A stretch of 35,388 nt of DNA from Candidatus Bathyarchaeia archaeon (GCA_050010515.1 JBEKKX010000024.1:1-35388), one strand, 5' to 3'. Numbered from the stretch's first letter, positions 1-35,388 are shown. Notes: a model not told the origin generated them from the letters alone. Translations and numbers: made by a program.

Positions 1-21
1 TTTTTATTACTCAAATGCAAA

Positions 22-126
22 TGTGCGAGCGTGTGTGCGTGCGCGTGTTGTATGAAGAGGTATAGGTATAGGTTGAGTTGAGAGTTGAGTTGAGCAGCTG
101 CCGGGTTTGGTTGGTTGGTTGGTTGG
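22..126. repeat. Cluster of short simple-sequence repeats (GT/GC alternation, AGGTAT x2, GTTGA x4, TTGG x5)
   Basis: Read directly: alternating purine-pyrimidine tract about 22-48; AGGTAT at 58-63 and 64-69; GTTGA at 72, 77, 84, 89; TTGG x5 at 107-126. Confidence 0.7.
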
Positions 127-285
127 ATTAAAATTTAATCCCCAAACCCAAATGTTGATATTTTAGGGACAAGCTAGCGTGCCAATATCATAACTATGTG
201 AATGCTAACTGTAATAGTGCTTCTTAGTCGTGCAGAGAGTTTCTTACTTATTTCTTCTTCAAACAGCTGCTAGATGAATTTATTT

Positions 286-1623
286 CTATGTTTCTTTTGC
301 TACCTCATTAATCGTATCTTCAACTATATCCAGCGCTGAGCCCAGCAGGTCACTTTGTATAGTAAGCGGAGGAACTATCCTTAGCGTTGAAGCACCACAA
401 GTAACAAGTGCTACTCCACGCTTCCAAGAGCGCAAAATAACCTGATAAGCCTTCTGCGGCGCAGGCTTTTTTGTTTCCTTGTCCTCCACAAGCTCGACAC
501 CAATCATTAGACCCATACCACGTACATCTCCAACTATATTGCTGGTTTCTTTCAATTCCTCCAACCTTTTCATCGCATAAGCTCCTTGCTTGTTGGCGTT
601 GTCAAGCAACTGTTGCTCCTTAATGATGTCTATAACTGCGGCTGCCGCTGCACATGATAATGGATTTCCGCCGAAAGTGCTTGCGTGCGAACCACCAGTC
701 CAATCCATAATTTTCGCTTTAGCAATTGTTGCGCCTATGGGTAAGCCTGAAGCTAAAGCCTTTGCAGCGCAGATTATGTCTGGTTCGATGCTCCAGTGTT
801 CAATGGCGAACCATTTTCCTGTTCTGCCTATGCCAGATTGCACTTCATCGTCGATAAGCAGTAAACTATTCTTGTCAGCGATTTTCTTTAGTTTTTGGAA
901 AAATTCTGGCGGAGGAACCACATAGCCGCCTTCTCCTTGGATTGGTTCAAAAAGAATCGCTGCCACATCTTCAGGAGGCATATACTTTTGGAATACTTGC
1001 TCTTCGATAAAGTCTGCGCACCAGTAGTTACAGTTTGGCTGTTCCAATTTGAATGGGCAACGGTAACAATAGGGATAAGGAACATGAGATACACCAGGCA
1101 TGAGGGGAGAAAAATGTCTCCTTTGCGCTGGTTTGCTGGTGGTAAAAGCTAACGAACCCATCGTGCGACCATGGAAAGCGTTGATGAAGCCAATAAATAA
1201 TGGTTTCCGCGTGTGCCATCTAGCAAGTTTTACTGCTGCTTCAACCGCTTCAGTGCCGCTGTTACCAAAATAGGTCTTTTTCTCAAATTCGCCAGGAGTT
1301 ATTTTTGCTAATTTTTCTGCTAGGTTGATTACTTCTTTGTAGTAGAAGTCAGTGTTAGAATAATGCAGAAAACGGTCACATTGACTTTTTATGGCCTCAA
1401 CCACGCGGGGGTGATTATGGCCAACGTTCATGCAGGCTATGCCAGAGTTAAGGTCAATGTACTCGTTTCCATCAACGTCCTTAACTATGCAATCGTTTGC
1501 TGACTCAACAACAAGTGGGTAATACCGCAGGTATGATGGGGAAACAAACTGTTCATCCTTCTGCACAAGCTCTCTAGCTCTAGGACCAGGCGGGGAAACA
1601 ACAATTTTTGGATAAGTAGCCAT
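286..1623 (-). CDS. Class III PLP-dependent aminotransferase (ornithine / 4-aminobutyrate aminotransferase-like)
   Basis: 445 aa ORF with class III motifs NSGTEAVEAA, FHGRT, EPIQGEGG, DEVQSGIGRTG and PLP-lysine AKALASG. Confidence 0.9.
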   Translation of the reverse strand: MATYPKIVVSPPGPRARELVQKDEQFVSPSYLRYYPLVVESANDCIVKDVDGNEYIDLNSGIACMNVGHNHPRVVEAIKSQCDRFLHYSNTDFYYKEVINLAEKLAKITPGEFEKKTYFGNSGTEAVEAAVKLARWHTRKPLFIGFINAFHGRTMGSLAFTTSKPAQRRHFSPLMPGVSHVPYPYCYRCPFKLEQPNCNYWCADFIEEQVFQKYMPPEDVAAILFEPIQGEGGYVVPPPEFFQKLKKIADKNSLLLIDDEVQSGIGRTGKWFAIEHWSIEPDIICAAKALASGLPIGATIAKAKIMDWTGGSHASTFGGNPLSCAAAAAVIDIIKEQQLLDNANKQGAYAMKRLEELKETSNIVGDVRGMGLMIGVELVEDKETKKPAPQKAYQVILRSWKRGVALVTCGASTLRIVPPLTIQSDLLGSALDIVEDTINEVAKET

Positions 1624-1694
1624 TTTTTAATTAACTCCATCAAAAAACTAGTTAAGAAGCAATATTAACCTTTACGCGCCGAAAGAAACAGCGT

Positions 1695-3527
1695 TTAACG
1701 CCACAAGACTATTAACAGCAAGATTAAAAATAGCCCTTCTAACCCAAAGATTGGAATTAACGATTGTTTTGCCCTTTGAATTGCCTTATCAACAAGAAGA
1801 GTTATTGATTTCAAACGAGCTTCCCCAATCACCCTGACATCAGGAACAACAAAATGCAAAAAACCAGCCTTTGAAAATTCGAGGTTTGCTTCTGCCTTCT
1901 TTGCCGCATCACAAATATATTGAATCAGCAACTCATTGTCCATGACTTCACCTACGGTGTGGTAGCCACGCCGCCCAGCACGCCGTCCAGTAATCAATGC
2001 ACTTACCGCATGTGTGTCAGTTGTGAAGACTTCGCTGGCATCAAATCCCTTGGAAGTTAATGCAGCAATGATTTTTTCTCGTAAACTAGGAATCATGTTG
2101 TTTCCATCAATAACGATGTATGCGGTTTTCTGTTTCTCTAATTGAACAACTATTGCAGTGATTCCTCCAGTCCCCATCCCTGCTTTTAGCGAAAACTCTT
2201 TCGGAAACACGCTTGCCGATCCAATCATGAACTGTTCAGTCGGTAATTCAACGACTTTTTGGAGGCATTTAGAAGCCGCCGTTTTTAACTCGTCCAAATG
2301 TTCTTCCGTATCAACTATATTGGTAAGGCTGTTGTGAGTATTAACCACTAAAGCACCTTTTAGCCCGTATTTTGCTGCTTCCTCACTAACCATGCGTCCT
2401 AACTCTTGCGGCATATCTTCAGTTGTTTTTGGAGCAAGCGTAAAAGAAAGAAATACGGTGTCCCCAAAAATTTGGCATGAAGCGGTAGCTGCACCCTCGG
2501 TAACTTTAACAAAAGGAGAGGCTAAATCAGCTGTTGCCTTAAACTTCGCAGAAACTATAACCTGAGAAACTATTTTATGATTCTGCTCTTGCGAGACTAA
2601 ATCAAGCTCATGACCAAGAAGCCCAAGAGGAGTACAAGCGTCACAGCCATATTCTCTTTCAAACCCCTCCTTAAGCAGAGACGGCAAAAGGCTGCTGCCT
2701 ATGTTCTTGAATGGACCTGGGTGCACAAGTGGAACAATGATGGCGGCTTTAGGCTTGGAGGCGTCAAACTTTAGAAGATTAACTTCGATACCCTCAGTTT
2801 GCCCCATCTCTTCCAGGTACTTTTCAAGAGGAGCATTTTGGTCGGTTACCCAGTTAACTATAAACGCCCTAAACAGAGGAATCGATGACATGGAATAGGT
2901 TTTCTGGCTTAAACGTTCTATAAAGTAAAAAAACAGGGTCACTGCAACGAAGCCAATTACTGGAGCGATAATTATGAAAGACAAAACTTGGATAACAATT
3001 ACACTTGAAATGCCAGCCCAAAAAACGAGGAAGGCAAGCACGCAAAGGGTAGGTTGCAGCAAAACAGATATGCCTTTCTTCCAGTTAACTGCCGTTGACG
3101 TTGCAATGAGCACGATGATTCTCAGAGTTATAATGGCAGCGTAGCCTAGCAGACTTAGCTTAACCCATAATAACCAACCGAATGAGAAGCTTAAAGCAAC
3201 GCCTATAACAGTGAAAACAAGCCAAACGCCTAAGCCGACGAGGGAGAGAAACAGAGTACGCCGCAACGAGTAAATTTGGTCATTTCTAAGAAGGACCTTG
3301 CTCATCACTAAGTCAGCTAAAAGTGTTAAAGCAAAAAGAGAAAGACCAAGAACTAAACCATCAATTAATCCCCGAGATAAGGAGGCAGCTAAAGTTGAAA
3401 GACCAATTACAAAGCAGAGTACCGCGACCGCTAAAAATGATTTTTTGAATGATGGAAGAGTAAACATGGAGGAATAGTGTTTCGCTGCACCGTCTATTGA
3501 GCGATTTAGTGAACTCTTACTCTCCAT
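1695..3527 (-). CDS. DUF2070-family membrane protein (N-terminal TM bundle plus predicted neutral-ceramidase-like hydrolase domain)
   Basis: 610 aa; about 6 hydrophobic helices in the first 205 aa and one at the C-terminus; motifs VHPGPF, NTHN, DGNN, TTDTH typical of the family. Confidence 0.8.
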   Translation of the reverse strand: MESKSSLNRSIDGAAKHYSSMFTLPSFKKSFLAVAVLCFVIGLSTLAASLSRGLIDGLVLGLSLFALTLLADLVMSKVLLRNDQIYSLRRTLFLSLVGLGVWLVFTVIGVALSFSFGWLLWVKLSLLGYAAIITLRIIVLIATSTAVNWKKGISVLLQPTLCVLAFLVFWAGISSVIVIQVLSFIIIAPVIGFVAVTLFFYFIERLSQKTYSMSSIPLFRAFIVNWVTDQNAPLEKYLEEMGQTEGIEVNLLKFDASKPKAAIIVPLVHPGPFKNIGSSLLPSLLKEGFEREYGCDACTPLGLLGHELDLVSQEQNHKIVSQVIVSAKFKATADLASPFVKVTEGAATASCQIFGDTVFLSFTLAPKTTEDMPQELGRMVSEEAAKYGLKGALVVNTHNSLTNIVDTEEHLDELKTAASKCLQKVVELPTEQFMIGSASVFPKEFSLKAGMGTGGITAIVVQLEKQKTAYIVIDGNNMIPSLREKIIAALTSKGFDASEVFTTDTHAVSALITGRRAGRRGYHTVGEVMDNELLIQYICDAAKKAEANLEFSKAGFLHFVVPDVRVIGEARLKSITLLVDKAIQRAKQSLIPIFGLEGLFLILLLIVLWR

Positions 3528-3783
3528 ATTTCCAACTCAGTTAGGCTTCCTTATGGAATTAGCGAGACTTATTAAAATTTAGCTAAAGCTGAGCTTAAAT
3601 TTTAGAGCAGGAAACACAAATTTTTTTATAACACAAACTTAAGGCAAGTTGTAATTAGCATGAAGGAGTTTAAAAGTAAGGAAACAAAACGCCGCGTTGC
3701 CATTTTGAACACAGAAGTTAACATGCTTTTACAGGGGAACTGTTTTATCTTTAGAACGACTATTATATTAGTTTGCGAAGTCT

Positions 3784-4074
3784 ATGGCAGATCAAGATTT
3801 GCCCCTCTCAATATTTCACATGCTGGAGAGAAACGTGGGCAAGAAAATAAGAGTTATTATAGATCCAGCTTACGGTTTTGAAGGTACCTTAGCCGCCGTA
3901 ACGCATGAACCAGCAGGAATCTGGCTTTCAGACGCAGAAGCAATTGTTTTAAGATCAACCATTGCTCAGCCTATCCCGCAAGTTACAAGTCGAGAAGAAA
4001 GAAGCGAGCTATTTCTTCATTTAAATTCTGTTCAAAGAATAGAAGTTTTACACGCCACTACACCTAGGCGGTAA
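3784..4074 (+). CDS. Divergent Sm/Lsm-fold protein
   Basis: 96 aa; helix (LERNVGK), then KIRV..FEGTL..IWLSDAE and a terminal LFLH..SVQRIEV strand pattern resembling the Sm fold. Confidence 0.6.
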   Translation: MADQDLPLSIFHMLERNVGKKIRVIIDPAYGFEGTLAAVTHEPAGIWLSDAEAIVLRSTIAQPIPQVTSREERSELFLHLNSVQRIEVLHATTPRR

Positions 4075-4083
4075 AGTCAGCGT

Positions 4084-4263
4084 TTAACCTGCGAAGAACA
4101 CTTTTACTAAAACAGAAAGAACCATCACTGAGACCGCGAAGACGACAAGCAGTTCAGGTCTAATTTTTATTCCTTCGGTCTCTTCCTCAAAGAACCTCAG
4201 CAAACCTGCACTTGCCGCAGGCATTGGACCTGTATCTTTCTTCTTTTTTCGTCTAGTACTCAC
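4084..4263 (-). CDS. secG: Preprotein translocase subunit Sec61beta
   Basis: Signature SAGLLRFFEE...IKIRPE followed by a single C-terminal TM helix; GTG start at 4263 preferred over the ORF-track start at 4284. Confidence 0.9.
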   Translation of the reverse strand: MSTRRKKKKDTGPMPAASAGLLRFFEEETEGIKIRPELLVVFAVSVMVLSVLVKVFFAG

Positions 4264-4394
4264 CAAATATCCCTGCCCTTTCAATGTATTATATTCATTA
4301 ATTAATGTTACGCAGATTCCAAATTTTTTTGAGGGAACTGATAGTATTTAACTTTGCTCAGAGTTAAGAGTAACCACTAAATCTGTGAGAGTCT

Positions 4395-4685
4395 ATGCAC
4401 ATACACGAATTCCAAGAAATGATGCGGCAGCTATATTTCAAAAGAGACACCGAACGTGGAGTAAACGGAACATACAATTGGCTTGTTGATGAGGTTGCAG
4501 AGTTAGGGGAAGAATTGAAAGGAGGAACAGATAAAGAGGCTACTGAGAAAGAATTTGCAGACGTAATTGCGTGGCTTGCATCTCTTGCTAACATAATGGG
4601 AATCGACCTTGAAAAGGCAGCCATCAACAAATACAACTACAAATGTCCAAAATGCCAGCAGTCACCATGTCAATGCACATTCTAA
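4395..4685 (+). CDS. MazG-like nucleotide pyrophosphohydrolase with C-terminal CxxC...CxC
   Basis: WLVDEVAEL and EKEFADV MazG motifs; C-terminal CPKCQQSPCQC. Confidence 0.85.
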   Translation: MHIHEFQEMMRQLYFKRDTERGVNGTYNWLVDEVAELGEELKGGTDKEATEKEFADVIAWLASLANIMGIDLEKAAINKYNYKCPKCQQSPCQCTF

Positions 4686-4933
4686 CTAACTAGGCGTTTC
4701 TGCCCTAAGCCTGTAGACACCCAATAGTATGGTCTGCGTCCTTTACGGTGAACTATGTCTTCGTTTTCAAGAAGGCGCAAGTGATGCATTACAACGCTAT
4801 AAGATAAAGACGTTTCCTTTGCTATCGTTACTCCATCACATGGCTTGCTCTCGAGAGTTTCTAGGATTTTGGTTCTGGCTTTAACACCGTTACTTACGTT
4901 TCGTACATTTCTTAAGTAGGCATTCGGATGCAA
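4682..4933 (-). CDS. ArsR-like winged helix-turn-helix protein
   Basis: 83 aa; RTKILETL...IAKETSLSYSVVMHHLRLLE..IV pattern; follows DP2 on the same strand and overlaps the MazG stop by 4 bp. Start codon uncertain. Confidence 0.75.
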   Translation of the reverse strand: MHPNAYLRNVRNVSNGVKARTKILETLESKPCDGVTIAKETSLSYSVVMHHLRLLENEDIVHRKGRRPYYWVSTGLGQKRLVS

Positions 4934-4994
4934 AGAGGCCCTTATACCATTTCACCGATAGATAAACAGGCGGTCTACATTGAAAAGCTTTAGC

Positions 4995-7900
4995 TTAGGT
5001 AAAATCAGAAAGGCTGACCTGCTTTGGCTTTTTGTTATCGAACATGGAAGCTATTTCTTCTTTTATGAGGTCCATGCGCTGGGTGTAATAGTTTGGTAAA
5101 CCGTATGTGTCAACAAGTTGCTGAGCCGCCACCAGATACTTCTCTATGCCACCACGGTAAACAGTAAGAGTCAACTTTCCACCACAGAAGGGGCATTTCC
5201 CTTTGAGAGGCAGTCGACGAAACTTTTTGTTGCATGATTTGCACCTAAACGCTTGCGTTGAGAAAGCACGTAAATTCCCTGCTATATCTCTGATGAAATG
5301 AGTGGTTAAAACTTTTAAGGCCACACGCTTGACATCTACAGCGTCAATTTTTTCGCCTAGCTCCAGTTGCATGTTGAGTTTTTCAATCATTGATTTGAAT
5401 TCTTTATAGGCGCTGTTAGCGTTGCCGAGGTTTATGTTTGTCACGGGAGTGGTGTATTGGAAGCCTTCAAACTGCGCTTCAGTCCCAAGCCTATGACTGA
5501 TAACGTCCATAATTGAGCTCACTGATCTAGCTTCAGCTTTCTCTAGAGTTTTTTGGTAAAATTCAAGCGGATAAGAAGCGTCAACGTCAAAATCATGTGC
5601 TTGTCTCTGCACTTCCTTTGTGTTAACAAACGGAATTAATAGTATAGGAGCATCCATAATTCCGCCTATCTGAGCAGGCAAATAGACACGAGAAAAGTTG
5701 AGAAGCGTATCCAATGCCAGCATGATCGTGTCTTCATCACCATCGCAGTCACGACGTTTTGCTGAGTGCCAAATCGGATGAGCATAAATCACGTTACGAG
5801 TCGTATAACCAACTATGCGGCCTAAAATGCAAGCACATGTGTGGGGAGCTAAGCCAAAAACCAAATGCCCAATAAGGTCTTCAGGCTTCTTAACGTTATA
5901 GTAAGCTGGAAGCTTGTAGACTCTTGTCAGCAGGTCATCAATGAAAGCTGCGATTTGAATAAAATATTCTCCTGCCTTCCAAGGAATCACAATATCCTGA
6001 ACCTTAAGCTCACAAACCTGATTAGGATCAGCCAAAGATGCACCGTGTGTATCATAGCAGTATCCTAACTGCCTGATCTTTTCAACGGGCACTCCAACTT
6101 CGGCAGGCGTAAAATGTGTTAAAGGAGCATTTGTAGCATCAAAACGAATTGTTCCATCCTTGTAAACTGATAAATCATACCTTGCCCGCAACACTCCTTT
6201 TTCGATAATTTCAGGTGTTTTATCCTGATTAATTAATCCTTTAACACCACGTAGCATTTTTGGAACAGGATAATTAAGTGACTTGCATGCTGCATCAACC
6301 ATTTCTTTAAAGTTAATCGGTTGCCGCTGGTACTGAATAGCATCCGTTTTACAGGTGGGGCAACTGTTATCCTTCAAGGCTCTACCGCAACGAGGGCAAC
6401 TATTCTCTGCTATAGTGGTGCATCCGCAGCTGGAGCATTTTACCCTTAAAGTATAAGTTTTACAGTTAGGACACTTCCTCTTAACCATCTCGACAAACAC
6501 AGGGCCCTGCTTTGCAGCTTCCAAAAGGTCTCTATGTGAACCGCCAGCTAAGCTTACTGGAAAAAGAACGTGGACAAGAGGCTTCATCTCCCGCCTTTTA
6601 GCTTTCTCGGGCCTTCCCATGCGTGCACCCACAAAGGTAGGCGCTTTGTTCTTAACTTGCACTCCTGAAAGCAGGCTAATTGCCTCAAACACTGTAGCAG
6701 TCTGGGTACTGTCAACCATGTTTGTGGTACTGTAACCAAGACAGAACGCTAAAGCAGCAGCATCTTCGCCTTCCAGCAAAATCTTATTACTTATTAGTTT
6801 ATGTGGAGCAAAGATCAGCCTAAGTAACCTTACAACATCTTCGTTGGCTTCGCCGGAAATTTTGCAAACGACTCCATCTTCAAAGGCAACTTCACAAGAA
6901 GCCAACCATTTTTTCAGCAACTCAACCTCTTGAACACAGGATAGGCTTGACCAAAAGAATGTGCGAGCTGGGTGCAAAGGTATGCCCATGCGAAGGCTGA
7001 GAAGTATTGCTTCTTTAGTCGTGGGTTTATTCCTAAATGGGTCATCCAGAAAACTATTTAGCCTTCCTACAGAAACCTGAGTGGCTTCTGCTGCTTTCTC
7101 ATAATCTAAGCCAAATTTTTCCGTAAGAGCCCCCTGTAGGTCTTTAACCCACCATTCCTCAACGTACCCTGAGGGAGGAAGTCCCTTGCTGGTATAGAGA
7201 AAATCGCCAAAACTAATCAGGATATCCCCTAAAAACAAGATTTTTTGGACCTTACCTTTAACTTCTGCAAAATTTTCCAATGTTACTCGGACCACAGAGT
7301 TATCCTTCAGCAAAACAATGGGAGGCTCAATAGTATCCACAGGGAGTGTAACGCAGCCTTTTCCTGGAAGCTCTAAACGCATTTGGGTGCCTGCAGCAAG
7401 AAAACTCTCTACAACAAGCATAGTGGCGGGATGAATGCCTACAGCTGACAGACCAGTGTTTCGTGATCTGCCATACCTTAACCTAAAGCCACCACGTCTT
7501 GAAGGAAAAGCGAAAATTGGTCGTCCGGCAATCACATCATCCATAAAGCCACCTGATTTCTGTTCAGATTTCTTTTTGAGTTCTCTTAGCCAGTCCCAGC
7601 CTTGAAAACCAAGCTTTTCAATAATTACCAAAACTTTTTGGGCACGTCCAACGATGCCGTCGTTTACTACTCTTAGGGCTCCGCCTCTTACACGGTTAGT
7701 TTCTATCCGTGGAAGGTTTCGGTATGAGGAGACTTCTACTGGGTCTGATTCAGTGCCTGTGACTTCAACTGGAATTAGATTAAGTGCCTTCTTTAATTCG
7801 TCATCAGGAATGTGATATTGAAAACGACCCACTGACCGCTCATATAATCTTAACTCTTCTATAAAACGGGAGATTTCTTCATCTGTAGGCTTGTATTTAT

Positions 7901-8405
7901 CCAAGCCTAATTGGCGACGCACGAAATCGCCTACGACCAAAGTTAACGCTTGGTCTGTTCCGCCTGCTGACCTGATTGGCCCTGCAAAATATATAGCTAA
8001 ATAGCGTGACCTATCGGCGTTAGTTTTTATTTTAACTTGAGTTATGCCTTGTATTGGCGCTGCAGTTAAGCCTTCAGTGAAAATTGCCAGGGCAGTTCGA
8101 ATCGCCTGTTCAGCTGCTTTTTCAGGTTCCATGTGGCCGAATTTGCCCAGAACGATTTCTTCAGCAACTTTAAATGCGATTTCTTCTCTTTGCATTTTAG
8201 TGCCTAATTCTCTGATGCTGAGCGCCACTTCTTTGGGTCCTACTAATCCTTCTACTAAGTCAGCAAGATCTTGGGCAATGATGCACTCAGTTTTTAACGA
8301 GGGATCAAAGCCTTCTGATCTAGCGCTGTCGCTTATAGCATACAATCGCTTTAGCTCATTTTCCATTGTCTCAACGTAGTTCTGATAGCCCTTGCTGATA
8401 TTCAA
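4995..8405 (-). CDS. polC: DNA polymerase D large subunit DP2
   Basis: 1136 aa; YFAGPIRSAGGT, GGFRLRYGRSRNTG, catalytic KRRDCDGDED, zinc fingers and C-terminal PIP box QVSLSDF; no intein apparent. Confidence 0.98.
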   Translation of the reverse strand: MNISKGYQNYVETMENELKRLYAISDSARSEGFDPSLKTECIIAQDLADLVEGLVGPKEVALSIRELGTKMQREEIAFKVAEEIVLGKFGHMEPEKAAEQAIRTALAIFTEGLTAAPIQGITQVKIKTNADRSRYLAIYFAGPIRSAGGTDQALTLVVGDFVRRQLGLDKYKPTDEEISRFIEELRLYERSVGRFQYHIPDDELKKALNLIPVEVTGTESDPVEVSSYRNLPRIETNRVRGGALRVVNDGIVGRAQKVLVIIEKLGFQGWDWLRELKKKSEQKSGGFMDDVIAGRPIFAFPSRRGGFRLRYGRSRNTGLSAVGIHPATMLVVESFLAAGTQMRLELPGKGCVTLPVDTIEPPIVLLKDNSVVRVTLENFAEVKGKVQKILFLGDILISFGDFLYTSKGLPPSGYVEEWWVKDLQGALTEKFGLDYEKAAEATQVSVGRLNSFLDDPFRNKPTTKEAILLSLRMGIPLHPARTFFWSSLSCVQEVELLKKWLASCEVAFEDGVVCKISGEANEDVVRLLRLIFAPHKLISNKILLEGEDAAALAFCLGYSTTNMVDSTQTATVFEAISLLSGVQVKNKAPTFVGARMGRPEKAKRREMKPLVHVLFPVSLAGGSHRDLLEAAKQGPVFVEMVKRKCPNCKTYTLRVKCSSCGCTTIAENSCPRCGRALKDNSCPTCKTDAIQYQRQPINFKEMVDAACKSLNYPVPKMLRGVKGLINQDKTPEIIEKGVLRARYDLSVYKDGTIRFDATNAPLTHFTPAEVGVPVEKIRQLGYCYDTHGASLADPNQVCELKVQDIVIPWKAGEYFIQIAAFIDDLLTRVYKLPAYYNVKKPEDLIGHLVFGLAPHTCACILGRIVGYTTRNVIYAHPIWHSAKRRDCDGDEDTIMLALDTLLNFSRVYLPAQIGGIMDAPILLIPFVNTKEVQRQAHDFDVDASYPLEFYQKTLEKAEARSVSSIMDVISHRLGTEAQFEGFQYTTPVTNINLGNANSAYKEFKSMIEKLNMQLELGEKIDAVDVKRVALKVLTTHFIRDIAGNLRAFSTQAFRCKSCNKKFRRLPLKGKCPFCGGKLTLTVYRGGIEKYLVAAQQLVDTYGLPNYYTQRMDLIKEEIASMFDNKKPKQVSLSDFT

Positions 8406-8486
8406 AGCGCAACTTCCAGTGGCAACATATAGAGCAATGGGTTATTTTGGCTTTCGAAAAACTAAATACAAAAGGCAAGAAAGATT

Positions 8487-9245
8487 TTAAGCATTAACCT
8501 TAATACCTTTAATTGCCCCGATGATTTCAGAAACCCTTTGCTTAGCATCACTCGTCTCAGTGACGTTGCCGGTGACGATTATGTCTGCTCCTGCAGAGAC
8601 AGCAGCCATTGCTTGCTCTTTAGTTCTTATTCCTCCACCTACTATGAGGGGAATTTCAAGCACATGTTTGACTACACGAATCATTTCTGGGGGCACAGGG
8701 TTTGTTGCTCCAGAACCGCCTTCAAGATAAATAAAGCGCATCCCAAGGTATTGACCTGCAAGGGCGTGAGCGGCTGCAAGTTCAGGCTTTGTATACGGTA
8801 CTGAGATCGCTTTTCCTACTACGCCAGCAGTGCCGCCGTCCCCAACGATTATGTAACCCATAGAAATAGGTTCTAAACCGTACTTTTTGACGATTGGGGC
8901 TCCAAGAATCTGGGCGCCCATGAGAAAATAAGGATCAACCGAATTCAGAAGCGACATAAACCATATGGCGTCTGCATAGCTACTAATTCCAGTTATGTTG
9001 TTTGGGAACAGTATTGTAGGAATTTTTACTGCGGACTTTATGGCTTTTACGACGTCGTCAAGGTGGGCTTGAGACGCAAATGTTGAGCCTCCAATCATTA
9101 TGGCGGCGGTTCCGCTATTTTCAGAGTTTTCAGCAATTTGCGAAGCTTGTAGGGCTGATACTTTTTCTGGGTCGATGAGGGTTATGTGGATTGAACCATC
9201 GGTTTTTATTTTTTCGAGTAAGTACTTTTCGATAGGCCCTAGCAA
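8487..9245 (-). CDS. Geranylgeranylglyceryl phosphate synthase (GGGPS)
   Basis: HITLIDPEK, IMIGGS, YLEGGSG, VGGGIR and IIVTGN motifs of the GGGPS/PcrB TIM barrel. Confidence 0.95.
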   Translation of the reverse strand: MLGPIEKYLLEKIKTDGSIHITLIDPEKVSALQASQIAENSENSGTAAIMIGGSTFASQAHLDDVVKAIKSAVKIPTILFPNNITGISSYADAIWFMSLLNSVDPYFLMGAQILGAPIVKKYGLEPISMGYIIVGDGGTAGVVGKAISVPYTKPELAAAHALAGQYLGMRFIYLEGGSGATNPVPPEMIRVVKHVLEIPLIVGGGIRTKEQAMAAVSAGADIIVTGNVTETSDAKQRVSEIIGAIKGIKVNA

Positions 9246-9261
9246 AGTGATAATCCTTCGA

Positions 9262-9531
9262 TTATTCTTTTTTTACGTTTGTTACAGGTGTTCTTCTTGT
9301 AGAACCATAAACGCGGTCTGTTAGCATACAGTAAACGTCAACTTCACCTTGGGCAGGTTTAACTGGGAATTCTTCTTTAATACCGCAACTGCTGCATTGT
9401 ACAACGGCATGGCCACCGTCTTCTCTGAATATTTCAACTCTTACTGTCTCTTTTCCGCATCTTGGGCAAGAGAAGAATTTAGGTAAACGTTTCTTAGGAA
9501 TATGAACTACTTTTTTCCTTCTTCGCCCCAT
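9262..9531 (-). CDS. elf1: Transcription elongation factor Elf1
   Basis: MGRRRKK N-terminus, LPKFFSCPRC...CSSCG zinc ribbon, EVDVY motif. Confidence 0.92.
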   Translation of the reverse strand: MGRRRKKVVHIPKKRLPKFFSCPRCGKETVRVEIFREDGGHAVVQCSSCGIKEEFPVKPAQGEVDVYCMLTDRVYGSTRRTPVTNVKKE

Positions 9532-9630
9532 TTATAACAGCCTCTAAATCGATGGTGATGTTGAGTAATATTTATGCTTGTCCTTAAATACTTGCCTAGA
9601 AACCAAGAATATGAGACTGCGTGAAGCCAA

Positions 9631-10473
9631 GTGAAGTTAACGCCTTCTGTCTTAGAAATGGATTTCTCAGAAGCTCAAAAAAGAATTTGCCGCTTTATTA
9701 AAGAGTACGTGGAAAACGCGGGAGCAAAAGGCATAATGCTTGGCCTATCAGGAGGAATCGACAGCGCAACAATAGCAGCACTTTCAAGTCTTGCAATAGG
9801 CGGAGACAATGTGTTAGCTCTTATGCTACCGGAAAAAGAAAACTTTAACCAAAAAGACATCGACGATGCAAAAGTTGTTGCAGACAAATTTAAATTGCAA
9901 ACACAAATCTGTGACATATCAAGTGTTTTAGAATGCTTCTACAAGGGTATTCCAGTGTTTGAGCCAAAAGACAGGCTTTGTAAAGGTAACATTAAAGCAA
10001 GAACTAGAATGGTTTACCTCTACTATTACGGCAACAAGCTTAACAGAATCGTTTGCGGAAGTTCCGACAAATCAGAAACAATGATGGGTTACTTCACTAA
10101 GTGGGGAGACGCCGCAGCTGACATAACGCCAATTATGGATTTATACAAAACGCAAGTCCGCAAACTCGCAATTCATTTAGGAATCCCAGAGGAGCTTGCT
10201 TTAAAACCCTCCACACCGGCGCTTTGGCCAGACCAAACTGCAGAAAACGAACTTGGAATCAAATATGAAACATTAGATCTAATTCTTTATGGGCTGGAGC
10301 GGTTTATGGCTACTGAAGAGATTGCTAATCAACTAATCATTCATAAATCAATTGTAGAAAAAGTTAAGGCCCGATGGCTCGCAAATGAACATAAAAGGAG
10401 AAATCCAATAGCCCCCAAAATTGGGTATAGAACTGTGGGAAATGATTTTAGGCTCCCAAGACATACATATTGA
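9631..10473 (+). CDS. nadE: NAD+ synthetase (synthetase domain only)
   Basis: GLSGGIDS, GNIKARTRM, GYFTKWGD, DLYKTQV and EHKR motifs. Confidence 0.96.
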   Translation: MKLTPSVLEMDFSEAQKRICRFIKEYVENAGAKGIMLGLSGGIDSATIAALSSLAIGGDNVLALMLPEKENFNQKDIDDAKVVADKFKLQTQICDISSVLECFYKGIPVFEPKDRLCKGNIKARTRMVYLYYYGNKLNRIVCGSSDKSETMMGYFTKWGDAAADITPIMDLYKTQVRKLAIHLGIPEELALKPSTPALWPDQTAENELGIKYETLDLILYGLERFMATEEIANQLIIHKSIVEKVKARWLANEHKRRNPIAPKIGYRTVGNDFRLPRHTY

Positions 10474-10486
10474 AAGTGGAAACGAT

Positions 10487-11320
10487 ATGAAAGATAAGAT
10501 AAAACTTGCCCTTGCCCAAATAAGTAGTAAACGTGAAAACAAAGAAGCCAATCTGCAGAAAATAGAAGCATTAACCTTCAAAGCCAAAGAGCAAGGGGCA
10601 GATCTAGCTATTTTTCCTGAGCTTTCATTAACTGGTTACGTGGTTAGGGATCAATTCTATGAGTTGGCTGAAACAATCCCCGGACCAACAGTTGAGAAGG
10701 TGGAGGCGTTGGCAAAGAAGACAGGGATGCATGTTATTTTTGGGATGCCTGAGTTAAGCGAAAAAACACGGGCAACAGTCTTTAACACTGCTGTCTTTGT
10801 TGGTCCCGAGGGTTTAATCGGTAAATACCGTAAAATGTATTTGCCAACCCACAGCGTGTTTGAAGAGAAAAGGTATTTCCGTCCAGGTTATCAAACAGCC
10901 GCGTTTCAAACGGATTTGGGCAACATTGGTTTATGCATTTGCTATGACCTTTTCTTTCCTGAAGTGCTCAGGCTTATACGTTTGAAGGGTGCACAATTAA
11001 TCGTTTGTATATCTGCATCTCCAGCGGTGCGTAGGAGTTACTTTGAAATTTTAACTTGCGCCAGGGCACTGGAAAACACTGCTTACCTCGCTTACGTGAA
11101 CCTGGCCGGGGTTGAAGATGGCTTGCAATTCTGGGGAGGAAGCAGACTGGTTAGCCCAGCTGGTGATGTTCTTGCAAAAGCAAAATACGATGAAGAGGAC
11201 TTTGTCACCTGTGAAGTAGATTACAGTGACCTAAGAACGGCAGAGACTTTCATTCCTACCTTAAAGGATTTGCGGCCTGAACTTTTTGATAAATTAAAAG
11301 AGTACTCAGAACTTCTTTAA
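10487..11320 (+). CDS. Nitrilase / carbon-nitrogen hydrolase, probable glutaminase partner of NadE
   Basis: Glu-Lys-Cys triad motifs FPEL, YRK, ICYD; ATG at 10487, 13 bp after the nadE stop, preferred over the overlapping ORF-track start. Confidence 0.9.
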   Translation: MKDKIKLALAQISSKRENKEANLQKIEALTFKAKEQGADLAIFPELSLTGYVVRDQFYELAETIPGPTVEKVEALAKKTGMHVIFGMPELSEKTRATVFNTAVFVGPEGLIGKYRKMYLPTHSVFEEKRYFRPGYQTAAFQTDLGNIGLCICYDLFFPEVLRLIRLKGAQLIVCISASPAVRRSYFEILTCARALENTAYLAYVNLAGVEDGLQFWGGSRLVSPAGDVLAKAKYDEEDFVTCEVDYSDLRTAETFIPTLKDLRPELFDKLKEYSELL

Positions 11321-11364
11321 GCAGGAATGTAAACGGCAGCCATTGAGAAAGATAGCGGCAAGGC

Positions 11365-11477
11365 AAATCACAAAAACATCACAAGCTCATCAAAACCCGT
11401 GATATCAAGTGACTTAATTGTAAATCACTGTGATTTCAACGTGATAGATGACGTCACGCTCCCCCTATTAACGTCAC
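11365..11477. repeat. Repeat array A: nine GTGAY/RTCAC copies with palindromes
   Basis: Copies at 11367, 11378, 11399, 11409, 11424, 11430, 11441, 11453, 11473; palindromes AAATCAC-T-GTGATTT (11422-11436) and TGACGTCA (11449-11456). Confidence 0.8.
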
Positions 11478-11794
11478 ACGCTTAACGCAGGGTATAAAAA
11501 AGGTAAGTTGTTAAAGATTACCAAAAGAAGTGCACAACGATAGTAAAGGGAACGTAAAATTGCCAACTAAAGCAGGAATATTGGGCAAGAAAGCTTTTGT
11601 AAAACTACATTTTTTATTTAAAATTTAAGATAAAGCTCGCGCCAGATATTCAATAATTTTGCCATTTATCTGTTAATTTCACTCTTTATCCCTTTAATCG
11701 GGAAAAGGAAGACGTATTTACTTTATTTTGTTGTTTAATTCATTTTTTGGCTTTATTAGTTACGGCTAACTGGTGCATTCTTACTTGGATAAGA

Positions 11795-11805
11795 CTTAAA
11801 AAGTC
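11795..11805 (+). promoter_or_regulatory. TATA-like element CTTAAAAAGTC upstream of the 11857 gene
   Basis: TATA-like sequence about 50 bp before the start; an identical 11-mer lies upstream of the next gene. Confidence 0.5.
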
Positions 11806-11856
11806 GACTCAGTATACAAAAGCGTATCCATTCATATAGTTGAGGAGACAAGGAGT

Positions 11857-12327
11857 TTGAAGCTAAAAGACGGCGTTCAAGCCTGGTTAAACGGGGCATT
11901 AAACGACCCCATTGTGCAAATATTGGCTAAAAACAGCCAATTAACCAGAACCCAGCTTGAAACACTGTTAATCGACATTTTAGCCGAGAATATTTCAGGA
12001 AAACAGCTAAAGTACGATGAAAAAGCCAGTTTAAGGCTAACCAAGGCTAAAATAAGCCGCGGATCCTTCAACAGGACGTTAAAACAGTCTAAAGAAAACG
12101 TGATAAAATCGATCTATACGATACTACTTTTAGGGTATTTAGGTGTGTTTGACAGCACAACTCTTGACCCATATCTCGAAATAGCCAATAAACTGCACGA
12201 ATATGTGGAGGCACACCAAGAGACTCCCGACAAAGAAGAGGAGCTAAAAGACCATCTAAAAGTCATAGAAATCATACGGGAAGAGCTTGAAACGAGCCTA
12301 AAACGGCTGTCTAGTCCATCAGAATAG
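11857..12327 (+). CDS. Uncharacterised helix-turn-helix protein (Tfx / sigma region 4-like pattern)
   Basis: 156 aa; SQLTRTQLETL...ISRGSFNRTLKQSKENV resembles Tfx-type HTH; hydrophobic helix IYTILLLGYLGVF; purine-rich SD-like AGGAG before TTG. Confidence 0.7.
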   Translation: MKLKDGVQAWLNGALNDPIVQILAKNSQLTRTQLETLLIDILAENISGKQLKYDEKASLRLTKAKISRGSFNRTLKQSKENVIKSIYTILLLGYLGVFDSTTLDPYLEIANKLHEYVEAHQETPDKEEELKDHLKVIEIIREELETSLKRLSSPSE

Positions 12328-12330
12328 CCC

Positions 12331-12605
12331 TTGTGACGTCACAAATCACAGATTAAATCAACGATTTTTTAACCAGCAAAGCGAGGCAATAAAGCCAAAA
12401 TATAAGCGCCACTATCAAGCCTTAAAGTTCAAAATAAGCTCAAATCAAGGATATCTCAGCAATCCATTTGTAAGGGGGTACTGCCATGAGAGGAACTGTG
12501 ACCTGTGATATCATAGTAACCATCCGCCGACATCACCGCAAACCTTAAAAAGTCCATGGATATCTGTGATGTGTGATGCAACCGATTAAATCACGCATAA
12601 ATCAC
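12331..12605. repeat. Repeat array B: ten GTGAY/RTCAC copies including a perfect 14-bp palindrome
   Basis: TTGTGACGTCACAA at 12331-12344; copies at 12333, 12338, 12345, 12498, 12505, 12532, 12566, 12573, 12590, 12601. Confidence 0.8.
12544..12554 (+). promoter_or_regulatory. TATA-like element CTTAAAAAGTC upstream of the 12620 gene
   Basis: Identical to 11795-11805; embedded among the array B repeats. Confidence 0.5.
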
Positions 12606-12619
12606 AGGGATGGAAAATC

Positions 12620-13345
12620 ATGGTTGACTTTGTAACGGTACTCTTAGGCGTTTTGCTGGCGGCCACAGTTGCATCGGCAGTTGAGTATTATAGGCAAATA
12701 CGTAATGCACAAAAAGAGTATCAGAAAGCCAAGGGTATTGTCGAAGACATTGTTCTTAGTTTTAACCGAGAGCTCAAGCGTGAAGCCGACAAATTAGACT
12801 TAATCGCTTTCAAAATAGAGGGAAACTTGGCTAAAGCGGATACAAGCCTAAAAAAAGCAGACACCTTAGAAAAAAGGATGGCGCCTATAGAAAATCAAAT
12901 TGGTACTATTTCACAGACAGTTTCACAGAGTAGTACCAACATTCTTTCAGGATTAACAGATTTAGAATTGAAGATCAAAGATATTGAAGCGTCACAAGAG
13001 ACATTAAAGGTAAAGATAGTAGGTTTTGAAGAGCAAATTCAAAAGTTCAATGTTACTCCAGAAATTAGTGAAGCCGTCATACCCATTAAACGTGATAAGG
13101 CAATGGCTGCGTTAACAGATACAGAAATCGCAGTACTGGAAATGTTATCTTCAGAGGGGCCCAAGACAGCGCCAGGGATCAAAGCCAGAGTTAAGCTTAG
13201 CAGAGAACACACAGCAAGACTAATGAAGAAACTCTATGAAGAAGGATACTTAGAAAGGGAAGTAGGCAAAATACCATTCAGGTACACTATCAAAAAAGAG
13301 ATGGAAAAGATGCTAAAGAAACCCGAAAATAGTCAGCCAACATAA
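12620..13345 (+). CDS. Membrane-anchored coiled-coil protein with C-terminal winged-helix DNA-binding domain
   Basis: 241 aa; N-terminal hydrophobic helix FVTVLLGVLLAATVASAV; heptad-rich middle; C-terminal LTDTEIAVLEML...LSREHTARLMKKLYEEGYLER...PFRYTI (MarR-like wHTH). Confidence 0.8.
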   Translation: MVDFVTVLLGVLLAATVASAVEYYRQIRNAQKEYQKAKGIVEDIVLSFNRELKREADKLDLIAFKIEGNLAKADTSLKKADTLEKRMAPIENQIGTISQTVSQSSTNILSGLTDLELKIKDIEASQETLKVKIVGFEEQIQKFNVTPEISEAVIPIKRDKAMAALTDTEIAVLEMLSSEGPKTAPGIKARVKLSREHTARLMKKLYEEGYLEREVGKIPFRYTIKKEMEKMLKKPENSQPT

Positions 13346-13665
13346 AGCTACAAAGAAGGCTTCTCTTGACCGTTCAACCGTTTCAGACGCTCATCTATCT
13401 CGCGTTAGTTTCGGTGAATCAGGAAGCCCATAATTCAACCTTGCTACACTTATCGAGGTACTCTGGATAATGCATTGAATTGATTTTCTTCTCTTACTTG
13501 ACTTCCAAGAGCTATTCTGCCTTTATCAATATAGCATTAAGCCTATGTTCCCTTCCAACGCGATCTACTTCTTTACTCCTACCCAATTGTACTCTACCTA
13601 AATACTCGCAAATTAATCCTTAGATACTAAATTTATTTTATGCTTGCGTAACTTAGCAGCCTAAG

Positions 13666-14094
13666 TCACTTTATTCTTTGCTTTATGGTTGCCTGAGAAA
13701 TGTTTGCAGTTTTATACTTTAAATTATTTGATCCACCAGTCCTTAAAAGTATACCTTTACTTGTCATCCTAGAAAGATAGGTTGAAACGGTACTAAGACT
13801 AACTGGCTCCTTAAGCTCCTGCTCATAAACGGACTGGATATCCTTTGAAGAAAACCAAATCAACGGAAAACTTTTCTGAATCACTAACTGAACTTTTTCA
13901 AAACGTGAAAGCATGCGATTTTGTAAAGAAGCACCTGTGCCTACGGTCGGACCCTCGCCCGGTGCACCGCCTAGCAATTCAACAAGATCTAAGAGCCGTA
14001 GAGCTTTATCGCGGGTTACTTGACCCTCGAAAGCAATAGTATATCGATTACCATCGCTATCGAACAGCTCAACGCGTATTTTACGAGCCGGCAT
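13666..14094 (-). CDS. Uncharacterised origin-adjacent protein: small N-terminal beta-beta-alpha domain, Gly-rich linker, C-terminal winged helix
   Basis: ATG at 14094 (MPARKIRVEL) preferred; C-terminal FSSKDIQSVYEQ...SLSTVSTYLSRMTSKGILLR is a wHTH pattern; divergent from cdc6 across oriC. Confidence 0.75.
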   Translation of the reverse strand: MPARKIRVELFDSDGNRYTIAFEGQVTRDKALRLLDLVELLGGAPGEGPTVGTGASLQNRMLSRFEKVQLVIQKSFPLIWFSSKDIQSVYEQELKEPVSLSTVSTYLSRMTSKGILLRTGGSNNLKYKTANISQATIKQRIK

Positions 14095-14116
14095 TTGGTG
14101 TGCACCACAAGGGCTG

Positions 14117-14416
14117 TTCACAGCTTTACACTTCACAGCTTATAGCTGTTATGGTGAAGGCTGAAAAGTAGAAAAGGCAATAGACAGCTTATTATTACGA
14201 AAACGCCACAATTTTCATTCTGTTCGGCATAACAAGCTTCACAATAAATCAGAATGACTGGAAAATTAAAGTTATTGCTTGATTCCGCTTTTCCAGTAGA
14301 AGCGTAGGGGTGGCTTGTTCACAGTAAAGAGACAAAAAAAATGTAATATGAAGCAAAAGCAAATAGATTAAGCGGCAAATTTAATGATATTTGACATGTA
14401 TTCACAATTTTGTGAA
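14117..14416. repeat. TTCAC/GTGAA repeats at the left edge of oriC
   Basis: TTCACAGCTT direct repeat at 14117 and 14132; GTGAA 14154; TTCACA 14238 and 14318; palindrome TTCACAA-TT-TTGTGAA 14401-14416. Confidence 0.6.
14291..14311 (+). promoter_or_regulatory. ORB element 1
   Basis: TTCCAGTAGAAGCGTAGGGGT matches the ORB consensus TTCCAGTGGAAAC...GGGG. Confidence 0.85.
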
Positions 14417-14549
14417 CGAAATTTAGAACCGCCAAAAACAAAACTCTCGAAAGGTTACTTAACTTAGAATCTCATGAGGTTATTTCTAATAAAATTTTGT
14501 CTCCATACTCATAAAGATAATTTGTCATGTTAAAAATCATCAGACAGGC

Positions 14550-14570
14550 ACCCCTATGTTTCCTGTCGAA
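14550..14570 (-). promoter_or_regulatory. ORB element 2 (inverted)
   Basis: Reverse complement reads TTCGACAGGAAACATAGGGGT. Confidence 0.82.
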
Positions 14571-14735
14571 GCCTTCAAGCAAAAAAGGAGTAAAGAAAAC
14601 ACAAGAAAAACATTTGCAGCAATTTTATCTAAAAACTTTGATAACAATTATTAATATAAAGAATTATTACTTAACTATCAGAGTATATTATCTAATTATA
14701 CTAAATAGACAATTTTGCATTAACCCAAGAATTTT

Positions 14736-14756
14736 TTCCAGTAGAAACTTTGGGGT
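14736..14756 (+). promoter_or_regulatory. ORB element 3
   Basis: TTCCAGTAGAAACTTTGGGGT. Confidence 0.9.
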
Positions 14757-14904
14757 GTGCCTTGTTCTCAATTTGCCTATTTGTTATCTGATGTTTTCAT
14801 TGTTCTTTAGGATAATTGTGCTTTAAAACCATTTTTTTGTACTACATCCTTTATCTGTTCCACAAGAAATAACGGTTGAACCTCTGAAAACGAGGGGATA
14901 GGTA

Positions 14905-16146
14905 ATGGGAAATCCAAACATATTAGACGATGTATTCGAAAGCTTCGTTAATGGAGTTCGGCTGTTTAAGGACAGAGAAGTTCTGAGGACCGATTATCTT
15001 CCTGAAAAATTACCACACAGAGAGGAACAAATAAAATTATTAGGACAAACTGTTGCGCCAGTCCTAAAGGATGCGAGATGCTCTAACATTTTTATTTATG
15101 GAAAAACTGGAACCGGAAAGACCGCGGTAACAAAATACGTATTAAGTCATCTAGAATCTAAGGCAAAGGAGTATGGTGCACCCGTAAAATTTTGTTACAT
15201 AAATTGCCGAATGACTGGTTCAGAATACCGAGTTTTCGCAAGTCTAAGCCAAAACCTTGGTATGGCTATACCTTTTACAGGCTTATCTGTTGGTGAAGTG
15301 TTTGATAGGTTCAGAGCAGGTTTAGATTCTTCTAGAATAATTTTCATAATAATTCTCGATGAAATTGATGCCCTGATCAAAGACCGCGGAGACGCTTTTA
15401 TGTACGAATTAACAAGGATAAATGAAACTCTAAGTAAGAGCAAAGTTTCGATAATAGGCATATCAAACGACCTACGCTTGAAGGAATTTTTGGATCCTAG
15501 AGTTTTTAGTTCTCTTAGCGAAGAAGAACTAGTTTTCAGGCCATATGACGCAGCTGAACTTCGAAACATTCTTCTTGAACGTTCAAAATTATCTTTCCAC
15601 GAAGGAGTTTTGTCTGATTCAGCATTAAATATTTGCTCAGCTTTGGCTGCTGCAGAACATGGCGATGCGAGGCGAGCTTTGGATTTGTTGCGTGTCGCTG
15701 GAGAAGTTGCTGAGCGACAAGGCGCTAAGTTGATTACAGAAGAGCATGTACGTCAAGCAGAAAAGCATATTGAACACAACCGAGTGGTTGAAGCGCTCAA
15801 AAATTTAACATTGCATTCAAAACTGGTGCTTCTTAGCGTCTATCACTTGAACAAGCCAAGTGCTACTACAGGCGAAATATACGATGTTTACAATGAACTG
15901 TGCGGCGAAATGGGTGCTGGCCTTCTGACACAACGTCGATTAGGCACGCTAATTAACGAGCTTGATTCCATGGGACTTGTGAACGCGAAAGTTGTAAGTA
16001 TGGGGCGGTATGGCAGAACCAAAAAAATCAGGCTTGAAATTTCAAGAAGCCTCATAAAGGATGTATTTGGCAGTGATAACAGATTTGGCAGCTTACTCGA
16101 TTATTCCCTGCAATCCTCGCATAAAGGATCAAGTGATACTAGCTAA
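14905..16146 (+). CDS. cdc6: Orc1/Cdc6 replication initiator
   Basis: Walker A GKTGTGKT, Walker B IILDEID, GDARRALDLL, C-terminal wHTH with SMGRYGRT. Confidence 0.98.
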   Translation: MGNPNILDDVFESFVNGVRLFKDREVLRTDYLPEKLPHREEQIKLLGQTVAPVLKDARCSNIFIYGKTGTGKTAVTKYVLSHLESKAKEYGAPVKFCYINCRMTGSEYRVFASLSQNLGMAIPFTGLSVGEVFDRFRAGLDSSRIIFIIILDEIDALIKDRGDAFMYELTRINETLSKSKVSIIGISNDLRLKEFLDPRVFSSLSEEELVFRPYDAAELRNILLERSKLSFHEGVLSDSALNICSALAAAEHGDARRALDLLRVAGEVAERQGAKLITEEHVRQAEKHIEHNRVVEALKNLTLHSKLVLLSVYHLNKPSATTGEIYDVYNELCGEMGAGLLTQRRLGTLINELDSMGLVNAKVVSMGRYGRTKKIRLEISRSLIKDVFGSDNRFGSLLDYSLQSSHKGSSDTS

Positions 16147-16160
16147 AAACCGCTGGAAAA

Positions 16161-17720
16161 TTAGTTAAATGAGAGAATAGTAGTCTCCAACGTTTGCAAG
16201 TTTACTACTGGAACTTTTCCCGGTGTAGGAACCAACCCTAATTTCTCCATGTAATCAGTCTGTTCTTGCCAACCGCCTGAATTCACAACCAGCACTCCAC
16301 GATAATTGCAGTAACCTAAAACGTGAATATGCCCGGCATGAAAGATGTCTGGAACCCTATCGATAACTAGGTAATCACGGTTTTCTGGGGACAACATGGT
16401 TTTTCCACCGTATACTGGAGCTAAGTGGCGGCTTTGCATAAGTAGCCTCATTGCCTTTTCTGGGTGCTCATGATCCATTCCAGGTATAACCGCGATAATA
16501 TCATCTAAACTGCGACCATGATACATTAAAACTTCTACACCATGTAGACTTAACAGGCATGGGCTCCCAACAGAATGAATGTTCTTTTTACCTTGCATTC
16601 CAATCAAATAGCCTTCAGGTATGGCAGGCTGGGGTAAAGCTTTGCGTGACGCATCATGATTACCTGGGGAAATAATTATTTCAATATATTCAGGGATTTT
16701 TTCCAGATATTTCGCAGCAAAATTGTATTGTTTATGAACATCTCGTATGGATAGTTCTTTTGCTTGGTTGGGGTAAACTCCAACTCCGTCAACAATGTCG
16801 CCTGCGATTAATACGTATTTTACTCTGCTTGCTATTTCCTTCATTTGCTCGTTTCCATATTTTCCCTTAAGCCAAAGTATGAATCGTTTGAATGCTTCTT
16901 TTTGGAATTTGGTGCTGCCAATGTGAAGGTCTGATGTTAAGACAGCGTAAACTGGTTCTTGGGCTCTTTGTTGGGTTTTTCTACCTATTTCAGGGAAAAT
17001 TATATCCTCAGCTAGGAAAAGGTTACTTCTTGTTTTTATCACTGCCAAGCATACTACCTGGTCCTGCAAAAGAAGGAGCGCTTTTTTGCGGACTTCTTCT
17101 GGTGCTTTTTGAGGCACTAAGACAGTTGTGCTTCCTTGCAAGTCTTCAACTGATAGTATCATTTGGTTTTTTGATTCTCTTTTTTCTGTTATCATACAGA
17201 TTATTTTGAGTTTTGTTTTAGCTGGTGATTTGAGTGCTTCTAGTATTGGTGTTGCAGCTTTAACGTCGATTCTTTGTCTTAGCAAGCGTTCGATTCGTTT
17301 AAACCTGTCCTGGAAATATTCCAGATATTCTTCAAGGGTGCCGTTGGAGCTAAGTTTGCATGTTGAATCTTCCAGAATGTTAATGTTTGCTTTTATGTCC
17401 TTGGCGTAGGGATAAAAAGTGCTTTCGACTGTACTTATTTGCTGTGGTGCTGGTGGCTCTACGGCGTTTTGCTGTTGCTGAGGCTGTGTTTCTGTGGCGG
17501 GTGCTGTTAGCTGTTGCACCAAGGTTTCTAAGAATACTTTGTCTATAAAGAACGGTTTTTCTTGCAAGCCGGCTATCCTTTGAAGTGCTAAGTTTATAAT
17601 GCCAACTGGATCGGTTGTGTCTGAGTTTTGGCTTAAGAATTCAAAGGCTTCGCTGTTTAGTTGGTATCCTGCTGCGATTGTTGCTTCGATTGCTTTTTGT
17701 AGTTTTTCTTTTTCGCTCAT
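16161..17720 (-). CDS. polB: DNA polymerase D small subunit DP1 (proofreading exonuclease)
   Basis: OB fold plus metallophosphoesterase motifs SDLHIGS, AGDIVDG, PGNHD, YHG, HLAP, GHIH. Confidence 0.97.
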   Translation of the reverse strand: MSEKEKLQKAIEATIAAGYQLNSEAFEFLSQNSDTTDPVGIINLALQRIAGLQEKPFFIDKVFLETLVQQLTAPATETQPQQQQNAVEPPAPQQISTVESTFYPYAKDIKANINILEDSTCKLSSNGTLEEYLEYFQDRFKRIERLLRQRIDVKAATPILEALKSPAKTKLKIICMITEKRESKNQMILSVEDLQGSTTVLVPQKAPEEVRKKALLLLQDQVVCLAVIKTRSNLFLAEDIIFPEIGRKTQQRAQEPVYAVLTSDLHIGSTKFQKEAFKRFILWLKGKYGNEQMKEIASRVKYVLIAGDIVDGVGVYPNQAKELSIRDVHKQYNFAAKYLEKIPEYIEIIISPGNHDASRKALPQPAIPEGYLIGMQGKKNIHSVGSPCLLSLHGVEVLMYHGRSLDDIIAVIPGMDHEHPEKAMRLLMQSRHLAPVYGGKTMLSPENRDYLVIDRVPDIFHAGHIHVLGYCNYRGVLVVNSGGWQEQTDYMEKLGLVPTPGKVPVVNLQTLETTILSFN

Positions 17721-17974
17721 TTTGATCGTGTTCTTGTTAGCAAGTGGGTGAGTGCATGCTTTATGTTTAGGCTCTTATGCTTTTGCGTTATTTACTGTTT
17801 TTTGTTTGCAGAATAAATTTTTGAAGTTTAAGGGTTCTGTTGATTTTATTGGTGAAGTATGCTAGCGTTTACTGTAGCGTTGATTACGTATTAATCGTTA
17901 ATTATTCAAAATCAACTTAGTTTATATAAACGATCTATAGTTTAGATATGTTATATCTCGTCTGGGGTACTATT

Positions 17975-18946
17975 ATGGATGAATTACGCAAAGTTCAACA
18001 AACACCAACCGGCACTTTTTTTGTTTGTTTGCCTAGAGCTTGGGCTCAACAGAATGGTTTAAAAAAAGGCGCTTTAGTGAGTGTGAATGTAACTAGTGAT
18101 GGCAAGCTTATTGTTGATTCTGAGTACAATGTTGAGCAGCAGCCGAGAATTGCTTCTTTAAATGTTGGTCCTTACTTGGGTCGGGAGATTATTGGTCGTT
18201 ATCTGCTTGGTTATGACGTGATTCGTATTGAGGCAAAGGACCGAATAGCTTATGACGTTAGAAACACGGTTAAATCAACGGTTACTTCACTGATTGGATT
18301 AGAAATTGTTGAAGAAACGTCTTCAGCAATAGTTTTACAGTGCTTACTGGAACCATCTGGATTTTTGCCTGAAAAAATTTTGCAACGCAACTACGCTATT
18401 GTCGCTGGGATGATTCGTGACGCTACTAACTCTTTTGTTAGTGGTGATCTGCAACTAGCTAAAAGTGTTATAGCAAGAGATGACGAAAGTAACAGGTTAT
18501 ATTTTTTATTAGTTAGAATCTTACGAACAATAATTCAAAATCCACGTTTAAGTGAGAAGCTAAGGATTACTCCGATAGACTGTTTAGATTATCGTTTGGC
18601 TGCAAGTTTAATTGAAGGCATAGGTGACGCATGTGTTCAGGTGGCTACAAAAACCGTAGCACTCGATGGAGTGAAGCTTTCTGGGGAAATGCAGAAATTA
18701 CTTGTTGATTTGCAAGCTGTCTGTTTTGAAGCTCATGAGCAAGCGTTGAAAGCGTTTGTAACTAAAGACATCTCTTTAGCTGAGCATGTACGCGACCTCC
18801 GAGGAAAAATGGATTCAACTTACTCAAATATTGAACGCGTCGCAAAAGATTCCTCTATAGATTTGATGCCTCAAGTTCTGGCAGCTGTATCTTTCCTTAG
18901 GCAGATTTATGAACGCAGTGTTGACATGGCAGACTTAGTCGTTTAA
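17975..18946 (+). CDS. phoU: AbrB-PhoU phosphate uptake regulator
   Basis: RKVQ...VCLPRAWA AbrB-like N-terminus and two PhoU repeats; ATG at 17975 preferred, about 45 bp after TTTATATAAA (17921-17930). Confidence 0.88.
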   Translation: MDELRKVQQTPTGTFFVCLPRAWAQQNGLKKGALVSVNVTSDGKLIVDSEYNVEQQPRIASLNVGPYLGREIIGRYLLGYDVIRIEAKDRIAYDVRNTVKSTVTSLIGLEIVEETSSAIVLQCLLEPSGFLPEKILQRNYAIVAGMIRDATNSFVSGDLQLAKSVIARDDESNRLYFLLVRILRTIIQNPRLSEKLRITPIDCLDYRLAASLIEGIGDACVQVATKTVALDGVKLSGEMQKLLVDLQAVCFEAHEQALKAFVTKDISLAEHVRDLRGKMDSTYSNIERVAKDSSIDLMPQVLAAVSFLRQIYERSVDMADLVV

Positions 18947-19009
18947 CTTACTTTTACTTGATCCTTCTTCGTGGTAAAGGGTTAAATTTGCTGGTTTGTA
19001 TTGAATTCT

Positions 19010-19657
19010 ATGATGGTTGATATGTCAAGTATTACCGATAAAGTGGCTAATGCTCTCTACTCTTCTGGATGCTTAAAGTTTGGAAGCTTTAAAATTAAGT
19101 CTGGAGCAATCAGCCCATACTATATTGACCTTGCACGTTTACTTTCTTCACCAAAACAAATATGCATTATAGCTGATTTAGCTGCTGAACAGGTTAAGCA
19201 AATAATGGTTTCTGGCAGAATAGACAAATTGGCCTCTATTGAACTTAAAGGCGCGCTAATAGTGCCAAGTATCGCCTGCAAAGTAAACCTGCCCTGTATT
19301 GTAGTTAGGAAAGAGGAAAAAGCCTATGGTGTTACAGGCAGAATCGCCGGCGCAGATGTAGCCAAAGGCGATAATATCCTTTTCTTCGATGATGTCATAA
19401 GCGAAGGCTTATCCAAAGTTGAAGGAATCAAGCCTCTGCAAGCGCTAGGCGGTAATGTTAAGCACTTGCTGGTTGTTGTTAACCGGGAGCAAGGCGGCAA
19501 AGAAAACTTGGAAAAGCTAGGCTTTAGAGTTCATGCTTTAGCTAAAATCTCTGAGATTGCCGATTCACTGTATCTCAATAAGCATATTTCGAAAGAGCAT
19601 GCTGATGACGTATTAGATTTTGTAAAACAATTTCAAGAAGTTAACAATACCACCTAA
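19010..19657 (+). CDS. pyrE: Orotate phosphoribosyltransferase
   Basis: KFGSFKIKSGAISPYYID, VRKEEKAYG and PRPP-binding FFDDVISEG; start could be ATG at 19010, 19013 or 19022. Confidence 0.9.
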   Translation: MMVDMSSITDKVANALYSSGCLKFGSFKIKSGAISPYYIDLARLLSSPKQICIIADLAAEQVKQIMVSGRIDKLASIELKGALIVPSIACKVNLPCIVVRKEEKAYGVTGRIAGADVAKGDNILFFDDVISEGLSKVEGIKPLQALGGNVKHLLVVVNREQGGKENLEKLGFRVHALAKISEIADSLYLNKHISKEHADDVLDFVKQFQEVNNTT

Positions 19658-19847
19658 CTATTTCCTCTATCGTGTCACTAGAATAACCGCTTTTTATGAG
19701 TGCCTTCTTAAGGTCCTTTAGCTTGTCGCTCTTCACTCTCTATCCCCTCGTTATATCTCAATCAAGTAACCGCTTAAAATAGATATACCCTATATTTATT
19801 GGATGGCTTTCACAAGAGTATACACCTCAAGGGAAGAAACATAACAG

Positions 19848-20855
19848 ATGCAAGCCCAAAAACCAGTGGTAGACGCTCTTCTTGGTCCAGAAGCTTACCC
19901 GGAAGACCCAGGCAAAATCGAATTAATCCAAACACACATATCCTTTGTCTTCTTAACCAAAAATTTTGTTTACAAAGTCAAAAAACCCGTAAACTTTGGT
20001 TTTCTAGACTTTTCTACACTTGAAAAACGGCGGTTCTTCTGCGAAAAAGAGTTAGAGCTCAATAGTCGACTTTGCCCAGACATCTATCTTGAAGTCGTGC
20101 CCATCAACAAATCAAATATTATCAAGATAAACGGTGTTGGCGAAACAGTTGAATATGCCTTAAAGATGAAGCGCTTGCCCCAAGAAAAAATAATGACAGT
20201 GCTCCTTAACGAGAACAAAGTGGACGATAAAACAATTGACGAGATAGCAAAAAAAATCGCGCAATTTCATTCCAAAGCACAAACAAGCACCGAAATAAAA
20301 GAGTACGGTTCCCTTAAAATCATAAAGACTAACTGGGACGAAAATTTCTCGCAAACCCAAAAATACGTCAACCAAACAATCCCGGTCGCTGAGTACAAAT
20401 TTATTCAAAACAGAGTCAACAACTTTATGGAGAAGAATAAGCCGCTTTTTGAAAACAGAATAAAAAACGGCAAAATTAGAGACTGCCATGGCGATTTGCA
20501 TTCAGGAAACATCTTTATTACAGACAAAATCTGCATTTTTGATGCCATAGAATTCAACGATCGCTTCAGATACTCTGACGTAGCTTCAGATGTGTCCTTT
20601 TTAGATATGGATCTAGATTTTCAACAGCGGCCTGATTTGTCAGCTTATTTCATAGAAAGATACATACTGTACTCTAAAGACCAACAATTAACAAAGCTGC
20701 TCCCATTTTACAAGTGCTATAGAGCGTATGTACGTGGTAAAGTAATCAGCTTCAAACTTGACGACCCCAACGTTAGCAGCGAAGAAAAAATAGCCGCAAC
20801 AAAAGAAGCACAAGCCTACTTCAAACTTGTCGTCGACTACGCGAAAAACCTGTAA
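19848..20855 (+). CDS. Aminoglycoside-phosphotransferase-like kinase (COG2187-type N-terminal half)
   Basis: QTHISFVFL, YKVKKPV..GFLDFSTLEKR, HGDLHSGNI, DAIEFN, YRAYVRGKV. Confidence 0.88.
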   Translation: MQAQKPVVDALLGPEAYPEDPGKIELIQTHISFVFLTKNFVYKVKKPVNFGFLDFSTLEKRRFFCEKELELNSRLCPDIYLEVVPINKSNIIKINGVGETVEYALKMKRLPQEKIMTVLLNENKVDDKTIDEIAKKIAQFHSKAQTSTEIKEYGSLKIIKTNWDENFSQTQKYVNQTIPVAEYKFIQNRVNNFMEKNKPLFENRIKNGKIRDCHGDLHSGNIFITDKICIFDAIEFNDRFRYSDVASDVSFLDMDLDFQQRPDLSAYFIERYILYSKDQQLTKLLPFYKCYRAYVRGKVISFKLDDPNVSSEEKIAATKEAQAYFKLVVDYAKNL

Positions 20856-20867
20856 ACAATCATTCAA

Positions 20868-21734
20868 TTATACGAATTGGTTAGCTACCCAATCAGGAAC
20901 TTGAACTGTACCCATAATGATTGGTTTTTGGTGGCAATCGCTTCCACCTGTCATGATTAACCCGTGTTCCTTTGCGAATGCTACATAGTGGTTTGTTGTT
21001 TCAGCCGTGTTTCTCGAGTGCCAGCATTCAACGCCGTCAATGTACGGTAACATTTTTTCTCGGATAATTTCCGTTTGCTCAACTAACGATTTAGTTAATG
21101 CAACTAGCGAAGTTCCATGAGGATCGTTAGGATGAGCCAAAACCAATTTTCCGCCAGCGCCCTTGACAAGTTTTGACGCTTCTTCCAAGTAAAGCGGGTA
21201 CTTTGGGGCATCACACTTTACAAGGTATTTATCAAAGGCTTCTTGTCGTGTTTTAACGATGTTCTTCTTTACTAAATAATCTGCGATGTGGGGTCTGCCA
21301 AGCACTCCGTCAACCGACTCTTCAATCTTCCTCAAATCATCCTTAGTTAATGCTGCAATGTGTTCTTTTTTAAATTCCGCATTTAGGTTGTCAAGGATTT
21401 TTGCCGCTCTTTCTTCTCGATATTTTGCCATCGTCTCAAGTTTGCTTTCCAGCGCCTTATTGTTGGCATCAAATTGGTAGCCTAAGAAATCCAGAGAAAC
21501 AGCTTTGCCTTCATGGTACTTTGGGTGGACAAAGGTTATGTTTAGCTCGACTCCAGTAACATATCGAATGTGCTCTTTTTTTGCAGTTCCAATGGCTTGA
21601 GTTTGACAGCCAATAGAATCGTGATCCGTAATCGACATGAAACCAATGTTTCGGTTTTTTGCTTCCTTAAAAATATCTTGAACAGTTAACTTTCCGTCTG
21701 AAGCGTTGGAGTGAATATGCAAGTCGATTATCAT
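20868..21734 (-). CDS. PHP-family metal-dependent phosphoesterase (YciV/TrpH-like)
   Basis: DLHIHSNASDG, ITDHD, GVE, GRPHIA, LAHP, TGGSDCH. Confidence 0.9.
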   Translation of the reverse strand: MIIDLHIHSNASDGKLTVQDIFKEAKNRNIGFMSITDHDSIGCQTQAIGTAKKEHIRYVTGVELNITFVHPKYHEGKAVSLDFLGYQFDANNKALESKLETMAKYREERAAKILDNLNAEFKKEHIAALTKDDLRKIEESVDGVLGRPHIADYLVKKNIVKTRQEAFDKYLVKCDAPKYPLYLEEASKLVKGAGGKLVLAHPNDPHGTSLVALTKSLVEQTEIIREKMLPYIDGVECWHSRNTAETTNHYVAFAKEHGLIMTGGSDCHQKPIIMGTVQVPDWVANQFV

Positions 21735-21752
21735 TATCGAACTGTGTCCCCG

Positions 21753-22358
21753 TTACCTTTTTTCCATCCCTATAACGTACCAGTCCTCAGAGTTATCATG
21801 GCAGGTGTCAACTGTTAAATGTATTATCTTAAGTGTCGGATACCTTTTCTTTAGGTCATCAATGTCAACTGGTTCAAACTTGCTCTTATTAGCAAGGTAT
21901 GCTTCTACTGTTAAAGCGTTTGACTCATACTTCTCTTTTGTACGTCGCTCAATCCTAGCGATCGATACTTCTTCAGGACAGCTCGTTTGCAGAATAACAA
22001 ACGTCATGTTATGTTTCGCTGCAATTTCAGCCGCTCGCCGCCTTAAATCTTGAGCAACAAAGGTTGCATCCAAAATAATGCCGGGAACAGTTTTCTTAGC
22101 AAGATCGTCTGCTCTTCGAAAGACTTCATCATAGACAGATAAGCGTTTATTCATGTTTCCTGCGACTTTTGCGTCAAAAACATCCTTATTCTTTAAAACT
22201 TCTAAGCGGATTAAATCGCTTCGGAGAATGGGGTACCCTTTGATTTTTGAGATTTCCTCTGAGGTTTCTGTTTTCCAAGTTCCAGGCAATCCACACGTAA
22301 TTAGTAACGTTTTGGGTCCCAAATTGGCTTTGATAAATTTGGCAAAAGGTTCCTTCAA
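21753..22358 (-). CDS. AAA_33-type P-loop kinase (COG0645-like) with atypical Walker A
   Basis: GLPGTWKT, LRSDLIR, ILDATF, RIERR. Confidence 0.82.
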   Translation of the reverse strand: MKEPFAKFIKANLGPKTLLITCGLPGTWKTETSEEISKIKGYPILRSDLIRLEVLKNKDVFDAKVAGNMNKRLSVYDEVFRRADDLAKKTVPGIILDATFVAQDLRRRAAEIAAKHNMTFVILQTSCPEEVSIARIERRTKEKYESNALTVEAYLANKSKFEPVDIDDLKKRYPTLKIIHLTVDTCHDNSEDWYVIGMEKR

Positions 22359-22517
22359 TCATACAGCCTTCTTACTGTTAGCTTTTGACGAGTTGTAATT
22401 AAACTTTTTCCAGTCCATAAACCGAGTTATGTGCCATCCCCTGATTTTAATGCCCTTAACTTAAAGTAAATTCTAAATAGGTAGAAGACATACTCTTCCT
22501 AAAAAGAAGGAATATTT

Positions 22518-23774
22518 ATGGAAGAATTCCAGGTTAAAGATAAAAGTTTAGCACCGCAAGGTCATTTACAGATTGAATGGGCATCACGTCATATGCCCGT
22601 ATTAAACCTGATTAAAAGCAGGTTTGAAAAAGAAAAACCATTAAAAGGCTTAACTTTGGGCGCATGCCTCCACGTTACTAAAGAAACAGCCGTCCTAGTG
22701 CAAGCATTAATTGCTGGAGGAGCCAAAATCGCGTTATGCGGTTCCAACCCGCTCTCAACCCAAGATGATGTCGCCGCAGCTTTGGCAGATAAGGGTCTTC
22801 ATGTTTTTGCTTGGAGAGGACAAAATACCGAAGAATACTACAAGTGCATAGACAAAGTGTTAGATTACAAGCCATCCATAACTCTAGACGACGGAGCAGA
22901 CTTGGTCGGTACGCTACATAGCAAACGTCAAGCACAACTGAAAGATGTTAAAGGTGGAACAGAAGAAACCACGACAGGCGTAATCCGCCTAAGAGCAATG
23001 GAAAGAGACGGCAGCCTCAAATACCCAATCGTAGCGGTAAACGATGCGTACACAAAATACCTCTTCGATAACCGATATGGAACAGGGCAAAGCACAATTG
23101 ACGGCATCCTAAGAGCCACAAACATATTGATAGCAGGCAAAAACTTTGTAGTTTGCGGTTACGGTTGGTGCTCAAGAGGCATAGCCATGCGAGCTCAAGG
23201 CTTAGGCGCCAACGTTATAGTAACAGAAGTCCAGCCTACTCGCGCGTTGGAAGCAGTAATGAACGGTTTGCGTGTTATGCCAATAGCTGAAGCAGCGGCT
23301 ATAGGTGACATATTTGTAACTGCCACAGGAGACATCAGTGTAATACGAAAAGAGCATATGCAAAAAATGAAGGACGGCGCCATAATGGCTAACAGTGGGC
23401 ACTTTAACGTGGAAGTAAACATAAAAGATTTAGACTCACTGTCAACCGCTAAAAGAACAATGCGACCCAACCTAGAAGAGTACACACTAAAAGACGGCAG
23501 AAAACTCTACCTTTTAGCCGAAGGCAGACTAGTAAACTTGGCCGCGGCAGAAGGGCACCCATCCGAAGTCATGGACATGTCATTCGCTAACCAGGCGTTA
23601 TGCTCAGAATACATAGCTAAAACAGCGAAGTTAATGTCAAAAGTCTTCACCGTCCCAAAAGAAATTGACGAAAAAGTTGCCGAGCTAAAACTGAAAACGA
23701 TGGGAGTAAATATCGACGAACTTACCGCTGAACAGAAAAAGTACCTTTCAACTTGGGAAATGGGAACAACATAA
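22518..23774 (+). CDS. ahcY: Adenosylhomocysteinase
   Basis: [48 protein letters not shown]. Confidence 0.98.
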
Positions 23775-23848
23775 ACGCGGACACGCTTAAAACCATGACA
23801 AACTTTAAATTGCTTGACATAATAAATGGCTATAAAGTGGTGACTTAA

Positions 23849-24199
23849 ATGGTTAGCAAAGATCAAGGAATAGGTGGAGCAATACTTGCTGTATGCGTTA
23901 TAGTCGCTGTAGGCTACGTCATTCTAGTAAGTGTTCCTCAACAGGTGTTCAAACTTAATGGGACCTCTGTCAGGCTAGATGCAGTACTGGTTCTTGTGTC
24001 CATAGCATTTATCGCTATTCTGGCGATTGGTGCATGGATAGGCTGGACAATGGCAACAACACCGCCTCCAAAACCAATTGAAGAAATAACAACCGAAATT
24101 GAAGAGAAAAAAGAAGAACCAAAAGTAGAAGAGTCAGCGCCAGTCAAAACGGATGAAGCACCTGCCACCGAAGAAAAAACAACCAAGAAAAAGAAATAA
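23849..24199 (+). CDS. Two-TM membrane protein with TTPPPKPI motif and charged tail
   Basis: Two hydrophobic helices, WIGWTMATTPPPKPIEE, E/K-rich tail; SD GGTGA upstream. Confidence 0.75.
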   Translation: MVSKDQGIGGAILAVCVIVAVGYVILVSVPQQVFKLNGTSVRLDAVLVLVSIAFIAILAIGAWIGWTMATTPPPKPIEEITTEIEEKKEEPKVEESAPVKTDEAPATEEKTTKKKK

Positions 24200-24282
24200 A
24201 TTACATTATTTTTCCTATCTTTATTCTTTCATTTTTTTAATTCTAAATATCTTTCTCGCGAAAAAATGAAATGTTATTTCAA

Positions 24283-24645
24283 TTAAGTTCTCATTTTTCT
24301 AAGCATGCATTCAACAATATCTTGGCAAATGATGCATTCATCAGGGATTTGCTGATTTTTTTCTCGTTCACTTAAGTAGCCCAGGTGATAATGGCAGGCG
24401 GATGGTTTTTCTTTGCTTCTATTTGGCTTCTCTTTAGAGAGAATTGTTTCAACTTGTGTTTTTTCTGGTTTATTACTGGCTTCTATTTGCACTTCAGTTA
24501 TTTTTGTTAAACAGAATGGGCAGGCGGCATATGTCTGTGCTGGATCCTGCTGTAAATTTAAGGTTTTAAGTGTTGCACTGAAGGTTTTCCTACATGCAGG
24601 ATTCGGGCAGGTAAACGTTCTTTTCCCTCGCTTCTCTTTAACCAA
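24283..24645 (-). CDS. Uncharacterised double metal-finger protein
   Basis: CPNPAC...CPFC at the N-terminus and CHYHLGYL...IPDECIICQDIVEC at the C-terminus. Confidence 0.7.
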   Translation of the reverse strand: MVKEKRGKRTFTCPNPACRKTFSATLKTLNLQQDPAQTYAACPFCLTKITEVQIEASNKPEKTQVETILSKEKPNRSKEKPSACHYHLGYLSEREKNQQIPDECIICQDIVECMLRKMRT

Positions 24646-24717
24646 CGATAAACTGATTTCATTATGAATGGTGCTTACTGACTTATAGTATTAATGAATC
24701 TGAAATAAAGATGCTAA

Positions 24718-24978
24718 CTATTCTACATTGCACGTTTGGGCTGGGGAAGCAAGCTTCTTTAAGTCATCAGCGCCTTCAGCGTATCCTGAAGCAACCAATA
24801 CGTCGCCAACTTGGATTTTTGAGTCTGCTCGAGGACGCAAACATTTCTCTCCTCTTTTAATCACTAAAACCCACATGCCTGTTTCCTCATGCACACGTGC
24901 TTCTTTTAGTGTCTTATTTACAAGCGGAGAATCCGAAGTTACACAAGCTTGGGCAACTGTTTCCTCAGCTTCTTTAAT
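24718..24978 (-). pseudogene. Orphan C-terminal TrkA-C (RCK_C) domain fragment with no upstream start codon
   Basis: Manual translation IKEAEETVAQACVTSDSPLVNKTLKEARVHEETGMWVLVIKRGEKCLRPRADSKIQVGDVLVASG...VE*; no ATG/GTG/TTG between the upstream in-frame stop and the domain; overlaps the radical SAM stop. Confidence 0.75.
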
Positions 24979-27070
24979 TTGTGGCTTTGCGAGTTGTTTT
25001 TGGCTGGTAGACGCACCATGGATCTTCAGTTAGATAATCGCTTTTTAACTCTGTAGGTTCATGGAGGTCTCCGCAGAAATCTATAAAATCATTAGAGAGA
25101 CCATAGGCGCGGGCTCGGCAGCCACCACATAAGAAGCGGTATTCACAGGCCCCGCATTTGCCCTTCAGCGAATTAGGATCCCTTAAATCGTTGAAGACTT
25201 TTGAGTTGAACCATATTTCTTTAAAGCTTTTTTCCCGTACATTCCCCAGTTTAATTGGCAGGTACGGGCAGGGTGTTACGTCTCCGTTGGGGTAAATGCG
25301 GCAATAGTATAATCCTGCGATACAACCGCGAATCCACTGTCTCATATCTAAGCCCATGTCTTTGGCGATTCGCATAAACTGCGGTGCACAGGAAGGTCTC
25401 ACGTTTAGCTTGTGATTGGCGGTTTTTGCAAATGTTTTTGTAATCATTTCCTCGTATTTTTCTGGGGAAATATCGTTTAATTTTGTGCCTCGACCTGTCG
25501 GAACAAGGAAAAACAAATGGAAGTTTTCAACGCCTATGCTCTCAGCCAATGACATTATGTCGTCTATCTGATTGTAGTTCTGCTGGGTTAACGTTGTGTT
25601 GACTTGAACAAGCACATTGTTTTTCCTCAAAGCCTTACAGGCTTCGACCGCTTTCTCCCACGCGCCCGCCACTCCTCTGAACTCGTCATGCTGAGCTGGA
25701 ATATTGGAATCCAAGCTGATTGAAACAGTGGCTATACCGGCATCCTTGAGTTTTCTTGCCACTGCCTCATCAATGAGGCTTCCGTTGCTTCCTAGCCCCA
25801 TCTTCAAACCTTTCTTTGAGCCGTAGCTTATGAGTTCAAAAATGTCTTGGCGCAAGAGAGGTTCACCGCCACTTAGTATTAACAGTGGTGCACTAACTTG
25901 GTAGATTTGATCCATGAGGTTTTTGGCTTCTTGAGTGGTTAATTCACTGTTAAGTTTTTTCTCTGTAGCGTTAATGTAGCAATGGGAACATTTCATGTTG
26001 CATTCGCGCGTGATGTTCCATGACATAACAAGCGGAATAAACCGTTCAGACGCCTTTGCCGCAGGCGAGTATGAAAGTTTTAGGTAAAACTCGCAGTTGC
26101 CATGTGTCGCTATTCGTTTAGGCTGCCACAATGTAAATGGGAAAGGAAGAACTGTGTCCAGCATTGCTTTGGCATGAGCAAAACAGAAATGGGTACAAAA
26201 AAGAGCAGTTGCCTGAGAGTTTATACCGTATTTTTCCTCGGCATATTTGTGGCTTCCAAAAATCGGGCAATTCAAAAACTCCATGTGCCCGTCCAATGTA
26301 TCTATGTCCATGGTGTAATTTATGAAGTGGTCGCTTAACATGATTGATTGCAGTTTTTCTCTTTTCATGCCAACTTTAAGCGTCACGTCAAGAGCTATGT
26401 CAACGGTTTCTTGACCGAACTTGTCCTGCAACCTTTCCATTGCATTCTCAAGCGCTGGCACGCCGATACTTTTTGCCAGTTCAGCTGTAACTAGTAAACC
26501 CTTTATTGTTTCGTATTCTTGGATTAAACGCATCCGTATGATCTGCTCGGTCCAGGAACGGAACAATTTTTTTAGTGCAGCAGACGCCTCGGGGTTCTTG
26601 TTGTCTAGCAGGCTTTCCAGTGCTTTGTTTTCTTTGGTTAAACCTGTAAAAAGGTTGATTTTTTCTACTGTTCCAAGATGTGGGGTTGAGGCTATTTCCT
26701 GAAAGTCTACGGTAAAAGGCGTAACTTCCTTGGTCAGCTCTTTCACGTCAGATTCAAAATCACTGTAAATCTTGCTAAGTTTTAGGGATATGTCAGGTAA
26801 GTCTACATGCAACTCATCAATAAGCACGTGTGTTTCCGATTCCATCTTTGTAACCATCGCCATGTGATACAAGAGTGAACCAGCCATGCCCGGATCAGCT
26901 TGTTTGCCGCCGTTTACTCCGATAAAAATTTGAGAAAACAACCGCTTTGCTAAATCAAAGTCTTCTTCTGTTATTGCAGTTAAGGCTTGATTGAGCTTTT
27001 GTTGCCTTGCAAGCAAAAGTTGAGCCCATTTATGGCATTGTCCCGCGTCGAATTTTGTTAACGCATCCAC
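24974..27070 (-). CDS. Radical SAM/SPASM protein (AhbD/NirJ-like) with about 340 aa N-terminal extension
   Basis: CNMKCSHC, SGGEPLLR, SPASM cysteines GCIAG...PCPY...CGACEYRFLCGGCRARA...DPWC. Confidence 0.88.
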   Translation of the reverse strand: MDALTKFDAGQCHKWAQLLLARQQKLNQALTAITEEDFDLAKRLFSQIFIGVNGGKQADPGMAGSLLYHMAMVTKMESETHVLIDELHVDLPDISLKLSKIYSDFESDVKELTKEVTPFTVDFQEIASTPHLGTVEKINLFTGLTKENKALESLLDNKNPEASAALKKLFRSWTEQIIRMRLIQEYETIKGLLVTAELAKSIGVPALENAMERLQDKFGQETVDIALDVTLKVGMKREKLQSIMLSDHFINYTMDIDTLDGHMEFLNCPIFGSHKYAEEKYGINSQATALFCTHFCFAHAKAMLDTVLPFPFTLWQPKRIATHGNCEFYLKLSYSPAAKASERFIPLVMSWNITRECNMKCSHCYINATEKKLNSELTTQEAKNLMDQIYQVSAPLLILSGGEPLLRQDIFELISYGSKKGLKMGLGSNGSLIDEAVARKLKDAGIATVSISLDSNIPAQHDEFRGVAGAWEKAVEACKALRKNNVLVQVNTTLTQQNYNQIDDIMSLAESIGVENFHLFFLVPTGRGTKLNDISPEKYEEMITKTFAKTANHKLNVRPSCAPQFMRIAKDMGLDMRQWIRGCIAGLYYCRIYPNGDVTPCPYLPIKLGNVREKSFKEIWFNSKVFNDLRDPNSLKGKCGACEYRFLCGGCRARAYGLSNDFIDFCGDLHEPTELKSDYLTEDPWCVYQPKTTRKATN

Positions 27071-27224
27071 ATCCTTAAGGTAGTTAAGATTCTCATATGA
27101 AGGTAAAAAAACCTAACGGTAATTATGTACTGGATTAACGATAATGCATCTTTATCTGAGGCTTGTATTCGATAAGCTAATAAAGCTCTAAATGAACATA
27201 AGCCAGACTGACAGGTGAAAAGGC

Positions 27225-27512
27225 TTGAGTTACGATTGGATCTATGCTTTAATTGGCTTCTTGGTTATGTTCGGCTTGTTAGGTGGCATTGGCATAAACA
27301 AGCCTAGAGGAATGAGCGTTAAAATGTGGTGCGTTGGTTACTTGGCAGTTGCGTTGGTTTTTGATGCACTTGTAGTTTTAGGGTTGGTCAGGCAGTATGC
27401 GCCTCTTAACAATTTGCTTTTAGGGCTTTCTGCAGGCGCCGCCACAGGGTTAGCGATCCATGTTATGCATCACATTAATGAAGAAGATGCACACCCAACA
27501 ATTATGGGTTAG
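27225..27512 (+). CDS. Small three-TM membrane protein
   Basis: 95 aa, three hydrophobic segments, SD GGTGA upstream of TTG. Confidence 0.7.
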   Translation: MSYDWIYALIGFLVMFGLLGGIGINKPRGMSVKMWCVGYLAVALVFDALVVLGLVRQYAPLNNLLLGLSAGAATGLAIHVMHHINEEDAHPTIMG

Positions 27513-27552
27513 AGTGCATAATTTTCCGAAAATTTTGCATTCTTTTGGAGAT

Positions 27553-29421
27553 TTAGCTTCTTAGTCTGCTCAAGCTTTTATCAACAAATTCTATTTTTAG
27601 CTTACTTAGTGTCTCGGACGTAGGTATGCCGTTTTGGTCCCATCCTGCTTGCTCATAGTATTGCCGCACTTTCTGTTTCACGCTTGCCTTGTCAGCGGCT
27701 TGTCCCTTGCAGGGTCCTGAAGGCAGAGGCTCGTAGAACCTCTCTGGGTTGTCATCGTCAACTTTCGGGTTCCATTTTAAGTCAGGTCCGCCGAGAAGCA
27801 GAAGAGCACGCTGTATCTGTAGCGTTTTCATTCCGCCGCCGTTTAGCCATCCTTTGCGACTTAAGCTTTTACCTGTGACTGCATTGTAGAATTCATATCT
27901 AAAGTTTGGCGATATGCTAAATGAAGTGAAAATGCACATTACTGCTGAATCGTTGAATATTTGCCAAATCTCACTGCCCCATCCGTCGATGGGCAAGTCA
28001 GTCATGGATGAGTGGTCGCCGCCCTGTACGCTGCAGGCGTAGCCTATTTCTCGTGAGAAGTCTCTTCCGCTTCGGATGCCGTGCGCGCCGATACTGATGC
28101 CTTTGCTAGTCACAGTGTAAGGCAGGAGGTTTTTGCCTTTCAATTTTCCAAGCTTAAGTGCTGCTCGGTATGTGCCTTCAGCCAGCAAGTCACCTATGCC
28201 TTCTCTGTACGCGATTTTCTTTGCCAAAGCGGCAAAAGCGTCAACGTCGCCCCATTTCAACTCTAAACCATCCAGTTCAGCCTTGGTTAAGATACCGCGT
28301 TGGAACAGTTCAGCCGCGAAACCCATGACGCTTCCTGCTTGGATGCCGCACATGCCTAAATCTTCAATAAGCGAGGACAAGTACACGTTCTCTTCAGGCG
28401 TAAACAAACCCAAATTTGGACCCAGAAAAGCCTGCAACTCATAATCAGGATTATCCGTTATGGCGCCTTTGTATTTGCCTGAGCGGATGCAGCTAATTTT
28501 CAAGCAGTTTGTGGGGCACCCGAAATCGCTCCATGCAGGTTTTACCCAAACTTTGTTCTCAAACTGATCCACGCCGTAGCTCCTTTGGTCATGCCACTCT
28601 TCCTGCCAATTGCGAACAGGCTCAGAACTGGTTTCAGCGCCGAAACTATAGCCACCTCCACCAGTTCCCCATCTGCGCCACAACACGTTAGCGTAAGAAC
28701 CTTTGCAGACATCATCAATCATTTGCTTGATTTTCTCCAAATCTGCGGCTTCAGGCAGCGGCCCTGTGCCTTTAACCGCCACTGCTTTGAGGTTTTTTGA
28801 CCCCATAACTGCGCCGTAGCCACCGTAGCCAGCCGCATGAGTCCACTTAGCCACAACAACCGATGTGCGAACTTTCCGTTCACCAGCAGGTCCAATATAC
28901 AGTTTAGCTGGCTCCTTCCAAACACCCACATGCGGATAACGCTCAGCCAACAAGCGTCGGCATTCACGGTTCAACAAAGCGTCAGTTTGTTTGCCCTCTT
29001 TGCCCCAGATGCTGCTGGCATCCCTGAGCTCCACATCAGAATCCTTAATGAATAGGTAAACTGGTTTCTCAGCTTTTCCTGAGACGATTATGCCGTCGTA
29101 ACCTGCGCATCGAAGTTCCACCCCGAATTCGCCGCCAACCGTGGAGCCTACCGTACCGTTGCTTTGTGGTGATTTGCCTGTTACGCAGGTTCTGCCGCCT
29201 GGGAAATACCCCGTGAAAGGTCCGGGCATAAAAAGCAGGATGTTTTCAGGTCCAAGCGGGTCAACGTTCTCCCATTTGTGGATGAGCCTTTCGCTTAGGA
29301 TTTTTGCGGCTAGCGCTCTTCCTCCCATATAGTCTTTAAGCCATTCTTCGGGAAGCGTTGTGTTTTTGAAGCTTGATTTTGAAAGGTCTACTTCTAAGAA
29401 TTTTCCAGCGTAACCGAGCAT
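27553..29421 (-). CDS. Tungsten aldehyde:ferredoxin oxidoreductase family, WOR5-like large subunit
   Basis: GYAGKFLEVDL, KSPQ, GYDG, GAVMGSKNLKAV, DYE; HAAGYGGYG and DFGCPTNC motifs. Confidence 0.92.
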   Translation of the reverse strand: MLGYAGKFLEVDLSKSSFKNTTLPEEWLKDYMGGRALAAKILSERLIHKWENVDPLGPENILLFMPGPFTGYFPGGRTCVTGKSPQSNGTVGSTVGGEFGVELRCAGYDGIIVSGKAEKPVYLFIKDSDVELRDASSIWGKEGKQTDALLNRECRRLLAERYPHVGVWKEPAKLYIGPAGERKVRTSVVVAKWTHAAGYGGYGAVMGSKNLKAVAVKGTGPLPEAADLEKIKQMIDDVCKGSYANVLWRRWGTGGGGYSFGAETSSEPVRNWQEEWHDQRSYGVDQFENKVWVKPAWSDFGCPTNCLKISCIRSGKYKGAITDNPDYELQAFLGPNLGLFTPEENVYLSSLIEDLGMCGIQAGSVMGFAAELFQRGILTKAELDGLELKWGDVDAFAALAKKIAYREGIGDLLAEGTYRAALKLGKLKGKNLLPYTVTSKGISIGAHGIRSGRDFSREIGYACSVQGGDHSSMTDLPIDGWGSEIWQIFNDSAVMCIFTSFSISPNFRYEFYNAVTGKSLSRKGWLNGGGMKTLQIQRALLLLGGPDLKWNPKVDDDNPERFYEPLPSGPCKGQAADKASVKQKVRQYYEQAGWDQNGIPTSETLSKLKIEFVDKSLSRLRS

Positions 29422-29960
29422 TAAAGGAATTCCTCCGCTTTTTCGCCGTACAACTTAATGGCAAGGTTTCTAGCAGTCTCCTCAGGAGTACGCGCATAAA
29501 GCTTGAACTCGTGATCTTCACGGTCAACGGCTTTTAAGCAGTTCCAGCCGCCTTCCTGGCAGACTTTGGTGCACTGCGGGTCGCCGCCACACAGGTCACA
29601 GATCAAAATCTTCTTACTCTGAGGGTGAACATGCGGAACTTTACCTGGACAGGCATCAATGCATTTGCCACAGCCCGTGCACTTATCCACGTTAACGGTG
29701 ACAGCGCTGGTTTCTTTGTTTACGGCAAGAGCTTTGAACGGGCAAGCCTCAACGCATGGATAGTCCTCGCACTGCGTGCATAAGTGTGGAAATTCTGCGC
29801 CTGGAACAAGCATAAACACGCGAACTCTCGACGCTTCAGGCCAGATTTTATTTTCATGATGCAGAGAGCAGGCGATTTCGCATTTGCGGCAGCCACTGCA
29901 TCTTGCGAATTCTCGGCTTATCCAGATCGGATTAGTATTCTTTACTGTATTTTCTACCAT
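29421..29960 (-). CDS. Multi-[4Fe-4S] electron-transfer subunit of the tungsten oxidoreductase
   Basis: CSGCRKCEIAC, CTQCEDYPCVEAC, CTGCGKCIDAC, CDLCGGDPQCTKVC; stop overlaps the large-subunit start by 1 bp. Confidence 0.92.
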   Translation of the reverse strand: MVENTVKNTNPIWISREFARCSGCRKCEIACSLHHENKIWPEASRVRVFMLVPGAEFPHLCTQCEDYPCVEACPFKALAVNKETSAVTVNVDKCTGCGKCIDACPGKVPHVHPQSKKILICDLCGGDPQCTKVCQEGGWNCLKAVDREDHEFKLYARTPEETARNLAIKLYGEKAEEFL

Positions 29961-30086
29961 TCTTTATAACTCCCTACTTTTAAGTAGAAAAATGTTTTGG
30001 AAATCTATGACTCATCCTCGGGTATTAATTCTGAGCTAAATAATTGCAAATAGGAAAGGATTCGACCCCAATTACTGTAAATACGG

Positions 30087-30233
30087 TTACTTGCATTTGC
30101 GATTGTAGGAATCCATTTCTTTTATTATTCTTGCCAACAGGTTTGGTTCAATTCTTAAGCCTTTGCGCACAAGAGTTAGCTCTGTTTCTTTTGCCTCTAC
30201 ATTATCTAATAAATCACATCGAAGAGCAGCCAT
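30087..30233 (-). CDS. Possible 48 aa hypothetical protein downstream of the tRNA
   Basis: ATG at 30233 preceded by AGGAG; MAALRCDLLDNVEAKETELTLVRKGLRIEPNLLARIIKEMDSYNRKCK; no recognisable motif. Confidence 0.3.
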   Translation of the reverse strand: MAALRCDLLDNVEAKETELTLVRKGLRIEPNLLARIIKEMDSYNRKCK

Positions 30234-30295
30234 TATTACGTAAAGTACTCCTTTAGCTTTTAGGCCCCATGCTTCAGCAAAACAGCATAATAAAA

Positions 30296-30440
30296 TGGCG
30301 CCGGGGAAGGGATTCGAACCCTTGCGAGCACGAGGCCCACTGGCTGGCTTGCCCACTTTGTGCAATGTTGGATCTCGAATCTGGTCCTCACACATTGATT
30401 GCGAGGAAGGCCAGCGCATTAACCACTCTGCCACCCCGGC
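30296..30440 (-). tRNA. tRNA-Ser(CGA) with two introns (32/33 and 37/38) and encoded CCA
   Basis: Acceptor GCCGGGG/CCCCGGC, T-arm AAGGG-TTCGAAT-CCCTT, long variable arm, discriminator G; removing 30379-30408 and 30346-30373 gives CTGGC-CTCGAGA-GCCAG and an 87-nt tRNA. Confidence 0.9.
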
Positions 30441-30848
30441 TTGAATACAACGTTGCTTCTGCAGTGTAAAAACATTTCCAGCCTAAAACAAAGTTGCATT
30501 TGACTCTAAAAAAGTCTGGGTTTCATCTCCATGAAAAGGAACCTGTTAAATAAAAAAACTGTTCTGACTGGAAATTGCGCACCTGAATTCTGTGATCAAG
30601 AAGGCGGGATAGGGTATCAATTTAGCAACTGAATTTCTATAACAAAATTGAAACTAGCGAAGAGCATCGGGACAACTCGTAAATGCCTAAGTCAAAAGCC
30701 GACCCGAAAAATAATCAACCCATAAACCCCAACTGCTCAAAGATCAACAAATTTGGCTGGACACTTAAATGTGCCTTGCTTTCTTATTTTTAATGGTAAC
30801 GTTTATAACGTTATTTTCTATTTGCTTAGGGCGCGAAGCTGAAGTAGA

Positions 30849-31862
30849 ATGGGACATCGTAAAACTCATGCTCCAAAACATGGTTCACTTGCTTATTTAC
30901 CTAGGAAACGCGCTAAAAAACCAGTTGCGCGAATCCGTTATTGGCCAGAAATAAAATCTGATTCTCCAAAACTTTTAGGTTTTTCAGCCTACAAGGCAGG
31001 CATGACTTATGTCTTCACTATTGAAGACCGTAAACGTTCACCTCACTTTGGAAAAGAAGTCATGAAAGCCGCAACCATACTAGAAACGCCACCTATACTT
31101 GTCTGTGGCATGCGAACTTACACCAAAACACCCTATGGACTCCAGAACATTTCGGAAGCATGGATGAAAGAGCCGCCAGCAATCCTTGACCGAACCCTGG
31201 TTCTTCCAGAAAACTTTAACACCGAAGCGATGCTTGAGAAAATCCAGCAAAACCTCAACGTAACATCCGCAATCCGAGTCATCACAGCAACTCAACCATC
31301 TCAAACCAGCCTCTCAAAGAAAAAGCCTGAAACATCTGAAATCCAAATCGGCGGAGGCACAATTCAGCAGCAGTTTGAATATGCCAAGCAACTTATAGGC
31401 AAAACGGTAGCACCTGAAGAAGTATTCAAAGACGGACAATACATAGACATTGGAGGAATCACAGCTGGAAAAGGCTTCCAAGGACCAGTAAAACGTTGGG
31501 GAGTAACCATCCTGCAGCACAAGGGAAGAAAAACAAAACGCGGCATCGCCACTTTAGGTCCATGGAATCCGCACCACCTAATGTACTCAATCCCAAGAGC
31601 AGGACAGATGGGCTATCACCAACGCATAGAATTCAACAAACGCATACTAAAAATCGGCAAGGACGGCAAAGAAGTAACAGTTAAAGGCGGATACATCCGA
31701 TATGGGGAAGTAAAAGGACCATACATACTAATCGAAGGCAGCATCCCCGGAACAGAAAAACGCCAAATTCGCTTGCGTGTTCCTGCACGCCCGCCCAGAG
31801 AAATCCCTGAGGCAGCACCACAAATCACATATGTATCGCTGGAATCTCCACAAGGAAAATAG
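30849..31862 (+). CDS. rpl3: 50S ribosomal protein L3
   Basis: HGSLAYLPRKRA, YKAGMT, GKGFQGPVKRWG, RAGQMGYHQR. Confidence 0.98.
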   Translation: MGHRKTHAPKHGSLAYLPRKRAKKPVARIRYWPEIKSDSPKLLGFSAYKAGMTYVFTIEDRKRSPHFGKEVMKAATILETPPILVCGMRTYTKTPYGLQNISEAWMKEPPAILDRTLVLPENFNTEAMLEKIQQNLNVTSAIRVITATQPSQTSLSKKKPETSEIQIGGGTIQQQFEYAKQLIGKTVAPEEVFKDGQYIDIGGITAGKGFQGPVKRWGVTILQHKGRKTKRGIATLGPWNPHHLMYSIPRAGQMGYHQRIEFNKRILKIGKDGKEVTVKGGYIRYGEVKGPYILIEGSIPGTEKRQIRLRVPARPPREIPEAAPQITYVSLESPQGK

Positions 31863-31873
31863 GTTGAAAAGCC

Positions 31874-32668
31874 ATGGCTAAACAAAAAAAAGCAGAGATT
31901 TTTGACTTAAAAGGCGAATCAACAGGGAAAATAACACTTCCCAAAATATTCTCAACACCGCTAAGACCAGACGTAATAAAACGTGCAGTGCTAGCCATAC
32001 AATCCAGCAGTATACAACCGCAAGGCAGAGATCCTATGGCTGGAAAAAGAACCACTGCAGAATCACGCGGAACAGGCAGCGCAATTGCAAGAGTTCCCCG
32101 CATCAAAGGTGGCAGTGGAAGAGCAGCTTTTGCTCCAAGCACAGTTAAAGGAAGGCAACCTCACCCGCCAAGAGCTGAAAAGAAAATCCTAAAAAGCATA
32201 CCAAAGAAAGAGGCTAAACTAGCATTATTTTCAGCGATTGCAGCTACTGCGCAAAAAGACACAGTGGCTTCACGCGGTCACAAGATCGAAAATGTCCTCA
32301 AGATACCCTTGATAGTTGACAACGCTATTGAAGGTTTAACGAAGGCTAAAGAAGTCGAGGAAACCCTCACAAGCTTAGGTATCATACAAGACATTACCCG
32401 AGTGCGGGACAGCCGAAAAATCCGCGCAGGCAAGGGCAAGCATAGAGGAAGAAAAATGAAGCAAGCCGTTGGACCGCTTATTGTGGTGGTTGAGAATAAA
32501 GGCTTAGTGAACGCTGCAAGTAATGTTCCAGGCGTTGACGTTACTACGGTTGCCAATCTTAATACTGAAATGTTGGCGCCAGGAACTCATCCAGGGCGAT
32601 TAACGTTATGGACCAATGGCGCTATTGAAAGATTAGATAAACTCTACGGCGAAGGAGAAAGTGCATAA
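31874..32668 (+). CDS. rpl4: 50S ribosomal protein L4
   Basis: RPDVIKRAV, TTAESRGTG, RAGKGK, LAPGTHPGRLT. Confidence 0.98.
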   Translation: MAKQKKAEIFDLKGESTGKITLPKIFSTPLRPDVIKRAVLAIQSSSIQPQGRDPMAGKRTTAESRGTGSAIARVPRIKGGSGRAAFAPSTVKGRQPHPPRAEKKILKSIPKKEAKLALFSAIAATAQKDTVASRGHKIENVLKIPLIVDNAIEGLTKAKEVEETLTSLGIIQDITRVRDSRKIRAGKGKHRGRKMKQAVGPLIVVVENKGLVNAASNVPGVDVTTVANLNTEMLAPGTHPGRLTLWTNGAIERLDKLYGEGESA

Positions 32669-32928
32669 TGGACAGCAACGAAGTTATATCTTACCCGTTA
32701 ATGACTGAATCCGCAAGCTTAATGGTTGAACGGGATAACAAACTCATATTCGTAGTTAACTTAAAAGCAGGAAAAAGCGACGTGAAACACGCTGTTGAGG
32801 AACTTTATGAAGTTAAAGTAAGCAAAGTAAATCTGCTAATCACTCCTCAAGGCGAGAAAAAAGCCTTTGTGAAGCTTACCCCTGAATTCAAGGCTTCAGA
32901 CGTCGCCATTAAACTTGGAATATTGTAA
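32668..32928 (+). CDS. rpl23: 50S ribosomal protein L23
   Basis: PLMTES, NKLIFVV, GEKKAFVKL; operon position. Confidence 0.97.
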   Translation: MDSNEVISYPLMTESASLMVERDNKLIFVVNLKAGKSDVKHAVEELYEVKVSKVNLLITPQGEKKAFVKLTPEFKASDVAIKLGIL

Positions 32929-32948
32929 ATTAACAGAAGGCATGACTT

Positions 32949-33689
32949 ATGGGAAAACGAATTCGTGTTCAAAGACGCGGTCGCGGTGGACAAAACTGGC
33001 GGGCTTCAACCCACAAACGAGTTGCTCCCGCAAAGTACCCTACAATAGCACCCAAAGAATCTTTTGAGGCTTCATTAGTCGGCAAAGTGGAAGCTCTTGT
33101 ACATAATCCTGGAAGCGGCGCACCCCTGTCACTGGTTAAATTTGAAAATGGCTTATCCTGCTACACAGTTGTCCCTGAAGGCCTTTTCATAGGACAACAA
33201 ATTTGCTACGGCGGAAAAGCTCCAGCCGAAATAGGCAACATTCTTCCTTTAGGAAAAGTACCTGAAGGAACTATAGTTTGCGATTTAGAACTCCGTCCAG
33301 GAGACGGCGGCAAAATGGCGAAGTCTTCAGGCACCTACGCCACTGTTGTCGGTCACACTCCACAAGGCACAATGATACGTTTGCCTTCTGGAAGAACAAG
33401 ATACGTTAATGACTACTGCTTAACAACTGTAGGCGTAGTCTCCGCAGCTGGAAGAATCGAGAAGCCTTTCCTGAAAGCAGGATCGATGTTCCATCTAATG
33501 AAAGCTAAAGGCCACAAGTATCCGCGAGTTAGCGGACGCAAAATGGTTCCAGCATGCCATCCATATGGTAGCAGCAAACGAAGCGCTCGCAGATGCACAA
33601 CAACTTCACATGGTGCTCCACCAGGACAAAAAGTCGGGTTGATCGCTGCACGAGGTCCAGGACAGAAAAAGAAACGCGCAATCCGCTAA
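32949..33689 (+). CDS. rpl2: 50S ribosomal protein L2
   Basis: MGKRIRVQRRGRG, PGDGGK, RLPSG, APPGQKVGLIAAR. Confidence 0.97.
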   Translation: MGKRIRVQRRGRGGQNWRASTHKRVAPAKYPTIAPKESFEASLVGKVEALVHNPGSGAPLSLVKFENGLSCYTVVPEGLFIGQQICYGGKAPAEIGNILPLGKVPEGTIVCDLELRPGDGGKMAKSSGTYATVVGHTPQGTMIRLPSGRTRYVNDYCLTTVGVVSAAGRIEKPFLKAGSMFHLMKAKGHKYPRVSGRKMVPACHPYGSSKRSARRCTTTSHGAPPGQKVGLIAARGPGQKKKRAIR

Positions 33690-33742
33690 GAATTGGCAGA
33701 AGGTTTATAGCGTTTAATATGAGTTTAAGGTGAAGATGAAAA

Positions 33743-34147
33743 ATGCCCAAAGAATTTAGTTACCGCGGACACAATTTGAGCAGTTTGATAAGCATGTCTA
33801 TGGATGAATTCATTAACCTGCTTCCTTCACGACAAAGACGAAGCCTACAACGCGGTTTAACTCCTGAACAGCGCATACTGCTGGAGAAGCTTCGTGAAGC
33901 TAAAGAAGCCCAAAAACAAGGCAAAGAAGTCAACCTTAAAACTCACGTACGTGACCTCATTATTCTGCCAGAAATGGTTGGCATAAAAATTCAGATACAC
34001 AACGGCAAAGAATTCGTTAACGTCGAAATTAAACCTGAAATGATCGGGCATTACCTAGGCGAATTCGCAATAACTAACAAACCCGTTAGGCATGGAACAC
34101 CAGGTATCGGCGCATCACGTTCATCAATGTATGTGCCGCTAAAATAA
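33743..34147 (+). CDS. rps19: 30S ribosomal protein S19
   Basis: [36 protein letters not shown]. Confidence 0.98.
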
Positions 34148-34151
34148 ACCA

Positions 34152-34179
34152 TTTTTTACTTTTTTTAATTTGTTTTGTT
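34152..34179 (+). terminator. Oligo-T terminator after rps19
   Basis: ATTTTTTACTTTTTTTAATTTGTTTTGTT immediately after the stop, before a convergent gene. Confidence 0.55.
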
Positions 34180-34267
34180 GATGCTTTTGTATACAGCGTA
34201 TTGATATGGTTCTATAACTAGCGCTTTGAGTTTTAAAATTAGGAAGGATTAAAAGGGGATTGAATAG

Positions 34268-34696
34268 TTAAGCGCTGTAGTCTCTTCCTTCAGGTTTAGA
34301 GCTTGGCTGTTTTCCAGCTTCAGGAATCTGCGGTAGCGGAACCGGCGGCGGAATATTTAATATTCTTGATATGAGCACTGATTCAATGAAGACAACGTTG
34401 GATACTGATTGAATAATTATTTGTGGTGGCGGCTTTTTTTGTTCATAGTCTTTGAGAGTTTTTTCAATTTCGTTTTTCTCGCCGGTAACGTAAGCATTCC
34501 CTTTTAGACTCATTTGAGCGATAGATGGATTAAACGCGATTGACAGGACAAACGGTACTTCCAAAGATTCATCCTGTTTCTTTTCCATACCAACAACGTT
34601 AATGTTAGTATTTATCTGAATTGGCGGGATTGGCTTCCTTATATCCCAAAAGCGTTCAGCAGTAATACTGGTTATTACGACGTTAATTCTAAGCAT
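34268..34696 (-). CDS. Archaeal SecB-like fold hypothetical protein
   Basis: 142 aa; four beta strands, then helices, ending in LNIPPPVPLP, resembling SecB-superfamily architecture. Confidence 0.6.
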   Translation of the reverse strand: MLRINVVITSITAERFWDIRKPIPPIQINTNINVVGMEKKQDESLEVPFVLSIAFNPSIAQMSLKGNAYVTGEKNEIEKTLKDYEQKKPPPQIIIQSVSNVVFIESVLISRILNIPPPVPLPQIPEAGKQPSSKPEGRDYSA

Positions 34697-34741
34697 TTCG
34701 GGTCATCAGAACCTAATCGTAAAAGGGAGATTTAAAACTGT

Positions 34742-35038
34742 TTATTTCTGTTTGTAACGAGTAAAACCGCAGTGACCACAAGTGTACCTGTCATGGTGAT
34801 CTGCCATGAAGTATCCTGCTCCACAACGCTCGCAGGTTGGGCGTGCTCTACTAACCTTGTTATCTTCAACTTTGTACATTGCATGAACTCCCTTTTCTTC
34901 TCGGTGCTTCTTTTCATGTTTTGCTTTCTCAGCTTTTTGCGGTTTTGGCGCTGCTTCCGCGGTTGCCGCTGGTTTCGCCTCTTCCTTTGGCGCTGCTGCT
35001 GGTTTGTCTTCTTTCTTTGGTGGTACTTTCTTGGACAT
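34742..35038 (-). CDS. rps27ae: 30S ribosomal protein S27ae with low-complexity N-terminal extension
   Basis: YKVEDNKV..CERCGAGYFMADHHDRYTCGHCG. Confidence 0.96.
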   Translation of the reverse strand: MSKKVPPKKEDKPAAAPKEEAKPAATAEAAPKPQKAEKAKHEKKHREEKGVHAMYKVEDNKVSRARPTCERCGAGYFMADHHDRYTCGHCGFTRYKQK

Positions 35039-35349
35039 TATGCTGTCGCCTCTTCTTTAGGCTTTTCAGGTGGACTGTTACGTTTCCTGATGTATTCGGG
35101 TTCTACTACTTTAGCCTGCTCAACTGTTTGGTACACGTTAGCAACTCCTTGTGTGATGTTCGTTCCCGTTTTTGTGTGCATTCTTTTAACGAAAACTACT
35201 TCGTCGCCAATTTTCATTTCAGTGGCTAGGGCTTTTTTTACTTCTAGCCTCGGAGGAGTTTTTTCTTTTGGACCTTGAATAATAGTGAAGCCTACTTCTT
35301 TCCTTTTCAGAAGCGGGTTATTCTTGGTTGATTCTATTTTGATTTGCAT
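35038..35349 (-). CDS. rps24e: 30S ribosomal protein S24e
   Basis: NPLLKRKEV, TPPRLEV, TKTG, VEPEYI; adjacent to S27ae as usual. Confidence 0.96.
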   Translation of the reverse strand: MQIKIESTKNNPLLKRKEVGFTIIQGPKEKTPPRLEVKKALATEMKIGDEVVFVKRMHTKTGTNITQGVANVYQTVEQAKVVEPEYIRKRNSPPEKPKEEATA

Positions 35350-35388
35350 TAATATTCACTTAAGGCGTAAGTTCATACAGTTTTCTTC

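Follow-up and report, generated by a model that had tools for sequence, protein, structure and literature searches.

What are three conserved genes of uncharacterised families doing beside the replication origin of a bathyarchaeon, and what is the role of the short repeats clustered between them? To our knowledge, the way in which chromosomes are positioned and separated in archaea outside the Sulfolobales is largely unknown, and very few non-initiator factors have been described at archaeal origins. The locus lies in a 35,388-nt stretch of DNA from Candidatus Bathyarchaeia archaeon (the window), and the label on every near cluster of its three protein families in the Atlas is 'hypothetical protein'. 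The answer that we favour, with a confidence that falls a little short of even, is that an ancient, vertically inherited module flanks the origin and encodes three small site-specific DNA-binding proteins, each with private sites of its own that occur nowhere else in the genome.

Gene calls placed ORF1, ORF2 and ORF3 in this order between an NAD synthase/nitrilase pair on one side and the Cdc6 and PolD small subunit genes on the other [Table 1], which is where a preliminary description of the window had put them, between the nadE operon and oriC-cdc6. The spacers IG1 (536 nt, given as the window's longest), IG2 (292 nt), IG3 (320 nt) and IG4 (~810 nt) can rightly be called unusually long, as that description had done, because the median intergenic gap is only 76.5 nt among the 37 genes obtained by greedy calling in this window. 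The block ORF1-ORF2-ORF3-oriC-cdc6-DP1 is common to genomes with Nitrosotalea- and Nitrosopumilaceae-titled relatives, and its wider surroundings (GGGP synthase, a zinc-ribbon gene, NadE and PhoU) are syntenic too. Synteny with cdc6 in Nitrososphaeria, proposed earlier, was recovered as the same block order in Nitrosotalea-like loci and as linkage of ORF3 to cdc6 across the phylum, the orthologues adjoining cdc6/oriC. IG3 additionally holds a deletion scar, in which the relic of a HerA-like ATPase gene is marked by three tblastn pieces that align with the L025 protein over its residues 472-515 at a joint E of 1.45e-6; the HerA-like/NurA-like pair is intact in 7 of 11 order-level loci.

Table 1 Features of the origin-flanking locus, in window coordinates.
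Feature	Position	Strand	Basis or remark
Array A, 9 GTGAY/RTCAC half-sites	11365-11480		380-490 nt 5' of ORF1
TATA-like box TTAAAAAG, putative ORF1 promoter	11796-11803	+	conserved island, 13-sequence alignment
Palindromic element GTATACAAAAGCGTATCC over probable ORF1 start site	11812-11829		sole match in genome
ORF1, 156 aa, all-helical, apparent TTG start	11857-12327	+	without Pfam family
S1 composite site GTGACGTCAC-aa-ATCAC	12333-12349		6 nt past ORF1 stop codon
S2 GTGAC-ct-GTGATATCAT, mirror of S1	12498-12514		~30 nt 5' of ORF2 TATA-like box
TATA-like box TTAAAAAG, putative ORF2 promoter	12545-12552	+	position between S2 and S3 conserved, 14 aligned spacers
S3 GTGAT-gt-GTGAT-N12-ATCAC-N6-ATCAC	12566-12605		between TATA box and ORF2 ATG
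ORF2, 241 aa: TM helix, juxtamembrane motif, coiled coil, wHTH	12620-13345	+	profile, alignment, hydropathy
HerA-like ATPase C-terminus relic, frameshifted; deletion scar within IG3	13351-13484	-	tblastn
ORF3, 142 aa: predicted N-terminal beta-beta-alpha unit, linker, C-terminal wHTH	13666-14094	-	fold model
ORF3 promoter: TTCACA, TTCACA, palindrome ACAGCTATAAGCTGT (TATA-like), GTGAA	14117-14158		column identity 0.86-0.93, conserved across order
TTCACA site	14238-14243		~50 nt left of ORB1; conserved
ORB1-like element TTTTCCAGTAGAAGCGTAGGGGTG and abutting TTCAC (14318-14322)	14289-14323	+	repeat families D4, D15; conserved
Inverted pair TTCACAATTTTGTGAA	14401-14416		column identity 0.88
Inverted ORB-like element (GGCACCCCTATGTTTCC...)	14546-14570	-	inverted repeat I20; conserved
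AT-rich stretch between inverted ORB and ORB2	14570-14733
ORB2-like element	14734-14770	+	repeat search, conservation
Orc1/Cdc6 initiator gene	14905-16146	+	Cdc6_lid 1.1e-25, Cdc6_C 6.1e-25
PolD small subunit (DP1)	16161-17720

The module is single-copy and near-universal in Bathyarchaeia. ORF1, likewise single-copy, was found in 120 of the 151 Bathyarchaeia genomes (87 of the 95 of high quality) and in 105 of 201 genomes of the phylum, and ORF2 in 103 of the 151 class genomes. Entire Bathyarchaeia families are devoid of ORF2 and of the repeat arrays described below yet retain ORF1 and ORF3; the ORF2 part of the module is thus dispensable. ORF3 is present in 132/201 phylum genomes. Where it shares a contig with cdc6, the two lie at most 2 kb apart in 63 of 86 genomes, at distances of 241-1049 nt and in at least 16 families; in the other 23, several other Thermoproteota families among them, ORF3 is not within 2 kb of a listed cdc6 match.

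Helix-turn-helix or winged-helix (wHTH) patterns had been attributed to all three products. The attribution stands for ORF2, by its Pfam MarR match, and for ORF3, by its fold model; ORF1, which gave no match in Pfam and NCBIfam scans, possibly holds a sigma-region-4-like HTH, for which support is weak. The membrane helix and coiled coil ascribed earlier to one of the proteins are those of ORF2, whose N-terminal helix (placed at residues 1-21 or about 4-21) has a Kyte-Doolittle 19-residue mean of 2.12 at positions 1-19 and of at most 0.74 elsewhere. A conserved juxtamembrane motif, a helical and variable coiled-coil middle part and a C-terminal MarR/TrmB-like wHTH (residues 165-224) complete the protein. 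Its Pfam and NCBIfam matches are limited to the MarR/TrmB/Lrs14 type, with MarR at 27.3 bits (cut-off 24.6), HTH_27 at 24.6 (22.2) and TrmB at 23.9, slightly below its cut-off of 25.6. These matches cover ~50-60 residues, and neither the MarR dimerisation helices nor the TrmB C-terminal effector domain of the full architectures was found in ORF2, nor did sequence analysis reveal an extracytoplasmic or sensor domain. A membrane helix without an extracytoplasmic domain gives ORF2 the look of an anchor, not of a sensor.

ORF3 and cdc6 form a divergent gene pair with oriC between them. Its start at 14094 (MPARK, with GGTG 6-10 nt upstream) is common to orthologues, 13 of the 15 aligned rows beginning with MPA[RK]K. 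The predicted wHTH of ORF3 is backed by a fold model that agrees best with repressors of the BlaI/MecI, Fur and ArsR types, and its only Pfam/NCBIfam matches are of the Penicillinase_R type. With pLDDT values of 60 and 69, the structure models made for the locus merit low to moderate confidence. Comparison with the winged helix of Cdc6 disclosed no specific relation (hhalign probability 0.2%).

Between these genes, 19 spacer copies of GTGAY/RTCAC were counted, as the preliminary description had stated: nine in IG1 (11367-11477) and ten in IG2 (12333-12605), forming arrays that sit on either side of ORF1 and bracket the ORF2 promoter, ORF2 being preceded by the same type of TATA-like box as ORF1. 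That repeats run into oriC, as was also stated there, does not hold for the GTGAY arrays, as IG3 and IG4 contain none; ORF1, ORF2 and ORF3 contain 1, 2 and 1 copies, respectively. The 2,379,893 nt of the genome contain 5454 copies, a mean of 2.29 per kb, which the arrays exceed in density ~36-fold. A genome scan for clusters within 150 nt returned 26 with at least four copies. The arrays rank at the top, with scores of 9 and 7; elsewhere, seven or more copies cluster only in a low-complexity CTCACT run (contig C12), and contig C1 has a 4-copy cluster within an unlinked aminotransferase paralogue.

The arrays are kept site for site in relatives. A footprint of 13 sequences revealed spacer islands conserved at the sites, the DNA between them drifting. 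Array A, which includes the palindrome ATCAC-T-GTGAT (11424-11434) and GTGAT..GACGTCAC, has 7-11 copies in 49/49 close relatives with conserved islands that coincide with the sites, and its core is homologous to a stretch within an aminotransferase coding sequence in sister families (L066-L071). In IG2, the S1/S2/TATA/S3 arrangement is retained order-wide in 14 spacers, and S3, found across the order, is the best-conserved 40 nt (column identity 0.80-0.95). For the composite pattern GTGAYNNGTGAYRTCAC, this genome gave a single match and the 151 class genomes gave 73, distributed over 49 of them, all 72 measurable matches lying at most 636 nt from ORF1, and the reversed pattern, used as a control, had no match in the 151 genomes. 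ORF2 is present in all 49 genomes that have the pattern, which is missing from every one of the 48 genomes without ORF2; similarly, a GTGAY cluster was found in 13/13 ORF2-positive class-level loci versus 1/7 ORF2-negative ones. The GTGAY sites thus track ORF2, and not ORF1 or ORF3, in counts that span related genomes and whose data points are not independent. Nitrosotalea-like loci carry GTGAT runs within the 3' end of the ORF1 coding sequence and within that of ORF2. Checks of the linkage of the orthologues to cdc6/oriC, of the arrays in relatives and of comparable arrays elsewhere in the genome thus left the earlier proposal unrefuted.

The other two genes are accompanied by motifs of their own. 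The palindrome over the ORF1 promoter reads GTATAC-N6-GTATCC, occurs once in the genome and is conserved across the order; of 20 class-level loci, 10 gave a match to a strict pattern, ORF2-less loci among them, and in Nitrosotalea-like loci it appears as TATACAgatTTGTATA immediately 5' of the ATG. In the origin spacer, where two direct and one inverted ORB-like repeats support the identity of oriC, the seven TTCAC/GTGAA copies noted previously were all recovered (14117-14416), form the strongest such cluster in the genome and are, like the GTGAY arrays, retained in relatives at the level of individual sites. Their density over 14095-14420 is 21.5 per kb versus 2.27 per kb genome-wide, and just 3 of 14,504 half-overlapping 326-nt genome windows hold at least six copies. 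TGTGAA is the top-enriched 6-mer of the spacer (6 copies versus 0.18 expected, P = 3.5e-8), and the inverted pair at 14401-14416 is found in relatives, mostly with one more TTCAC. What survives of repeats reaching oriC is therefore the TGTGAA set, which interleaves with an ORB, and not the GTGAY set. None of the three motifs was found in the cdc6 promoter block (14835-14890). Six Nitrosotalea-like loci have TGTTAA as origin motif instead (8-10 copies versus 0.4-0.8 expected), so that the motif differs by one base between the classes while ORF3 remains beside cdc6.

The anatomy of the locus, the uniqueness and conservation of its sites and their co-occurrence with particular genes, as established here, fit only in part the single module loading on arrays that had been envisaged: genes and repeat sets are real, conserved and unique in the genome, but each gene goes with a motif vocabulary of its own, three in all. 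Which protein binds which motif, autorepression, membrane tethering and an effect on the origin are what we infer from this arrangement. The N-terminal helix would anchor ORF2 to the membrane, with the coiled coil extending into the cytoplasm and the C-terminal wHTH binding GTGAY half-sites. Because its candidate sites bracket its own promoter, S2 lying 5' of the TATA box and S3 over the start site, ORF2 may repress itself; because they extend as far as S1, next to the ORF1 stop codon, and array A, 5' of ORF1, their occupancy could generate a membrane-held nucleoprotein patch of ~1.25 kb, 1.5-3.5 kb from oriC. The TGTGAA sites at the ORF3 promoter and near ORB1 would be bound by ORF3, which could modulate Orc1/Cdc6 at the latter, and ORF1 would bind the palindrome on its own promoter. 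Autoregulation is the best-supported of these functions, and an extra role in anchoring the origin to the membrane is plausible.

Several other readings were weighed against this one. That the repeats arose by chance or as a by-product of composition or coding, and that the three genes are neighbours without any relation, might be suggested by the mere 5 nt of the half-site, by the Ile-Thr or Ser-Arg-Val codons that can yield some of the copies embedded in coding sequences, for which coding constraint could be a partial source, and by the aminotransferase cluster on contig C1. The cluster scan, the composite pattern with its control (73 versus 0 in 151 genomes, all measurable matches at the locus) and the footprint, with site-by-site conservation amid drifting flanks, contradict this reading, which we consider highly improbable. 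A purely transcriptional circuit, in which three autoregulated transcription factors owe their place beside oriC to inherited gene order and the arrays are nothing more than operators, some of them distal for looping, without a part in architecture or segregation, deserves more credit, although we hold it to be doubtful. ORF2 would then be a membrane-tethered regulator, for instance one proteolytically released or titrated at the membrane, and membrane-bound archaeal regulators such as ArnR/ArnR1 of Sulfolobus offer a precedent. In its favour, S2 and S3 enclose the TATA box and start site of ORF2, the promoters of ORF1 and ORF3 carry the palindrome and TGTGAA sites, respectively, all three proteins have regulator-type folds or families, and the synteny of the wider neighbourhood means that linkage to cdc6 may be inertia. 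However, cluster, composite and palindrome scans found the three motif types nowhere outside the locus, so that such a circuit would regulate nothing but itself; ORF2 is devoid of a sensor domain; sites are also retained where there is no obvious promoter for them to serve, next to the ORF1 stop codon, 400-500 nt 5' of ORF1 and inside coding sequences; and the TGTGAA/TGTTAA copies reach beyond the ORF3 promoter to flank ORB1.

These last copies bring in replication control, whereby ORF3, possibly with ORF1 and ORF2, once per cell cycle modulates the binding of Orc1/Cdc6, the firing of the origin or the expression of cdc6, in the manner of the CtrA or Spo0A boxes of bacterial oriC or of UBP-ucm in archaea, a membrane anchor serving to sequester the newly replicated origin. 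The short distance from ORF3 to cdc6 in 63 of the 86 testable genomes argues for it, as do the candidate ORF3 motif flanking ORB1 and filling the ORF3-cdc6 spacer in the six Nitrosotalea-like loci, and PMC12141716 supplies a precedent in a Sulfolobus non-initiator protein on an essential origin motif. It is weakened by TGTGAA being a short 6-mer and only a putative ORF3 site, by the lack of a specific relation between ORF3 and the Cdc6 winged helix and by the motif-free cdc6 promoter block. We consider replication control unlikely as a separate explanation; it overlaps with the module and anchoring, and they are not mutually exclusive. The most far-reaching proposal is that Bathyarchaeia and ammonia-oxidising Nitrososphaeria possess the first archaeal device for anchoring and gating a chromosome origin, in which ORF2 would pin a unique, centromere-like GTGAY patch near oriC to the membrane and ORF3, loaded on the TGTGAA/TGTTAA sites of the origin, would link the activity of Orc1/Cdc6 with this anchoring, no ParA/SegA motor being involved. 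To this we give a rather low probability. Against the favoured reading itself stand the confinement of the GTGAY sites to ~1.25 kb at a single locus, where known origin anchors have sites spread over hundreds of kb, their lack of contact with oriC, the absence of a partition ATPase from the contig, the dispensability of ORF2 and the promoter-bracketing layout, for which plain autoregulation accounts fully. Since the TATA box of ORF2 and its probable start site have a GTGAY sub-site on either side, as in an autoregulatory operator, binding that serves autoregulation of the adjacent promoters and nothing else is conceivable.

The origin-flanking module with its private sites, our preferred reading, matters beyond this genome. 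Relatives that share its order beside cdc6 include cultured, globally important ammonia oxidisers, which makes the question directly testable. Even a regulatory circuit alone would offer three putative protein-motif pairs with a one-base motif divergence between classes, a clean system in which to study the evolution of recognition.

How does the module compare with known systems? As for ParABS and SegAB, clustered specific sites lie by the operon, here 19 GTGAY half-sites in two spacers. Membership was rejected, there being no linked ATPase and no ParB (HTH plus CTPase) or SegB-type match in Pfam/NCBIfam scans. A genome search with PF13614 and PF01656 gave ~8 loci (contigs C1, C3, C9, C15, C27, C42, C49 and C55), none on the window's contig C24, and no ParA/SegA-type ORF occurs between 9000 and 18000, in agreement with the absence of such an ATPase reported for the window. 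Sites of ParR-parC and SegB combine autoregulatory operator and centromere in one DNA element. The short-repeat arrays flanking the ORF2 promoter resemble those at the ParR-parC (plasmid R1) and SegAB operons, from which this locus differs by having no linked ParM, ParA or SegA, by its wHTH proteins in place of ribbon-helix-helix or ParB types and by its chromosomal setting with class-wide vertical inheritance.

RacA-ram of Bacillus subtilis joins DNA-binding domain, coiled coil and membrane-targeting element in one protein, with origin-proximal sites and no dedicated ATPase. According to a preprint on Staphylococcus aureus (bioRxiv 10.64898/2026.03.06.710092), RicO has the same three parts in one polypeptide, as does ORF2, and its nine ricS sites extend over ~700 kb. 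Origin-proximal sites and no need for a dedicated ATPase are common to these systems and to the one proposed here. Differences lie in the mirrored order of elements in ORF2 (TM helix N-terminal, wHTH C-terminal), in its predicted true transmembrane helix versus an amphipathic helix or a DivIVA contact, in its MarR/TrmB-type domain and archaeal host and in the putative nature of its role. In contrast to the dispersal over ~700 kb given for RicO, the candidate ORF2 sites all fall within ~1.25 kb at its own gene; dispersal over hundreds of kb was seen neither in this 2.38 Mb genome, where the clusters and composite sites all lie within 11365-12605, nor in the 49 composite-pattern-positive genomes.

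Like MarR/TrmB regulators, ORF2 has a putative operator at its own promoter, S2 and S3 bracketing the TATA-like box. TrmBL1/Tgr, whose Thermococcales glycolytic motif is TATCAC-N5-GTGATA (PMC4706686), is approached by the near-cut-off TrmB score of the ORF2 wHTH. ORF2 differs in having no sugar-binding domain, in placing the wHTH C-terminally behind a TM helix and coiled coil, in its GTGAY spacings (an abutting palindrome, 7-nt and 11-nt direct pairs) and in its single locus versus a regulon with dozens of sites. UBP of the Sulfolobales is described in PMC12141716 as a beta-rich, strand-swapped saddle with hundreds of genome-wide sites, and ORF3 was rejected as a protein of this type, its predicted beta-beta-alpha plus wHTH fold being unlike a beta saddle. 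The likeness to UBP-ucm is that a candidate non-initiator motif lies beside and between the ORBs of an archaeal origin, conserved TTCACA/TGTGAA occurring at 14238, 14318 (abutting ORB1) and 14401/14412; what sets ORF3 apart is that its gene is itself fixed beside the origin.

The window is the whole of contig C24 (35,388 nt) of a source genome of 2.38 Mb in 66 contigs, and the relatives closest to its proteins come mainly from records titled Bathyarchaeota or Bathyarchaeia MAGs. Its three small candidate DNA-binding genes, ORF1, ORF2 and ORF3, are bordered by the spacers IG1 (before ORF1), IG2 (ORF1-ORF2), IG3 (ORF2-ORF3) and IG4 (ORF3-cdc6), which at 536, 292, 320 and ~810 nt are among the longest of the window (median 76.5 nt). 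The repeats of IG4 resembling origin recognition boxes (ORBs), together with the AT-rich stretch between them, make it reasonable to regard this spacer as a putative oriC [Table]. Within the AT-rich origin core, CAGAGTATAT is kept at 14680-14690, and a strongly conserved block of ~55 nt at 14835-14890 (TTTTTGTACTACATCCTTTATCTGTTCCAC...), immediately 5' of cdc6, is probably the cdc6 promoter or operator. A second Orc1/Cdc6 paralogue, 29% identical to the window copy, is located on another contig (C25:21316-22416), and a second origin may lie near it. In a footprint of the window and 12 relatives, conserved islands and motif elements fall together in each of the three spacers compared, the DNA between them drifting. 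Scanning 11000-15000 against Rfam (E up to 1) yielded no more than two sub-threshold chance matches, both to microRNA families. A hidden small gene or RNA in IG1 was considered and dropped, 11480-11790 harboring ORFs of at most 47 aa with a column identity of just 0.33-0.5; the TATA-like run at 11493 in this spacer is unconserved.

Table. Genes, origin-like repeats and GTGAY/RTCAC elements of the locus.
Feature	Position	Strand	Composition or context
NadE	9631-10473		
Nitrilase-family gene	10421-11320		
Array A	380-490 nt upstream of ORF1		GTGAY cluster of IG1
ORF1	11857-12327	+	
S1	At or overlapping the ORF1 stop codon		GTGAYRTCAC-nn-RTCAC
S2	~30 nt 5' of the conserved TTAAAAAG box		Mirror image of S1
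S3	Between the TTAAAAAG box and the ORF2 start		GTGAT direct pair, 12-nt spacer, ATCAC direct pair
ORF2	12620-13345	+	
ORF3	13666-14094	-	
ORB-like repeats, direct	14289-14323 and 14734-14770		ORF3-cdc6 spacer
ORB-like repeat, inverted	14546-14570		ORF3-cdc6 spacer
Orc1/Cdc6	14905-16146		
PolD small subunit (DP1)	16161-17720		

Recounting bore out the numbers and coordinates of repeats and spacers in the preliminary description. GTGAY/RTCAC occurs nine times in 11367-11477 and ten times in 12333-12605, the genome mean being 2.29 copies per kb. The genome-wide map, expected in that description to show clusters near oriC only, indeed ranked the two window arrays as the top real clusters within 150 nt (nine and seven copies), the sole further cluster of seven or more copies being a CTCACT low-complexity run. 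Related repeats had also been said to run into oriC; this holds for TGTGAA sites, which lie on either side of the ORB-like repeat ORB1, but not for GTGAY/RTCAC, of which IG3 and IG4 contain no copy. What had been taken for one repeat system resolves into three vocabularies: the GTGAY arrays, a palindrome at ORF1 and the TGTGAA sites. The architecture of IG2 (S1, S2, box, S3) is fixed in 14 spacers across the order. A further conserved block, AAATAAGCTCAAA at 12431-12443, sits between S1 and S2, outside all three motif sets. The 10-bp palindrome is found four times in the genome versus three times for its control, and 12 direct pairs are 7-spaced, nine of them being situated outside the locus versus six control pairs; no GTGAY regulon is visible elsewhere in the genome.

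The exact composite pattern GTGAYNNGTGAYRTCAC gave 73 matches in 49 of the 151 genomes of the class, and its reversed control none in the same 151. All 72 matches for which ORF1 was located fell within 636 nt of this gene (43 of them within 50 nt), the 73rd lying 771 nt from ORF2. In counts taken across kin, which are not independent, ORF2 was present in 49/49 pattern-positive genomes and the pattern in 0/48 ORF2-negative ones, while a GTGAY cluster (five or more copies in 120 nt) was seen in 13/13 class-level loci with ORF2 versus 1/7 without. The seven ORF2-less loci among these 20 encode ORF1 in all cases and ORF3 in six. Since pattern and cluster track ORF2, these distributions point to ORF2, and not ORF1 or ORF3, as the candidate reader of the GTGAY sites. 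A precedent is provided by TrmB-family winged helix-turn-helix (wHTH) proteins, described in PMC4706686 as reading TATCAC-N5-GTGATA.

ORF2 begins with a hydrophobic helix (KD 2.12) and has at its C-terminus a conserved wHTH scoring above the cut-offs of MarR and HTH_27. Between the two lie, first, a juxtamembrane motif that is strongly conserved and carries positive charge, and then a variable stretch resembling a coiled coil. Because about three residues, and no more, precede the helix, ORF2 is predicted to be devoid of an outside domain.

The promoter element of ORF1, GTATACAAAAGCGTATCC, has a single match in the genome and is kept across the order; by a strict pattern, the palindrome was detected in 10 of 20 class-level loci, and it is also present in Nitrosotalea-like loci. 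ORF1 itself is all-helical, belongs to no Pfam family and was poorly modeled (pLDDT 60). Its fold search yielded no match at E <=0.001, and the sigma-region-4 chains retrieved, with probabilities no better than 0.2-0.35, offer a weak lead as to a possible likeness. With the profiles of ORF1 and ORF3 as queries, no PDB sequence was matched below E = 0.05. Complex prediction for ORF1 and ORF2 gave a score of 0.00, which was counted neither for nor against binding. Of 17 orthologous loci, 14 have TTG as the apparent ORF1 start (window position 11857), the starts being those picked by nearest position, which may point to deliberately weak translation initiation.

TTCAC/GTGAA occurs seven times in 14117-14416, six or more copies being reached in 3 of 14,504 genome windows of equal size, and TGTGAA is the most enriched 6-mer of this origin-spacer region (six copies vs 0.18 expected). 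On the ORF3 promoter, a TATA-like palindrome has two copies of TGTGAA on its downstream side and one on its upstream side. In the ORF3-cdc6 spacer of six Nitrosotalea-like loci, TGTTAA heads the 6-mer ranking (8-10 copies vs 0.4-0.8 expected); it differs from TGTGAA by one base and is laid out as in the window, on the ORF3 promoter and interleaved with the ORBs. ORF3 and its candidate sites may thus have co-evolved. In the ORF3 model, a disordered linker joins a beta-beta-alpha unit to a wHTH (pLDDT 77-88 in the wHTH, 69 overall), with BlaI/MecI, Fur and ArsR-type repressors as best fold matches (E ~3e-3). That ORF3 might be a stand-alone Cdc6 winged helix was rejected at a profile-profile probability of 0.2%, although Cdc6_C was matched below threshold by 7 of 15 orthologues.

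Among close relatives, the arrays were kept in 49/49 loci with all five anchor genes (49 of 53, the truncated L029, L054, L055 and L063 being left out), with 7-11 GTGAY copies in IG1, 9-19 in IG2, 0-3 in IG4 and, where IG3 is short, 0-1 in IG3. Eleven loci from other families of the order retain ORF1-ORF2-...-ORF3-oriC-Cdc6-DP1 and the arrays, and the NadE side rearranges. Across the class, ORF1 was found in 120/151 genomes (87/95 of high quality) and ORF2 in 103/151, with Cdc6 inside the 20-kb locus in 17 of 20 class-level loci (~19 other families); at the phylum level, ORF1 was found in 105/201 genomes and ORF3 in 132/201. The suggestion that similar genes flank cdc6 in Nitrososphaeria was confirmed: the seven loci of family f38 read GGGP synthase-ORF1-ORF2-ORF3-Cdc6-DP1 in the order of the window, Cdc6 being seen in six and the seventh running off its contig end, and one of their ORF3 homologues matches without a difference the protein of an entry titled Candidatus Nitrosotalea devanaterra, the 80 relatives listed for it being titled Nitrosotalea, Nitrosotenuis, Nitrosopumilaceae, Thaumarchaeota or similar. 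Among the Cdc6 matches listed, ORF3 lay 241-1049 nt from cdc6 in at least 63 of the 86 phylum-sample genomes with both genes on one contig, a lower bound given 231 further Cdc6 matches, and was non-adjacent in families f44, f46, f51, f57, f58, f61 and f65. In four loci of f46 and f51 (L107, L109, L116 and L121), an ORF1 homologue is followed immediately, in an overlapping frame, by a short ORF2-like protein of ~150 aa with no Cdc6 within 10 kb; the pair thus persists where origin linkage is lost. Two fully syntenic Bathyarchaeia-type loci (L020 and L059) occur in records titled Candidatus Acidoferrum sp. and Methanocella sp., and their contigs are probably mis-binned or mislabelled. A full-text literature search of a limited collection found no description of the gene trio or its motifs.

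GTGAY sites also occur away from promoters. In six loci (L066-L071), an aminotransferase gene lies between the nitrilase gene and ORF1, and part of its coding sequence aligns element by element with the array A core, ATCAC-n-GTGAT-N6-GTGAY-nn-GTGACGTCAC. On the opposite strand, ~620-660 nt upstream of ORF1, this gene carries three to five GTGAY/RTCAC copies (L069 having the most, L068 and L070 the fewest) in the order and spacing of that core, encoding the peptide ...SLIT.KSRVI... These copies may be binding sites maintained within a gene, the window's genus having lost the aminotransferase gene and kept the sites. A remnant of the gene in IG1 was sought and rejected, tblastn of the L068 enzyme matching five other contigs and nothing on C24. 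Nitrosotalea-like loci likewise have GTGAT runs in the 3' end of the ORF1 coding sequence (four copies; L103, L105 and L118), and in the same three loci the palindrome ATCACGTGAT, with more ATCAC nearby, lies within the ORF2 wHTH coding sequence, where it encodes Thr-Ser-Arg-Asp with identical codons throughout. Coding constraint may account for part of these embedded sites: contig C1 encodes an aminotransferase paralogue, unlinked to the locus, that holds a four-copy cluster.

IG3 is the scar of a deleted HerA-like/NurA-like gene pair, since three frameshifted tblastn pieces on the minus strand (13351-13484) correspond to residues 472-515, at the C-terminal end, of a HerA-like ATPase intact in relatives. 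The pair forms an operon with ORF3 at this position in 7 of 11 order-level loci, and a gap of 2.6-2.7 kb was seen there in 10 of 53 close loci, of which L025 was inspected. Queries with the L025 proteins found the pair in 0/20 class-level loci outside the order. Reduced to a relic in the source genome and missing from these 20 loci, the pair was rejected as a missing motor and placed outside the core module.

As to what the module may do, we infer most securely that ORF2 is autoregulated via S2 and S3, and ORF1 and ORF3 likewise through their own elements. We further argue that the output of the module would be structural, acting on origin-proximal DNA: each of the three site sets is peculiar to the locus, ORF2 would be an anchor that lacks a sensor, GTGAY sites are also kept off promoters, and the block has remained beside oriC across classes. 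Other features speak against taking it for a known segregation system: the GTGAY patch does not extend beyond 1.25 kb, oriC is free of GTGAY copies, entire families have lost ORF2, and no partition ATPase is linked, the last in agreement with the absence of a ParA/SegA ATPase first reported for this DNA. RacA-ram is one of its two closest functional analogues, ORF2 probably lying outside the RacA family. The other is RicO-ricS (bioRxiv 10.64898/2026.03.06.710092); ORF2 is likewise probably no member of the RicO family.
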